This document shows positions 1 to 64,000 of a DNA stretch of 64,000 nucleotides, piece by piece (within the stretch, counting starts at the first letter, position 1; the number at the start of each line of letters is the position of its first letter). Made by a program: the position numbers and the translations under genes. The notes under the pieces were generated by a model. The model was not told the origin of the DNA, ran no database searches, and saw only the letters and a program-made list of their open reading frames with translations. The stretch is from Cyanobacteria bacterium auto_48_18. Lineage in GTDB: Bacteria > Cyanobacteriota > Vampirovibrionia > Obscuribacterales > Obscuribacteraceae. Location of the stretch: contig JAVHQC010000033.1 in NCBI GenBank assembly GCA_036170915.1, forward strand, positions 64,001 to 128,000, given 5' to 3'.

Positions 1-705
1 TCAATGCTCGAAATGTTAGAGCACGATACTCAAAAAATGGATTCGGCAAAGCAAGTTTTGCAACAAGCTTTAAGTCGCATTCCAAATGACGTCAATATTG
101 GACTGCGGGTATTTGGTCAGGGTGCCACTGGCCCACAGCATTCTATGTTTGGTATTGGTGGTGGTCTCAATATTGGTGCCGAGTGCCAAAATAGCGCACT
201 CTGGGTGCCAATTGGTCAACACAACCGCCGTTCTTTTATAGAAAAAGTCAGGCAGATAAAACCTTATGGTATGACGCCGCTGGCTTACGCTATCGGCCAG
301 GCGGCAGCTCATGATTTTAGAAATGTGGAAGGCAATAAAGTAATTATTTTGATTACTGATGGTGCTGATACTTGTGGTGGCAATCCCTGTGAAATTATTG
401 CCAGACTGCCCTCGTTTGGCATCAAACTAAAAGTTGACGTTGTTGGTCTTGCTCTTGGCCGTGAGCCCGAAGCACGTAAGCAACTTGATTGTATTGCCAG
501 AAATTCTGGTGGCAAATATTACGATGCCAAAAGCTCCGGCGAATTGATTAACAGCATTTCTGCCAGTGTGTCTAAGGCCATTGAGGGTCGGGTGATTATC
601 AAGCCTTCAAGCGGTTCTGTAGAGCCTGGAAGCGGTGCTTCAATCAACACTGAAACACCAATTGAACTGGTGCCCATTGAGCCTATGAAAACACTCGATA
701 AGTAA
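1..705 (+). CDS. von Willebrand factor A (VWA) domain protein, 5'-truncated by the window edge
   Basis: Frame is open from base 1 (S-M, the tail of a DxSxSM motif); carries GMTPLA, IILITDGADTCGGNPC and VDVVG motifs typical of bacterial VWA proteins. Confidence 0.85.
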   Translation, partial: SMLEMLEHDTQKMDSAKQVLQQALSRIPNDVNIGLRVFGQGATGPQHSMFGIGGGLNIGAECQNSALWVPIGQHNRRSFIEKVRQIKPYGMTPLAYAIGQAAAHDFRNVEGNKVIILITDGADTCGGNPCEIIARLPSFGIKLKVDVVGLALGREPEARKQLDCIARNSGGKYYDAKSSGELINSISASVSKAIEGRVIIKPSSGSVEPGSGASINTETPIELVPIEPMKTLDK

Positions 706-720
706 ACACTCGATAAGTAA
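691..720 (+). repeat. 15-bp tandem duplication ACACTCGATAAGTAA (x2) covering the last codons and stop of the VWA gene
   Basis: 691-705 and 706-720 are identical. Confidence 0.9.
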
Positions 721-731
721 AGGCGACGTTT

Positions 732-2309
732 TTAACGCAAGCTAATTGCTGTCCTCTTCACTGTCTCTAGTTTTTGAGTGATATGGAGGTGAGTCTTGAT
801 GTCGTCTGCCATCTTGTCAGCAACTGGCTGGTAGTAGTTGATCAACATCAGCGGATAAATTCCAAGAGCGAGAATGGAGAACGATAACGAGTAAGCCACA
901 ATTTTTTCTGTGCTGGTGGCATCAGTCAAATGGCCTTTCCATTTATCCAATTCGACTCCGTAAAAGACTTTTTTCAGCAGCCAGAGCATATAGCCGGCAG
1001 TAAGAATTACACCGAGAGCGGCGAAGTAAATCCAGCCTTGCACCATATGTCCGTTCACAGCCGAAGTGGCCATGGGAGACGTGAAGGCGCCGTAGAAAAC
1101 CGCAGCTTCAGCCACAAATCCAGATAACCCTGGCAAGCCTAAATTAGCCATGGTGCCAAGCATCCAGAAGTAGAACAAGTTAGGCATTTGTTTGGCCAGA
1201 CCACCACCGATTTCAGGTAGCTGCCTGGTATGAGTGCGCTCGTACACCGCACCAACAAGGAAGAACAGCAAAGCTGAAATCACACCGTGAGAAACCATTT
1301 GGAAAATGGCACCACTCAAGGCAGCTGACGAAAGTGACGCCACACCCAACAATACAAAACCCATGTGACTGACTGAGGACAGAGCAATGATGCGCTTCAT
1401 GTCTTGTTGAATCAAACAGGCCATTGCCGCCCAGACAATGTTGAAGGCGCCAAGTGCCATGATTTGCGGACCATAATCAACAAAGAATGTTGGGAAGAAA
1501 CCAAGGCAAATGCGCACTAGACCATAAGATCCCATTTTCAAAAGCAGACCAGCCAACAGCATTGAAATTGGTGTTGGCGCTTCTACGTGAGCATCAGGCA
1601 ACCATGTGTGCACTGGGAACGATGGCAGCTTGATGATGAAAGCGAGGAAGAAGCCAAGACAAGCGAGCAATTGAATATCTTTCGGTAAGCTCGGGCACAT
1701 TGTCGAAAGGTTGACCATATCAAACGTAGCGCTGGTGCCCATTTGCGTATACATGTAAACCAATCCGCCCAACATCAATACGCCACCAAAGAAGGTGTAT
1801 ATGAGGAATTTGAGCGAAGCATAGGCGCGCCTTGGGCCGCCCCAAATGGCAATCAAGAAATACATTGGGACGAGCTCGAGTTCGTACATAACAAAGAACT
1901 GCAGCAAGTCAAGTGAGATAAACACTCCCAGCACCGAAAATGTCAGGAGCATGAGCATGGCGTAGTAAAGTCTGGGGCGATTATTGCCAATAGAAGTAGA
2001 AGCGAGAATGGCCATCAAGGTGACGAAACCAGTCAGCACCACCAGCGATAGCGACATGCCGTCGACACCAACAAAATATTGAACCGGAAACGGAGCTTGG
2101 AACCAGCTCACTTGTTCTACTAGTTGGAAAGTAGCAGCGCGGCCGAGGTCAAATTGCGACAGAATAAATGCTGACAAGCCAAACATTCCGCCGCCGAAAG
2201 CAATGGCCAGTTTGCGCGCTGCGTTCTCGGGGCTGCACGATATGGCAAGCGCCGCGAGCATTGGCAACAGTAGAAGGATGGTAAGCAGATGTTGTGGTTC
2301 GGAATTCAC
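732..2309 (-). CDS. ndhD: NDH-1/complex I membrane subunit NdhD (NuoM, chain 4)
   Basis: Motifs FVGVDGMS, ELELVPMYFLIAIWGG, HTWLPDAHVEAP, LLLKMGSYG and SSVSHMG; start placed at GTG 2309 after a GGAG RBS (ORF track extends to 2372). Confidence 0.93.
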   Translation of the reverse strand: MNSEPQHLLTILLLLPMLAALAISCSPENAARKLAIAFGGGMFGLSAFILSQFDLGRAATFQLVEQVSWFQAPFPVQYFVGVDGMSLSLVVLTGFVTLMAILASTSIGNNRPRLYYAMLMLLTFSVLGVFISLDLLQFFVMYELELVPMYFLIAIWGGPRRAYASLKFLIYTFFGGVLMLGGLVYMYTQMGTSATFDMVNLSTMCPSLPKDIQLLACLGFFLAFIIKLPSFPVHTWLPDAHVEAPTPISMLLAGLLLKMGSYGLVRICLGFFPTFFVDYGPQIMALGAFNIVWAAMACLIQQDMKRIIALSSVSHMGFVLLGVASLSSAALSGAIFQMVSHGVISALLFFLVGAVYERTHTRQLPEIGGGLAKQMPNLFYFWMLGTMANLGLPGLSGFVAEAAVFYGAFTSPMATSAVNGHMVQGWIYFAALGVILTAGYMLWLLKKVFYGVELDKWKGHLTDATSTEKIVAYSLSFSILALGIYPLMLINYYQPVADKMADDIKTHLHITQKLETVKRTAISLR

Positions 2310-2577
2310 AGCGGTCTCCGGAAAATAAAATAGGCTTGCAACTTGTACTTGTAAGTAGGTTGCAGTGCTCAAAGAGCGCCACCAGTATAAAGCGCTGAAG
2401 CATTCTTAACATGCAGCTGCTAGGGATATTAAAGAGAAAAATCTTTTCACTCTCAACTACGCTTTATCAATCATGGTTGTTAGCACTTCATCAATGTATA
2501 GTTTTAGTGTCTGAATTACTAAGTGAAAATCAGCTCTAGTCAAGAGCTAATATGGATGACCCTCTAGGAGATAGATC

Positions 2578-4596
2578 TTGTTACCGCTAAGCGTTGAGCA
2601 GTTGAAATGGTTCGTTGAGCACGCCGGCCTGATTGTGGCAGCACCGTTCCTGGCGGGCTTCCTGATCATCATGGGCATGAGAGCCTCAAAGTTTCTCTCC
2701 ATGGCAGTATCCATAGGCGCCGTAGCTTACGGCCTTTTTCATTCACTGGCGATTTTCCAAGCGCTTGTCTCTCACGCTTTTCCTGATCCTTATTTTCAAC
2801 AAAATATTCCCTGGTTCACTTCGAGCAGCTTCACTCTCTCAGTGGGTGTATTAGTCGACAACACTGCAGCGCTGATGCTAATTGTTGTCACCTCAGTAAG
2901 TTTGCTGGTGCAAATATATACACACGGCTACATGCGTGATGATGCTGGCTACTCGCGCTTTTATGCTTACCTTTCGCTCTTTACAGGTTCGATGCTTGGT
3001 CTTGTGGTCTCAACCAACTTGTTCCAAATGTACGGTTTTTGGGAACTGGTTGGTGTCTGTTCATACTTCCTGATTGGTTTCTGGTGGCACAAAGAATCGG
3101 CTGCCAAGGCCTGCATGAAAGCATTCGTAGTCAACCGCATCGGTGACTTCGGATTTCTCATCGGCACCCTGACATTCTTCCTTTATACAAAAGATTTTTG
3201 GGGCGCTGGACCAGTGCTTGGTTTTGTTGGACCAAACGGCACCGACCTGGCCAGTGTGATTCATAAAGCCGCCGCCGCTGGTGCCTTAAATGATTCACTG
3301 CTTTGCTTCATTGCATGTTTGATCTTCATGGGTCCGATGGCTAAATCAGCGCAATTCCCATTGCACGTCTGGTTGCCTGATGCCATGGAAGGCCCTACAC
3401 CAATTTCCGCTCTGATTCACGCTGCCACCATGGTTGCCGCTGGTGTATATCTGGTAGCCCGCGCTTATCCTATCTGGCTCAATTGCGACGGCTCAGCCGG
3501 CACCGCCCTGACAGTGGTGGCAAGTATTGGTGCCATTACAGCATTCATGGCTGCCACCATTGCCATGAGTCAATACGACATCAAGCGCGTATTGGCCTGG
3601 TCAACCTGTTCTCAGCTTGGTTATATGTTTGTTGGTCTTGGCGTAGGCGCCTTCACCGGTGGTATTTTCCACCTCTTTAACCATGCCTTCTTCAAAGCAA
3701 TGCTGTTCCTTTGTAGTGGTGCTGTAATTCACGGTTTGCATGGTCAGCAAGATATTCGCGAGATGGGTGGCCTGAAAAAATCTATGCCGATCGCACATAT
3801 TTGTTTCCTGATTGGCACCCTGTCAATTTCAGGTTTCCCGCTCTTCAGCGGTTTCTTCTCTAAAGACGAAATTATTGGTGCGGCCATGGTTCATCACCCC
3901 TTCATCGGTTGGTTGATGTTGCTCACAGCCGGAATGACCGCCTTCTATATGTTCAGACTTTATTTCATGACATTTACCGGCGAATATCGCGGCAGTGCTC
4001 ATCCACACGAATCAAGCGCTGCCATGACCTGGCCGCTATTGGTGCTGGCAGTGCCATCTATATTGACTGGTTATCTTGGTTTCAACATCGCCAATCTGCA
4101 ACCGGCATTAGCTGGAGCTTCACCAGAGCACGGTTTGCCTAATCACTTCGCCGCATTCATTTTTGGACCAAATGGCCCTCACTTTGAAGGCGCCAATGTG
4201 ACGATGATGGGCATATCCATTGCTGTGGGTCTGGCCGGTTTCTTCATCGCTTATTTGATGTATCTGACCAGAACTCTACACTTCAATAAAACCTTCGCCG
4301 AATCTAAAGAAGGTATGGCCAACCTTATTTACAATATGTCGTTCAATAAGTGGTACATGGACGATCTTTATTTCGGCATCGTCGATCGCGTTTTACTTCC
4401 CACTTATAAAAATGTCTGGACCTTTGTAGACATGGTTATTGTGGAAGGCGTGGTCAACGGCGTAGGCCTGATAACCATGAGTATTGGCGAAGTGCTCAAG
4501 TATTTGCAAAATGGGCGTGGCCAGTACTATGCACTGGTAATCTTTGCCGCTGTGGCAGGTATTGCTTGGATTTCATATATCTTGCCCCCTCACTAA
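2578..4596 (+). CDS. ndhF: NDH-1/complex I membrane subunit NdhF (NuoL, chain 5)
   Basis: Motifs WELVGVCSYFLIGFW, NRIGDFG, KSAQFPLHVWLPDAMEGPTPISALIHAATMV and LQNGRGQYY (cyanobacterial-like C-terminus); AGGAG before the TTG start. Confidence 0.95.
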   Translation: MLPLSVEQLKWFVEHAGLIVAAPFLAGFLIIMGMRASKFLSMAVSIGAVAYGLFHSLAIFQALVSHAFPDPYFQQNIPWFTSSSFTLSVGVLVDNTAALMLIVVTSVSLLVQIYTHGYMRDDAGYSRFYAYLSLFTGSMLGLVVSTNLFQMYGFWELVGVCSYFLIGFWWHKESAAKACMKAFVVNRIGDFGFLIGTLTFFLYTKDFWGAGPVLGFVGPNGTDLASVIHKAAAAGALNDSLLCFIACLIFMGPMAKSAQFPLHVWLPDAMEGPTPISALIHAATMVAAGVYLVARAYPIWLNCDGSAGTALTVVASIGAITAFMAATIAMSQYDIKRVLAWSTCSQLGYMFVGLGVGAFTGGIFHLFNHAFFKAMLFLCSGAVIHGLHGQQDIREMGGLKKSMPIAHICFLIGTLSISGFPLFSGFFSKDEIIGAAMVHHPFIGWLMLLTAGMTAFYMFRLYFMTFTGEYRGSAHPHESSAAMTWPLLVLAVPSILTGYLGFNIANLQPALAGASPEHGLPNHFAAFIFGPNGPHFEGANVTMMGISIAVGLAGFFIAYLMYLTRTLHFNKTFAESKEGMANLIYNMSFNKWYMDDLYFGIVDRVLLPTYKNVWTFVDMVIVEGVVNGVGLITMSIGEVLKYLQNGRGQYYALVIFAAVAGIAWISYILPPH

Positions 4597-4639
4597 ATTG
4601 CACGGCTAATCTTTTTTAAGGAACGCAGAGGATAAACGG

Positions 4640-4903
4640 ATGAGTTCAGATTCACACGCAGATGATCAGGGTCACGGACACGATAGCCATGACGCTCACG
4701 CGAGCAGCGAGGGCATTCCAGAGTCGAGCTTGCAAGATTTGATTCTCAAAGGTGTCACCATTGTTGCCGCTGTGGCTTTAATCGGTTCAGGTTTTTGGTG
4801 GAAAATGCAGCCACTACCTGAGGGCGGGCATGAAGCCGGTCACGAGCAGAGTCATGAACCAGGCCAGAGTGCCGGGCAAGTCGAGCACGCTCCTGCTCAC
4901 TAA
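4640..4903 (+). CDS. Small His-rich single-pass membrane protein
   Basis: GAGG RBS; His/Asp-rich N-terminus, one hydrophobic helix, His/Glu-rich C-terminus; 43 nt after ndhF. Confidence 0.75.
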   Translation: MSSDSHADDQGHGHDSHDAHASSEGIPESSLQDLILKGVTIVAAVALIGSGFWWKMQPLPEGGHEAGHEQSHEPGQSAGQVEHAPAH

Positions 4904-5135
4904 TCTATTTCTACTTCTACTTTAAATTCTTCGCCTTTTCTTTATCTTTGAATCGTCTCAAATTGTTGCCGAGACTGCGTGTATGAGTCAGTTAGCTGGT
5001 TGCTTGTCAACCTTTCATGCTATCTTATCCTGATTGAGAAGCGCCGTATTATGCGCTTTTATTGAATCGAATGCGATTCAAATCAAATGAGCCGTTTTTT
5101 AAACGGTCTGTAGCTCACTCTTTGAGGGTATTTGA

Positions 5136-7130
5136 ATGCAGGAAGTAACAGTTGGTATTGCTGGAGCAGCCGGTGACGGTCTAGATAAATCCGGCGATAC
5201 CTTGGCCAAGTCATGCAGCAGACTTGGTCTCCACGTTTACGCGTACAACTGCTACCAGTCGATCATCCGGGGCGGTCACATTTGGCTCCGTGTGCGTATT
5301 GGTGAAGACAAAGTTTATTCACATGGCGATAATCTCAATGTTCTCGTGGCCTTAAACCAAGATTCCATTGAGCGCCATTCTATCGAAGTGGAAGAAGGCG
5401 GCGCCGTCATCTTTAACTCAGACAAGTTGGCATGTGAGCCTACACAAGTACGCAACGGTGTTCAAATTGTCGGTTTGCCGATGAAAAAAATCACCGAAGA
5501 TGTGGTTAAAGAGCATGGTGCGCTTTTGCCTATCATGCAGAACACAGTGGCCATGGGTGCCGCAGCCTTCTTCAGCAATGTTGGTATGGAAGAGCCTAGC
5601 AGCGTGCTTGCCGACACTTTCGCCCATAAAGGTCAAAAAGTAATTGACCTCAACATCAGCTTGCTCAAAGTTGGTTACGAATTTGCCAAGGCTAATTTTA
5701 AGCCAGTAACTAAAGACTGGAATTTCAGCCGCAAGAAACGTTGTTTCTTGACCGGTAACGAAGCCATCGCTATTGGTGCCTATGCTGCTGGATGCAAATT
5801 CTATTCTGCTTATCCAATGACTCCAGCTTCAACAATTTTGCACTGGATGGCCAATCACGCTCATGAAACCGGCATCTGCGTCAAACAATGCGAAGACGAA
5901 CTGTCTGTAATCAACATGGCAATTGGAGCCGGCATCGCCGGTGCTCGTTCAATGTGCGCCACCGCTGGTGGTGGATTTGCTTTGATGACCGAAGCTGTTG
6001 GTATGGCCGGAATTATGGAAGTACCGGTTGTCTGCGTTGAAGTGCAGCGCGGCGGACCATCAACCGGTTTGCCTACCAAAACTGAACAAGCCGACTTGTT
6101 CCAAGTTTATGGCGCATCACAAGGTGAATTCCCTCGTTTGATTGTGGCACCAAAAGATATTGTTGATTGCTTCACTACAACTGTAGAAGTCTTCAATATT
6201 GCCGACCGCTATCAGATGCCAATTCTGCTCATGTCAGACTTGTTGCTGTCTGAGCATCCTGAGACTGTCGATCCTGAAGTATTCGATGGTAATCCGGTTA
6301 TCGACCGTGGTGAAATTGTCAGCGAATGGCCTGAATCAAAAGGCAAATTCAAGCGCTTCAAATTTACTGAATCAGGTGTTTCACCTCGCGCTCTGCCTGG
6401 CACTGCTAACACTGCATTCGTTTCAGCATCAGACGATCATGATGAAGAAAGCATTCTGATTTCAGACATGTTTACTTCACCAGCTACACGCCGCAAAATC
6501 ATGGAAAAGAGAAATCGCAAGATTGAGAATCTCTTGAACGAACTTCCAGCTCCTGTGTTGGAAGGCCCAGCTGATGCTGATTTGACTCTTGTATGTTGGG
6601 GTTCTACCTGGGGCCCAGTGAAAGAAGCTGCCGAGCTTCTCACCGCTCAAGGCATTAAGACCAACTTGCTCAACATCAAATACATTGCTCCTTTCCACGC
6701 TAAAGAAGTGTTGGAAATTCTCAGCAAAGCGAAGAAGAAGATTTCTGTTGAAGTCAACTTCACCAGCCAAATGGCCCGCCATATTAAAGCCGAAACCGGA
6801 ATATCAATGGATGCCCACATCAATAGATATGACGGCGAGCCCATGGAGCCTCTCTACATTGTCGAGCATGTCAAACGCATTCTCGCTGGTAAGGCCCTCG
6901 ATTACGACGTAACCGAAGACGAAGCCAAAGACATGGCTTATCACTATATACGTACACACGCCCTCGAGAAGATGCGTCCGACTGCAGCTACTCGTGAGTC
7001 TTCTAACGGACACGGCGAACCTACATGGAATGTTGAACTGAGTGAACGCGCAACAGGTAAATTGGCCGCCCGCATGAAAGTGGGTGTGTCCACCGGAGCC
7101 ACTTACAGCTTCGAAAAAGTTGCCGAATAA
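5136..7130 (+). CDS. korA: 2-oxoacid:ferredoxin oxidoreductase alpha subunit (gamma-alpha fusion) with C-terminal extension
   Basis: GAAGDG/IRGGH gamma domain, YPMTPAS, EDELS, QRGGPSTGLPTKTEQAD; substrate specificity cannot be read from sequence. Confidence 0.9.
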   Translation: MQEVTVGIAGAAGDGLDKSGDTLAKSCSRLGLHVYAYNCYQSIIRGGHIWLRVRIGEDKVYSHGDNLNVLVALNQDSIERHSIEVEEGGAVIFNSDKLACEPTQVRNGVQIVGLPMKKITEDVVKEHGALLPIMQNTVAMGAAAFFSNVGMEEPSSVLADTFAHKGQKVIDLNISLLKVGYEFAKANFKPVTKDWNFSRKKRCFLTGNEAIAIGAYAAGCKFYSAYPMTPASTILHWMANHAHETGICVKQCEDELSVINMAIGAGIAGARSMCATAGGGFALMTEAVGMAGIMEVPVVCVEVQRGGPSTGLPTKTEQADLFQVYGASQGEFPRLIVAPKDIVDCFTTTVEVFNIADRYQMPILLMSDLLLSEHPETVDPEVFDGNPVIDRGEIVSEWPESKGKFKRFKFTESGVSPRALPGTANTAFVSASDDHDEESILISDMFTSPATRRKIMEKRNRKIENLLNELPAPVLEGPADADLTLVCWGSTWGPVKEAAELLTAQGIKTNLLNIKYIAPFHAKEVLEILSKAKKKISVEVNFTSQMARHIKAETGISMDAHINRYDGEPMEPLYIVEHVKRILAGKALDYDVTEDEAKDMAYHYIRTHALEKMRPTAATRESSNGHGEPTWNVELSERATGKLAARMKVGVSTGATYSFEKVAE

Positions 7131-7185
7131 AATTGCCCGCGTTTCATGTCTGTTCAAATAATTGATTTAAGAGGTTTATAAAACG

Positions 7186-8064
7186 ATGGCAACTGTAATC
7201 GAGCTTCCAGTAGAACTATTCAAAGGGCCAGTCGATCCAGATTGGTGCCCAGGTTGCGGCGACTTTGCCGTGCTTAAAGGTGTACAAACAGCTGCTGCCA
7301 AACTTGGTATCACTCCAGAAAATCTTCTGGTGGTATCAGGCATCGGATGTTCATCCAACTTGCCTGGCTTCCTTCACGCTTATGGTATTCACAGCTTGCA
7401 CGGGCGCGCTGTGCCTGTTGCAACCGGTGCTCACCTGGCCAACACCGACCTCAAATGTGTCATCACTGGTGGTGACGGCGACGGATACGGTATTGGTATC
7501 GGTCACTTGCTGCACGCTATGCGCCGCAATTTAGATGTTACCTATATCGTCATGGACAACCAGATTTATGGTTTGACCACTGGCCAGACATCACCAACTA
7601 CAGGTACTGGTCAGAAGACAAAATCGACACCGCTAGGCAACCACGAAAATCCGCTCAACCCGCTAGCTCTGGCAATCACTGCCGGCGCTACCTTCGTTGC
7701 TCGTGCTTTTTCTGGTGAACCTAAACACATGGCTGACACCATCGCTGCTGCTATCGAACACAAAGGCTTCTCCCTTGTAGATATCTTTAGCCCTTGTGTC
7801 ACTTATAACAAGGTCAATACTTATCCCTTCTTCAAAGAACGGGTCTACAAGCTGGAAGATGAGAATTGGGATCGCAGCGATTTCCATGCCAGCCTGGCTA
7901 AGTCATTTGAGTGGGGCGATAAAATTCCTCTGGGCGTGGTTTACCAAACCGATATGCCTACTTATGAAGACAGCGAACTGGCCTTCAAAAAAGGCGCTCT
8001 TGTAAAACAATCACTGAAAACAGATCCAAAAGTCTGGGCCGGTATTGTCGAAGAGATGATCTAG
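7186..8064 (+). CDS. korB: 2-oxoacid:ferredoxin oxidoreductase beta subunit
   Basis: WCPGCGDF, SGIGCSS, GGDGD TPP motif, YGLTTGQTSPT, SPCVTYN. Confidence 0.92.
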   Translation: MATVIELPVELFKGPVDPDWCPGCGDFAVLKGVQTAAAKLGITPENLLVVSGIGCSSNLPGFLHAYGIHSLHGRAVPVATGAHLANTDLKCVITGGDGDGYGIGIGHLLHAMRRNLDVTYIVMDNQIYGLTTGQTSPTTGTGQKTKSTPLGNHENPLNPLALAITAGATFVARAFSGEPKHMADTIAAAIEHKGFSLVDIFSPCVTYNKVNTYPFFKERVYKLEDENWDRSDFHASLAKSFEWGDKIPLGVVYQTDMPTYEDSELAFKKGALVKQSLKTDPKVWAGIVEEMI

Positions 8065-8107
8065 TCTGCGGGCTAGGTCAAATCCACGAAAGTAGAAAGT
8101 GAATCAT

Positions 8108-8142
8108 GGGGTGGGCGATTGTGACCCACCCCTTATTCCTTT
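8108..8142 (+). terminator. Probable intrinsic terminator after korB
   Basis: Hairpin GGGGTGGG-cgattgtga-CCCACCCC followed by TTATTCCTTT. Confidence 0.65.
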
Positions 8143-8159
8143 AAAGCGGGAATGGACGA

Positions 8160-8231
8160 ACAATTTCTAAGATACTGGCTACGCCCGGACGAAATCTCTC
8201 CAGTAAGTAAGACAATCTCTTAGATACTGGC
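8160..8231. repeat. Imperfect 20-bp direct repeat pair separated by 32 nt
   Basis: ACAATTTCTAAGATACTGGC (8160-8179) versus ACAATCTCTTAGATACTGGC (8212-8231), 18/20 identical. Confidence 0.75.
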
Positions 8232-8456
8232 GAACGATTATTTATAGGGCTCTTGTCTTATTGGTAGATATATGAGATTCTTGCTTTGTGAATCTTTTAT
8301 CAGCTTTGGCTATCTTTTAAATATACAAGTGCCTGGGCGCGTTTCCGTTCAGTCGTGAGTTTTAAAAGCTTCTCAAGTGCAGTTTGCGAGATTCAAATCA
8401 GCGTAGCAATGATGTAAAGTAGCTACAGCAAAAATGGCAATTTAAGTGAGGAAGTT

Positions 8457-8777
8457 ATGACTAAGTACAGCCGTATCGGTCGCAGACATCCAGATACTGC
8501 TCCAATTTCACAAGATCAACTTTCGACGTTGAAGCAAAAAGCTTTGCGTCTCAGCGAGATTGATCAGACCAGGAGAGCCTCAGTATGGGACTACTTGTCT
8601 GATATGTGGACCCAGATTACTTACAGCTTTAAGCCCAAGAGCCATCAGTGTCGCATCTATGGTCACACACTACCAAGTGGTGGCTGGCAAGCCGGCCGCA
8701 GACCTAATTGTGGAGACTGCGGTGCTCAAATAAATCATGCCGACGATCTGCGTAAAGCGCTTCCACGCGAATATTAA
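8457..8777 (+). CDS. Small hypothetical protein with putative zinc finger (C-x4-H...C-x2-C)
   Basis: GAGGAAG RBS; CRIYGH and CGDC motifs; followed by a terminator. Confidence 0.75.
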   Translation: MTKYSRIGRRHPDTAPISQDQLSTLKQKALRLSEIDQTRRASVWDYLSDMWTQITYSFKPKSHQCRIYGHTLPSGGWQAGRRPNCGDCGAQINHADDLRKALPREY

Positions 8778-8820
8778 TCAGCTTTTCCAACCGAACCAAC
8801 CCACAGAGCAATCGAAAAAT

Positions 8821-8858
8821 AACCGGCCTTGATAGCAATATCAAGACCGGTTTTTTTG
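8821..8858. terminator. Intrinsic terminator between convergent genes, probably bidirectional
   Basis: ACCGG-C-CTTGATA gcaa TATCAAG-A-CCGGT plus T-tract, with an A-tract on the other side. Confidence 0.8.
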
Positions 8859-8897
8859 TTGACACTATATCTGGTGCCAATCTTTTTGTTTGAGCCA

Positions 8898-8924
8898 TTT
8901 AGTTCGAACCGTTTAGTTCGAACC
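8898..8924 (-). repeat. 13-bp duplication TTTAGTTCGAACC (x2) covering the last codons and stop of the 8913-10259 gene
   Basis: 8898-8910 and 8912-8924 are identical. Confidence 0.85.
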
Positions 8925-10259
8925 TTTTTTGCGCGAGTAGTATTTCTGCGCTTCGGCATAGTGACCGAGATTTGATAACGAATGCCCCAGATCGTCTAAA
9001 GCTTGCTGCTTCAGCTGGACGTCTAAAATTTGTTCGAAATTAGGGGAGTCAACAACTGCTTTCAAGGTAGTTTCAGCCAGGCTGGCTTTCATCGATTTTG
9101 AATATACGCAGCCGAGTTCGCTTAAGAGCATTAAAGTACCAGGGGCGTTGCGGTCGCTAAAATCGGGGCTCTCGAGCGCTCCCTTCAACAACTCAATGGC
9201 TTTGTTGTGTTGGCCTAAAACCATCAATGTGTCTGACATGCGGCCATAAAATTCTGCCAGAGTGGTGGCAGTGTGATTTTTGTCTTTTTTGATCTCATCG
9301 ATGTCTTTCATGATTTTGGCCAGCTGCTTGTTGGCCGCATCGATTTTTTCTTGCGAGTCTGCCACAGTCGCACTGGTAGCCGCAGATGTAACTTGCGTAG
9401 AGTCTATGCTGGCGTCTGACTGCTGGTGATAGTTATAGTCAAAACTAAAAGTCAAATTGAGCTGGTCGTCATCAGCTTTTGAATTGATATCGGCAAAAGG
9501 CTGAGCGGCAATAACGGCGTCGATAGCGGCTTGATCGTTAGCTGCGTTTTTTGACGAATCAATCATGTGCACGTCTTTTACGTAACCATGGTCAACCACC
9601 ATAAAGGCCACGTTCGAACTGTAACTATACTGGCTCCGTGGTGGCTTCCATGCAGCTTTAATTTTGCGACTCATTTGTGAGAGGAAGGCATCAATAATGC
9701 CCTGCCCTTCACTGCGGTACTGAATGGCTTCCTCTTTCTGGCCCATTTTATCCATCAGGTCAGCGAGGAAATTTAAGCGCATACCCAGCAGTGGATGGTT
9801 ATGACTGAAGACAACTTCAGACAGGGCCACGCTTCTTTTAATGAGAGGCAAGGCTTCGTCAAAGCGCTTTTGTTCTACCAGAGTCTCAGCCAGGTCATTT
9901 AAACAAATGGCTACGGTGCCATCGTTCTCAGTAGCTAAACTCTCTGCCAGCCCCAAGGCTTTTCTGTCGAGCTCTTCGGCTTTTTTGTAATCTTTGCGAT
10001 AAAAATAAACCGCGGCCAGAGCAGTGAGAGCTTTTCTCACGCGCTTTTTGTCATCTGAATTTTCAGCCTGACTCTGTAATTCTAAAAATATTTTCTCGGC
10101 CTGGTCATATTGTTTGTCGTCTCGCAACTCGCGGGCGTGTCTCAGTGAGTCATCCCAATTCTTACTGTCGCCTTCGCTCATGGCCGCAAAGGCTGGACCT
10201 GCAAATGATATGAATAATCCGGCTAGAGTTATGAGGGTTATTGTCGAGCTGAATTTCAT
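8913..10259 (-). CDS. Secreted TPR protein with a central TonB C-terminal-like domain
   Basis: Signal peptide ending PAFA; TPR repeats (LNDLAETLVEQKRFDEALPL); KIKAAWKPP...SSKNAANDQAAIDAVIAAQPF matches the TonB_C/TolA-like pattern. Confidence 0.75.
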   Translation of the reverse strand: MKFSSTITLITLAGLFISFAGPAFAAMSEGDSKNWDDSLRHARELRDDKQYDQAEKIFLELQSQAENSDDKKRVRKALTALAAVYFYRKDYKKAEELDRKALGLAESLATENDGTVAICLNDLAETLVEQKRFDEALPLIKRSVALSEVVFSHNHPLLGMRLNFLADLMDKMGQKEEAIQYRSEGQGIIDAFLSQMSRKIKAAWKPPRSQYSYSSNVAFMVVDHGYVKDVHMIDSSKNAANDQAAIDAVIAAQPFADINSKADDDQLNLTFSFDYNYHQQSDASIDSTQVTSAATSATVADSQEKIDAANKQLAKIMKDIDEIKKDKNHTATTLAEFYGRMSDTLMVLGQHNKAIELLKGALESPDFSDRNAPGTLMLLSELGCVYSKSMKASLAETTLKAVVDSPNFEQILDVQLKQQALDDLGHSLSNLGHYAEAQKYYSRKKGSN

Positions 10260-10309
10260 GGCTTCACTGTTTGGGAGTTATCTATCTTCTGTCTGTGCAT
10301 TATAGAACT

Positions 10310-11479
10310 TCAAGCTTTGACTAGACGTACTTTTAATACACCTTCGATTTTGCTGATACTTGTCAATACGTCTTCGGTGACGTCGCTCTCGCAATCGATT
10401 AACGTGCAGGCAATATCGCCCCGTGAGCGGTTCAACATATCAAGAATATTGATATTGGCATTGGAAACAGCAGCTGAGATGCGTTCGATCATGTGAGGAA
10501 TATTGGCATTCGCAATTATCAGGCGATTGTTCAATTGTCCTGGCAGTGACATTTCGGGGAAATTGACTGAATTATGAATGGTGCCTTTTTCAAGGTAGTC
10601 ACGAATTTGTTCTGCCACCATGATGGCGCAGTTTTCTTCTGCTTCTTCTGTGGAGGCGCCAAGGTGAGGCAGTGTGATTACCCGTTCTTGATCTTTCAGT
10701 TGATTGCTCGGGAAGTCACAAACATAAGCGCGCACTCGACCACTCTTAATGGCGTCAGAGACTGCCTTCTCATCAACAATGGCTGAGCGGGAAAAGTTTA
10801 AAATAGTGATGCCTTCTCGACATTTTGCCAGCCGGCGAGCATCGAGTAAGTTTTTCGTGTCTTCTAAAAGCGGCACGTGCAGCGTTATAAAATCTGAAAG
10901 GGCAAGCACTTCGGTGACACTGGCCAGAGATTTTACTTCTGATTGCAGCTGCCAGGCATTGCTGACTGTGATGTGCGGGTCGTAACCGACTACTTTCATA
11001 CCTAAAGAAAATGCGGCGTTAGCTACTCTAACGCCAATGGCACCAAGGCCAACAACTCCCAGCGTACGTCCTGCCAGCTCGATACCAACAAAGCGTTTTT
11101 TCTCAGATTCTACTTGCTTGTCAATTTCAGAATCAGTACCGCTCAGGCTGCGGCTGAAATCCCACGCTGGGCCAATCTGGCGCGCTGCCATCATCATGCC
11201 GGCAATCACTAGTTCTTTAACAGCATTGGCATTGGCGCCTGGTGTGTTGAAAACGGGCACACCGAGCGCGCTGTATTTATCTACTGGAATATTATTGAAA
11301 CCGGCTCCTGCTCTGCCTATGGCTTTGACGCTGGGTGGAATGTTCCATTCATGCATACTGGCCGAACGCAAGAGTACAGCGTCAGGGTTTTGCATTTCAG
11401 AAGAAATCTCATAACGTTCACGCGGAAGGCGCTCAAGGCCTGCCACCTTAATATTATTGAGATTGAGAATTTTATACAT
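10310..11479 (-). CDS. serA: D-3-phosphoglycerate dehydrogenase with ACT domain
   Basis: RAGAGFNNIP, NTPGANANAVKEL, GVVGLGAIG, PHLGASTEEAEENCA; directly downstream of serC. Confidence 0.93.
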   Translation of the reverse strand: MYKILNLNNIKVAGLERLPRERYEISSEMQNPDAVLLRSASMHEWNIPPSVKAIGRAGAGFNNIPVDKYSALGVPVFNTPGANANAVKELVIAGMMMAARQIGPAWDFSRSLSGTDSEIDKQVESEKKRFVGIELAGRTLGVVGLGAIGVRVANAAFSLGMKVVGYDPHITVSNAWQLQSEVKSLASVTEVLALSDFITLHVPLLEDTKNLLDARRLAKCREGITILNFSRSAIVDEKAVSDAIKSGRVRAYVCDFPSNQLKDQERVITLPHLGASTEEAEENCAIMVAEQIRDYLEKGTIHNSVNFPEMSLPGQLNNRLIIANANIPHMIERISAAVSNANINILDMLNRSRGDIACTLIDCESDVTEDVLTSISKIEGVLKVRLVKA

Positions 11480-11519
11480 GATGATTCCTAATAACTACTT
11501 ACTATTGAATATTTGCTGC

Positions 11520-12641
11520 TTACTTTATTTTGTGTGCGGCTTCGAATTCGCTCATAAATTTGGTCAGCGCAGTCACAGCTTCAAGTGTGACTGCGTTATA
11601 GAGACTGGCGCGCATACCACCCACAGCTCTGTGTCCGGCTAGACCGAGCAAGCCTGCAGCGGTAGCTTCTTGTAAAAATTGTTTTTCCAGTGCTGCATCT
11701 TTGAGAGTAAATGGAATATTCATGCGTGAGCGGCAGGAAACAGCAACCGGATTATCATAAAAATCTGATTGATCAATTGTGGAATAAAGCAGCTTCGCTT
11801 TTCTATCATTGAGATCAGCAATGGCTTCCACTCCGCCTTGTTGCTTGAGCCATTTTAAAACCAGCCCGGCGATATACCAGCCATAAGTCGGTGGAGTATT
11901 AGCCATAGAACCATTGGCGGCCAGTGTTTTGTAGTCAAACAGCGATGGTGCAAATGGCACCACGTGACCAAGCAAATCATCGCGCACAATGACAATAGTC
12001 AAACCGGATGGACCAATATTTTTTTGCGCGCCTGCATAAATAAGGGCAAATTTGCTCACATCAACTGGTTGCGACAAAATATTTGAAGACATGTCGCTAA
12101 CTAGAAGAGTGTCTGCAGCCACTGTGGGAGTCTGATGAAACTCAACACCATGAATGGTTTCATTGGCGGTGTAATGCAGATACGCACTGTCGCCTGCATA
12201 TTGCCATGATGATTGCTCAGGTATGTCTCTATATTTAGTGCTTTCACCTGAAGCCACGACATTGACCTGGCAATATTTTTTCGCTTCAGCAATGGCGCGC
12301 TCTGACCAGAAACCAGTATTGACGTAGTCGGCAGAATTTTTTCCGCGCAGCAAATTAAAGGGCACCATGGCAAACTGGCTGGTGGCACCACCTTGCAAAA
12401 ACAGCACTTTATAATTTGCAGGAATCTTGAGCAATTGACGCAGGTCGGCTTCGCTCTCCTCGGCAATCTGGGCAAATTCTTTGCCACGATGGCTCATTTC
12501 CATTACTGACATGCCGCTGCCGTGCCAGTCGAGCATTTCTTCTTGCGCCACCTTTAAGACTGAAGCTGGTAAGGCAGCTGGGCCGGCACCAAAGTTGTGA
12601 GGGCGCAGTTCTAGATTTGTGTTGGTTTTAACGGCAGCCAT
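11520..12641 (-). CDS. serC: Phosphoserine aminotransferase
   Basis: NFGAGPAALP, EMSHRG, FLQGGA, YAGAQKNIGPSG, GHRAVGGMRAS. Confidence 0.97.
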   Translation of the reverse strand: MAAVKTNTNLELRPHNFGAGPAALPASVLKVAQEEMLDWHGSGMSVMEMSHRGKEFAQIAEESEADLRQLLKIPANYKVLFLQGGATSQFAMVPFNLLRGKNSADYVNTGFWSERAIAEAKKYCQVNVVASGESTKYRDIPEQSSWQYAGDSAYLHYTANETIHGVEFHQTPTVAADTLLVSDMSSNILSQPVDVSKFALIYAGAQKNIGPSGLTIVIVRDDLLGHVVPFAPSLFDYKTLAANGSMANTPPTYGWYIAGLVLKWLKQQGGVEAIADLNDRKAKLLYSTIDQSDFYDNPVAVSCRSRMNIPFTLKDAALEKQFLQEATAAGLLGLAGHRAVGGMRASLYNAVTLEAVTALTKFMSEFEAAHKIK

Positions 12642-12768
12642 AGATACCTCTTGGTAAGCTGCGAAAAGCGAGAAAATTCTCAGCGCTTTTAGCTATGCGA
12701 TCGTCTCGCACCTTGGCCTCGAAGGGAAGGGTTTATGAATAACTAGAGGCTAAAATTCACGGTTTTTC

Positions 12769-14298
12769 TTAAAAAGAATTGCTGGGAATGGGCGCCACTT
12801 TTGCAGTCTCGATGGCTGCTGGTACTGCTGGTGGTGGTGCTGCAATCACCGTTGTCGGGCTAACTACCACCACAAAATCAGAAAGCGCGCGCGCTTCAAG
12901 GTGAACTACCACGGCGTAACTTTCAAGTTCAGGCACCGCTTCTTTTAATTTGGCTACAAAGTCATCGTCGGCGCGATAACTCGATTCTATTACTTGCTCA
13001 TGCTGGCAGTCAGCCAGATCGCCACGCTGTTGATATTTGACCACATAGCCTTTTTCTTTCAGGCGTCCTTCTAAGTTTTTTGCTGCCGATTCTCCGCCTT
13101 TGGCGTATTTGATAATCACTGACGGCGCTTTAGCTGCATAGGCGGCGGCGTATTCGGCAGTCAAATCATCGTTGGTTGCGGTGGTCTCACTGGCCAATGC
13201 TTCGTCGCTGGGGTGGCCATGAATAGTGGCTCCGGTGTTTGCTGCAATCACACTAACAGACTGCGGTGCGCCCGCCAAGCGATGAAGCACAAGCGCGCTT
13301 GCTTCTGGCTGCGGCACCCAATAACTGCCACCACTGATAGTGACCGCTTCGCCCGGTAACATGGCAGTCTGAATTTTATTCGGTTGAATTTGTTTGCTGA
13401 ATCCGGCAACTTTGAGCATGTCTTGCACAGTTAGATCGGTGCGCACATACTCTTTTGCCAGTTTGCAGAGTTCTGGCAATTTGAGCAATACTTGTGGTTC
13501 TTCAAGCTTCTTTTTCACCTGGCGCATGAACCACTGTTGTCTTTCAATGCGGCCAATATCACCCTTTGCGTCATGGCGATAGCGCACATATTCTTCCAAC
13601 TGGGCAGCATCTAATTTATTTACGCCAGGTTCAAGCGCGATATTCAAACGACCGGCGCGATCTCTGTAGTGCATGGGTTTTTCGATCAAAATTTCTACTG
13701 GGCCCAATACTTCGAAAACTTTTTTCAGACCTTGCACGTCAATGACAATATAGTGATCAACAGGCACTCCAAAATCTTCGCTTACAGTTTTCACTGCTAG
13801 TTCTGGCCCACCAATGGCATGGGCCGCGTTAATTTTTTCCACGCCATGGTTGTCGGCAATGCGTACGCGTGAATCGCGAGGAATAGAAACCAGCGATACT
13901 TTTTTGCTGTCAGGATCGAGGCTGGCGAGCATCATCGTGTCGGAGCGGCAACCGGTAAAGCGCTCAGTGTCGCGGCCGTTGCTGTCCACACCCATGAGCA
14001 GCACGTTCATGCGGCTGTCGAGCTTGGGCCAGAGGCTGAAATCATTCAGGTCAATCGCTTTGTTGGTGGGCTTTGTTTCGGCAACTGTTTGAGTTTGTGC
14101 CAGGTTAGACGTTTTGTCACCGCCGCTTAATGGTGTTTTGCCATAGAAGGTTTTGATGCCGTCCATAGCCACCAGGCCGATTCCAACCCCAAGGGCTGTG
14201 GCCAGGACCACTTGAAATATCGATAATTGTTTTCCGCCAGCGTTCAAAAAATTGCCCCGACCTGTCCACAAACTATGCCACTGACCTGTACGTGGCAT
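12769..14298 (-). CDS. LytR-CpsA-Psr (LCP) family glycopolymer transferase with LytR_C-like C-terminus
   Basis: N-terminal TM; NVLLMGVD, RSDTMML, SIPRDS, KINAA, RYRHD.GDIGRIERQQ. Confidence 0.9.
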   Translation of the reverse strand: MPRTGQWHSLWTGRGNFLNAGGKQLSIFQVVLATALGVGIGLVAMDGIKTFYGKTPLSGGDKTSNLAQTQTVAETKPTNKAIDLNDFSLWPKLDSRMNVLLMGVDSNGRDTERFTGCRSDTMMLASLDPDSKKVSLVSIPRDSRVRIADNHGVEKINAAHAIGGPELAVKTVSEDFGVPVDHYIVIDVQGLKKVFEVLGPVEILIEKPMHYRDRAGRLNIALEPGVNKLDAAQLEEYVRYRHDAKGDIGRIERQQWFMRQVKKKLEEPQVLLKLPELCKLAKEYVRTDLTVQDMLKVAGFSKQIQPNKIQTAMLPGEAVTISGGSYWVPQPEASALVLHRLAGAPQSVSVIAANTGATIHGHPSDEALASETTATNDDLTAEYAAAYAAKAPSVIIKYAKGGESAAKNLEGRLKEKGYVVKYQQRGDLADCQHEQVIESSYRADDDFVAKLKEAVPELESYAVVVHLEARALSDFVVVVSPTTVIAAPPPAVPAAIETAKVAPIPSNSF

Positions 14299-14600
14299 TC
14301 AGCGCCAGCGTTTATTTACAACCGCATAGAGACAATATTAGCCTGCATGCAATGCAAACAGATTAGCTATACTGGGTTTCTGCAAACATTTGAGCTAGAT
14401 TTTACCGGTTGTTAGCAGAGGAGTGGCTCAGTGCTTTTATTACCAGCCAGTGCGGCACTTTCCAGAAAGTGTTCAAACATAGCCTGGGGCGCAATTCAGA
14501 GCGCAATTGAGCAAACTAAAGCATTAATTGACCTGCCTGGAGATTCCAAGCGGTTGTCACGCAATGTTAAGGGCGGATATTTGGGCGAAAGGCGGCAACT

Positions 14601-15872
14601 GTGCAAGTGGTAACCGCAACTGACAAGTCAGGCGACAAGGAACGGCTATTTGGCCCCAGCGGCTTTATGGAGCTGGGTGGCAATGTTCTGGTGGTCGATT
14701 TTGGCAAGGTATTTCTTGAAGATACGGTAGTCGGCTTTCTTTACGAAGACGGTTTGCTTAAAAACGGCAGCTCGCAAGAGGCCGAAGATTCACAGTGGCG
14801 GCTCATAGATGACCTGGAAGGCTGTGTTTTCCGGGGTATCGATTCTCGCGGCGTGGAGCTGGTTATTCCCAGTTCTGAATATGGCGGCCCCACCGGCAAG
14901 TTGCAATACAACGGCCAGAATTACAATGTTTTAAACGGTCGCATTGCTACTGAAGAGCACGAACTGGTAGGCGAATTTGACGACACCGGTAAAGTTACCG
15001 TGCGCGATCACCATACAAAAATAGCCCGTCGGGAGCTCGATGAGAGTGCCACGCTAAATTTATATTTTGATGGTGTGCGTTCAGATGGTTCACCATGGAG
15101 ATACGAGTGGGCACGTCCCCTTGTGCGAAAAGACAAATCTTATGGAGAGAACGAAATTATTCGTTATTTCCAAGATTTCGATAAGCTCAATATGAATCAG
15201 AAAAAGTATGTGGTAGACAGCCTCAACATTTGGGCTACTAGCGGCATTCTGCAAGTGGTGCGGAAAAGCGAAGGTAATGCTGCTCTCGGTAACGTCAAAC
15301 ACGGCGCCGCTGGTGTCACTCGGGTTAGATCGGGCATGGTCGATTTAGATGTAGAAGAATTTGATCGAGACATCGATTTGTTCAAAAGATTCGGCGCACT
15401 GGCTGTAGTATCAACACGGGTACAGCCTTATGTCGAAGTACGCATCAATCTTGTGGTATCACATGAATTTGGACACCAGTTGCAATTTTGTCTGTCGCAG
15501 GCCTTGCAAGATCGCATCAACGAGCTCTACGTGGCCAGGCTGAAGAGATCAGTCAAAATGTGTCCCATTCCTACTTCTTATGAAGGTGGTTCAGAAATCT
15601 GCCGCCCCGAATATGTGCCTAATCGCATGTTTATTTCGGGTTACGCTAAAGCGAGTAAATTTGAATATTGGGCCGAAAGCGTGGCGGCTTTTTCAGTGCC
15701 TGAGAGTCGCAAACTATTAAAAGAACTTGATCCTGCCATTCACCGAATTCTCACAGAAGTAGTGCACCATCCAGAAACCGCATTCACTCCCATTTTGACT
15801 GAGCCAATTCTTGATCTGCAAGCGAGTTTGAGGCTCGGCGGTGAGTTCAAAGAGGATTTGCTTACTTGCTAA
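14601..15872 (+). CDS. Putative zincin (gluzincin-like) metallopeptidase
   Basis: VSHEFGH motif plus downstream ISGYA...EYWAES third-ligand motif. Confidence 0.65.
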   Translation: MQVVTATDKSGDKERLFGPSGFMELGGNVLVVDFGKVFLEDTVVGFLYEDGLLKNGSSQEAEDSQWRLIDDLEGCVFRGIDSRGVELVIPSSEYGGPTGKLQYNGQNYNVLNGRIATEEHELVGEFDDTGKVTVRDHHTKIARRELDESATLNLYFDGVRSDGSPWRYEWARPLVRKDKSYGENEIIRYFQDFDKLNMNQKKYVVDSLNIWATSGILQVVRKSEGNAALGNVKHGAAGVTRVRSGMVDLDVEEFDRDIDLFKRFGALAVVSTRVQPYVEVRINLVVSHEFGHQLQFCLSQALQDRINELYVARLKRSVKMCPIPTSYEGGSEICRPEYVPNRMFISGYAKASKFEYWAESVAAFSVPESRKLLKELDPAIHRILTEVVHHPETAFTPILTEPILDLQASLRLGGEFKEDLLTC

Positions 15873-17431
15873 AGAGATACGCGCCTTTGCTTTGCATCAT
15901 GCTGTTGCAAGCGCTTAATCAGATGCCGCTTTTTGCCGCTTCGAATGGTGCGAAACCGGTATTGAAAGCCATTGACCCTTCGGCGGCGATTTTAGACGCG
16001 CCACCACCACCAGAGGCACAGAAGCCGGCGGTAAACACACCGATTCAGGGGCGCCCCTTGAACGGTCTGCAGCCTCAAACGCCTATGCTTGATCAATTGC
16101 CTCAAGAGCCAGTGAACCCTGCCGATGAAGAACGTGTCAGTCGATTAGAAAGACAGGCCTTTGGCAGTACTTATCCGGAACACGAAGTACCAGACCGCCT
16201 TGAACATCTGGAAAAAGAAGTTTTAGGTGGAAGCAAGGGTGGGCAGTCGGTCGAGCGCATCGCCAGGCTGGAACAAAAATTACTGGGTGGTAGCGCTTTT
16301 GGTGGCAGCCCGCATCAACCGCCTGGTAATGCATACACTGCTGTGCCTATCGGTCAGGGTTACCCGGCGCCAATTGCGGTGCTGCCTCCGCAGCCAATTC
16401 AGCAACCTTATCAGCAGCCTATGCAGCAATCAACGCCTCAGCAGGCTCCTCAGCAGCCGCTGCAGCAATCACCGCTGCAACAGCCTTATCAGCAGCCGCT
16501 GCAGCAATCACCGCTGCAACAGCCTTATCAGCAGCCGTTGCAACAATCACCGCTTCAGCAGCCTTATCAGCAGCCAATTCAACAACAACCGGCAGCTCAT
16601 TCACCAATTGCCACCAAGCATCTGCCTCCGGGTCAGGTTGCTCTGCCGCAAAATTGGAATAGTCAACCTAATTTTTCCCCTCGGGCTTACGTGCAGCCCA
16701 AACAAAACACCGCTGGCCCGGTCCCATCACCCACGCCAAATTATGATGTAAGTTCGCCGCCGCGCTCCATGGGACTGACCATCGATGCGGCTGCTGTAGC
16801 GAATTCTCTCAATTATGATCAAGGCAGCGGTGATTATCTCTCTGCCATCAAACGCTTTAATACTGCCAGTGGTGCTGCTACTTACGCTCACTGGTTGCGC
16901 TTTCCTGTAAAAGTGCGCTTGCCCGCTGGCTCTCCAGAGTCGTGGCAACGTAATTTAGAAGCTGTCATAGCCAGGTGGGATCAATACGTACCAGTTAAAA
17001 TTGCGTTGCCCAACGAGCCTGCTAACGTAGACGTTTTGTGGGTAAATCAGCTGCCACCAAAAGCGCTTGGTGTGACCAGACTAGGAATTGCTGGTGGTCA
17101 AATGCGAGTGTGGGTTTATTTATTGCGTCCCAGTTTCTATCCGAATGCGATTGCTGAACGTACTTTACCTTTAGTTTTTACTCGCGAAATTGGTCATGCT
17201 CTGGGGCTTTTCGGCAAGTCTGATAAGTTGTCAGATTTGATGTACGCTTCAGATAGCGGCAGCTCTAACACAAATGCAGCCTCTCCGCCGGTGGCAGGAA
17301 AAGCTGCATCAGTAAAATTTGCACCCATCGGCCAGCGTGATATCAACACGTTAAAGCGTCTCTATGAGTCGCCGGTGGTGCCGCCCGATCTTAGCCTGCA
17401 GCAACCACTAGAGTGGGCTACCAGTTATTGA
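15866..17431 (+). CDS. Secreted Pro/Gln-repeat protein with a degenerate matrixin-like domain
   Basis: Signal peptide; R(L/I)xRLE repeats; Pro/Gln linker; C-terminal REIGHALGLFGKS...DLMY...RDINTLKRLY. Confidence 0.7.
   Translation: MLKRYAPLLCIMLLQALNQMPLFAASNGAKPVLKAIDPSAAILDAPPPPEAQKPAVNTPIQGRPLNGLQPQTPMLDQLPQEPVNPADEERVSRLERQAFGSTYPEHEVPDRLEHLEKEVLGGSKGGQSVERIARLEQKLLGGSAFGGSPHQPPGNAYTAVPIGQGYPAPIAVLPPQPIQQPYQQPMQQSTPQQAPQQPLQQSPLQQPYQQPLQQSPLQQPYQQPLQQSPLQQPYQQPIQQQPAAHSPIATKHLPPGQVALPQNWNSQPNFSPRAYVQPKQNTAGPVPSPTPNYDVSSPPRSMGLTIDAAAVANSLNYDQGSGDYLSAIKRFNTASGAATYAHWLRFPVKVRLPAGSPESWQRNLEAVIARWDQYVPVKIALPNEPANVDVLWVNQLPPKALGVTRLGIAGGQMRVWVYLLRPSFYPNAIAERTLPLVFTREIGHALGLFGKSDKLSDLMYASDSGSSNTNAASPPVAGKAASVKFAPIGQRDINTLKRLYESPVVPPDLSLQQPLEWATSY
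16451..16567 (+). repeat. Intragenic 39-bp tandem repeat (x3) encoding QQPLQQSPLQQPY
   Basis: Units 1 and 2 are identical; unit 3 differs only synonymously. Confidence 0.9.
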
Positions 17432-17985
17432 ATGGCCTGTACTTTGTAGTCTTTGGGAATGGCAAAGAGCGAAGGCGCCGGGGCATTGTTGTTGGCGCTG
17501 ACCAGGGTCATGCTGGTGGCAATGTTGCCGGTTTTGCTATTGCTTTTGACTAAAAGTTGATTGGCCTCATCTATCCACATTTCAATGGTGGTGCCTTTTT
17601 CAGTATAGCTACAACCATGACAGTTACGACCAGCAATATTTTTCATGCCCAGATCTTTAGCTTTTTTTGTCTTCAGAACCTCACCGACACTGCCGACATA
17701 AGCGTCTTTAATAGGCATTTTCATCACGGTTTTTTGAGCGTCCATAATGGCATAAGTGGTTTTGGCCGGATAATCCATAATGGAAACGATTTTATAAGCG
17801 GCAGCTTTACTTTCAGAACGAATTTTACCTTTGCCGTCTGAAGTCATACGCACGGAGGTTTTAGTGGCGCCATTCTGGCATTCGTAATTGGCATCGTAAA
17901 CTTTTGGATACTGGTCCGCGGCCTGTGCGGCGCTCATACCTATAAATGAAATCAGGGCCAGGCTGACTGAAGCGAACACTTTCAT
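17425..17985 (-). CDS. Secreted protein, DUF4412/LolA-like fold
   Basis: Signal peptide ending AAQA; LGMKNIAGRNC and PAPSLFAIPKDYK C-terminal pattern. Confidence 0.6.
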   Translation of the reverse strand: MKVFASVSLALISFIGMSAAQAADQYPKVYDANYECQNGATKTSVRMTSDGKGKIRSESKAAAYKIVSIMDYPAKTTYAIMDAQKTVMKMPIKDAYVGSVGEVLKTKKAKDLGMKNIAGRNCHGCSYTEKGTTIEMWIDEANQLLVKSNSKTGNIATSMTLVSANNNAPAPSLFAIPKDYKVQAIQ

Positions 17986-18126
17986 ACGATACTCCTCACG
18001 AAAAATACATTTACAAAGCGCGTTGAGAATACCATTCTTCCTTTAGAAATGCTCATATGTCTAATATGTGGAAGGAAAAGAGGGAAAATTAGCGCTACGG
18101 CTAATCTAGATGAAGGAAACAAATAA

Positions 18127-18981
18127 ATGGTGATTCCGGCAAAAGCGAAAGTGCAAGAGCTGACCATTGCGCACAGCCCTGATACTGATGATGCCTTTAT
18201 GTTTTACGGCCTGCACTCGGGCAAAGTGCCTACTGCCGGCATTAAAGTAAACCAGGTGATGAAAGACATTCAGACCCTTAATCAAGAGGCGCTTCAGGGC
18301 CTTTATGAGGTTTCTGCTATTTCTTTTGCTGCTTATCCGCGAGTGCGTCACCTGTACAAATTGCTTTGCTGTGGGTCGAGCATGGGCGAAAACTACGGCC
18401 CAATGGTTGTGGCACCACCTGGCACCACAAGAGATGATCTGAATAATCTGACGGTGGCAATACCTGGATTCGAAACCTCGGCGTATTTGACTATGCGACT
18501 CTGGCAGCCGAATCTTCAAGTTGTAGAAGTACCTTTCGACCAAATTGTCGAGCAAGTATTGAGCGGTAAAGTGGGAGCAGGCCTGATAATTCACGAAAGC
18601 CAACTGACTTATGCCCAAGAAGGATTAACTAAAATAGTTGATCTAGGCGTATGGTGGCAGGAAGAAACCGGCTTGCCATTGCCGCTTGGTGGCAATGCGG
18701 TGCGCAAAGATCTTGGCGACCAAATGATGCAAGAGGCCGCCAATTTGTTTAAGAGCTCAGTAGTTTATGCACTAGAGCATCGCAACGACGCCCTTGCCTA
18801 TGCCATGTCTTTTGCTCGCGATATGGACCTTGCTACCGCTGATAAATTTGTCAGCATGTATGTCAGTGATTTAACTGTTGATTGCGGCGAAAAAGGGCGA
18901 GAGGCCGTGCGATTATTTTTCCAGAAGGCATATGAGCAGGGTATCTACGACGAGTTGATTGTGCCTGAGTTTGTCATTTAG
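18127..18981 (+). CDS. mqnD: 1,4-dihydroxy-6-naphthoate synthase (futalosine menaquinone pathway)
   Basis: HSPDTDDAFMFY, DIQTLN, YGPMVV, GLIIHE, DLGVWWQEETGLPLPLG. Confidence 0.9.
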   Translation: MVIPAKAKVQELTIAHSPDTDDAFMFYGLHSGKVPTAGIKVNQVMKDIQTLNQEALQGLYEVSAISFAAYPRVRHLYKLLCCGSSMGENYGPMVVAPPGTTRDDLNNLTVAIPGFETSAYLTMRLWQPNLQVVEVPFDQIVEQVLSGKVGAGLIIHESQLTYAQEGLTKIVDLGVWWQEETGLPLPLGGNAVRKDLGDQMMQEAANLFKSSVVYALEHRNDALAYAMSFARDMDLATADKFVSMYVSDLTVDCGEKGREAVRLFFQKAYEQGIYDELIVPEFVI

Positions 18982-19900
18982 GCAGCGGCTCCGCCACAAA
19001 TTTTTTCACAGCCTGAATAAAACCAACCGTATTTTTCAAACCAATATCGTTGTGTCCTTCGCCATGGCAAATGTACATTTCTTTGGGCGGCAGAGCTTTT
19101 TCAAACATGGTCTGACTGTAGCTGAGTGGCAAAATCTGATCTTTGTCGCCATGCATTATAAGCAGGGGTGGATGCGGCTTTTGCACAGCCTTGAGATTAT
19201 CAAAATTAGGTTCGGGTGTTAAAGTGGCCGGCAAAACCCAGAGGAAAAATAGTTTGTCTCGTGCGGCATTTGAAAGTGAAGTAAATCCCGACTGCAAAAT
19301 TACTTTTCCAGGTTTGCGATTTTCCATTATGTGTGTGGTCACGCCGCATCCGACTGATTCTCCGTAGATGATGATGTTCTCTGGTTTGTAGTGCAGGTCA
19401 TTGACTGCGTAATCGAAAGTTGTGAGCCCATCAGCCAGCAAATTGTTGCAAGTGGCACCACCATTGCTCTCACCATAACCCTGATAATCGTAGAGCAAAA
19501 CCGACGCACCACTCGAAACTAGAAGTGAGGCAAGGCCAAGGCGGTGACCGAGATTGCCGGCGTTGCCATGCGAAACCAAAATCAGTTTGTCACTGCCGGG
19601 CTTTTCTACCAGACAGGCAGACAAATTGCCTTCGCCTTTTCCTTTGAAGGCTGGAATCGGTATTTTTAGGATTCTGCTTTTTGTTTTAAAAAGCTCGTCC
19701 ATTTTGCTCATTTGAGGCTTCCAGGTCTCGTCTTGCATTGGGTGCAAAACTCCCAGATCTTTAAAAACGTAGAGAATCAGGAGTCCAAGCACCACATAGA
19801 GCAAGTAGAGCTGCACTATGCCGCGCAAAAGGTTTTTCCAGTGAAATTTTGAGATTTTCGCTGCGGATTTCACTTCTACAGATTTCACTTCATTGCTCAA
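18974..19900 (-). CDS. Membrane-anchored alpha/beta hydrolase
   Basis: HGNAGN, YDYQGYG, GESVG nucleophile elbow, HGDKD, GHND. Confidence 0.88.
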   Translation of the reverse strand: MSNEVKSVEVKSAAKISKFHWKNLLRGIVQLYLLYVVLGLLILYVFKDLGVLHPMQDETWKPQMSKMDELFKTKSRILKIPIPAFKGKGEGNLSACLVEKPGSDKLILVSHGNAGNLGHRLGLASLLVSSGASVLLYDYQGYGESNGGATCNNLLADGLTTFDYAVNDLHYKPENIIIYGESVGCGVTTHIMENRKPGKVILQSGFTSLSNAARDKLFFLWVLPATLTPEPNFDNLKAVQKPHPPLLIMHGDKDQILPLSYSQTMFEKALPPKEMYICHGEGHNDIGLKNTVGFIQAVKKFVAEPLPK

Positions 19901-20090
19901 ATCATCACCCTCAATGAAACCAAGAGTCAGCTAAGCTCATCATAGCTTCGTGCCTCGGCCGCGCCATCATCAACCTGCACTTGAATAAGTGTGTTATTGA
20001 GATTCATTGTGAATCTTCTAAGTGGAGTGGTAGACAAGGCAATCAGTGGGCATGATGCTAAAATCTGACCTATTCCTCAGGATAATAGTA

Positions 20091-21407
20091 ATGGACGTGA
20101 CTCAAGAATCGATCGGCTGGGAGACCTACCTCACCGCCGGGAGCAAAGCTCTTGATTTGAGCCGTTACGAAGATGCCGAAAAGCTCTTTCAGAAAGCCCT
20201 GATGGAAGCTCGCAGAGAATTGCACGAAGCTGGCTCAGGTGCTTCAAGCTCTGAGGCTGATAAATCGCAAGCGGTGTTGTCTGCAGAAGGCGCCCTGGCG
20301 CGCATTTCGGCCAAAATGGGAGCTTTGTATCTGGTGCAGGGCCAGTTCAAAGAAGCAGAAGTGTTCATGAAGCAGGCTCTCGACCTGTTTGAAAAAACTG
20401 CAGGTAAAGAAAGCAAGCCTGTGGCCGATGTTTTAACCGAGCTGGGTGCTGTCTATCGCGCCCAGGGCAAGTATTCTTCGGTAGAATCGCTTTTGCGTCG
20501 CGCCCTTACTATTTATGAAAGCGAAGATTCAGACGAGCAAGACCCGCTGGAGGTGGCCACCATGCTTGGCAATCTAGCTGACTTTTTGCGAGCACACGGT
20601 AAATATAGCGCTGCTGAGCCGCTATTTCAGAGAGCTCTAGCGAAAAGAGAATCTGTGCTTGGCCCTGATCACGCTAGTATTGGCCCTTATCTGCATAATT
20701 TAGCCCTGCTTTATCACGCTGAAGGCAAGTACGAACAGGCTGAACCACTGTATGTGCGCGCCCTGCGCATGTTTGAAGAAACTTGGGGCCCGGATCATCC
20801 AAGCGTGGCCACCGTACTCAATTATCAAGCCGAACTTTACCGTATGCTGGGAGACTTTGCCCGCTCAGAAAAGCTGCACTGGCGCGCTTTGAAAATTCGC
20901 CAAACGGTTCTCGGGCTGCAGCATCCGAGCACTGCTCAGACGCTGAGCAATCTGGCTTTGCTTTTTCATATTCAGTGCAAATACGGTCAGGCCGAGCCGC
21001 TCTATCAATCGCTGCTGGAAATTCGCACCAAAGACTGGGGCCCCAAGCACATGCACGTAGCTGAGGTGCTTAATTCGCTGGCCGAGGTTTATCACGATCA
21101 AGAGAAGTATTCAGAAGCAGAGCCTCTTTACTGGAGAGCTGTGGAAATTATTCAAGAGAATATGGGACATGAGCATCCGACAGTGGCTAAGGCATTGCGC
21201 CGTCTCGCTCACTTATATGAAGAGCAAGAAAATTATGGTGAGGCTGATAGGCTTTATCGCTGGGGCCTTGGTGTTAGCGAAAAAGCCCTTGGTGCGGAGC
21301 ATCCTGAGGTAGCCGAACTTGTGGCTCGCTATGCTGCTCTGCAACGCAAACTTATTTTAGATGATGATGACAATGAAGACACCACAGAGATTTTGTGGCG
21401 GAACTAG
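20091..21407 (+). CDS. Tetratricopeptide repeat protein (kinesin-light-chain-type repeats)
   Basis: Repeated LGPDHP...LNNLA...YxxAEPLY units; start chosen at ATG 20091 (ORF track 20046). Confidence 0.88.
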   Translation: MDVTQESIGWETYLTAGSKALDLSRYEDAEKLFQKALMEARRELHEAGSGASSSEADKSQAVLSAEGALARISAKMGALYLVQGQFKEAEVFMKQALDLFEKTAGKESKPVADVLTELGAVYRAQGKYSSVESLLRRALTIYESEDSDEQDPLEVATMLGNLADFLRAHGKYSAAEPLFQRALAKRESVLGPDHASIGPYLHNLALLYHAEGKYEQAEPLYVRALRMFEETWGPDHPSVATVLNYQAELYRMLGDFARSEKLHWRALKIRQTVLGLQHPSTAQTLSNLALLFHIQCKYGQAEPLYQSLLEIRTKDWGPKHMHVAEVLNSLAEVYHDQEKYSEAEPLYWRAVEIIQENMGHEHPTVAKALRRLAHLYEEQENYGEADRLYRWGLGVSEKALGAEHPEVAELVARYAALQRKLILDDDDNEDTTEILWRN

Positions 21408-21427
21408 GGGCTTAGCTGGCTATCTAT

Positions 21428-22867
21428 CTAACTAACAGGCACTAATTTCGAAGCCGCCGGCATTCCAACTTTAAGCTTTTGTCGCACACCTTCGCCAGCG
21501 AGAATACCGCTGGTAGCAGCTTGTCCGACGCCTCTTGTCCATGAACTGGAGTCGCCGATGATGAAGAGGTTAGGAACGTTGGTTTCCATGTTCTTATTTA
21601 CTGAAATAGAGTCAGGATAGCTTTTGCATTCTGGTGCATAAAGCAAAGTAGACTCACCGGCAACACCAGGGCAAATTTTGTCGAGGGCATCAAGATATTC
21701 GACGATGCTTTCCAAAATGCGGTGCGGATACGCAAGAGAGATGTCACCACACTCTGCTTCTAAAGTCGGCTTGATCAAATTGTTTGTAAGCGACTTCGTT
21801 CTTCTGCCAGCTTTGAGATCGCCAAGCCTTTGAACAAGCGGGCCTCCACCGGCAAGCATGTTGGCAATTTTGGCAATTGTCTGCGAATACATTTGCGGAT
21901 TTTTGAAAGGTCTGGTGAAAGTTTTGGAAACAAGAACGGCAAAGTTATTGTTCTCAGATTTTTCGTACATTTTTGAGTGGCCATTTACAAGCACATAGTC
22001 ACGATGATTTTCTGGTGTGACGAAGCCTTTTGGATTCGAGCAGAAATTGCGCACCACATCGTTGGAATGCCGACTGCGGTAATAAAGCTTTGGTTCGTAA
22101 AAACGTCTATCAACTTCTTCAGTAAAGAACGCACTGGTTTCAACTCTGATACCAATATCAACTTGTCCTGGATTAATATCGAGTGCCTTATAGAATTCTT
22201 GCTGAGTTAGCCAGGCAGCTCCACCGCGGCCAACTGAGACGATGCAGAGATCAAAAATATCTTCCACTTCTTCTTCTGGTTTGCGATAGCGATCTGACCG
22301 CACTGCGAATTTTTCATTGCGCCGGGCTATTGACACAACTTTTTTGTCAAAGTGAAAAACGATATTGGAGCCTTTGCTCTTAATTTCGTTGAGAATGCTG
22401 GTGTTAATGGCCGGGGCGTTATCAGAGCCGCAATGTAGAAGTTCTTGATAGTGATAAGTCATGCCGGCCATAGTGGCCTTTTTCTTGATCCACTCCAGAT
22501 CTTCGGCATTTGGCTTAACTACTGGTATCTCGCAAGGCGCGTGATGCAAAATCGTCGCTCTTACCATATCCAGGCGTTTTTGCAGTTCAGCTTCGCCCAC
22601 TAGGTCGTACAGCCGGCCACCAATCACAGGCGAAGCTGAAAGAATGACCTTAAAGTCGTTCCAGCTGCCAGCAGACTGGCCGGGAGCACAGTAACTGCAA
22701 GCCTTGGGAGGACAAACAGTCAGTTTTCCCTGGTCAATAGGGCAGGCATAGCGCTTTTCGTATGTGGGCCCGACGTCGAATACGTGTACTTCCACGTCTG
22801 CGCCGGCCAGCTCTTTAAGAGCGAAAAGTCCGGAAGCGCCAAGCCCGATAAGCGCGAGTTTTTGCAT
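21428..22867 (-). CDS. FAD-dependent oxidoreductase (COG2509-like) with Cys-rich N-terminal cluster
   Basis: IGLGASG dinucleotide motif, SVGRGG, VDIGIRVE, FCSNPKG, LVNGHS, LLYAPE, FIIGD. Confidence 0.8.
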   Translation of the reverse strand: MQKLALIGLGASGLFALKELAGADVEVHVFDVGPTYEKRYACPIDQGKLTVCPPKACSYCAPGQSAGSWNDFKVILSASPVIGGRLYDLVGEAELQKRLDMVRATILHHAPCEIPVVKPNAEDLEWIKKKATMAGMTYHYQELLHCGSDNAPAINTSILNEIKSKGSNIVFHFDKKVVSIARRNEKFAVRSDRYRKPEEEVEDIFDLCIVSVGRGGAAWLTQQEFYKALDINPGQVDIGIRVETSAFFTEEVDRRFYEPKLYYRSRHSNDVVRNFCSNPKGFVTPENHRDYVLVNGHSKMYEKSENNNFAVLVSKTFTRPFKNPQMYSQTIAKIANMLAGGGPLVQRLGDLKAGRRTKSLTNNLIKPTLEAECGDISLAYPHRILESIVEYLDALDKICPGVAGESTLLYAPECKSYPDSISVNKNMETNVPNLFIIGDSSSWTRGVGQAATSGILAGEGVRQKLKVGMPAASKLVPVS

Positions 22868-23018
22868 GGTCTGTTTACTGCGGCCCCTGCGGATAAGTCA
22901 AACCCTAATCGTACCACCGTTTGGCGGGTTGCTAAGAGAAGATTGCAGAGGCTTAAGCTAGTTTTTGTTAATCTACTAATGTGTTTCTGGTCGGCGGGAC
23001 TAGTGTCGTCGTTGCTTG

Positions 23019-23084
23019 CCTAAGAATTTTTACAACCGTTAGGTTGTGCGGAAATACAACTTATGAGTTGTATTTTTTCTTAGG
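23019..23084. repeat. 66-bp symmetric double-palindrome element, copy A
   Basis: CCTAAG-aatttt-TACAAC-cgttag-GTTGTG-cggaaa-TACAAC-ttatga-GTTGTA-tttttt-CTTAGG; related copy at 57033-57098. Confidence 0.85.
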
Positions 23085-23085
23085 G

Positions 23086-25001
23086 GTGCGCCGATTAAAA
23101 CCGGCAGAGAGTAGGAGATGTAAGAGCTCTACATTGAAGGTCTAGCAAACCACAATGACCGCGAGTCATGCGCGGATGACAGTAATGGCATACGTGAAGC
23201 GTTGACAGCGGCACACACAGGCTGGGCTATTGAGCCTCGTAAAATTACATCAGAGCGCCGACATGGTCCCTAACGATGGAAGGCAACACTGTAAACATCG
23301 ATATGCGAGATGTATACAGGCTCTGCGTGGTCAAAGACCCCGAGCATGTGTGGAAACTCTTTGAGCGGGAATCGGGAGATCCCATGTTTGACCTGGAAGA
23401 ACCCAGGCCCGCATTGGAAATCCGCAAGGAGCAAACCGATGATGAACGAACATGGGAAGTCGGACGACGTGGTAGTAGCTAAGAAATCTGCGAACAAGAA
23501 TGGACATTTAAATTCGACATTTGAGGAGCAGATGGAGCCAAGCACGTCGACTGAGGGGAACGAGTCGCAACAAAACACGCTCCAGACACAGGGCTGGGAT
23601 AGTGTGCAAAGTAAGTTGCAGCTCGTACATCAAAAGGCAAAGGAGGATAGGAAGAGGCAGTTCACCGCTCTCTTGCACCACATTTACAATATCGACACAT
23701 TGACTGCGGCGTATTTCAAAATAAAGAGAAAAGCTGCACCAGGTGTAGACAAGGAAACGTGGCTCAGTTACGGAGAAAATTTGGAGCAAAATCTCCAGAA
23801 TCTCTCCGAGCGATTGAAGCGAGGTGCGTACCGAGCCAAACCAGTTAGAAGGGTGTACATACCAAAACCAAATGGTCAACAAAGGCCACTAGGGGTCACT
23901 GCTCTGGAAGACAAAATCGTCCAGAGAGCAACAGTGGAAGTACTAAACGCCGTCTACGAAGCTGATTTCATCGGATTCTCGTATGGATTTCGACCAGGGC
24001 GTAGCCAACACAAAGCGTTGGATGCACTTACAGTCGGCATTGAAACGAGAAAAGTGAACTGGGTGCTCGATGCCGACATCCGTGATTTCTACGGTTCAAT
24101 TAATCACGAATGGCTGGTCAAATTTGTCGAGCACCGAATTGCAGACAAGCGCGTCGTGCGGCTCATCCAGAAATGGCTAGCTGCCGGTGTGCTTGAGGAT
24201 GGAGAAGTAACGTTTGGCGCAACAGGAGCACCACAGGGAGCAAGCGCGTCGCCGCTTCTCTCTAACGTGTATCTGCATTACGTCTACGACCTGTGGGTTC
24301 AACAATGGCGAGAGAAACAAGCTAAGGGCCACATGATTCTGGTTCGGTTTGCTGACGATACCGTTGTTGGATTTCAGTACAAAGCTGATGCTGAGCGGTT
24401 CCTAAAAGAATTGAAGGAAAGACTCCTGAAGTTCGATTTAGAATTGCACCCTGAAAAGACACGCCTAATCGAATTTGGACGGTTCGCCGCTAAGAATCGA
24501 GAAGAGCGTGGTGAGGGCAAACCAGAGACATTTACGTTCTTAGGTTTTACGCATATTTGTGGCAAAACCAGGAGCGGAAATTTCACGGTCATGAGGCAAA
24601 CAATCAAAAAGAAACTGAATGCGAAAATTAAAGCTCTAAAAGTTGAGCTGACAAAACGCATGCACTTACCTATCCAAGAAGTCGGAAAATGGCTGCACAA
24701 GGTGGTTACTGGACACAACCAATATTACGGTGTGCCTGGCAATTACGCCGCCCTAAACTCATTCCGTCGCAAGGTATATCACAGCTGGCGCCGGACGCTC
24801 ATGCGTAGGAGTCACAAAGGGTATGTCACTTGGGAAAGAATGCAGCAGATAATTGACCGATGGCTGCCAATGCCCAGCATTTGCCACCCTTATCCCTCGC
24901 AACGATTTGGTGTCAGAACCTGAAGTAGGAGCCCTGTGCGGTAGTACCGCACGCAGGGATCTGCGCGGGGGGTGGCAGGCAACTGCTATCCCTACCGCTA
25001 C
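23086..25001 (+). mobile_element. Complete group II intron (IIB, bacterial class E-like), intergenic insertion
   Basis: 5' GTGCG at 23086; putative EBS1 CCCTAA (23268-23273) complements 5' exon TTAGGG (23080-23085); domain V GAGCCCTGTGCG-GTAGTAC-CGCACGCAGGGATC and domain VI ending CCTACCGCTAC at 25001; encodes an RT/maturase. Confidence 0.9.
23439..24923 (+). CDS. ltrA: Group II intron reverse transcriptase/maturase without endonuclease domain
   Basis: AAPGVD, RRVYIPK.G..RPLG, SYGFRPGRS, LDADIR, PQG...SPLLSN, RFADD, FTFLGF; no HNH tail; start MMNEHGKSD after AAGGAG (ORF track 23310). Confidence 0.95.
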   Translation: MMNEHGKSDDVVVAKKSANKNGHLNSTFEEQMEPSTSTEGNESQQNTLQTQGWDSVQSKLQLVHQKAKEDRKRQFTALLHHIYNIDTLTAAYFKIKRKAAPGVDKETWLSYGENLEQNLQNLSERLKRGAYRAKPVRRVYIPKPNGQQRPLGVTALEDKIVQRATVEVLNAVYEADFIGFSYGFRPGRSQHKALDALTVGIETRKVNWVLDADIRDFYGSINHEWLVKFVEHRIADKRVVRLIQKWLAAGVLEDGEVTFGATGAPQGASASPLLSNVYLHYVYDLWVQQWREKQAKGHMILVRFADDTVVGFQYKADAERFLKELKERLLKFDLELHPEKTRLIEFGRFAAKNREERGEGKPETFTFLGFTHICGKTRSGNFTVMRQTIKKKLNAKIKALKVELTKRMHLPIQEVGKWLHKVVTGHNQYYGVPGNYAALNSFRRKVYHSWRRTLMRRSHKGYVTWERMQQIIDRWLPMPSICHPYPSQRFGVRT

Positions 25002-25107
25002 TTTTGATTTAGTGAGCCGCCTCTGCGAATTGGCGGAAAAGTTCGCTGCCAAATTCAGTTATTTCTGTAGAATGCAATCACGCAGTTCACTGAATGGGTT
25101 CGGACAA

Positions 25108-26559
25108 ATGTTGAAAAATTGCCTGCCTGCATATTTTGCACTGTCGCTGGCACTATTAACAGTTAACAGCCATTTCTGCCCTGGTGCTGAGGCAAAAACC
25201 TTTAATACCGACGCAGAAAGTGCGCCATCTATTGCCGTACGCTCGTCAAAGCCGCCTCATTTAACGGCAGCTGACAATAAAATGTTAGAGCAGATCCAGA
25301 AAGCTCACTTTCAATATTTTTTACAGCACAGTAATTCGACAACGGGGCTAACAAAAGATCGTTCTCGTAAAAATTCGGCTTGCAGTATTGCCGCGGTTGG
25401 CTTTTCACTCACCGCATATGGTGTGGCTGCCCACCATGGTTGGATCGCGCGCGAGCCGGCTGCTGATTACACGCTTAAAGTATTGAATACGCTTTTAGAA
25501 GGCAAACAAGGCAATGAAGCTAAAGGCGTTAATGGTAATCACGGATTTTACTATCACTTTCTAGATTGTCACACCGGTCTGCGAGACGGTTTGTGCGAGC
25601 TCTCCACTATTGATACTACTTTGCTGCTTGCCGGAGTACTTTACAGCAAAAATTATTTCACCACTGATAGTGCCAAAGAAACAAAGATAAGAGATTTAGC
25701 GGAGCAAATGTACAAGCGGGTCGACTGGAATTGGGCTGCTCGTAATTCAGACAGAATTAGCATGGGTTGGACTCCTGAGCGTGGTTTCATTGAGCGCAAC
25801 TGGACTGGATACGATGAAGCCAGTCTGTTATGCCTGTTAGCGATGGGCTCGCCCACACACGCTACGCCGGCTTCTACGTGGCATAAATACATTGCTAGTG
25901 GAAAAATCGGCTCACCCTACGGCCGCAGACAGATGCAATTTGGTCCACTCTTCGGACACCAGTACACACAAGTGTGGGTAGACATGCGACAGCTGGAAAA
26001 TAGCACCACTAGAACAATAGGGCATGATTTTTTTCAGAATTCACGCATGGCCACTTTGACCCAACATGATTATGCAATTGAGAATCCGCTAAAATACGAT
26101 GGTTATAGCGCCTTAGACTGGGGGCTAACTGCCTGCGATGGCCCAGGGAGTATCGACAAAATTGTAGGTGGGCGAAAGCGGAAGTTTTATAATTATGTGG
26201 CCCGGGGCTATCCGAGCATTCCTCCTTCACCAGATGATGGCACCATAGCACCAACAGCGGCTGTGGGCTCGCTTCCTTTTGCACCAGAGATTGTGATGCC
26301 GACATTACGTCACTGGTTAAAAAATCGGCCGGAGATTTTTAGTGAAGTTGGTTTTAAAGATGCTTTCAATATGACTTTTGAACGGTCAAAACCTTCTGGG
26401 TGGATTGATTCGGAATGCATCGGTATTGATCAAGGTCCTATACTTCTTATGATCGAAAATTACCGCACGGGCTCTGTGTGGAAAGTTATGGAAAAGGATC
26501 CTTACATTCAGGCTGGTTTAAAAAAAGCCGGTTTTGTAAAGCGTGAGCACATGAATTGA
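25108..26559 (+). CDS. Secreted glucoamylase-like (PF10091/GH144-like) glycoside hydrolase
   Basis: SIAAVGF, HGFYYHFLD, ELSTIDT, GPLFGHQY, WGLTACDGP, DDGTIAPTA, IGIDQGP; start at 25072 or 25108, since the longer ORF starts inside the intron. Confidence 0.85.
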   Translation: MLKNCLPAYFALSLALLTVNSHFCPGAEAKTFNTDAESAPSIAVRSSKPPHLTAADNKMLEQIQKAHFQYFLQHSNSTTGLTKDRSRKNSACSIAAVGFSLTAYGVAAHHGWIAREPAADYTLKVLNTLLEGKQGNEAKGVNGNHGFYYHFLDCHTGLRDGLCELSTIDTTLLLAGVLYSKNYFTTDSAKETKIRDLAEQMYKRVDWNWAARNSDRISMGWTPERGFIERNWTGYDEASLLCLLAMGSPTHATPASTWHKYIASGKIGSPYGRRQMQFGPLFGHQYTQVWVDMRQLENSTTRTIGHDFFQNSRMATLTQHDYAIENPLKYDGYSALDWGLTACDGPGSIDKIVGGRKRKFYNYVARGYPSIPPSPDDGTIAPTAAVGSLPFAPEIVMPTLRHWLKNRPEIFSEVGFKDAFNMTFERSKPSGWIDSECIGIDQGPILLMIENYRTGSVWKVMEKDPYIQAGLKKAGFVKREHMN

Positions 26560-26580
26560 TAGCTTGTGGAGGACTGATCG

Positions 26581-27705
26581 GTGAAATTTTTGCGCAGCGG
26601 TAAATTGCTATTTTTGCTTCTTTCTATGTTGTGTTCGTCGCTGCCCGTCCTTGCGCAGGACGAAAAACGTTGGACTGAAGAGCAGGTTAACAGCTGGTAT
26701 CAGAAGGTCGGCCGGCAAGTGGGAAGTAATTACGTTCCTGCCAGTGCCGTGAATCAGTTGGAAATGTGGCAAGGCTCTACATTTGACGAACCGCAAATCG
26801 ACAAAGAACTGGCCTGGGCAGAATCGATTGGCATGAATACCATGAGAGTTTTTCTCCATGACTTGTTATGGAAACAGGATCAGTCAGGTTTTAAAAATCG
26901 CATTGAAGCGTTTTTAAAAATCGCTGACAAACACCATATCAAACCTATTTTCGTGCTCTTCGATTCGTGCTGGGATCCGCACCCGGTGCTGGGTCCACAA
27001 CACCCACCTATTCCGGGCGTTCACAATTCTGGTTGGGTACAGAGCCCTGGTGCTCTCGCGCTTAGTGATGAAAAAGAATATTCTCGATTACAAGAATATG
27101 TTGTCGGTGTAATTGGCGCTTTTGCCAATGATCAAAGAATTCTTGCCTGGGATGTTTGGAATGAGCCCAATAATGGCAATCCTGAAGCTTACGGACGCGC
27201 AGAGCTGAAAAATAAGCAGGCATTTGTTGCCAAATTGTTGCCTCAGGTGTTTGACTGGGCACGGTCGGCAAACCCATCGCAACCACTAACTTCTGGTGTC
27301 TGGGACGGCGACTGGTCTCCACAAAATTTAAGCGCTATTCAAAACACTCAATTGGATCGCTCTGATTTCATTTCCTTCCACAATTATGGCTGGCCAGAAG
27401 ATTTCGAAAAGCGTGTGGTGACCTTGCAGCGCTATCATCGTCCGCTGATTTGCACTGAGTATATGGCTCGGGGCGCTGGAAATACTTTTGATACCATTTT
27501 GCCAATTGCAAAAACATATAATGTAGGAGCAATTAACTGGGGTCTAGTGGCAGGCAAAACTCAGACATTTTTGCCATGGGATTCTTGGGCTAAACCTTAT
27601 GTTTTGATGCCGCCGACCATCTGGTTTCACGATGTTTTCAACGCAGATGGTCGGCCCTACCGCGAGCAAGAAGTGAAATTAATTCGGCAGTTTCGAAGCA
27701 ATTAG
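26581..27705 (+). CDS. Secreted clan-A (GH5-like) glycoside hydrolase
   Basis: Signal peptide; NQLEMWQ, GMNTMRVFLH, WDVWNEP acid/base, ICTEYMAR nucleophile. Confidence 0.85.
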   Translation: MKFLRSGKLLFLLLSMLCSSLPVLAQDEKRWTEEQVNSWYQKVGRQVGSNYVPASAVNQLEMWQGSTFDEPQIDKELAWAESIGMNTMRVFLHDLLWKQDQSGFKNRIEAFLKIADKHHIKPIFVLFDSCWDPHPVLGPQHPPIPGVHNSGWVQSPGALALSDEKEYSRLQEYVVGVIGAFANDQRILAWDVWNEPNNGNPEAYGRAELKNKQAFVAKLLPQVFDWARSANPSQPLTSGVWDGDWSPQNLSAIQNTQLDRSDFISFHNYGWPEDFEKRVVTLQRYHRPLICTEYMARGAGNTFDTILPIAKTYNVGAINWGLVAGKTQTFLPWDSWAKPYVLMPPTIWFHDVFNADGRPYREQEVKLIRQFRSN

Positions 27706-27850
27706 CCAATTAACTTTGTTAGGGCTTCGGGGGTCTGAAAGAAAAGAAAAAGTGGTTTACAGAAAAACACGAGGTTTTTCCGTAAACCACTTTGGTGGCA
27801 AAACTGATAGGGCTGACATGCGCGCTTTTGCTAGTCGCGCGAGTAAAGCG

Positions 27851-30061
27851 CTATACAGTTATGTCGTTGACAAATGCCCTTGCCCAGAATCTTTGCTGAG
27901 CCAAGCACTTCATGAATTTGCCCCCGTCTTTTTCTTTGCCGGTATCAACTACAACGCCATTTTCAACAGTGAAAATGACTTTTGCGTCAATCTTTGGCAC
28001 TGCCGTGCTCAGAGTTGCTAGAACAAGAGCTGCTGCATCTTCGCCTTCGCTGCCAATTGGCTTGCAGTGCTTATACGTTTCAAGAATAAACGTTTTTGCG
28101 CGTGCGTCGCCTTTTAGTGTACTGACACAATCAGCGCCGCCGCCCACTATGACAGCGTCGAAAAGTACAGAACGAGTGGCCGGCAAAGCAAAGTCAACCA
28201 CAATCGCGGTTCCTTTGCTACCAGCAACTGTACCGCCGTGAGGGGCGACAATTTTAGGCACGGCACCAGCAGCTTTGAGAGAAGCCATGGCCGCGTTCAC
28301 TGGAGCTTCTTCAAAACCATCTGCTAAAAGGATAGCGACTTTCAAAGTTTCTGCAGTGTTCACTGGGTTAGCCAAAATGCTCAGTGCCGCTGATGTCTGC
28401 ACTTTTTTACCGCTAGCCGACTGAGGTTGATACCGATCGACTTCAGCGTCGGCCGGTAATTGTCGGTTCATGGGCATTTCAACCTTGACCGGCTTTTTGA
28501 TGCCCAGGCCGCCAGCAACACGAGCGGCAAGATCGGCGTCTACTTGTTGCAAAATGCCAATCTGGCGTGTTTGTATTTCTGCACTGGCAACGTGAAGCAA
28601 TTCAAATTGGAAAGCATCAACAATATGTTGTTGCTCAACATCGGTCTGGCTGAGCCAGAACATACGTGCTTGCGTGAAGTGATCCATGAAGCTAAGGCTG
28701 CGATCTCGTGTCTTCATGCCATTCATTTTTTCCATTGCCGAGACAAATCCAGACATGTCTGCCCCTGCTTGGAATGGACATCCACCCTTAATTGTGTTGG
28801 GCTCATAGCTTGTTGTGCCGCTGTTAATCGTCTGACGCATATGGCCATCTCTTTGATTGTTGTGCACAGGAGCTAGTGATTTATTGATTGGAATCTCGTG
28901 GAAATTTGGGCCGCCTAGTCTCTTTAGCTGTGTATCGAGATAAGAGAAAAGTCTTCCTTGAAGCAATGGATCATTTGTGAAATCAATACCAGGCACCACA
29001 TGGCTGATGCAAAATGCAACTTGTTCTGTTTCGGCAAAAAAGTTTTCTGGATTTCTATTCAAAGTCATGGTGCCGACTATTTCAATTGGAACTTGTTCTT
29101 CAGGAATTACTTTTGTAGGATCGAGAAGATCAAAATCAAAATTGAATTCGTCTTTCACTTCCACTACCTGAACGCCCAGATCCCACTGAGGGAAGCTGCC
29201 TGCTTCAATCGCTTCCCAAAGATCGCGACGATGGAAATCAGGATCTGTACCAGAGATTTTAAGAGCTTCATCCCATAAGACCGAGTGAACACCAAGTCTA
29301 GGTTTCCAGTGGAATTTGACAAAGCGAACAATATTTTTTTCGTCAATTAGTTTAAATGTGTGTACGCCGAAGCCTTCCATCATGCGGTAGCTGCGCGGAA
29401 TTGCACGATCTGACATTACCCACATAAGCATGTGGGTTGCTTCGGTGTTGATGGAAACAAAATCCCAGAATGTATCGTGGGCTGATTGAGCCTGCGGAAT
29501 TTCGTTGTGCGGTTCTGGTTTAACTGCGTGAACAAAGTCTGGGAATTTAATGGCGTCTTGAATGAAGAAAACAGGCATGTTATTGCCTACTAGATCGAAT
29601 ACGCCTTCTTCAGTGTAAAACTTGGTGGCAAAACCTCTAACATCTCGGGCTAAGTCGCTTGAGCCTCGCGAGCCTGCTACTGTTGAAAATCGCGTGAATA
29701 CAGGTGTAACTGCGCCTTCCCGTAAAAAAGCGGCCTTGCAATATTTGCTGCCGGCGCCGTTGGCCTGGAAGGCGCCGTGAGCCGCGCTTCCACGAGCGTG
29801 TACTACTCGCTCAGGAATTCTTTCATGGTCGAAATGAGTGAGTTTCTCTCTTAGAAAATGATCTTCCAGAAGTGACGGGCCGCGGTCTCCGCCTCTTAGC
29901 GAATTTTGATTGTCATTGACACGCACGCCTTGATTAGATGTCAAAAACTGACCATCTGAATCTTCCGTATATTCAGCTAACTGTGCGCTTTTATCTAATG
30001 CCAAGCCATTATTTGATTTATCAGATTTTGATGTTACCTTTGGCGAATTTTTTTTCGGCAT
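27851..30061 (-). CDS. katE: Large-subunit catalase HPII with C-terminal DJ-1-like domain
   Basis: FDHERIPERVVHARGS, RFSTVAGSRGS, DLVGNN, LQGRLFSYLDTQ. Confidence 0.97.
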   Translation of the reverse strand: MPKKNSPKVTSKSDKSNNGLALDKSAQLAEYTEDSDGQFLTSNQGVRVNDNQNSLRGGDRGPSLLEDHFLREKLTHFDHERIPERVVHARGSAAHGAFQANGAGSKYCKAAFLREGAVTPVFTRFSTVAGSRGSSDLARDVRGFATKFYTEEGVFDLVGNNMPVFFIQDAIKFPDFVHAVKPEPHNEIPQAQSAHDTFWDFVSINTEATHMLMWVMSDRAIPRSYRMMEGFGVHTFKLIDEKNIVRFVKFHWKPRLGVHSVLWDEALKISGTDPDFHRRDLWEAIEAGSFPQWDLGVQVVEVKDEFNFDFDLLDPTKVIPEEQVPIEIVGTMTLNRNPENFFAETEQVAFCISHVVPGIDFTNDPLLQGRLFSYLDTQLKRLGGPNFHEIPINKSLAPVHNNQRDGHMRQTINSGTTSYEPNTIKGGCPFQAGADMSGFVSAMEKMNGMKTRDRSLSFMDHFTQARMFWLSQTDVEQQHIVDAFQFELLHVASAEIQTRQIGILQQVDADLAARVAGGLGIKKPVKVEMPMNRQLPADAEVDRYQPQSASGKKVQTSAALSILANPVNTAETLKVAILLADGFEEAPVNAAMASLKAAGAVPKIVAPHGGTVAGSKGTAIVVDFALPATRSVLFDAVIVGGGADCVSTLKGDARAKTFILETYKHCKPIGSEGEDAAALVLATLSTAVPKIDAKVIFTVENGVVVDTGKEKDGGKFMKCLAQQRFWARAFVNDITV

Positions 30062-30359
30062 CTTCTATCCTTTTATGTTTTGTTTTCAGGCAAAGCAAAA
30101 TCATTGACAACAATTCTGCCCAAGCGTTAGCACCACTCTCTGCCTCAGCAGAAATAACGCTATTGGTTATGACCTTGAGAGGAACAACCAGTTCCATATA
30201 TTTTTCAGCGCAGAACTTGAAAACTTCATGGGCGCTGTCTTCCAGGCTGTAGCTTAAAAATGTTCAATGAAGTGGCAATCAGAATTAGCTGCGACCACTA
30301 GCTTGGAAACATCGAATTGAGGATGCCGCATACGCGCACAGACTTACTTCCAGACGTAC

Positions 30360-30400
30360 TTATAGAGCTGGCACCACCTATAGTGTTGCCAGCTCTATAA
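30360..30400. other. Strong hairpin with a 14-bp perfect stem downstream of the carbonic anhydrase gene
   Basis: TTATAGAGCTGGCA...TGCCAGCTCTATAA; no clear U-tract on the minus strand. Confidence 0.6.
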
Positions 30401-30429
30401 ATTGATAAATAGGGTGCCGAATTGGCCGC

Positions 30430-31101
30430 CTAGATAGTACTGGTGGAGACGATTGTGCGTGGTTTGCGGCGGTCTTTGGTGCTTGCTTCTGTCACCGGTA
30501 CAAACTGACCAATATCTACTTGATAGTTGAAGACATCGCCTGTTTCGATTTTGTACATCCAGCCGTGCAGTCTTAGATCTCGTCTTGCCAGAGCAGCGTA
30601 GACCGTGGGGTGGGTCTTGAGATTTTCCAGCTGAACCAGCACGTTTTCTTGCGTAGCTACCTGCAACATTTGGTCTTCGGTGAGGTCAGTGTAGTTTTCT
30701 TTCACGGTTCGTTTTGTCGCTTCAGCGTGACTTAGCCATGAACTAACAGTAGGAAAATCTTTAATGTCCTCGGGGTGGATTAAACCACGCATGGCACCAC
30801 AGTGGGAGTGCCCACAGATGATGATGTCTTTGATGCCCAGCACGCCTACTGCAAATTCAATAGTTGCGGCTTCACCACCAGCGGTTGCGTTGAATGGTGG
30901 AACAATGTTGCCAGCGTTACGCAAAATAAACAGATCACCCGGATTGGTCTGAGTAATCAAATTTGGATTGATTCTCGAATCGGCGCAGGTAATAAACAAA
31001 GCATCAGGTGTTTGACCCTTGGCCAGACGTTCAAAAAGCTCTTTCTGGGAGTCGAAAATCTCAGATTGAAAATGGTGTAGTCCGGTAATTAATTTCAGCA
31101 T
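30430..31101 (-). CDS. cynT: Beta-class carbonic anhydrase
   Basis: ITCADSR, RNAGN and CGHSHCG zinc ligands. Confidence 0.93.
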   Translation of the reverse strand: MLKLITGLHHFQSEIFDSQKELFERLAKGQTPDALFITCADSRINPNLITQTNPGDLFILRNAGNIVPPFNATAGGEAATIEFAVGVLGIKDIIICGHSHCGAMRGLIHPEDIKDFPTVSSWLSHAEATKRTVKENYTDLTEDQMLQVATQENVLVQLENLKTHPTVYAALARRDLRLHGWMYKIETGDVFNYQVDIGQFVPVTEASTKDRRKPRTIVSTSTI

Positions 31102-31362
31102 GCGGCCTTCAACTTTATCTAGTAGGTGTGCGGTATCTTTCTATAATAGACCTGGTAATTTTCACTAACCTTGCAAGAATGCAAGACAGTCATTTTTAGC
31201 CGGTTAATAGCGGTACATTATCGCCTGCTGATAACCGATTGCCGAATTTTGCGCTCCAGCATTTTGCAAATATAGAATAAAATCAGGTCAGTTGTCAGTG
31301 AAATTGCCAGATGCCAAGACGTCTGGGCTCGATGAAATACACTAACTTTGGGTTTATTTTAG

Positions 31363-32556
31363 ATGCCCGATTTTTGGAAAAGTTTGACAGACGGATTTAT
31401 GCCCCACGGCGTTTGCCTTGGCTGGGATGGGCCATTACTCACGGCCTTCATCGTCGGCAATCTCGGAATTGCTCTGGCTTATCTTTTGATTCCAATGGCT
31501 TTACGTTATTTCATTGGCAAGCGCAAAGACTTACCGTACAGCCATATTTTCAAACTTTTTGCCGCATTTATTCTGTCTTGCGGACTTACTCACGTTGCCA
31601 AAGTATTAACGCTTTATCAGCCTGTTTACTGGGTTGAAGCCGGCCTAGATCTATGGACTGCAGGTATTTCACTGATTACCGCAGCTGTTCTCTTTCCGCT
31701 CATTCCTAAAGCTCTACAGTTGCGAAGCCCCAAAGAGCTTGAGGAAGCAAATAAGCGTTTAGAGGCACAAATAATCGAAACCAAGAAAGCTGAGAGCCTG
31801 GCCGAAGCTGCACGCGCAGAAGCTGAAGTCGCACGTGATCAGGCGGTAAAGGCTAATGCTTTGAAATCGCAATTCGTGGCCAACATCAGTCATGAAATTC
31901 GCACTCCCATGAGCGGTGTAATTGGTATGGCAGAACTTTTGACCAACAGTCCAGATCCGGAAGAAGCGAATGAATTAGCAATCAGGGTCTACGATTCTTC
32001 GAAAAAACTTTTAGATGTCTTGAACGCTTTGCTTGACTTTTCAAAGCTGGAGTCAGGAAAAGTTGAAATAGAAAAAATTGCTTTTGATCCTCACCAGTTG
32101 GTAAAGGATGCAGTTGCTTTAGCTGAGCCTAATGCAGTCAGTAAAGGCTTGAGGATAGAGACAAATGTCGATTTACCTAACAAGCTAATAGGCGATGAAA
32201 GCAAAGTTCGACAGATCCTTTTGAACTTTCTGCACAATGCTGTGAAATTTACAAACGAAGGCACTGTAAGGGTCTCTGCGGTAATTGAGAAAGAATCGAA
32301 GCCACACGCAATGGTTAGATTTTCTGTCTCCGATTCGGGTATTGGTATTAGAGAGAAAGACCAGACTGCTCTGTTTCAGCCCTTTGTTCAGGCTGATGGT
32401 TCTACTCAGCGAAGATTTGGCGGCACCGGACTGGGATTGTCCATTGCAAAGCAATTTGTCGAATTGATGGAAGGCGAAATTGGTTTCGACAGCGAGGAAA
32501 GTAAAGGCTCTGTTTTCTGGTTTTCTGTACCACTAGAGCTAGCTGAAGATGTCTAG
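31363..32556 (+). CDS. Sensor histidine kinase with ethylene-receptor-like transmembrane input domain
   Basis: FMPHGVC...IALAY..IP..L.YF...[18 protein letters not shown]-box, NAVKFT, DSGIGI, GGTGLGL. Confidence 0.9.
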
Positions 32557-32935
32557 CGTTCAAGATTCCAATTTAATTTTATTGGCAGATGATGACGATA
32601 ATCTTCGCTATTTGACCATGCTTCAATTGAAGAAACTCGGTTATCCTTCTCATTACGCCCGGCACGGAAAAGAGGCTGTGAGCATGGTTGAGCGTTTTCC
32701 TTATCAACTTATTCTCATGGATGTGATGATGCCTGAAATGGATGGCTGTGAGGCGGCCCGCGTTATTCGGAGCATTGAAATGCGCTTGGGCCGTGGGCCC
32801 ACACCAATCATTGCCATGACTGCACTTCAAGACAAATCGATCTGTATTGAAGCCGGAATGGATGACTACCTGTTTAAGCCGATCTTGCTCGACGATTTAA
32901 ATAAAAAACTTTCTCAGTGGTTGAACGTCACTTAA
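32549..32935 (+). CDS. Single-domain response regulator
   Basis: [31 protein letters not shown]; overlaps the kinase stop. Confidence 0.92.
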
Positions 32936-33268
32936 GATACCGCTGCTGCAAGCAAATGAAAGCGTTGAGAGCCACTGTTTGACATATTGGCATGGCACTG
33001 TATTTGGTGCCAAGTGGTTGCAAGGCTTCTTAGCAGTGAGCCGCACACTAATTGCCACAGCTGAGTTAACTGAGCTGGAGCAAAAATATTGAAAAGAGTA
33101 GCCAGTCTAACTCAGGTGCGGCCTCATTATTAAGCTCATTTGTTCTAGCGTGAACAGATAGGCAATAACTAAGTTTGCAAATGCAACTTTAATGCTGCAA
33201 AGTGCTTTCTCCATGTTCTGATAAGTTAATAACGTGTGGCGAATCGGGTAACCTTCGGAGGTCTTCCT

Positions 33269-33691
33269 GTGAAAATTCTGGCTATATTCGACGACCCCCA
33301 GATTGGTGCGATTGCCGCCCTGCGCAAACTTCAGCACACGGTGGAACTTGTGACGGATGTTCCGACTGCGATTGCTATCCTATATGATCGGCCGTATGAT
33401 GTGCTTTTGTGCCAAGCTGCGTTAGGGGGGCAGACACAAGCCACCATAAATCTGCTCGATACCATCAGGTCTAGCAGCCACCAAAGTGATCTTCCATTTG
33501 TATGTTGTCAAACAAGTGAAAAGGAACTTACCGAATCTGCCTTTGCTCATTTGCGTATGCGTGTAAATGCACTGGGTGGGCAAGGCTTAATCGATCATCG
33601 AGTTTTTCATTCTCGTAATCTGGTGCATGCAATTTCTAGGCAATTGTCTTCGGCCGTTGGTAGCCCTTGTCTTACTAGTTCGTGGCAGTGA
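33269..33691 (+). CDS. Atypical receiver-like domain protein
   Basis: KILAIFDD...YDVLLCQ resembles a receiver fold without the phospho-Asp; GGAGG before GTG 33269. Confidence 0.5.
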   Translation: MKILAIFDDPQIGAIAALRKLQHTVELVTDVPTAIAILYDRPYDVLLCQAALGGQTQATINLLDTIRSSSHQSDLPFVCCQTSEKELTESAFAHLRMRVNALGGQGLIDHRVFHSRNLVHAISRQLSSAVGSPCLTSSWQ

Positions 33692-33764
33692 AGGGCTTCT
33701 ATTTGTGATCGGAACTTGATCATTGTTAGCGCACGATCAGGTGCTACCTGCTATCAGCTTTTGA

Positions 33765-34277
33765 GTGAATAAAGAGATGGAATTTGATCCTGACAAAATC
33801 GAAAAGCTTACTTTGAAAGAAGCGGTCGAAGAAGTTCTGCAAGAAGCTCGAATGGTTTTGCCCGGCGTTCAAGCTTTGTTTGGATTTCAGCTAATTGCTT
33901 TCTTTAACAGCACTTATGCCGACCTTAGTGCAACCAGTAAGCTTTTACATTTGATAGCAGTCGGCCTGACGATTATTTCGATTGGGCTACTTATGGCTCC
34001 AGCTGCATATCACCGCCAGGTTGAGCGACAGACAGTTTCAAAGAATCTTGTGTGCTATGCCACTTCTCTAATCACGATTGGCATGGCTCCGCTTGCGGCT
34101 TCTATAAGCCTTGAAGTCTATGTGGTCACCAGGCTTGCTCTAAACAATTCAACAGTCAGCATTATTGCCGCTTTAAGTGCGGCGATTTTCTTAGCCATCT
34201 TCTGGTATTTTTTACCGCAATATTTTAAGAGATCGCGTGAAAAAGCTATCAATACAGCCGAAGCGATATCGGGGTGA
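33765..34277 (+). CDS. DUF6328-like integral membrane protein
   Basis: LQEARMVLPGVQALFGFQL and APAAYHR motifs; four hydrophobic segments. Confidence 0.7.
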   Translation: MNKEMEFDPDKIEKLTLKEAVEEVLQEARMVLPGVQALFGFQLIAFFNSTYADLSATSKLLHLIAVGLTIISIGLLMAPAAYHRQVERQTVSKNLVCYATSLITIGMAPLAASISLEVYVVTRLALNNSTVSIIAALSAAIFLAIFWYFLPQYFKRSREKAINTAEAISG

Positions 34278-35304
34278 TGTAGGCTGCTCGCCACAGGTTC
34301 ACTTTCAATTTGAATGCTTGTATAGTGGCTTTCTACTTCTATTCTGTGGGCTTCACTTGCCAAGCGCGACGCGATCTGCATTTCTATCAGCGATTTTGGT
34401 CATCTTTGTTTGTGCCTATGCTCCTGGTAACAGGGCAGCTACCTCCAAGCCAGATCAAGCGGTTGGCGATTCATATGGTTTTAGAAAAATTGCGAAGCGC
34501 CAAGTAAGCAGCACTGGTTTGACGCCAGACACACAGGCCCTGGCTAAGCTACTACAGATTGAAGACTCTCTTGCATCTTTAAAGAAGCTTGTTGCTGACT
34601 CGGGTGACAACCCCTCTGATTCACAGCTTGTGAGAATCATGTATCTGCGTCAAAAGTGCGAGCGGGCAACACAGTTTGCTTCTCTCGAGCTCGAAGAAGC
34701 TCTGGCAAATATTGAAAGCGATCTCAGTTACTCGAGTATGGAGTATTCACTTTTTTCTTCAAAGTACGAACGCTCACTGGCTCTGAATAATGCCGCAACT
34801 TTTCTGACCTCAGGTACCTTAGGTGTACTAGATTCGGCATCAGGCCTGAAGTATGCCGCACCAGTTCCCAATATATTTGGAATTACCGGTAATGCCGCTG
34901 CTGTAGCCATTCCGTTATGGGGCCTGCGACCACGAAAATACAGTCCATTGCAAAAAGAAAATGGCGGCAACATGCTCGCTCCAATCTTTAATTTGAAGTA
35001 TGAGGGAGAAGGCTACGATCCGATTATTTGGGATTATTTGAATGCTACAGCCCTTGACGAGAATGCCACCAGCTCACGGCGCGAAATCTTACTTGCGCGG
35101 TGGAAAAGATTTAGAGAATTAGACAAAGATAGCAAAAGTAACGACAGGGAAATAAGGCGGCTTTGCGGCTTTTTAGAACATGGTGAGAAAGTTACTCTCG
35201 ACTTGCTGAAAACGAGAGCCGAACTTCTGCTTGAATTGAGGACAGAAGTTCAATCGATGTATGCAGATCTGTCTGACTTAAACAGCGAGATCATGAAATA
35301 TTGA
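34237..35304 (+). CDS. Hypothetical helical protein; true start probably downstream
   Basis: Long ORF with a signal-like segment followed by coiled-coil character. Confidence 0.6.
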   Translation: MKKLSIQPKRYRGDVGCSPQVHFQFECLYSGFLLLFCGLHLPSATRSAFLSAILVIFVCAYAPGNRAATSKPDQAVGDSYGFRKIAKRQVSSTGLTPDTQALAKLLQIEDSLASLKKLVADSGDNPSDSQLVRIMYLRQKCERATQFASLELEEALANIESDLSYSSMEYSLFSSKYERSLALNNAATFLTSGTLGVLDSASGLKYAAPVPNIFGITGNAAAVAIPLWGLRPRKYSPLQKENGGNMLAPIFNLKYEGEGYDPIIWDYLNATALDENATSSRREILLARWKRFRELDKDSKSNDREIRRLCGFLEHGEKVTLDLLKTRAELLLELRTEVQSMYADLSDLNSEIMKY

Positions 35305-35350
35305 TTGCGCTATTCTCAAGCTGAAGAGAGCGAAACGAAGCAGGGCATTT

Positions 35351-35551
35351 TTGATCAAATCAATTTCGAAAGGAAATGCGAAAAGTTCGACAGGCAAGCC
35401 AAAAGCAAAGACTGGTTCTAAACCCGTGGCCTCAAGCAAATCAGGTCAAAACACAAACGGGCTTGTAAAGTGCCTTCGCGCTATTGCCCAGGTTGTGTAC
35501 CGGGCTACTTCGGAATTCTTTTGCCGCTTGGACCCAGTTACTGTAAAGTGA
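35351..35551 (+). CDS. Possible small Lys-rich protein
   Basis: Fills the intergenic gap on the same strand; TTG start; no recognisable motif. Confidence 0.3.
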   Translation: MIKSISKGNAKSSTGKPKAKTGSKPVASSKSGQNTNGLVKCLRAIAQVVYRATSEFFCRLDPVTVK

Positions 35552-35590
35552 ATACTAGGTGAGCATGACATAGCAAACAGATCGGCCGTA

Positions 35591-36388
35591 ATGAAACTAC
35601 TGAGTGAAAGATTGCGCAAAGGCTTGCATGTGGCGGCTGCCACGTTGTTGCTTAGTCTCACCGGACTATCTCTTTTAGTTCCTTCTGTAGCTCGACAGCC
35701 GGCAACCAATAAAGCGGTGAAAAAGTTACCAGGTTATGCGCTGACGCTGCTGTCTTTCAGCCCAGATACTTACGAAGTGCTAGCAACAACTTCTGCTATA
35801 AGAGTATCAATTGTCGGTGCGAATTGCACTGTGGTAAGCCGAGCACCAAAATGGGATATTTACGCCTGGCGCGATCAGGAAAAAACAATTTTTACCACAA
35901 GCCACCAGCGGTGGTGCAAAGACTGTCAGTTGCAAAGATTCAATTGGACTGCAGATCTGAAGCCTCCAAGATCTATCGTGCCATTTCAGTTTAGAGACAT
36001 GCCGGCATTTCTTTGTACATATCCACCAGCAGAAAGCGCAGGGGTGTACATACAGTCAACCTTCGGCAGCAGACAAACAGCAAAAGTTGAAAAAGAGCCC
36101 CTCGCTGTTTGTTTAAACCTGGGAAAGGATTACAAAGGCGGCGCGGTAATTGCACGACTTTTAGGGATGCCATGCATGCCCGGTCTGCTCGTGCAGGTTT
36201 CTAAGGGAAGGAGACTTGATCCTTCGCAAACATATTTGATGATCAAGTCAATGTCAAAGACAAGCATTAGCGATTCTGTTTTCGATTACCCAAAAAATTA
36301 CAAGGCCGTCCCATTTAGCGAAGCTTTTTTTCAATCAAAAACGCGCTCATCTAATATCAATGACTTATTTGAAACTTATAGTAAATAA
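35591..36388 (+). CDS. Secreted hypothetical protein
   Basis: Signal peptide; C-terminal ISDSVFDYPKNYK, similar to DUF4412-like tails. Confidence 0.65.
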   Translation: MKLLSERLRKGLHVAAATLLLSLTGLSLLVPSVARQPATNKAVKKLPGYALTLLSFSPDTYEVLATTSAIRVSIVGANCTVVSRAPKWDIYAWRDQEKTIFTTSHQRWCKDCQLQRFNWTADLKPPRSIVPFQFRDMPAFLCTYPPAESAGVYIQSTFGSRQTAKVEKEPLAVCLNLGKDYKGGAVIARLLGMPCMPGLLVQVSKGRRLDPSQTYLMIKSMSKTSISDSVFDYPKNYKAVPFSEAFFQSKTRSSNINDLFETYSK

Positions 36389-36392
36389 GCAA

Positions 36393-37664
36393 CTATTTCG
36401 CGTCAATATAGCGATGCTGGCGCATAGTCTCTAACTGCGTCAGCATGGTGGATACTTCAGCGAAAATCAAATCGGTGACTTTTGCAATGGTGGCTTTTTT
36501 CTCTTTTTTAAAGTCAGCGTAATACAGACTCAAATCAATGGCTTCGCCCACATCAAGCAAAATCTCGCGCGCGCCTTTAATTGTCGGGTCACCATCGAAG
36601 ATCTCGATTTCCATTCTTTCAATAACGTCTGAATAACGTTCTTGGGTCATGTGCTCTGTGACGTAGCCATCGTAAATACAAATGAACGTAACTACACGAT
36701 TAAGATCGCGATAGTAGCTTTTGTAAACCCGCTGTTTTTCATCGTGAATCTTTCTCTCGTATTCGGTCATTTTCTTTTCGTCGTCGAAAATATGATCGTC
36801 TAATTTGTTGCGCAAAATGCGCACACATTCAAGGTCGCGTGCGTCTTTCGGTAAATCAACTTCTAAAATTCTGGCCAAATTAACAAGAATATGACGCTTC
36901 AAAGCTTTTAAACGATCATTCATTGAATGGGTGTTTTCAGCAGCGATACCATATTCTTTTTCGATGGTGAACAACATTTTTTCAGCCAGAGCGCGCATGC
37001 GATTATAAAAGCTGGCTTCTTCTGGTGCCTGCAGGCCAAGTTTGTTTTCTAACGTTTTCAGGGTTTCGCGCAGTGAGCTTGAAACATCACGTGGATAGGT
37101 GTATTTCAGGGCTATGGGCTGTATGTAAACTGTCTTTTCGTCGGGGCCAGGGCCAATTTTGGCACCACTTTTTTCAAGATCTTGCAGGGCCCAGAATGCC
37201 ATCTGAGCTGCTCCTGATTCTAGTGGCATAACAGTATCGTTTTGTCGCGATAGTTCCCCTTCAGGAAAGAGCACCAGTTTTTTCTTGCCTTCAGCTAAGA
37301 TTTTTCTTGTAGTTTTGAACGATTCGCGATCGGCCGCACCACGCACTACTGAGTAGACGCCCAGGTGCTGCAGCCACCAGCCGTTGGCGCCATTATCATA
37401 GTCAAAGACTTCACGGGCTGCGACAAAATTGAAATGTTCACCAGCTGCCCTGGCAAACATTCCCACTACCTGTGGATCGTGACGATTAGAATGATTAGGG
37501 CAAATCATGACATGCTTGCCTTTTAATTTGCTGAAGCGCTCCAGGGCACCGTCCATAATTTTGACGGTAGTGTCATGCAATTTTAGCTTCATGTAAAGTG
37601 GTAGAACCAGATTTACATACCAGATCAAAGCTGGGCTTTCCAAAGGCGGACGAAAATCGAGCAT
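36393..37664 (-). CDS. PlsC-family (1-acyl-glycerol-3-phosphate) acyltransferase, long cyanobacterial type
   Basis: NHSNRHD (HX4D), YSVVRG..DR, LFPEGE. Confidence 0.88.
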   Translation of the reverse strand: MLDFRPPLESPALIWYVNLVLPLYMKLKLHDTTVKIMDGALERFSKLKGKHVMICPNHSNRHDPQVVGMFARAAGEHFNFVAAREVFDYDNGANGWWLQHLGVYSVVRGAADRESFKTTRKILAEGKKKLVLFPEGELSRQNDTVMPLESGAAQMAFWALQDLEKSGAKIGPGPDEKTVYIQPIALKYTYPRDVSSSLRETLKTLENKLGLQAPEEASFYNRMRALAEKMLFTIEKEYGIAAENTHSMNDRLKALKRHILVNLARILEVDLPKDARDLECVRILRNKLDDHIFDDEKKMTEYERKIHDEKQRVYKSYYRDLNRVVTFICIYDGYVTEHMTQERYSDVIERMEIEIFDGDPTIKGAREILLDVGEAIDLSLYYADFKKEKKATIAKVTDLIFAEVSTMLTQLETMRQHRYIDAK

Positions 37665-37727
37665 TCTGACCTCGCAAAAGACTTAAAAATTGTAACCGCT
37701 CGAAAACCCTTATGGCTATTGAAGTAG

Positions 37728-38702
37728 CTATTTTGATAATGCCAGCGAGACCAGATAATCAACTAAATACGCTCGCGCGTCTACTATTTTGCTGAAGCCA
37801 TTGTATTGAATAAAGGTTGTTCCGGCGCCGTTCAATTCATTTACCCAATCACCAATGAAATCAACAGAGCCAATTTTAAGTTGAGATTGCTTACAAATTT
37901 GCTCTGCGTAAAGCTTGTCTCTTTCGAAGTTCTGATTATTAGAAGTATAGGCAGAGACTTGAAAATCTGCTGCATCAGGGCTCCATGGTGTGTGGCGACC
38001 GTGAGTGATGCGTGCTGCCACACACTTACCGTCAACAATCCATAGTCTCTTTTCCGGGCCACTGACATAGTTTTGAAAGCAATATTCGTCTAGAGCTGTG
38101 CCTGAATCGGTGATGTAATCTTTTAGTTTTTTGAGATCACTGTCACTTTCTAGCTTCTTAATGCCGAAGCCAGAGCCGCCCCATTTCGGTTTGGCTACAA
38201 GTGATCCGTGTTTGCTCAATAAGTCATGAGCTTCTAAATAGTCACTGGCAAGGTAAGTAGGTATGATCTTCGAATTGGGCGATTTATGACTCACCATCCA
38301 GTCTTTCAGACAATTTTTCTCCGCCTCTGGAGCATTTAAAATCATTGACACCGAACTATTATCTAGCGACGACTGGTGCAAAAACATTTGTGCTTGTATA
38401 AAGTCCAGCCGTTTTTTGAATCCCTGTTCAATGTGATTGAGCCAGTAACCATCGCTGTAGACGATCCAAAAATCGGCGCTCGGTTTGACCAGGCAATGCT
38501 TTTGAAATCGGCCACCTTTGACCCGCCGGTAGGTAGCAACCTTGCCGTTTTTAAAGTCATATCCATCTACCGGAACCAGCCACAAGTCGCTAACAGTATC
38601 AAGTGCAGTGACAATTGATCTGATTGTGGAGAGCCTTTTGCCTGCAATAAGTTCCGGATTGACGGTGAGAAGAATTCGCTTTTTACCTGGCATAGCTGGC
38701 AT
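37728..38702 (-). CDS. ATP-grasp ligase, GshB/RimK-like
   Basis: IIPTY, VAKPKWGGSGFGI, FQNYV, EKRLW, GSVDFIGDWVNELN. Confidence 0.8.
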   Translation of the reverse strand: MPAMPGKKRILLTVNPELIAGKRLSTIRSIVTALDTVSDLWLVPVDGYDFKNGKVATYRRVKGGRFQKHCLVKPSADFWIVYSDGYWLNHIEQGFKKRLDFIQAQMFLHQSSLDNSSVSMILNAPEAEKNCLKDWMVSHKSPNSKIIPTYLASDYLEAHDLLSKHGSLVAKPKWGGSGFGIKKLESDSDLKKLKDYITDSGTALDEYCFQNYVSGPEKRLWIVDGKCVAARITHGRHTPWSPDAADFQVSAYTSNNQNFERDKLYAEQICKQSQLKIGSVDFIGDWVNELNGAGTTFIQYNGFSKIVDARAYLVDYLVSLALSK

Positions 38703-39981
38703 TTACCGGCTCGAAGTCAAAAGTCAGCATGGCTTTACACAGCTCGAATTTACTCTCCAGTTCTTCGATACTTTGAGCTCCGATGTCAATGAGCCCGTAC
38801 CTGTAGCTATTTGCGTCTTGCACTTGTTCTGAAAGCTTTTGACCTGTTTTTGCATAGACTTGCACACGCGTATCTGGAAACGTTTGGATAACACTATCAA
38901 TTTGTTCTGCGGTTGGTGTTGCGTGCACATGCTGGTCTGTGAATATACGCAGCACACAACTCGCCGCTACTTTGTAGGCACCGCTTGCTTTTTTCGTTTG
39001 AGGCTTTTGATTAATGGCCACTTCCAGCAAAGTTTGATACGTGCTAAATCCGTCAACTTTTTCAAAAAGGTTGGGAAACTGCGAAGCTATTTTAGGATTG
39101 ACCTCAATGATATCGATTCGATCCGTCTCAGGATTGTAAAAGAGCTCCATATTAAAGAGTGCGTTGTTATATTTGATGCCACTGAAAAATTTGACGGCAA
39201 TTGCGTTCATCCTCTCTAGAACCGGCTCAGGGAGCAAGCTTGGGTATTGCCAGCGTTTAAATGACATCGTGCCGGAGAACATGATGGCATCAACCACGCC
39301 CATAACGCATACCTGGTCGTTAAATACGTATCCTTCAAGCGAAACTTGAGTGCCGCTGAGAAGCTCTTCTTGCAGTAGGCAGGTGGCATGCTGCGAGAGC
39401 GAAGTATAAGCTCTCACCATTTCGTTGAAAGGCTCTATAAACTGGTGAGGAAGAAGTGCTTGCTCACTAAATCTCCGCAAGCTGTCTGGATCATTTACCG
39501 TGTAGGCGTTTTTTGACATGCATGATTTCACCGGTTTCAAAAAACACGGAAAGGACAGTTCGCTTTTTAAAGTTTCGGGCTGTTCCGGGTCAATCAGGTG
39601 AAATTTTGGTGTTGCTTCAGGAGCATATTTTTGCTGGAAAATTCGCGAATAATATTTGTGTTCGCATAACATGATTGCTTGTGGGGGCGCACCTGGAAGC
39701 GAAAGTTTTTCGGCAATGACGGCCGCCGCCGACATTCCGGGATAACCTACAGCTGACGTTACACCAGCCAGGCCCGCATGCTGATACTTTTCTACGGTGC
39801 TTTCAATCAAGTCGACTATTTTTAGTACTGGCTTTGTGACGTCAGGATTTTCACCAAGAAAGTCATCAAAATAATCATCATCAAATACATCGAAAATGAT
39901 TTCGCAATTGAGCTTGTTGGCAATGGCAGGCAATTGGCTGCGTTCGCGTGATGTAGGGCTGAGTACGAGTACTTTTTTCAT
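38683..39981 (-). CDS. ATP-grasp ligase, L-amino-acid-ligase-like
   Basis: CEHKYYSR, FPCFLKPVKS, LLQEELLSG, FNMELF, IIEVNPK. Confidence 0.85.
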   Translation of the reverse strand: MKKVLVLSPTSRERSQLPAIANKLNCEIIFDVFDDDYFDDFLGENPDVTKPVLKIVDLIESTVEKYQHAGLAGVTSAVGYPGMSAAAVIAEKLSLPGAPPQAIMLCEHKYYSRIFQQKYAPEATPKFHLIDPEQPETLKSELSFPCFLKPVKSCMSKNAYTVNDPDSLRRFSEQALLPHQFIEPFNEMVRAYTSLSQHATCLLQEELLSGTQVSLEGYVFNDQVCVMGVVDAIMFSGTMSFKRWQYPSLLPEPVLERMNAIAVKFFSGIKYNNALFNMELFYNPETDRIDIIEVNPKIASQFPNLFEKVDGFSTYQTLLEVAINQKPQTKKASGAYKVAASCVLRIFTDQHVHATPTAEQIDSVIQTFPDTRVQVYAKTGQKLSEQVQDANSYRYGLIDIGAQSIEELESKFELCKAMLTFDFEPVNASYAR

Positions 39982-40940
39982 TTAGTCACGCTGTTTTCTT
40001 TGATGAGTCGATCAAAGTATCGCGCCAGTTCTCTGCCGAAAGCCTGGCCTTTATTTGAATAGTTGGCGTACATCGATGGATTAAGCAATTCAGCTTCTAA
40101 CAACATGGGCGAGCCTGCCACCTTTAGAATATCCACTCTGCTAAAGTGCACAGGGTAACCCATCGATTCGTATACTTTAAGAACGTTTTTCGCAAATGAA
40201 ATCTCTTGGTCCGTTGGCTCGTAGACTGCTACCGAGCCGCCGAGAGATTCGTTGCAACGAAACTCTTCTCCTGTTTGTTTTGGTTTCTTGATCACGGCGA
40301 GCTGAAATTCGTGTCCAAGAAATACTAAGCTGCGCTCGCCATCCCAGATTTCTGGCATGAATTGCTGTGCCATGAAAGCCTCTTCACGTCCTGCAATTGT
40401 TTGGAGATCGTTTTGAGTTTTGGCCAGAAAAATATGATTGCCTCGTTCTCCGCACAAAGGTTTAATGACAAATGCTTCGCCCTGTGCGAGCCGCTCTTTA
40501 ATGTCTGCAATTTTGAATGATGGAATTATGCGAACGTTGTTTTTCTCTAAATCCCACAAGTAGCTTTTATTCAAGTTGTGTTTGATAGTCTCAATTTTAT
40601 TCACAACATTTGTGTGTGCAAAGCTGCGCAGCATCTTATTAAAGCTGGAAAGGTCGTCATAAAATCCCTCCATCTTATAAACGAAAATCAGGTCGAATTT
40701 GTCCAGCGGTACAGGCTTTTCATAAGACTCGCTGTTAAAACAATACATGCGTTTAAATTCGGCGATTTCAGTGCTTATCGCTAAGTCGCGCCAATTAACA
40801 AAAAAGACGTTGTGGCCCAAGTCTTTAAGTGATTGGGCAAAGTGCAGAGAATCGTATTCATCAACACTAAACTTGAGGGCGAAAAGTTTGTCTGTGGACT
40901 TTTCCACATCTTCGGCCATAGTAAAGAGAATATTACTCAT
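39978..40940 (-). CDS. ATP-grasp ligase, RimK/GshB/DcsG-like
   Basis: NLNKSYL, FVIKPLCG, QQFMPEI..GERS, FRCNESLGG, SRVD, LLEAELLNP. Confidence 0.85.
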   Translation of the reverse strand: MSNILFTMAEDVEKSTDKLFALKFSVDEYDSLHFAQSLKDLGHNVFFVNWRDLAISTEIAEFKRMYCFNSESYEKPVPLDKFDLIFVYKMEGFYDDLSSFNKMLRSFAHTNVVNKIETIKHNLNKSYLWDLEKNNVRIIPSFKIADIKERLAQGEAFVIKPLCGERGNHIFLAKTQNDLQTIAGREEAFMAQQFMPEIWDGERSLVFLGHEFQLAVIKKPKQTGEEFRCNESLGGSVAVYEPTDQEISFAKNVLKVYESMGYPVHFSRVDILKVAGSPMLLEAELLNPSMYANYSNKGQAFGRELARYFDRLIKENSVTK

Positions 40941-40947
40941 GCTGCGT

Positions 40948-41688
40948 TTAGGCCGTAAGGCAGGCTTTTTGAGGTTCGTTCAAGCCGGCCTTGGCAAAAC
41001 TAATTGCAAACGAAGCCAGCACAGATAGAGGATCTATAACAGGTACGGTGAGGTCTCCGTCTTCCAAAACAAGCGATACTTCAGTGCAGCCGGCGACGAT
41101 ACACTGCGCACCGTTTCTTACCAGGTGAGAAGCGGCGCTTATGATGGCTTTGCGAGCAGAATCTTTCTTGCCGGCTTTGATTCCGTCTGCGCCAAAAATT
41201 GCAGTCATAATCTCTGACTGAATCACGTCATCGGGCGTCACTTGCTTTAACGCGAGTGAGCTGATCCATCGTTGGTATAACTCGCTTTCTAAGGTGGCAG
41301 TAGAGCCGATGATGCCAATTCTTTCAAGCTCTGGATAGGTTTGTTTGACAAATTCGACGGTGGTTTGCACCATATCAATTATTGGTATTGAGACCGCTTC
41401 TCTGAGTGGCTTGAGATAGTAGTGGGCCGTGTTGCAGGGCATTAGCAAAAAGTCGGCCCCGGCAGCTTCTAAAACGGTGGCAGTGCGAATTAGTTCTGGC
41501 AGCGCCGATGGACCATTCGCTGAAATTGCGTCAACGCGGTTTGGAATAGCGGAATTATTGAAGGTAATAACGGGAATGTGCTGCTGATCGCAGGACGCTG
41601 GCGTCAAATCTGTGATTAACTCGCAGAGGCGATTGGTGGCATGAGGACCCATGCCTCCGATAATTCCGATTGTTTTGTATCTCGGCAT
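40948..41688 (-). CDS. PLP-independent aspartate/glutamate-family amino acid racemase
   Basis: IGIIGGMGP; both catalytic Cys motifs intact (PCNTAH and AGCTEV). Confidence 0.92.
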   Translation of the reverse strand: MPRYKTIGIIGGMGPHATNRLCELITDLTPASCDQQHIPVITFNNSAIPNRVDAISANGPSALPELIRTATVLEAAGADFLLMPCNTAHYYLKPLREAVSIPIIDMVQTTVEFVKQTYPELERIGIIGSTATLESELYQRWISSLALKQVTPDDVIQSEIMTAIFGADGIKAGKKDSARKAIISAASHLVRNGAQCIVAGCTEVSLVLEDGDLTVPVIDPLSVLASFAISFAKAGLNEPQKACLTA

Positions 41689-41770
41689 CTCTTACCACTC
41701 TAGACTTTGGTAAGTTTATGGCAAAAGTAACCCCTTCGATATATCAATTTGTTAATTAAATACTGCCGAG

Positions 41771-42526
41771 CTAGGACGGTGGCTGTATAGGTTCGAAAGT
41801 GTGACCCAGCTCTTTACTGCGCTTGATAATTTCGCGAGTAGCATTGATGGTTTGCTGGGCCGTGCTTTGCCCTTCGTGCAGCACCACCAGCTCGTTGCCC
41901 GGGATGGCGTGCATGATGCGTTTAACTACGGCGGCCTCACCAATGGCGCGGTAGTCGTCTGCCATGGCTCCCCAGTAAACCGCCGACATCTGGCGCTCTT
42001 TGAGAATGGCAGCGGCGCGTTTATCCATTAAGCCGAAGGGTGGGCGAAAGAGTGCGGCGCTCGAGGCTGTAATTTCCATGATCAAATTATTGGTGACATC
42101 AATCTGTTTCTCAATGGCCCGAGTGCTTAAGGCCGGCAAGAACATATGATCAAGCGAATGATTGGCAATGGTGTGTCCGGCCTTGTGCACTGCTTGCACA
42201 AGCTCAGGGTAACGTCTTACATTGTCGCCAATAAAAAAGAACGTGCCTTTAACGTTCTCTTCAGATAGCACTACCAGTAGTTCTAGTGTGGTGGCAGGGT
42301 TAGGCCCGTCATCAAATGTTAAATTGATTTGGCGGCTTGTGGCAATGCGTCGCGCCGCCTGGTTCTTTGACCAATATCCGGCTGGTAAAATTGGTTTTGC
42401 CAGTGAAGTAAGCAAGTTCATGTTGAGATTGTGCAGTTTATTCTGAAAATCTTCTTTTGCAACCTGACGCTTCTCACTGACTTCATTTTCGTCTTTGTCT
42501 GAGTCGTCAGGCATGACTTGCCTCAC
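41771..42526 (-). CDS. Polysaccharide deacetylase (CE4)
   Basis: LTFDDGP, NHSLDH, FRPPFG, VVLHE. Confidence 0.9.
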   Translation of the reverse strand: MRQVMPDDSDKDENEVSEKRQVAKEDFQNKLHNLNMNLLTSLAKPILPAGYWSKNQAARRIATSRQINLTFDDGPNPATTLELLVVLSEENVKGTFFFIGDNVRRYPELVQAVHKAGHTIANHSLDHMFLPALSTRAIEKQIDVTNNLIMEITASSAALFRPPFGLMDKRAAAILKERQMSAVYWGAMADDYRAIGEAAVVKRIMHAIPGNELVVLHEGQSTAQQTINATREIIKRSKELGHTFEPIQPPS

Positions 42527-43346
42527 TCAGGTCTTCAGGTTGCGACAATTTGGTGGCATTTTGAATTAGTGTGTGAATCGCCCGACGCGCCCGCTCGCCT
42601 ACTTCGGCTGAGCGTCTCTGAGCGATTGATTCGATGGCGCTGGCAAAGGCGTAAAATCTTTCAATTGATAAGTGCGTTGCTTTCGGATGCGGTAAGAGGC
42701 TGCGCAAATAGCCGCGCAAATTGTTTGATTCTTTTTCTGTCAGTGGGTCCAAAATAGCAAGCAAGGGCTTGAGCATTTTTATGGAAATGAGCGGCCGTTG
42801 ATAAGCAAATACTCCGCGGGAAAGGGCGCGGTGTATTAAGCGACAATGGGGCAGCGGTGCCTTTTTATCGCGTCCAGCTTCAGGAATTTTAGAGAGCTCC
42901 GGTTGCCACTGATCGAAGTCGTGCAAGACATGTAAAACCGATGGCGAGGTTTGACCATATGAGCTATTTATGGGCAGCAAGCCATAGATAAAAGGTCTTG
43001 ATTCGCATCTGTCTACGTCTTTAGATACGTTCAGCAAAACTGAAGCGATGTTACTCGAGCGAACGATAATTGCCTGCTCGTTTACCTGATTAATGCGTCC
43101 GGGGGCGAAAGCGACTTCTTTGACGGCAAATTCTTGGCAGAGCAACATGTCGAGCACATTGTCGCCTACAAGAGCGCCAAACTCTGCGGTGGTGATATTG
43201 CCGGCGACAAAATAGATAGTGACGTCCGGAATCTGGCGGCCAAATCTAACTGAGAGTACTCCGGTGACCCGCTCAAGGCTGAGAAATTGCATCACATTAA
43301 AGAGAGTGCCTTCTCTAACAGATGTTATATGAAAGCTAATGCCCAA
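42507..43346 (-). CDS. DUF4388/PATAN-like domain protein
   Basis: LFNVMQFLSLERVTGVL...IYFVAGNITTAE. Confidence 0.65.
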   Translation of the reverse strand: MGISFHITSVREGTLFNVMQFLSLERVTGVLSVRFGRQIPDVTIYFVAGNITTAEFGALVGDNVLDMLLCQEFAVKEVAFAPGRINQVNEQAIIVRSSNIASVLLNVSKDVDRCESRPFIYGLLPINSSYGQTSPSVLHVLHDFDQWQPELSKIPEAGRDKKAPLPHCRLIHRALSRGVFAYQRPLISIKMLKPLLAILDPLTEKESNNLRGYLRSLLPHPKATHLSIERFYAFASAIESIAQRRSAEVGERARRAIHTLIQNATKLSQPEDLSEASHA

Positions 43347-43410
43347 ATAGACCGCCTCAAGATGCCCCGCCCATAAATAGATTATATGGCAGACAAGAAA
43401 GCCTGGCTAC

Positions 43411-44001
43411 TCATTGCGTCTCAAAAAACTCGCCAAGCTGGCTCTTCTCAGTAAATTTGGCAGCGCGACACCAGTCAAGCAAAACCAGATCATGCTTCTT
43501 GAGAAAACCCGCAAGAACAGGGCTTGCTTTTTCGGCGTCCATCCCGCCATAAGGCACGATACCAATACTGGTGGCATTACCTTGCTCGGCCTGACCGTAG
43601 ACAATCAGGCCACCAGCACCTTTAAAGGCATAGCCGTCTTTGACCACACCAGCTACCTTGCCACCATTGATAAAATATGTGATGCCACTATAAGATGTTT
43701 GGTGGCCGAGTTCGGTTTGTATTTGCGCCACAGAAAGGCTTTTACTTGGCAATGTGATAATAGGCGCTCTTCGATGCATGGCGGTGAAACTACAAGTAGC
43801 TGTTCTTTTGTGCTCGTAAATCTCTCTGATGCCTTTCAGTTCTTTGGCAATCGCTGTAGACATGGTCAGTGAAATCATCTCAACTTGACGCCAGTCGTCT
43901 TCATGCATTTCCAGTTCCAGCGAAGATGCGCTGACACTGGCGGTTTTGTCCAGCTCACCGAGATCGCTGCATAAAGTTGGTATGGAATAGAGAATGTCCA
44001 C
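43411..44001 (-). CDS. Hypothetical protein
   Basis: AGGAG before the GTG start, 14 nt after murE; ILYSIPT...HEDDWRQ motif. Confidence 0.65.
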   Translation of the reverse strand: MDILYSIPTLCSDLGELDKTASVSASSLELEMHEDDWRQVEMISLTMSTAIAKELKGIREIYEHKRTATCSFTAMHRRAPIITLPSKSLSVAQIQTELGHQTSYSGITYFINGGKVAGVVKDGYAFKGAGGLIVYGQAEQGNATSIGIVPYGGMDAEKASPVLAGFLKKHDLVLLDWCRAAKFTEKSQLGEFFETQ

Positions 44002-44015
44002 GGCTCTGACTCCTG

Positions 44016-45620
44016 CTATTTGCTTGTCAGAGTACCAAAGCGTTTTTCCAGAGCCTTGGCCACTTCGATGCGATCATCAAAATCAATAGTGCGGTCCCCT
44101 AAAATTTGATAGGTCTCATGGCCTTTGCCGGCCACAACAACAACGTCTTTGATATTGGCCGAAAGCACTGCGGCTTCAATCGCTTTAGCTCGGTCGGCTT
44201 CTACTGTCACGCCTCTGAGGCGCTTGATGCCAGTGAGTATGTCGGCGATGATTTGCTGCGGATCTTCTGAGCGGGGATTGTCTGAAGTAACTATCAGTTC
44301 GTCGGCTAGATTCTCAGCTATTTCTCCCATTTGAGGGCGCTTGGAGGCGTCGCGATCGCCGCCGCAGCCAAAGATAGCGATTAATTTGCCGTCTTCGGGA
44401 ACCAGTGCTCGTGCAGCTTTGAGGATATTCTCCAGGCCGTCTGGTGTGTGTGCATAGTCGACGATGCAGAGAGGTGGGCGGTTGGTAGTGGCCAGGTGAG
44501 CCGGCAATGAAACAACTTCGAAGCGACCAGAAACTCCAGCAAAATCAGTCAGGGCCTCGGCAATGGCTTCTTTTTCTACACCCTCACCCATACATACAGC
44601 CATGGCAGCCATAATATTGTAGAGATTGAAGCGGCCGGTAAGTTTGGTGGAAAATGAAATGACACCACTGGGAGTGGCAAGCGTAAGCTTCATGCCCGAG
44701 AAATCAAAGTTTCCTTTCTTGACGTGAATCGATGCTTTTTCGCTGTAACCGTAAGTGATTAGATTGATATCTTTGGCTGTAGCCTTGATGAATTCAGGGG
44801 CCAATTCATCGTCTAAGTTAATAACAGCTGTGCGCGGATGTACTGCACTTTTACCGAGCATTTCAAATAGCTGGCGTTTTGATTGCCAGTAGTGCTCCAT
44901 GGTTTTGTGAAAATCGAGGTGGTCTTGAGTGATGTTGCTCAAGCAGGCAGCGGCAAAATTGCAGCCATAAACACGCTTAAGGGAAAGCGCATGACTTGAT
45001 ACTTCCATGGCGATTTTTTTCACGCCGCGATTGGCCATGGTGAAGAGTAAGGCCTGCAGATCGGAAGCCTGTGGGGTGGTGTGTTTTACATCTAAATATT
45101 CACTTTCGCCTTGATATTTTCCATCAACAAATGATGGAATGCGAGCCCCGAGGGTACCCACCAGGCCGGTTGGTTGGCCGTTGGCATTGAGAATTTGTTC
45201 GATCAAGTGAGTAGTTGTGGTTTTGCCATTTGTGCCGGTTACTCCGAGCAAACGTAATTTTTTGCTTGGCTGATCGTATAAATCGGCTGATACTGCGGCG
45301 ATTGCTGCGCGAGCGTCGTTGACCACAACCAGCGGCACCGAATATGGGCCGCTTTCTTTTTCGGAGAAAACAACACTGGCGCCTTTAGCCACAGCATCGT
45401 TGATAAATTTATTGCCGTCTGTTGTGAAGCCTTCAATAGAAAAGAAAGCGTTGCCAGGCTCAACATGACGTGAGTCGTAAGCAATGCCTGTAACATTGAC
45501 ATCACTAGATGCCTGAGCCGGCACCTCTCTAGCTGCAAGAGCCGCCCCGTGATCACGGCGCAGCTCTGACAATAGTTGCTTTAATGCTTTTTGAGCAGGT
45601 GGATCAAACTGGGTAGACAC
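44016..45620 (-). CDS. murE: UDP-MurNAc-L-Ala-D-Glu:meso-DAP ligase
   Basis: [42 protein letters not shown] (DAP-type), AGKGHE; start approximate. Confidence 0.96.
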
Positions 45621-45855
45621 TTACCAATTTGCGTCCTCTGGATTCTTCGTAACGAACAATTCCTTCCATGATGGAAAAGAGGGTGTCATCAGATCCGCGC
45701 AACACATTTTTTCCGGGATGGATTTTAGTGCCGCGCTGTCTTACCAGAATATTGCCGGAAGCGACTGCTTCGCCGCCGTAGACTTTTACGCCAAGGCGCT
45801 TCGGTTGGCTGTCTCTGCCGTTTCTTGTAGAGCCCGCGCCCTTCTTATGTGCCAT
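45604..45855 (-). CDS. rpmA: 50S ribosomal protein bL27
   Basis: [16 protein letters not shown]...RLGVK...ILVRQRGT. Confidence 0.98.
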
Positions 45856-45861
45856 TGACGG

Positions 45862-46353
45862 TTACTCCTTTGAAGCTTTCTCAGGTGAAGCTTTTACTGT
45901 TGAAGCTTTTTCTGCTGCTGGTTTCTCAGCTTTAGCTTTAGTGGCCTTTTCAGGTGCTTTCTCAGCAGCAGATTTGCTTTCGGCTTTAGCTACAACTTTG
46001 TTGTCGAGCTCGATGGAATCAATCATCACGCGAGTGGACTGCACTCTATGACCTTGCTTCTTACGTGTGCCCTTTTTAGATTTCATGTGATAGACAATCA
46101 CTTTGGTCGCCTTAATGGTCGACTGAATGCGGCCGTGCACTTCGTTCACTTCCAATTTGGAAATGACTTTGCCTGTCACTTTTGCGCCTTGCACATAAGG
46201 AGCGCCGATAGTGGAGTTGGCTCCATCGACCAGCATCACCACGCGGTCAAAGACGTGAGTTGTCCCTTCTTCTTCGCCGGACATGTCGATATCAATGTAC
46301 CGACCAGCGTGTAATTCATATTGCCTTCCGCAGGCTTCAACAATCGCGAACAT
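45862..46353 (-). CDS. rplU: 50S ribosomal protein bL21 with Ala/Lys/Glu-rich tail
   Basis: MFAIVEACGRQY, IGAPYVQGAKV, RKKQGHR; directly upstream of rpmA. Confidence 0.95.
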   Translation of the reverse strand: MFAIVEACGRQYELHAGRYIDIDMSGEEEGTTHVFDRVVMLVDGANSTIGAPYVQGAKVTGKVISKLEVNEVHGRIQSTIKATKVIVYHMKSKKGTRKKQGHRVQSTRVMIDSIELDNKVVAKAESKSAAEKAPEKATKAKAEKPAAEKASTVKASPEKASKE

Positions 46354-46562
46354 TTTCGTCTCCAGCTATTGAACTCAGGCGAGTCTTTTTCCGTCTATAT
46401 AGACGACTGCTTACGGCTCTCGAAACGGAGAACCTCTTGCTTGGACACAAGCCAAGTCGGAATAGTACCAAAAGCTGGCATGGCGGTCAAACTTAGTTGT
46501 CTTAAATAGACGCTAAATGGCAATAATCGGTAAACTTTATAGACCTTTATAAGGAGTGGAGC

Positions 46563-46748
46563 ATGTCTGACGCAGTGAACGAAGCCGAGCTGGGGCGTAG
46601 TAAATACAGCAATACTCCGAAAGAGCATCTCTATCACTTGCTTACTATCGGCTGGGAGCCTAATAGTCCTCTCATAATCAAATATGTTGTTGAAAATGCT
46701 TTGCAAAAAGACTTGAATGACTGGCTGGCGCTCAATAAAATCAAATAA
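46563..46748 (+). CDS. Small hypothetical protein (61 aa)
   Basis: Strong AAGGAG/GGAG RBS; fills the gap between rplU and ahpC. Confidence 0.6.
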   Translation: MSDAVNEAELGRSKYSNTPKEHLYHLLTIGWEPNSPLIIKYVVENALQKDLNDWLALNKIK

Positions 46749-46871
46749 TCGACCTCTGTGGCTTTGTCGCCAAATTGTGAGCTTTCCATTAAACATATAA
46801 AGGATTTAAGAAGCGCCCCCTAATATGGTGTGACTGAATACTACACAAAGTTTTTTTGGAGAATTATCTCT

Positions 46872-47411
46872 ATGTTGCAAGTTGGAAAAAGAGCTCCTGA
46901 CTTTGATATGCCCTCTACCAAGGATCTGAAGACCTTGAAAGAGAACGTCAAATTGTCAGATTACAAAGGTAAATGGCTCGTTCTTTTCTTTTATCCATTA
47001 GATTTCACTTTCGTTTGCCCTACCGAACTTAAGGCTTTCTCGGATAAATATGATGAAGTGAAAAAAGCCGGCGCTGAAGTTCTCGCTATCTCAACAGACA
47101 GCGTTTTCAGCCACAGAGCCTGGATTAATACTCCAGATGCTCAAGGCGGACTCGGTCCAGTTAAATATGTACTCGCTTCTGACATCACCAAAGATGTAAG
47201 CCGCGACTACGGCGTATTGATCGAAGATAAAGGCATCGCTCTGCGCGGCCTGTTCATCATCGACCAAGACGGCGTTCTTCAATATCAAGTCGTACACGGC
47301 TTGAATATTGGTCGTTCAGTTGACGAAACCCTTCGCGTTCTTGAAGCTCTCAAGACCGGCGGACTTTGCGCAGCTGATTGGAAGCCAGGCCAAAAGCCTC
47401 TTTCAGTTTAA
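46872..47411 (+). CDS. ahpC: Typical 2-Cys peroxiredoxin
   Basis: FFYPLDFTFVCPTE and resolving Cys in GLCAADW; start ATG 46872 after GGAG. Confidence 0.93.
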   Translation: MLQVGKRAPDFDMPSTKDLKTLKENVKLSDYKGKWLVLFFYPLDFTFVCPTELKAFSDKYDEVKKAGAEVLAISTDSVFSHRAWINTPDAQGGLGPVKYVLASDITKDVSRDYGVLIEDKGIALRGLFIIDQDGVLQYQVVHGLNIGRSVDETLRVLEALKTGGLCAADWKPGQKPLSV

Positions 47412-47460
47412 TTGACGCCTAATTTGCGCATTTAAAACGAAGCGAATAAATATCAAACAA

Positions 47461-47494
47461 AAGGGCCGCCTATTTGGGCGGCTCTTCTGTTTTT
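47461..47494 (+). terminator. Intrinsic terminator after the peroxiredoxin
   Basis: AAGGGCCGCCT-attt-GGGCGGCTCTT followed by CTGTTTTT. Confidence 0.7.
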
Positions 47495-47555
47495 CGCAGT
47501 AATTTGTTGCTCGTAAGCGTTAGAATTACTAAGACGAATAAATCAGGAGGACCCT

Positions 47556-48017
47556 ATGCCACTTCGAATGGATGCTCCCTTACCATCACTGGATGGCGGG
47601 ACAGACTGGTTCAACAGTGAACCGATAACGCTTGAAGATCTCAAAGGCCAGCCAGTTTTAATTCACTATTGGGCCATAAGTTGTGGAATTTGCAAAGAGT
47701 CTCTGCCTGACATCAATCGCTGGATTGATGAGTACGGTCCAAAGGGATTGAAAATTATTTCAGTGCACATGCCGCGTCAAGAGTCAGACACTAATGTGCC
47801 AGAAGTTAAAAAAGCAATTGATGAGTATGAAGTGAGACAACCATGTGTTGTTGATAACTGGCATGCCATCACTGATCGCTTTGAAAATAAATATGTGCCG
47901 GCTTTTTATCTTTTTGATTCAGAGCACAAAATGCGACATTTCCAGGCCGGGGAAAAAGCGGTCAAAATGACAGAGCCAGTCATTCAGCGCGTTCTAGGCA
48001 TCACCCAAACCGTCTAA
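47556..48017 (+). CDS. TlpA/YkuV-like thiol-disulfide oxidoreductase
   Basis: HYWAISCGICK, SVHMPR, FENKYVPAFY. Confidence 0.85.
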   Translation: MPLRMDAPLPSLDGGTDWFNSEPITLEDLKGQPVLIHYWAISCGICKESLPDINRWIDEYGPKGLKIISVHMPRQESDTNVPEVKKAIDEYEVRQPCVVDNWHAITDRFENKYVPAFYLFDSEHKMRHFQAGEKAVKMTEPVIQRVLGITQTV

Positions 48018-48045
48018 ACAGACAAACTTACTTTTCAATTTATAG

Positions 48046-49482
48046 GTGCAGATTATGGGTAATGCCACTGTTGATAAATCAGCCGACAAATCAGCTGATA
48101 AGTCAGACAAATCCGAAAAAGAAAAATCGGAGAGCAAAGAGAAAGATTCACAGGGTGGACTAAAAACCGCTGACGCTCAGCCACTGGTTTTTGAACGCTC
48201 AGGGAAACTTTTCACCCGGGCCAAAGAACACATTCCAGGTGGTGTCAATTCACCGGTGCGTTCCTGTAAATCTGTAGGCGTAGACCCTATCTTCATGGCC
48301 AACGCCGATGGCCCGCACATCTATGATGAAGACAAAAATTGCTACCTCGACTATGTGGGCTCATGGGGCGCCATGATTCTTGGTCATTGCCATCCTCGAG
48401 TAATGGAAGCGATTGAAACTGCAGTTCGCCGAGGCACCAGTTATGGTGCTCCCTGTAGAGCTGAAGTGGAAATAGCCGAACTGATTTGCTCGATGGTGCC
48501 ATCGATAGAAATGGTGCGCATGGTCAACTCAGGCACTGAAGCCTGCATGTCGGCTATCCGCCTGGCTCGCGCTTTTACTAAGCGTTCGCTGATCGTCAAG
48601 TTTGACGGTTGCTACCATGGTCACGCTGATTCATTTTTAGTTAAAGCAGGCTCTGGTATGGCTACTCTTGGTATTTCAAGCTCACCTGGTGTGCCTGAAG
48701 AATTGACCAAGTTGACGATTTCTCTACCTTACAACGATGTTGATGCACTGCGCGAAGCTTTTGCTAAAAAAGGCGACGAGATTGCCGCCATCATTGTCGA
48801 GCCTATTGTTGGTAACGCCGGTTTAATTGAACCTAGCGAAGATTTCATCAAATGCATGACCGGCCTTTGCAAAGACACCGGAGCGCTTCTCATTTATGAT
48901 GAAGTAATGACCGGTTTCAGAGTGGCCATGGGTGGTGCTCAAGAGCGTCAGAACGTCAAACCCGATTTAAGTTGTTTCGGCAAAGTAATTGGTGGTGGTT
49001 TGCCGGTTGGTGCTTATGGTGGCCGTAAAGACATTATGGAACACATCGCACCACAAGGTGATGTCTATCAAGCCGGAACTCTATCAGGCAATCCACTGGC
49101 TATGGCTGCTGGTCTTGCACAATTGCGTTTCCTCAAGCAAACCAAACCGCACGAGAGATTAGGCGAAATTACCGAAATGCTGGCCAAAGGAATTGTTGAA
49201 ATCGGCGAGAAATTGTCGGTACCAGTACAGGTGGCACATGTGCCTGGAATGCTCAGTTTCTTCTTTACTGATAAACCAGTAACTGATTTTGCCGGCGCCC
49301 AAAAGTCTGATACCGAATTGTTTGCTAAAGTCTGGCGTGGGCTGCTTGAACGTGGCATCTACTGGCCACCTTCACAGTTTGAATCAGCCTTTGTTTCAAT
49401 CATTCATTCTAAGGCGGACGTGAGACAAACACTTGAAGCCTTTGAAGGAAGTTTGAAAGAAGCTACGGCTAAATCTAAGTAA
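48046..49482 (+). CDS. hemL: Glutamate-1-semialdehyde 2,1-aminomutase
   Basis: IPGGVNSPVR, DYVGSWG, NSGTEA, GCYHGH, DEVMTGFR, GKVIGGG, YQAGTLSGNP. Confidence 0.97.
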   Translation: MQIMGNATVDKSADKSADKSDKSEKEKSESKEKDSQGGLKTADAQPLVFERSGKLFTRAKEHIPGGVNSPVRSCKSVGVDPIFMANADGPHIYDEDKNCYLDYVGSWGAMILGHCHPRVMEAIETAVRRGTSYGAPCRAEVEIAELICSMVPSIEMVRMVNSGTEACMSAIRLARAFTKRSLIVKFDGCYHGHADSFLVKAGSGMATLGISSSPGVPEELTKLTISLPYNDVDALREAFAKKGDEIAAIIVEPIVGNAGLIEPSEDFIKCMTGLCKDTGALLIYDEVMTGFRVAMGGAQERQNVKPDLSCFGKVIGGGLPVGAYGGRKDIMEHIAPQGDVYQAGTLSGNPLAMAAGLAQLRFLKQTKPHERLGEITEMLAKGIVEIGEKLSVPVQVAHVPGMLSFFFTDKPVTDFAGAQKSDTELFAKVWRGLLERGIYWPPSQFESAFVSIIHSKADVRQTLEAFEGSLKEATAKSK

Positions 49483-49519
49483 TAAGCTTTCGTTTCTCAG
49501 TGAAGTAAGTGAGGATATT

Positions 49520-49819
49520 GTGCAATTTATCGTAACTGGATACGACGGTTCTGACGCGGGTGCACTTGAACGTCGTACTGCCGTTCGCGAAGCGCATTTA
49601 GTTGGTGCCACAGCCATGAAAGCAGCGGGCCAACTTTTGTTCGGTACGGCTATTTTGAATGACGACGACAAAATGATTGGTTCAATATTGGTGGTTGAAT
49701 ATCCTGATCGTGCCGCTGTGGATGCCTGGCTTAAAGTTGAGCCTTATGTGGTTGGTGATGTCTGGCGCAAGATTGAAATTGCTCCATGCCGCGTGGCACC
49801 GATGTTTCAGGCTAAATAA
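49520..49819 (+). CDS. YciI family protein
   Basis: RR..VREAHL, MIGSIL, EPYVVGDVW. Confidence 0.85.
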   Translation: MQFIVTGYDGSDAGALERRTAVREAHLVGATAMKAAGQLLFGTAILNDDDKMIGSILVVEYPDRAAVDAWLKVEPYVVGDVWRKIEIAPCRVAPMFQAK

Positions 49820-49934
49820 ACTGTGCCGCCCTGGCAAGATTAGATAGAAGATTAGATGGAAGGCAGGTGTCTTCTCTAAACTTAACCGTGCACGTTTCAG
49901 TTTGCGAAGATTAAAAGCACCTGTTTCAGTTTTA

Positions 49935-50681
49935 TTAGACCTCCACCTCCGATCTCATAATTGCTCTGGCCACCGTCAAAACAGTCACTTTTTTAGCTCC
50001 AGCTGCCATTAGCGCGTCGCGGCACGCAAGCGCAGTGGCACCTGATGTCAGCACGTCGTCAATCAAGATCACTGATTTGCCCTCGACACGTGGCGAAGCG
50101 CTAAAGGCATCTTTCACATTGGCTGAGCGTTTTAATTTACTCAAACCGTATTGTGGCTCAGTTATTCGTGTGCGAATTAAAGCTCTGCTGTCATGCTTTA
50201 AACCAGCGAGACGTGCCAGTTGACGAGCGATTAAATCACTTTGATTGAATCCTCTCTCTTTTAATTTTTTCCGGTGCAATGGTACTGCTACAACAATTAC
50301 ACCTTTTTTCCCTTCCTTTAAAAGTGATGACAACGCTGGCAATAGCAGCTGTGCCAGTTCGCCGCCCAGGTGAGTCATGCCGCGATATTTAAATGTGCGT
50401 ATAGTATCGCGTGCGGTGCCTTGATAGGCGTAGACGCTGACGCATTTCATGGGGGTGTCGCCACCAATGGTGCAACAAATTAAATTCTGAACGCCCTGAC
50501 AATGTAGTTTTTGCACACAAGATTGACAGAGAAATTTTGACTGTGGACACTTGTGAATATTTAGTGAAAGGGGCGGAGGCAATATTTCCTTTTCGCACAC
50601 GTTGCAAATGCGACTGCCAAGTAAAATTGCTGCACGCGACTCAAGATTGATAAACAACTGTTTGACTATTTGAAAAAACAT
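49935..50681 (-). CDS. comF: ComF family protein (zinc ribbon plus phosphoribosyltransferase-like)
   Basis: CxxC motifs, VPLH, RGFNQS, ILIDDVLTSGAT. Confidence 0.88.
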   Translation of the reverse strand: MFFQIVKQLFINLESRAAILLGSRICNVCEKEILPPPLSLNIHKCPQSKFLCQSCVQKLHCQGVQNLICCTIGGDTPMKCVSVYAYQGTARDTIRTFKYRGMTHLGGELAQLLLPALSSLLKEGKKGVIVVAVPLHRKKLKERGFNQSDLIARQLARLAGLKHDSRALIRTRITEPQYGLSKLKRSANVKDAFSASPRVEGKSVILIDDVLTSGATALACRDALMAAGAKKVTVLTVARAIMRSEVEV

Positions 50682-50749
50682 AGTGATATCCCTCCTTTCT
50701 CTTTAACGAGTGGGAGGCGATTAAAGTTCAAGTAGAATGGCTAAATTAA

Positions 50750-52024
50750 TTGGAGTTGAAACTGACCGTGCAATTTGAAGAGTTGATTGAAGAGGCTGAA
50801 ATTGAGTTGAAAGATGCTTTCGCTCGCATTGACGGCATCGCCTTGATTAATCAGAAGAGAGTGCTTGATAGCTACCGTCAGCATCAAATCACCGAAGAAT
50901 ATTTCGCTGAGCGCACCGGTTACGGAATAGACGACATCGGGCGCGAAATGATCGACAAAGTTTTCGCCTCAGTGTTTCAAGCTGAAGCCGCGGCCGTGCG
51001 CGTGCAGATGGTGTCAGGCACGCACGCCATAGCCTGTGCTTTGTTCGGCAACCTTGAGCCGGGCGACACAATGGTGGTTTTGACTGGCAAACCCTATGAC
51101 ACCCTCGAGGAAGTTATCGGCATTGGCGAGCAACCAGTGCGGGGGTCGCTTAAATCGCTGGGAGTGCACTATAAAGAATTGGCTCTTGACGCTGGCGCGT
51201 CTGCGGCTGAATTGGCCGCAGAAATAAAGGCAGTGGCACCGGCGAAGCTCTATCACATCCAAAAATCACGCGGTTACTCAGTGGCACGGCCGACTTTGTC
51301 TAATGCCGACATCGCCAAGCTAGCTCTTGCCGTGAAGAGCGTAGACGCAAATGCCATCGTCTTTGTTGATAACTGCTATGGCGAGTTTGTGGAAGACAAA
51401 GAGCCCGTGGCGGTGGGCGCCGATCTAATGGCTGGCTCTCTGATAAAAAATCCGGGGGGAGGCCTGGCACTCACCGGTGGATACGTGGCTGGCCGCAAAG
51501 ATCTCGTGGAAGGCGCCTTATTGCGGTTAACTGCACCAGGTATCGGCGGCCATCTCGGCATTACTTTCAATCAGAATCGTCCGATTTTGCAGGGCCTTTT
51601 CCTTGCTCCGTCTGTGGTCTCGCAGGCGGTGAAAGGGGCCATGCTGGTGGCCTGCGTCTTTAAGAAACTTGGTCTTAAAGTTAATCCGGAGCCGCTGGAT
51701 GCTCGTTATGACATCATTCAGGCCGTAGAATTCGGCAGGCGCGATAGTCTTATAAATTTCTGCCGCGCATTGCAGAGCTTTTCGCCGGTGAACGCTCATG
51801 TGGCACCTGAGCCGAGTTCGATGCCCGGATACGCTGATCAGGTGATTATGGCCGGCGGTACGTTCATTGAGGGGGCTACCATCGAACTTTCAGCAGATGG
51901 TCCGCTGCGGCCGCCTTACGCCGTTTATTTGCAAGGAGGTCTCTCATATCTTCATGTTAAGTGCGCGCTTCTGGGCTCTTTAAATCTCTCAGCGCAAGGT
52001 CTCACGCCTTTCCTTCCCTCTTAA
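50750..52024 (+). CDS. Methionine gamma-lyase family / YnbB-like PLP enzyme
   Basis: TGYG.DD.GR, VSGTHA, PYDTLEEVIG, DNCYGEF, GSLIKNPGG, GATIELSADGP. Confidence 0.9.
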   Translation: MELKLTVQFEELIEEAEIELKDAFARIDGIALINQKRVLDSYRQHQITEEYFAERTGYGIDDIGREMIDKVFASVFQAEAAAVRVQMVSGTHAIACALFGNLEPGDTMVVLTGKPYDTLEEVIGIGEQPVRGSLKSLGVHYKELALDAGASAAELAAEIKAVAPAKLYHIQKSRGYSVARPTLSNADIAKLALAVKSVDANAIVFVDNCYGEFVEDKEPVAVGADLMAGSLIKNPGGGLALTGGYVAGRKDLVEGALLRLTAPGIGGHLGITFNQNRPILQGLFLAPSVVSQAVKGAMLVACVFKKLGLKVNPEPLDARYDIIQAVEFGRRDSLINFCRALQSFSPVNAHVAPEPSSMPGYADQVIMAGGTFIEGATIELSADGPLRPPYAVYLQGGLSYLHVKCALLGSLNLSAQGLTPFLPS

Positions 52025-52098
52025 AAGAAGTCTCGAATTTAATATTGACGCCCACTTTTAAGACTATTCTCCTTATAATTGGGTGAGTTCAACATTAC

Positions 52099-53100
52099 TT
52101 GTTTGAGGATTTGCTAGTGGTAGCTCAAATGCCAGCCAGACAGCACTCGATGCCCGGTGTAAAGCCGGAGCTGAAAATTCTCTCGGGTACCGCTAATCCT
52201 GAACTGGCGAAAGAAGTCGGCGACCACCTGGGCATTAACCTGTCGCCCTTGAAAATCAAACCGTTCTCGGATGGTGAGATTTATGTGCAGTTGCAAGAGA
52301 GCGTCAGAGGCGATGATTGCTTCGTCATCCAGCCCACCTGTACGCCCGTCAATGAAAATTTGATGGAATTGTTGATTTTGATAGATGCCCTTAAAAGAGC
52401 TTCGGCTGGCCGCATTACAGTGGTAATGCCTTACTACGGTTACGGCCGCCAAGACAGAAAAGCCGCCGGGCGCGAGGCCATTACAGCCAAACTGATAGCC
52501 GACCTGCTTACGACAGCAGGCGCCCAGAGAGTCGTCGCACTTGATTTACATGCGCCACAAATCATGGGCTTTTTCAATATTCTTGTTGATCACCTCTACG
52601 CCAGCCCCGTTCTGCTTGAATATGTGCGCGATTTGAATCTATCCGATATCGTTCTGGTTTCACCCGACGTGGGCGGCGTGTCACGCACACGCGCTTTCGC
52701 CAAAAAACTAGATGACGCACCGATCGCCATCATCGACAAACGCCGCACCAAACACAACGTAGCCGAAGTTATGAGCGTGGTTGGTGACGTCAAAGGCAAG
52801 ACCGCAATTATGGTCGACGACATGGTGGACACTGCGGGAACACTGGTAAAAGGCGCCGAGCTTTTAGTCAGAGAAGGTGCCACAAGAGTTTTTGCCTGTG
52901 CTACACACGCTGTGCTCTCTGGTCCTGCCAATGAGCGTTTGGAAGAATCTCCAATCGAGCAGTTGATCGTCACCAATTCGATTCCTCACGACATGACTAA
53001 CATGTCCAAAAAGATAGTACCGCTCTCGGTGGCTAAATTATTGGGCGAAGCTATCTGGCGCATACATGACGACTCGTCTGTCAGCGAGATGTTTGAATGA
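52099..53100 (+). CDS. prs: Ribose-phosphate pyrophosphokinase
   Basis: FSDGE, PYYGYGRQDRK, DLHAPQI, SPDVGG, VDDMVDTAGT; start approximate. Confidence 0.97.
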   Translation: MFEDLLVVAQMPARQHSMPGVKPELKILSGTANPELAKEVGDHLGINLSPLKIKPFSDGEIYVQLQESVRGDDCFVIQPTCTPVNENLMELLILIDALKRASAGRITVVMPYYGYGRQDRKAAGREAITAKLIADLLTTAGAQRVVALDLHAPQIMGFFNILVDHLYASPVLLEYVRDLNLSDIVLVSPDVGGVSRTRAFAKKLDDAPIAIIDKRRTKHNVAEVMSVVGDVKGKTAIMVDDMVDTAGTLVKGAELLVREGATRVFACATHAVLSGPANERLEESPIEQLIVTNSIPHDMTNMSKKIVPLSVAKLLGEAIWRIHDDSSVSEMFE

Positions 53101-53735
53101 GTCTCATTCTTGAAAGTTTTCCGGTTGGTCCGCTGCAATGCAATTGCTCAATCATCGGATGTAAAGAAACCGGTGAAGCCGCGGTTGTTGACCCAGGCGG
53201 CGACGTTGATTTGATTTTGGAAGCAGTGAAAAAACACGGTTTGACTGTGAAATATTTGCTGCATACTCATGCTCATTTTGACCACATAATTGGCTCAAAG
53301 GCGATGAAAGAAAAAACTGGCGCCGCCATTTGTTTGAGCAAAGGCGATGAATTTTTGTACGACAATCTGCTGATGCAAGCATCGCGTTTTGGTTTCAAGG
53401 CAGAGGCACCACTGCCGGTGGATCACTATTTAGAGCACGAAGAAGAAGTGCAAATTGGTAACCACAAAGCACAAGTGATTCACACTCCAGGCCATACTCC
53501 TGGTTCTACTTGTTTCTGTATGCAAGATCAAGAGAGTGTGCTTTTTGCCGGAGATACTTTATTTCAGCGTTCAATCGGCCGCACAGATTTGTGGGGCGGT
53601 TCGTTTGAGCAGATAGTTGATTCTATTCAAAATCGGCTATTCACTTTAGACGACAGTACCAGAGTGGTGACAGGGCACGGGCCTGATACCGACATCTGGA
53701 CCGAAAAGAAACAAAATCCGTTTGTCGGCTCTTAG
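53097..53735 (+). CDS. MBL-fold metallo-hydrolase (glyoxalase II-like)
   Basis: THAHFDH, TPGHTPG, GDTLF, GRTDL, GHG. Confidence 0.92.
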   Translation: MSLILESFPVGPLQCNCSIIGCKETGEAAVVDPGGDVDLILEAVKKHGLTVKYLLHTHAHFDHIIGSKAMKEKTGAAICLSKGDEFLYDNLLMQASRFGFKAEAPLPVDHYLEHEEEVQIGNHKAQVIHTPGHTPGSTCFCMQDQESVLFAGDTLFQRSIGRTDLWGGSFEQIVDSIQNRLFTLDDSTRVVTGHGPDTDIWTEKKQNPFVGS

Positions 53736-53738
53736 GAG

Positions 53739-54866
53739 GTGGGTTTGAGACCAAAAGAGACAACAGAGCTGGATTTTAGACCGTTCAATTCGGATGGCGT
53801 CTTGAGAGCTTTGTGCAGTGTTCTTCGCAGCAGCAAACATTTATCTTGGAATTATGCTGGTGACATTCAAAGTGTAATCGAGCGCATCGGTAAAGTATTT
53901 GAAGCCGGGCGCAGTTTGATTTTTGTCACTTCACAGTCTCGCTCAGACATAGAAGTGTTCGAATATTCAGTTCCCGAATTAACTGCCGTGGCCCATCACT
54001 TCGCTACACCGCTTGGTCAGAAGTTGGCCGAGCAGCTCATTACTAATTCGGATGAGTTGGTAAAAATTTCAGACATGCACGAGTATGCTCTCGAACTAGA
54101 CGAGAATTATCGGGAGTTTTTCACTCGCGTCTGGGAAACTTTTGGCAAAGAGAAAAGCTATCTGATACCACTGCGAGTGCAATCAGAAGCAACTGGAGAG
54201 CGGAGAGCCGGCTTACTAGTACTTCAGGAAAGCGGTAACACCACTGGTGGTTGGAACAAGCTTGTACTTGATAGTTTGCTCGCTATTGCTGATTATTTAG
54301 CCAAGCTGGCTGAAGTGGAACAACTGGTAGCCAGTTTGGAAGCCAAAGAAACGGAAGACGCCAGTACCGGTCTTTTGAACAGGCGTGTCGCCACCGCTGT
54401 GATGGAAAAAGAAGTTGAAAGAGCGCGCTTTTGCGGTGACCCGCTAAGTCTGGCCATATTTGATCTAGATTTGAACAAGCGTTCGCCTGATCTTTATGGC
54501 TCCGCCAGTGGTGATGCCATAATCAAAACTGTTGCCACAGCGATTAAGAGTAATGGCCGTGTAATTGACAGTGTGGGCCGACTTGGTGTTGACGAATTTC
54601 TTGTTTGCCTTCCTCGCGTGTCGCCAGAAGAAGCGATGAAGTTGGCAGATTCTACTCGCAAGCGTGTCAATGAAGCACTAATGAATTTGGGAAAAACATT
54701 GCCCAAGCAACCAGATCTCTGGTATCCGCAAACCGTGAGCGTTGGCCTGGCGTCAATGGCGAACGGACGGGAATCATTTGAATCGCTGTTTTCGTCAGCG
54801 CAATTGTCACTGGCAGACGCGCAGTCGGCTGGTGGAAATTTAGTAAAGACCAATCATCCTGCGTAA
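53739..54866 (+). CDS. Sensor protein with degenerate GGDEF domain (GVDEF)
   Basis: DASTGLLNRR, FDLD, GDAII, GRLGVDEF, TVSVG; GAF-like N-terminal half. Confidence 0.8.
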   Translation: MGLRPKETTELDFRPFNSDGVLRALCSVLRSSKHLSWNYAGDIQSVIERIGKVFEAGRSLIFVTSQSRSDIEVFEYSVPELTAVAHHFATPLGQKLAEQLITNSDELVKISDMHEYALELDENYREFFTRVWETFGKEKSYLIPLRVQSEATGERRAGLLVLQESGNTTGGWNKLVLDSLLAIADYLAKLAEVEQLVASLEAKETEDASTGLLNRRVATAVMEKEVERARFCGDPLSLAIFDLDLNKRSPDLYGSASGDAIIKTVATAIKSNGRVIDSVGRLGVDEFLVCLPRVSPEEAMKLADSTRKRVNEALMNLGKTLPKQPDLWYPQTVSVGLASMANGRESFESLFSSAQLSLADAQSAGGNLVKTNHPA

Positions 54867-54894
54867 TATACCGAACGACTTTAGAGGTGGAATA

Positions 54895-55257
54895 ATGATC
54901 AAGAAATTCGTACTGAGCATCAGTCAAATTGCAGTTTCACTAGCGCTTGTTGGTTTTTGCGCTGCGCCTGTGCTGGCGGAAAGCGAAGCCGGTGGTTTCG
55001 TTATCGGTGCTGGTAGCGAATCTGGTGGCTTCCAAGGTATCGGCACTGGAGATTCTTCAAGTGAATCTGGCGGCGTTTACATGAGTGGTGGCGAATCACA
55101 ATCTGGCGGCGTCGGCATGAGCGGCGCAGAATCAGAGAGCGGCGGCCTGGCTGAAGTTGGCGCCAATAGCGAATCTGGTGGCATAACTGATCAAGGTTTC
55201 TCCAGTCAAGCAACTTCATTCGATCCACAATTTGGTATCAAAACTTACCGCTGGTAA
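54895..55257 (+). CDS. Secreted Gly/Ser-rich protein with six S-[EQ]-[SA]-GG repeats
   Basis: GAGGTGG RBS; signal peptide ending PVLA; repeats synonymously diverged at DNA level. Confidence 0.8.
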   Translation: MIKKFVLSISQIAVSLALVGFCAAPVLAESEAGGFVIGAGSESGGFQGIGTGDSSSESGGVYMSGGESQSGGVGMSGAESESGGLAEVGANSESGGITDQGFSSQATSFDPQFGIKTYRW

Positions 55258-56035
55258 GCTTGTTCAGCTGCTCACTTAAAGCACTATCAGATATTTTGAG
55301 TTTCTTTGCATTGATGATGCGCGCTTTGAGCACATCTTTGAGCAAAATTTTGCGTTCGCTTTGAGTATTTTTGTCAGTCAGTTTCTCGAGAGAGTTTTGC
55401 ACTGCTGCCATTTCTTCCATGGCAAAATATGGCACGTTGTTTTTCTCGGCTTCCTGAGCCATTTCAAGCTGCAAACGAAAAACTTTTATGCTCTGTGCCG
55501 CAGACAGATTTCCTGGTTTTTGCAGTGCTTCTATGCGGTCGGCCAGACTCTTAACTGACGATTTTTTCATTGCTTCTACGCGCCAGTCAATCGCTGGTGG
55601 TGAGCCTAACATCACTGGCGGGTCTACTCTGACACGGCCCATCTTCATATAGACTTCGCTATCTTTTGTCACTGACTTTGAGGCTTTCACATCTTTGTTT
55701 TGAGCCATAGCCGGCAAAACAACAAGGAGAAGCGCGGCTACCGCAGCAGCTAAAGACTGAACTTTACGCCAGAAATCGCGAATTCGCCGCAGCCCCACTG
55801 GGCAGTCGTCAGTGATGATGGTGCCATCCTGACGAACATACAGTTTCATGCAAGGCAGAGCACCAGCAGCAGCGCCGCGCTGTATTAATAGCTCGGCCTC
55901 TGCTTTACTCATATTGGAGATATCGTAGACGTTTTTACTGCACTGTCCACAAAACCGCACTGCATCGTTTTCGGTTTGACCCATGTCGTTCCAGGAGGCA
56001 GAACATGGTGTGGCAATGCGCAAATTATCTAACAT
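55238..56035 (-). CDS. Membrane protein with N-terminal Cys-rich domain (paralogue 2)
   Basis: IATPCSASW...RFCGQC...C...DDCPVG, then a hydrophobic helix and a helical C-domain. Confidence 0.8.
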   Translation of the reverse strand: MLDNLRIATPCSASWNDMGQTENDAVRFCGQCSKNVYDISNMSKAEAELLIQRGAAAGALPCMKLYVRQDGTIITDDCPVGLRRIRDFWRKVQSLAAAVAALLLVVLPAMAQNKDVKASKSVTKDSEVYMKMGRVRVDPPVMLGSPPAIDWRVEAMKKSSVKSLADRIEALQKPGNLSAAQSIKVFRLQLEMAQEAEKNNVPYFAMEEMAAVQNSLEKLTDKNTQSERKILLKDVLKARIINAKKLKISDSALSEQLNKLTSGKF

Positions 56036-56036
56036 A

Positions 56037-56891
56037 TTATTTTCCGCTTTCTAATTTTGTCAGTTGCGTTTTAAATTCGCTGTCGTCTACTTTCAAAATT
56101 TGAGCGTTGTTGATACGCGCTTTCAGAATATCTTGCATCAGTGATTTCTCTGCTTGCTTCCCAAGAACGGCGTTTTGGGCCGAAACTTGAAGTTGCTTCA
56201 GTTCACATTGGGCAAAGGCCGGAACCTTTTGTTTGTCCGCTTCTTGTGCCATTTGCAAGCGCAGGCGCATCACTTTCAGCTTTTCTTCTTTTGATAGATT
56301 TCCTTTCTTTTCTAACTTCTCGATTTTCTCTGAAATCGATTTTACTGAGGGCTTGCTCATGGCCACAGCCTGCCATTTGTCGGCGGCCGGATTTATTACA
56401 TTTGGTGCCACCATACCGCCGGTGGGTTGCGACATCATGGGCTTTCCACCGAGCATGACCGGTTCTCCGCGCAAGGCTCGCTCTTGTTCGCTAGGAATTG
56501 CTACTTTTCCTTTTTCCGCACGTATATTGTTCTGCGCAAATGCTGGGATACTAACGCAAAACAGCGCCAGGGCAGCTGCCGCTGAGCTTTTAAGCCGACG
56601 CCAACTGTCTCTGATGCGCCTCAGCCCCACTGGGCAATCGTCGGTGATCACCGTGCCGTCAAAGCGCCTGTACAACTGCATGCAGGCCATGTTTCCCCCG
56701 GCCTCACCCTGCTGAATAAGCAGGCCGGCTTCTGCGGTAGTTAGTTGAGAAATGTCATAGACTTTTTTACTGCATTGTCCACAAAAGCGGACAGCGTCGC
56801 TATCTGTTTCACCCATGGTGGCCCAGGGCACAGAACATGGGCTGGCTATCTGTAGATCATTCAACATGCTCTTTGTGTCATTAGCTGTCAT
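56037..56891 (-). CDS. Membrane protein with N-terminal Cys-rich domain (paralogue 1)
   Basis: IASPCSVPW...RFCGQC...C...DDCPVG; start at ATG 56891 after GGAG (ORF track 56906). Confidence 0.8.
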   Translation of the reverse strand: MTANDTKSMLNDLQIASPCSVPWATMGETDSDAVRFCGQCSKKVYDISQLTTAEAGLLIQQGEAGGNMACMQLYRRFDGTVITDDCPVGLRRIRDSWRRLKSSAAAALALFCVSIPAFAQNNIRAEKGKVAIPSEQERALRGEPVMLGGKPMMSQPTGGMVAPNVINPAADKWQAVAMSKPSVKSISEKIEKLEKKGNLSKEEKLKVMRLRLQMAQEADKQKVPAFAQCELKQLQVSAQNAVLGKQAEKSLMQDILKARINNAQILKVDDSEFKTQLTKLESGK

Positions 56892-57032
56892 ATGCGTCTC
56901 CAACATCAGTAATTCGATCTTAGACGTGAGCGGCTTCCCGCTCTATAGGATTTACCCTGAGCAGTGCTTTCCTAGCATTAAGGCTGAACCAAGCGCTTAT
57001 TTGGCAGTCAGGTCGGTGGTTTCGAGCTGCCG

Positions 57033-57098
57033 CTGATTAATACCTACAACCCATGAGTTGTAAGTTTCTACAACTTAAGAGTTGTAAAATTCCTTAGC
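57033..57098. repeat. Double-palindrome element, copy B
   Basis: ctgatt-aatacc-TACAAC-ccatga-GTTGTA-agtttc-TACAAC-ttaaga-GTTGTA-aaattc-CTTAGC; spacing identical to copy A. Confidence 0.85.
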
Positions 57099-57133
57099 AT
57101 TTCTTTCACTACCCCTGCATCCGGACCACCAGC

Positions 57134-57161
57134 AAAAAAAAGGAGACCCGAAAGTCTCCTT
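57134..57161 (-). terminator. Intrinsic terminator of the TPR gene
   Basis: Minus strand GGAGAC-tttcgg-GTCTCC-TTTTTTTT. Confidence 0.88.
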
Positions 57162-57185
57162 CTTTCTATACAGCGTCAGCCAGTG

Positions 57186-58085
57186 TTATTTGATGTCGGA
57201 AACGAAACCGAGACCAGCTGCTTTTTTACCGTCTAAAGCGGCCAGTTCTTTGTGAATCAAAGCGCGATTGTAATAGGCAGAGGCCAATTTGTCATCGAGT
57301 TCAATAGCTTTGTTGGCATCATTCAATGCTTGTTCAAGCTTGTTGATGTGCATGCAAACTTTAGCGCGATTAGAATAACCGCGTGCCGACTTAGGATTGA
57401 TATCGAGAGCTTTATCACAGTCAGCAAGCGCTTTGTCATATTCTTTCAAGCTAACTAAAGCGTGAGCGCGATTGACTAGAGCTGGTGAAAAATCAGGTTT
57501 TAATTGCAGTGCTTTATCGCAATCAGAAATCGCTTCTTTGTGGCGACCTAATTTATTCAGTGCGTGTGCTCTATTTGTGTAAGCGATGGTTAGTTTTGGC
57601 TCGAGAGCTACGGCTTTGGTGGCATCATCGACTGCTTTTTCAAATTGATTCAATTCGATTTCGGCCCAAGCTCTATTGTTGTAAGCCATATAAAGTTTGG
57701 CATCGAGGCTGATTGCTTTAGTGCAATCTTCTGCTGCTTTTTTGTACTGATGGGAAAGCATATAGGCGTTGGCGCGATTGGCGTAGGCTCGGGCGTAATT
57801 TGGGCTCAAGCGAATCGCTTCATCAAATTTGGCCATGGCTTCATGACCTTTATGTTCGCCTAATAGCTTGACGGCTGCCTGGAGGGCGGCGTAGGCTTCA
57901 GGATTTTCTTTGCCGGCTTTTTTGGTAACTTTGACTGTTTGGACCGTAGTAGTTTTAACTGGTCCGGCTGCACTTACAGTCTCGTTTAAACCGAAACCGG
58001 TGAGCGCAGTTACAACTAATGCGCAGCTAACTGCTTTTGCTACCATTACATTCACCTTTGTTGCCAAGTTATCAGTGCCCTGCAT
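57186..58085 (-). CDS. Secreted tetratricopeptide repeat protein
   Basis: Signal-like N-terminus; repeated AYxNRA...A..D..KA units. Confidence 0.9.
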   Translation of the reverse strand: MQGTDNLATKVNVMVAKAVSCALVVTALTGFGLNETVSAAGPVKTTTVQTVKVTKKAGKENPEAYAALQAAVKLLGEHKGHEAMAKFDEAIRLSPNYARAYANRANAYMLSHQYKKAAEDCTKAISLDAKLYMAYNNRAWAEIELNQFEKAVDDATKAVALEPKLTIAYTNRAHALNKLGRHKEAISDCDKALQLKPDFSPALVNRAHALVSLKEYDKALADCDKALDINPKSARGYSNRAKVCMHINKLEQALNDANKAIELDDKLASAYYNRALIHKELAALDGKKAAGLGFVSDIK

Positions 58086-58124
58086 TAACCATCCTCCAGT
58101 AAAAAAGCTTTTGAATTATCCCAT

Positions 58125-59657
58125 TTATTGATTGACAGTGCCATTGCCCTTGGCTTGCCCAGTGATACCAGTGGTTGAAGCGGCCGGGGTTGTGGCAGGC
58201 GCTGGATTTGATGTGGTGGTCGAACTTGATGTGGTTGCAGCAGGTTGGGCTTGCGCCTGCTTGATTACCTCATCGCTCAATTTTATATCAGCACTTTTGC
58301 GATGCTCACGCATCCATTTTTGCTGTGCCTGGTCTTTATTAACAGCCGACAAAATTTCTTTCAATTGAACTTTGACTTCAGAAAGCGGCTGATAACCGCC
58401 TTTTTGTCTTTCAGTAACTTTGACTACGTGATAGCCGAAATTAGTTTCCACTACCTCTGGTGCCACAGTGCCGGCTGGAAGTTTGTTCACCACCGCCATA
58501 ATTTTTAAAATGTCTGGAGCCATAGGCGTCGACATATCTTTAAAGCCCAGGTCGCCGCCATTTTTTGCCTGACGTGCAGGCAGGTCATCAGAATAGGTGT
58601 CAGCAAGAGTTTTGAAATCGGCACCGCTTCTCGCTTTTTTCAAGAGTTCTTTAGCACTGGCGAGTTTGTCGTCTTTAACCCGTTTTACTTCAGCATCAAG
58701 AGCTGCGCCGGTTAAACTTGGATCTTGCTCTTTAATTTGCGTCTTAACGCTTTTGAGCGGGCCGGCATCAACTGCTGGAGCGGCCAAAACAATGTGAGCC
58801 AGTCTGACTCGATCACCATGCTTGAATTTTTCTTTGTTCTTTTCGTATTCCTGTGCCACCAGTTCGTCACTGACAGGAGCGTCTTTAGCAATTCTGTCGA
58901 GCATGAATTTGATCATCTGGGAGGCGATTATTTCGTTTTGAATTTGGTCTGGCGTTTCGCGTGAAGAATCTACAAATTGTTTGTATTTCTTGGTGTTTTT
59001 AATAGCGACAAAGTTGTTAACTGCTTTTTGTTTGAAACCAGCTTTGTATGCTTCTTTTAGAACTAGTTCACGATTGACCATTTCGCTCAGCAACTGGCTT
59101 TCGATTAGCTTGGTGCCGCACTTAAATGCCAGCCCTAAATTGAGCACTTGCTCATTGAATTGCGCTTCTGTCATTTTTCTTTCTTTAAGGAAAGCGGCCA
59201 GTGTTTTGCCTTCAAGCGCTTGTGGCGAATGAGAAGATTCAAGCATGCGTTTTTTTTCTTCATCAGTAAGCGTCAAGCCTGCTTGATTGGCTTGAGCTAG
59301 AAGTTCGCCCATTCTTTCTGGTTGCAAACTGAGCATTGACTGCAGCGAAATCACTGCGTTTTGAAATTCTTTTCTGAAAGTGCCGACTGTAATAGGCGAG
59401 CCTTCCACTGTACAAATCACGGTAGTGCCAGGCATTTTCAGCAGGTTCATAGAGCCTACCGGTTTAAGTTGAGGCAGATCGTCTAGTTCAGATTTTAAAT
59501 TGTCGGCATTTGAAGTTGGAGGTTTAAGGTCGGCTGTAACCACTTTAGTGGTGGTGCCGGTGGTGCTGGTTTCTGTTTTCTTATCGCCCTGACAGCCGCT
59601 GACGGTGAGGGTTAAAGAAAGTGCCAAAAGGCTGGTATAGATATGATTGCGGTTCAC
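58125..59657 (-). CDS. Parvulin-type peptidyl-prolyl isomerase lipoprotein (PrsA/SurA-like)
   Basis: Lipobox VSGC; RLAHIV, DFKTLADTYSDD, GGDLGF, ETNFGYHVVKV. Confidence 0.88.
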   Translation of the reverse strand: MNRNHIYTSLLALSLTLTVSGCQGDKKTETSTTGTTTKVVTADLKPPTSNADNLKSELDDLPQLKPVGSMNLLKMPGTTVICTVEGSPITVGTFRKEFQNAVISLQSMLSLQPERMGELLAQANQAGLTLTDEEKKRMLESSHSPQALEGKTLAAFLKERKMTEAQFNEQVLNLGLAFKCGTKLIESQLLSEMVNRELVLKEAYKAGFKQKAVNNFVAIKNTKKYKQFVDSSRETPDQIQNEIIASQMIKFMLDRIAKDAPVSDELVAQEYEKNKEKFKHGDRVRLAHIVLAAPAVDAGPLKSVKTQIKEQDPSLTGAALDAEVKRVKDDKLASAKELLKKARSGADFKTLADTYSDDLPARQAKNGGDLGFKDMSTPMAPDILKIMAVVNKLPAGTVAPEVVETNFGYHVVKVTERQKGGYQPLSEVKVQLKEILSAVNKDQAQQKWMREHRKSADIKLSDEVIKQAQAQPAATTSSSTTTSNPAPATTPAASTTGITGQAKGNGTVNQ

Positions 59658-59671
59658 GATTCTTTTCTTCC

Positions 59672-62600
59672 TTATGCCGGTTTGGCTGTATAGTTTGCCA
59701 CCATTGCGCCTAAGAGTTCATCGAGCAAGTCGAGTTGATCTTCAGGGTCATCGCCTTGCGATTTAACCAGAATGTATGGGCTTGAACCCTGACCACCAGC
59801 GATACCAGGCTTGTATGTGGTGCGGCTGGCCAGATGCTTGGGCAGGCGGTTCTGAATAGGAATCCACTGTTGCAAGCGGAAAGGTACGTAGAGTCTCAAG
59901 CCTTGCATATCAGGTTTAATCGATTGAACGTTAGCAGCGCTTGCCACCAGGCGCAGTTTTACAACTTTTGTTAGTTGTTCGGTCTCTTTTGGAATGGTGC
60001 CGAAGCGGTCGCGCCATTCATCCAAAAGCATACTCAGTTCACGATTTGACTTAACATCAGCCAGGCGTTTATATTCGATTAGTCTTTGTTCGTTGTCTTC
60101 TATATAAGATTCAGGAATGAAGGCAGTAACGTTGATATCAACTGCGGTATCAGCCTCGATTACAGGGGCTTCGCCTTTCAGCTCCGCAACTGATTCTTCT
60201 AAGATTTTGCAGTAAAGCTCGAAGCCTACTGAAATCATATGCCCGTGCTGTTCGGATCCCAGAATATTACCGACGCCTCTAATTTCCATATCGCGCAAAG
60301 CAATTTGATAACCAGAACCAAGCGATGTAAATTCGCGAATCGCTTTAAGACGTCCTTGTGCTTGCTCCGACAGTACTTTCGAAGGTGTGTAGAGGCAGTA
60401 GGCATAGGCCTGCACGTCAGAGCGGCCCACCCGTCCACGCAGCTGGTACATTTGCGCCAGACCCAATTTGTCTGCATCATTAATGATGATGGTGTTGGTG
60501 TTGGGAATGTCGAGACCAGATTCAATAATGGTGGTGCAAACAAGCACATCGTATTCGTGAGCAAAGAAAGCAAGCATGACATTTTCAAGATCGCGCTCGT
60601 TCATCTGACCGTGACCGATGCCGATGCGGGCTTCAGGCACCAGTTGCTTCACTTCAAAGGCAATTTGCTCGATATTTTCCACACGGTTGTGAACGAAATA
60701 AACTTGTCCGCCGCGTTCCATCTCATGCAAAATTGCAGTACGTACCAGAGGCAGTTTGTATTCGCCCACAAATGTTTTAATTGGTGCCCGGTTAATTGGC
60801 GGCGTATTAATCTGAGACATGTCGCGCGCGCCAGAGAGAGCCATATAGAGCGTACGAGGAATTGGCGTGGCCGACATCGTCATTACGTCGACCATCACTC
60901 TCAATTGTTTTAGTTTCTCTTTGTGAGCAACGCCGAATCTTTGCTCTTCGTCGATAACTACCAGACCGAGATCTTTAAAGGCAATATCTTTCTGCAACAT
61001 GCGGTGAGTGCCGATGACCACATCGCATTCTCCGGTGCCCAGACGTCTGGCCACTTCTCTTTGCTCTTTAGCTGTACGGAAGCGCGATAGCAAGCCAACT
61101 TTAATCGGATATGGTGCAAAGCGCTCGGCCATGGTGTTGTAGTGCTGTTGGGCAAGGATTGTGGTGGGCACAAGAATTGCCACTTGCTTGCCTGACATTA
61201 CTGTTTTGAACACGCCACGAATAGCAACTTCAGTTTTGCCGAAACCAACGTCTCCGCAAATTAAGCGATCCATCGGTTTATTCGATTCTAGATCGCCTTT
61301 CATGTCTTGAATGGCTTGCCACTGGTCAGGAGTTTCTTCGTAAGGGAAAGCTTCTTCCATCTCGTACTGCCACGGTGTATCGGGCGTGCACTGGAAACCT
61401 TCTTGCTTAGCGCGAATGGCATATAAGTTGACCAGATCTTCGGCCACTTGTTTGACCGATTTTTTAACTCTACGCTTAGTCGATTCCCACTCGGCACCAC
61501 CAAGCCTCGAAAGTCTCGGCGGGTTGTCGCCGGCACCGCGATAACGAGAAAGTAAATTGATTTGATCAACCGGCACATAGAGTTTATCTTCACCGGCATA
61601 TTGCACGGCTAAAAATTCTCGTTGCTGAGAGTCGACATTGATTCTGGTGACACCAATAAACTGACCGATGCCGTGCTTCATGTGCACCACATAGTCGCTC
61701 ACTTTGAGATCGGCTACTGAAGTGAAGCGCTCATAGTTTTTCTCGGCTACTGGTCTTCTATAAACAGTGGGTTTGCGTTTGACACCAAACATTTCGGCGT
61801 CGGTTACTGATACCAGATTGATGTCGTTTAGTTTGAAACCATGGGTAAAACCATGGCGACACACCCAGACTACAGGCCCACTTTCCGGCGTGGTGCCCTT
61901 TAAGGCATCAGCTCCCGGCATTTTACCTGACAGCGCATCATCTAAAGCCGAAATTGAAAGAGAGGGCGGCTTAGCACTGCCTGGGCCAATTGGTCCGGCA
62001 CCAGAGCTGAGGCCGGTTTTGGACGGATCTCCAGCACCATTTTCTTCTACTGGTGTAATGTGACTGTCAAGGCTGTCGTCGCTCTGCGAAAGATAAGCGG
62101 CTGGACAATCCCATTCTTTCATGATGCCGAGCAAGCGCTGCGGCTGTTCGGTTGAAATCAGTACGTTCAGGCCTTCACGGCGCCATGAACGCACTTTTTC
62201 AGCCATGACTTCAATTTGATTGCCGAAACGTTCGACCGGTTGGCAATCAAAATTCACCACAGATGGTGAACCGGCTTCTGCATCCATTGCCAGTGGCAGA
62301 GTCGATACGTAAATTCGCTGATGGGGTTTTAGTTGCTCGGTCACTTCACGAGCGCTCAAGTGCAATGGTCTTGGTAGCGGCAACAAGCGACCGGTCTCGA
62401 GCCCTTCCTTAAAAGCGTTGTCGAGTTTTTCTTGATAAGAAGATAGGGCGGCAAGCAATGTGTCCCATTCATCTAATACGATCAAACTATTGGGTTTGAT
62501 GTAATCGCAAATGGTGGCAAATTGATTGTGTACATATGGCGCGTAATATTCAACCGATTCCGGATAGCGGCCAGCAGCCAGAGCTTCCAGATCGCTTTCC

Positions 62601-63445
62601 ATTACCGTTCTTAGTGTTTCGGCTGATGATTCGGATAATTTTGAGGCTGCTTCTTCTGTCACCGCGCGCAGTGTATCAACAAGTACAAGTCTTGCCTCTT
62701 CGCTCTGCTCGGCGACAATCCACCAGCGCGGCACAATCAAACAAGTCTCTAATGTTTCAATAGAACGCTGCGTATCAATATTGAAGACGCGCATCGATTC
62801 AATTTCATCACCGAATAATTCAATTCTGAAAGGTGATCCGCACGAGGGATAAATATCGACAATATCGCCTCTGACACTAAACTCACCGCGCAGCGTCACC
62901 AGCGATTCTCTTGAATAACCAAGATTGGCCAGTCGTCGGGCCACTTCTTGAGTATCAATGGTTTCGCCGACGCTTAGTCGCAGACAATTTTCTGCTAATT
63001 GTTCTGGTGCTAAAACTCGCTGGCTCAGGGCGCGAGCGGTGACAACACAGATGAAGGGATCTTGTGGACGTTCCTGACAGTGCCGCAATACTTCCAGCTG
63101 AGCGGCAATATTGTCAGGGCTCGACAGTACTTGTTCGTATGGTGAAACTTCAGAACTGGGATAGACATAAATTGGATACTTACTTAAATTGGTAAGCTCC
63201 TGGTGATATCGTGCGCCCGTATGGTTGTCTTGCACCACCAGGAAAATGGACCTTTTTGTCTCGTGACTCAATACTGAGAGTACAAGCGACTTTGCTGAGT
63301 CAGTCAGCCCTGTCAAATTGAGCTCGCCTGTACCACCTTTCGCTGTTCGAGCGAGAAGTCGCGCATATTGCGGGCTTGAGATAAAGAGCTGGTGCAGTTT
63401 CGCTGCGAGGTTGCTGTTGCGCATTTGTGGCGGGATCCCTATCAC
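59672..63445 (-). CDS. mfd: Transcription-repair coupling factor
   Basis: GEFSVRGDIVD, VVHMKHGIG, CGDVGFGKTEVA, DEEQRFGV, SATPIPRTL, QLRGRVGRS; start approximate. Confidence 0.97.
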   Translation of the reverse strand: MIGIPPQMRNSNLAAKLHQLFISSPQYARLLARTAKGGTGELNLTGLTDSAKSLVLSVLSHETKRSIFLVVQDNHTGARYHQELTNLSKYPIYVYPSSEVSPYEQVLSSPDNIAAQLEVLRHCQERPQDPFICVVTARALSQRVLAPEQLAENCLRLSVGETIDTQEVARRLANLGYSRESLVTLRGEFSVRGDIVDIYPSCGSPFRIELFGDEIESMRVFNIDTQRSIETLETCLIVPRWWIVAEQSEEARLVLVDTLRAVTEEAASKLSESSAETLRTVMESDLEALAAGRYPESVEYYAPYVHNQFATICDYIKPNSLIVLDEWDTLLAALSSYQEKLDNAFKEGLETGRLLPLPRPLHLSAREVTEQLKPHQRIYVSTLPLAMDAEAGSPSVVNFDCQPVERFGNQIEVMAEKVRSWRREGLNVLISTEQPQRLLGIMKEWDCPAAYLSQSDDSLDSHITPVEENGAGDPSKTGLSSGAGPIGPGSAKPPSLSISALDDALSGKMPGADALKGTTPESGPVVWVCRHGFTHGFKLNDINLVSVTDAEMFGVKRKPTVYRRPVAEKNYERFTSVADLKVSDYVVHMKHGIGQFIGVTRINVDSQQREFLAVQYAGEDKLYVPVDQINLLSRYRGAGDNPPRLSRLGGAEWESTKRRVKKSVKQVAEDLVNLYAIRAKQEGFQCTPDTPWQYEMEEAFPYEETPDQWQAIQDMKGDLESNKPMDRLICGDVGFGKTEVAIRGVFKTVMSGKQVAILVPTTILAQQHYNTMAERFAPYPIKVGLLSRFRTAKEQREVARRLGTGECDVVIGTHRMLQKDIAFKDLGLVVIDEEQRFGVAHKEKLKQLRVMVDVMTMSATPIPRTLYMALSGARDMSQINTPPINRAPIKTFVGEYKLPLVRTAILHEMERGGQVYFVHNRVENIEQIAFEVKQLVPEARIGIGHGQMNERDLENVMLAFFAHEYDVLVCTTIIESGLDIPNTNTIIINDADKLGLAQMYQLRGRVGRSDVQAYAYCLYTPSKVLSEQAQGRLKAIREFTSLGSGYQIALRDMEIRGVGNILGSEQHGHMISVGFELYCKILEESVAELKGEAPVIEADTAVDINVTAFIPESYIEDNEQRLIEYKRLADVKSNRELSMLLDEWRDRFGTIPKETEQLTKVVKLRLVASAANVQSIKPDMQGLRLYVPFRLQQWIPIQNRLPKHLASRTTYKPGIAGGQGSSPYILVKSQGDDPEDQLDLLDELLGAMVANYTAKPA

Positions 63446-63621
63446 CTGGTGCCAAATCGATCTCTGGTTTCAAAACCGTGCCTTCACTGCAAAAAGTGCG
63501 GGCATCAGTAGTATTTTGCCGATTTGGGAAAGAGGCATTTTACCATTTTGGTCTCGCGACAAACTACACGTGTAACGGGCTCTAAAGGGTTACATCTTGT
63601 ATTATTGCTATAAATTGTAGG

Positions 63622-64000
63622 ATGGAGACGCGAGTGCGAAAACGAGCAAGGCTGAGTTTGAGCCTGGTCACGGCCATTAACCTGGCTTTTAGTGCCGCCA
63701 CTTTGCTTGCTTTAGCTGAGGGTGCCCGTTATCGCCCAGATACAGAACCGCATATGGAGCAGGGCATCAAATTTTTGCGTGCCAAACAGCTCGACCAGGC
63801 ACGTAAGGAATTCGACACTGTAGTCAAGATGGAGCCGTCCATTCCTGATGCCTACAACAATATCGGCCTCTCCTATGCCTACGAAAACAACGTCAACAAA
63901 GCAATTCAATATTATCGCAAGGCTCTAAGCATCGAGCCTCTCTACGTGCCGTCTTTGAACAATCTTGGGCTTGTGCTCTACTCCACCGGCAAGGCTGAAG
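63622..64000 (+). CDS. Secreted TPR protein, 3'-truncated by the window edge (absent from the ORF track)
   Basis: Translates as METRVRKRARLSLSLVTAINLAFSAATLLALAE...DAYNNIGLSYAY...KALSIEP...LNNLGLVLY. Confidence 0.85.
   Translation, partial: METRVRKRARLSLSLVTAINLAFSAATLLALAEGARYRPDTEPHMEQGIKFLRAKQLDQARKEFDTVVKMEPSIPDAYNNIGLSYAYENNVNKAIQYYRKALSIEPLYVPSLNNLGLVLYSTGKAE

Follow-up and report, generated by a model that had tools for sequence, protein, structure and literature searches.

In the lactic acid bacteria Lactococcus lactis and Enterococcus faecium, racD and aslA lie in one operon, with AslA being an ATP-grasp ligase for D-aspartate (PMC4155827). DcsG, another ATP-grasp enzyme, acts after a racemization step (PMC9298251), Lal enzymes produce dipeptides from free amino acids (PMC6920838), and RimK-like ligases can form gamma-linked dipeptides (PMC13674229). 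The locus reported here joins a racemase to three ATP-grasp ligases. A literature search (mostly of open literature; an earlier bioinformatic mention is possible) found no description of such a gene set, in agreement with an earlier note on this DNA that could place it in no characterised pathway.

The genes were found in a window of 64,000 nucleotides, the whole stretch of DNA analysed, from Cyanobacteria bacterium auto_48_18 (contig JAVHQC010000033.1, family Obscuribacteraceae). They are the following:

Racemase, 40948-41688, minus strand, 246 aa: predicted PLP-independent two-cysteine amino acid racemase, aspartate/cysteate type.
g1, 39978-40940, minus strand, 320 aa: ATP-grasp ligase with DcsG-type motifs and a GshB/RimK-type R-x-N loop; predicted D-amino-acid-activating ligase.
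g2, 38683-39981, minus strand, 432 aa: ATP-grasp ligase with a predicted L-amino-acid-ligase fold.
g3, 37728-38702, minus strand, 324 aa: ATP-grasp ligase of the predicted GshB/RimK/LysX class; accessory cassette member.

All four open reading frames are intact, and the coordinates and tight coupling described in the earlier note were reproduced, with a 7-nt gap between the racemase gene and g1, a 4-nt ATGA overlap between g1 and g2, and a 20-nt overlap between g2 and g3, the latter counted from the first ATG of g3. Hydrophobic N-termini are absent from the four proteins, and a promoter/terminator scan of the locus gave matches at consensus level only. The ligases had been held not to be recent duplicates, which is borne out since g1 and g3 are only remotely related to each other (profile probability 96.7, 19% identity) and the g2 profile matches neither of them.

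The racemase clears the cut-offs of PF01177 (147.3 bits vs 31), TIGR00035 (196.5 vs 93.1) and NF052483, the CuyB model (228.5 vs 190). Its closest solved structure is the P. horikoshii aspartate racemase PhAspR (1jfl, E 3e-56), with C85 and C201 corresponding in the alignment to its C82 and C194, and R51 and K171 to R48 and K164; these four residues are invariant in 28/28 cassette racemases. Arg48 and Lys164 of PhAspR are presumably the contacts to the side-chain carboxylate of the substrate. The PF01177 match and the presence of Cys85 and Cys201 confirm the two-cysteine Asp/Glu-family assignment made previously, and the D-Glu racemase serving the wall is encoded separately, elsewhere in the genome. 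Judged from its sequence, the cassette racemase probably supplies D-aspartate, but its substrate may be a different one, considering that the CuyB cut-off is passed and that the Thr87 position holds another residue in 20 of the 28 proteins. The alternative that this suggests is a true cysteate racemase, the product being a peptide with D-cysteate, the sulfonate analogue of D-aspartate. All 12 cassette racemases scored pass NF052483 (210-230 vs 190 bits), with values above those for TIGR00035, and on a Paraburkholderia plasmid the gene of a g2 relative (36%) faces one resembling D-cysteine desulfhydrase/CuyA (the plasmid search gave only weak matches for g1 and none for g3). We nevertheless regard this alternative as improbable: CuyB is the partner of the sulfo-lyase CuyA in a degradation route (PMC11193023), yet neither CuyA (NF052482, best 25 of 450 bits) nor cysteate synthase exceeds its cut-off in 5/5 carrier genomes, the genome studied here being 86% complete. 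Furthermore, the cassette has no conserved gene of sulfur or sulfonate metabolism in its vicinity, and 1/14 control genomes also exceeds the CuyB cut-off, meaning that the model may be unspecific.

The description of g1 as a RimK/DcsG-like ATP-grasp protein was upheld. It matches PF02955/PF08443 and, weakly, RimK profiles, its best solved match is DcsG (6jil, E 4e-13, profile A3), and its assignment to the ATP-grasp superfamily is by profile alone together with the residues K125, K160, E202, R228, N230, D270, E282, E284 and N287, conserved in 113/113 sequences. It stays far below the DcsG model NF058666 (51.5 bits vs 360) and the GshB model TIGR01380 (56.2 vs 299). The same genome carries elsewhere a closer DcsG-like gene, scoring 183.5 bits. 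In every racemase-bearing locus g1 lies directly downstream of the racemase gene, and the pair is kept where g2-g3 are 14-20 kb away or oppositely oriented. The racemase-less cassettes of Burkholderiales, together with that of locus L020, form one clade in the g1 and g2 trees (100/99; SH 96), in which g1 shows the substitutions A9N, F34Y/C/W, F86W, K89Q and S289A in 14/15 rows; the row keeping the usual residues is L119, counted as racemase-less although its 1.5-kb contig ends before the upstream DNA. The five residues are unchanged in 25-26/26 racemase-bearing cassettes, and conserved positions changed in the racemase-less clade amount to 9/113 in g1, 6/135 in g2 and 2/61 in g3. The substitutions arose on one branch and count as a single lineage event, and K89 is kept in three exceptional loci where g1 has no adjacent racemase (L107, L157 and L159). 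K89 aligns beside Arg86 of GshB, which, along with Thr288 and Arg225, we take to be a residue with an ascribed single-residue role. Since the racemase, where present, lies directly upstream, and five near-invariant g1 residues are replaced in the main racemase-less clade, these comparisons point to g1 as the ligase that would take the D-residue.

For g2 (PF13535, 27.1 bits), the predicted model (pLDDT 94.1) has its best fold matches in 3vot (Z 33.3, rmsd 3.1 over 368 residues), BacD (Z 30.2) and 4dim (Z 30.1), which suggests the complete three-domain fold of L-amino acid ligases and favours the likeness proposed in the earlier note. K109, K149, E279 and E293 occur in 107/107 sequences. The motif in g2 reads E293-x-N295-x-K297, with Lys297 in 105/107 and Arg in 2, instead of E-x-N-x-R, which is assumed here to be the motif of L-amino acid ligases, its Arg having a functional role; in distant g2 relatives, Arg occupies the Lys297 position in 28/29. 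The predicted g3 model (PF02955, 24.5 bits; pLDDT 95.5) is tied between ArgX (Z 21.6), LysX/ArgX (21.5) and GshB (21.4), which is consistent with its being GshB-like, as had been proposed, while its score with TIGR01380 is 35.7 bits vs 299. Residues K133, K171, E217, R219, D281 and N291 of g3 are present in 86/86 sequences, with E/D at 289, and the family is small (32 representatives at E<=1e-30 among 1.84 billion). Both models match ATP-grasp structures with the ATP-binding Lys and metal-binding acidic residues invariant, and catalytic motifs are conserved in g1, g2 and g3. None of the three ligases reaches a family cut-off, and in the Protein Atlas they fall only in nameless or general ATP-grasp clusters.

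The relationships of g3 bring in two further explanations. The ligases could add amino acids to a cytoplasmic macromolecule, either as a RimK- or cyanophycin-like poly-amino-acid or as a RimK/LysX-like tail attached to a protein, possibly a carrier protein, a possibility that agrees with the fold tie of g3 and the weak RimK matches of g1, and with the fact that an internal product needs no exporter; RimK, moreover, can make poly-Glu from the free amino acid (PMC6920838). We consider it unlikely, as all RimK/LysX scores fall far under the cut-offs, three different ligase classes suit ordered steps more than a homopolymer, and no carrier or target is conserved across phyla, whether among longer ORFs near the cassette loci or among 1210 short ORFs (20-110 aa) near 41 loci, where no cluster crosses phyla and very divergent precursors could be missed. 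The same survey bears on the second explanation, in which the ligases would be macrocyclases of the graspetide type, with a ribosomally made precursor peptide as their substrate. PsnB is indeed the top Foldseek and profile match of g3, but full alignment ranks it (Z 18.0) under ArgX, LysX and GshB, no precursor ORF is common to the phyla, and a racemase of free amino acids has no place in a graspetide pathway, so that this is the hardest of the explanations to credit.

The grouping of the four genes is not due to chance. All four genes stand together in 21 of 41 genome loci retrieved by a g3 profile search. Counted singly, g2 is present in 39 of these loci, while 32 contain g1 and 23 the racemase; in the two loci lacking g2 the sequence stops no more than 36 bp from g3. 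Racemase and ligases recur together in three phyla. In the host family, all four genes occur in 16/104 genomes, g1 in 19/19 genomes with a close racemase, and g2 in 19/21 carriers of g1, the two misses being at contig ends; inside one genus the cassette is patchy (5/15 genomes). In Pyrinomonadaceae (151 genomes), g1 and g2 are found in the same 10, of which 9 have the racemase and 6 have g3, while in Burkholderiales all 6 genomes checked carry the three ligases without racemase. No g1 relative was found in viral contigs. The four-gene operon is therefore one form of a modular cassette, conserved but patchy, whose constant core is g1 plus g2. Conservation across phyla agrees with the unit envisaged in the earlier note, but the composition of the unit varies, with g3 absent in 4/10 Pyrinomonadaceae carriers and the racemase in 6/6 Burkholderiales. 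One could go further and see racemase-g1, g2 and g3 as loosely linked, independent modules with separate products, considering that gene order and orientation vary, that the first pair can be distant from g2-g3, that g2 is found without other cassette genes in 6 host-family genomes and that its distant relatives occur in other gene contexts. This is very improbable in view of the association of g1 with g2 in Pyrinomonadaceae and the host family, of g1 and g2 trees that give the same groups, and of the stand-alone g2 genes, which form a separate branch outside the cassette g2 clade.

The surroundings of the cassette in the window include a polysaccharide deacetylase gene 82 bp upstream and murE 2327 bp upstream. 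They would fit a cassette that decorates peptidoglycan precursors or an envelope polymer with a D-Asp side chain, in the manner of racD-aslA, as would the murC-murB-ddl genes that precede racemase-g1 on the same strand in locus L104, and the S66 LD-carboxypeptidase gene adjoining distant g3 relatives (L114, L115). However, racD-aslA has L-Lys as its acceptor, and the neighbouring MurE is of the DNPR (meso-DAP) type, as noted earlier: it carries this motif and passes NF001126 and NF001124, which model meso-DAP ligases, but not NF010628, the model for the Lys type, which makes the classical D-Asp-Lys bridge unlikely. The window neighbours recur only in the near-identical locus L032, a murE-type match being found in 2/88 loci, and the patchiness within one genus argues in the same direction. 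The envelope or lipid decoration suggested in the earlier note thus finds little support and is distinctly unlikely. The deacetylase, DUF4388, murE and acyltransferase genes were all rejected as cassette parts on the basis of this restricted recurrence. Replacement of glutathione, an idea prompted by the lack of any gshB above the TIGR01380 cut-off in this genome, was set aside, the cassette being absent from 81/104 family genomes. As anticipated for precursor peptides and exporters, none is conserved near the cassette loci, and the same is true of other transporters, peptidases, regulators and wall genes.

In summary, the explanation that we favour, with somewhat better than even confidence, is that a di- to tetrapeptide containing D-Asp is made in the cytoplasm without an NRPS, with g3 being optional. 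The racemase would convert L-Asp to D-Asp, g1 would activate a carboxylate of D-Asp as an acyl phosphate and couple it with another amino acid, g2, with its L-amino-acid-ligase fold, would form one further amide bond and, where present, g3 (GshB/LysX class) would add one more residue at a carboxylate of the peptide. The outcome would be a peptide or isopeptide of two to four residues, and the racemase-less Burkholderiales form would make a variant in which another residue takes the g1 position. Of the three-ligase pathway proposed in the earlier note, the small D-amino-acid peptide is retained as the best, still inferential, reading; the losses of g3 and racemase mean that a fixed tetrapeptide is not implied. 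It is also conceivable, though we would put it somewhat short of even, that a mobile, mix-and-match three-ligase line, met in this analysis only among uncultured members of three phyla, produces small peptides of a new family containing D-aspartate (or D-cysteate), where racemase loss and remodelling of the g1 pocket switch the residue and gain or loss of g3 sets the length. In that case g1, g2 and g3 would each represent a new family of ligases, and one of these families would be D-specific. If true, this would name a metabolite family of mostly uncultured soil and freshwater bacteria and add three enzymes, uncharacterised so far, that form peptide bonds, one of them a candidate ligase specific for D-amino acids and of use in biocatalysis. 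Since natural variants exist that have or lack the racemase or g3, the pathway is directly testable, and the five g1 positions offer a handle on how ATP-grasp enzymes select the stereochemistry and side chain of their substrates.

Compared with known systems, the cassette shares with racD-aslA the direct linkage of an aspartate-type racemase with an ATP-grasp ligase whose predicted substrate is the D-product (PMC4155827). It differs in having three ligases of other classes (AslA and Aslfm, compared by description, are not among the profile matches), in a host whose meso-DAP-type MurE leaves no L-Lys acceptor, and in its accessory distribution without a conserved link to wall genes. With DcsG, which also works downstream of a racemization (PMC9298251), g1 has in common the motifs E-x-S/D, R-x-D and E-x-E-x-x-x-P-S, but it keeps an R-x-N-x-x-x-G-G loop that DcsG is missing, and no other dcs-type gene is conserved near the cassette. 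The fold match of g2 extends to BL00235 (3vot), BacD/YwfE (3vmm) and RizA (4wd3, Z 27.8), with which it shares the E-x-N motif, at 9-19% identity and with Lys297 instead of the Arg. Similarly, g3 has the predicted fold and the motifs (E-K-R, D, E-x-N) of GshB, LysX/ArgX and RimK (Z 19.4-21.6), at 13-16% identity; it differs in a T-P-W loop in place of the R-x-N loop and in being dispensable in part of the carriers. The racemase resembles CuyB of Bilophila wadsworthia in its NCBIfam score and two catalytic cysteines, but its context is one of biosynthetic ligases, without the CuyA partner, rather than of degradation. A parallel in overall design is offered by the thioglutine and actinothioneine clusters (NHISS plus one or two ATP-grasp ligases), which are likewise small and NRPS-independent, use RimK-like or other ATP-grasp ligases to join free amino acids and in some cases carry two ligases (PMC13674229; likened by description, as are TgiB and AshB). 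In contrast to these clusters, no sulfoxide synthase is conserved beside the cassette described here, and the unusual residue would be supplied by a racemase.

Each of the four genes of the cassette is an intact ORF, and the earlier note had placed them correctly: positions and minus strand agree, as does the spacing: 7 nt separate the racemase from g1, g1 and g2 overlap by 4 nt (ATGA), and g2 and g3 by 20 nt.

40948-41688, minus strand: racemase, intact ORF
39978-40940, minus strand: g1, DcsG-type ATP-grasp ligase, intact ORF
38683-39981, minus strand: g2, ATP-grasp ligase of the L-amino-acid-ligase fold, intact ORF
37728-38702, minus strand: g3, ATP-grasp ligase of the GshB/LysX type, intact ORF

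All four occur once in the host genome (G000; 4.94 Mb, 86% complete; window on contig C33), and none of their products has a hydrophobic N-terminus. Judging by its nearest named relatives, the host probably belongs to Obscuribacterales/Melainabacteria. The G+C content of the cassette is 45.0% versus 47.9% for the genome, with 2.2% of 1228 equal-sized windows being equally low. Elsewhere, the genome encodes a glutamate racemase, another PF01177 racemase and an ATP-grasp enzyme closer to DcsG than g1. The gene of this DcsG-like enzyme, which scores 183.5 of 360 bits, is on contig C29 (L138:1028-6499) and adjoins an MBOAT-looking gene and two related genes of unknown kind, and similar DcsG-like genes are found in many family genomes devoid of the cassette. 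No glutathione synthetase exceeded the cut-off in this 86% complete assembly, g1 and g3 being the sole matches. Upstream of the cassette, the gene of a 279-aa DUF4388 (PatA-N-like) protein (42507-43346, minus strand), whose stop overlaps the deacetylase ORF, has a 98% identical counterpart in locus L032, versus 84-93% for its neighbours.

The racemase is over the cut-off of PF01177, of TIGR00035 (196.5 against 93.1) and of the cysteate racemase model NF052483 (228.5 against 190). Its closest solved relative is the Pyrococcus horikoshii aspartate racemase PhAspR (1jfl, E 3e-56), with C85/C201 aligning on C82/C194 and R51/K171 on R48/K164; PhAspR Arg48 and Lys164 presumably bind the acidic side chain. 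These four residues are invariant in 28/28 cassette racemases; at position 87, only 8/28 have Thr. The CuyB cut-off is also passed by 11/11 further cassette racemases, which would suit a product containing D-cysteate. We consider such a product improbable: PMC11193023 pairs CuyB with the sulfo-lyase CuyA, judging from profile scores neither CuyA nor cysteate synthase is over cut-off in 5/5 carrier genomes, and 1/14 control genomes likewise passes the CuyB model. From its sequence, the racemase is read as acting on a short acidic amino acid, predicted to be Asp more likely than cysteate.

None of the three ligases reaches an NCBIfam cut-off. The best solved match of g1 is DcsG (E 4e-13), followed by GshB and RimK; it carries the DcsG-type motifs E202-x-S204, R268-x-D270 and E282-x-E284-x-x-N287-P288, together with an R228-x-N230 loop resembling GshB/RimK, and K125, K160, E202, R228, N230, D270, E282 and E284 are invariant (113/113). 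The predicted model of g2 (pLDDT 94.1) best matches the L-amino acid ligase 3vot (Z 33.3, rmsd 3.1, 368 residues), then the L-amino acid ligase BacD (Z 30.2) and the uncharacterised 4dim (Z 30.1); its motif E293-x-N295-x-K297 has Lys in 105/107 sequences, against Arg in 28/29 distant relatives. For g3 (pLDDT 95.5), the modelled fold is tied between ArgX, LysX/ArgX and GshB (Z 21.4-21.6), ahead of DcsG (19.8) and PsnB (18.0), with K133, K171, E217, R219, D281 and N291 invariant (86/86). The g3 family has few members, with 32 representatives at E<=1e-30 among 1.84 billion. A distant relationship links g1 to g3 (profile probability 96.7), and g2 had no profile match to either.

The g3 profile retrieved 41 genome loci, from Obscuribacterales/Melainabacteria, Pyrinomonadaceae/Blastocatellia and Burkholderiales MAGs, and 47 mostly short metagenome loci, close kin and duplicates included. 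g2, g1 and the racemase accompany it in 39, 32 and 23 of the former (all four genes in 21) and in 39, 25 and 8 of the latter (all four in 8). The commonest layout is g2 followed by g3, facing a racemase-g1 pair; single operons of the window type occur in L032-L034 and L038. Among 104 genomes of the host family (close matches, identity of at least 41%), g3 is found in 22, g1 in 21, g2 in 27, the racemase in 19 and all four in 16. Five partial sets stop at contig edges, two genomes (G151, G217) possess the three ligases but lack a close racemase, and six carry g2 without other cassette genes. Within the window's genus, 5/15 genomes possess the cassette, in at least three different neighbourhoods. 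In the Pyrinomonadaceae-type family of G206 (151 genomes), the 10 genomes with g1 are also those with g2; the racemase is found in 9 genomes and g3 in 6. g3 is cleanly absent between g2 and g1 in L154-L157; g1 residue 203, otherwise Arg/Lys, is lost in two of these four (Ile in L154, Met in L157), which may mark decay or an altered reaction. Six Burkholderiales genomes hold g1-g2-g3 loci or parts of them, with no racemase above 33% identity, and in a 251-genome sample of that order a close g2 was confined to the seed genome.

The racemase lies directly upstream of g1 at every locus that has it, even with g2-g3 14-20 kb away (G206, G207, G385), and g1 is present in 19/19 racemase-carrying host-family genomes. 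The g1 and g2 trees (33 and 41 rows, the latter from a quick search) contain the same groups, and identity matrices correlate among the ligases (rho 0.33-0.59, 26 loci) and with the racemase (0.30-0.58, 20 loci), a correlation that shared ancestry alone can explain. That the genes are independent modules is very improbable. Burkholderiales cassettes lacking the racemase fall, together with the likewise racemase-less L020, into a single clade in both trees (100/99; SH 96), in which g1 shows A9N, F34Y/C/W, F86W, K89Q and S289A in 14/15 rows; the exception, L119, was wrongly sorted there, its upstream DNA being absent from its contig. The same positions are unchanged in 25-26/26 racemase-bearing cassettes. 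g1 Y88/K89 align to GshB R86/K87, and counting along the motif places S289 at T288, positions which we take to line the acyl-donor site. Linkage and substitutions suggest g1 as the ligase that takes the D-residue. Against this, the g1 substitutions count as one evolutionary event, conserved positions also change in g2 within this clade (6/135, compared with 9/113 in g1 and 2/61 in g3), and L107, L157 and L159 keep K89 with no adjacent racemase.

Clustering of flanking ORFs gave no further gene common to all three phyla, and no short ORF near the loci crosses phyla; a graspetide system is extremely improbable. Only L032 shares the deacetylase, acyltransferase and murE of the window. A wall decoration resembling racD-aslA (as portrayed in part of PMC4155827) could draw on L104, where murC-murB-ddl precede racemase-g1; with an acceptor that does not match racD-aslA and conserved wall genes absent around the cassettes, it is distinctly unlikely. 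Most Acidobacteriota cassettes have, between g3 (or g2) and g1, a multiheme cytochrome c of ~970 aa that contains a P460-like domain (L046:11101-14109 and 14 further loci of Pyrinomonadaceae/Blastocatellia); it is retained on g3 loss. In one Acidobacteriota branch, g2 is preceded by a gene for a membrane protein of 370 aa that has histidine-rich motifs and matches neither Pfam nor NCBIfam (L069:6469-7578, L050, L055, L057, L058, L116).

Distant g3 relatives carry names from Nanoarchaeota and Woesearchaeota. In the archaeal-looking operon of L115:7-4112 and L114, whose archaeal origin is inferred, a g3 relative (31-33%) follows RimK-like and GSP-synthase-like ligases and precedes an S66 LD-carboxypeptidase, a nitroreductase also being present; a racemase is not visible because the contigs begin at the first ligase. 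Distant g2 relatives (30-40% identity) occur in 31/251 genomes of the Burkholderiales order. They often have as neighbours the arsenosugar-biosynthesis glycosyltransferase genes TIGR04283 (11/30 loci) and TIGR04282 (9/30) and a SelD-N-terminal-like oxidoreductase (9/30), as seen at L162-L166, L169-L171, L173, L176 and L178; they are possibly the ATP-grasp step of arsenosugar- or selenium-linked clusters. Two plasmids of cultured hosts carry further g2 relatives. The one in Streptomyces rimosus (31%; L153:7992-11385) accompanies a CocE/NonD hydrolase and an MFS transporter; the one in Paraburkholderia fungorum (36%; L151:6946-10676) accompanies an FAD oxidoreductase and faces a D-cysteine desulfhydrase/CuyA-like gene.

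ATP-grasp ligases convert a carboxylate to an acyl phosphate and then to an amide. Sections of the respective sources describe Lal enzymes as linking free amino acids (PMC6920838), DcsG as acting downstream of racemization (PMC9298251) and the RimK-like TgiB as joining free substrates into a gamma-linked dipeptide (PMC13674229). This chemistry and these precedents are the grounds for the scheme proposed here, in which we infer substrates, step order and product from the observed gene content, folds, motifs and linkage. The racemase would supply D-Asp, g1 would link it with another amino acid, g2 would form one further bond and g3 might add an extra residue in an optional step, yielding a cytoplasmic di- to tetrapeptide, a reading to which we give a modest preference. 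That the ligases make a polymer or a protein tail is unlikely.

The cassette is real and conserved. The open full text searched contained no description of a racemase plus three-ligase set, nor did the combination of three unclassified ligase families and its modular variants turn up there. NRPS-independent peptide synthesis by ATP-grasp enzymes acting with a racemase is an already known class of chemistry.
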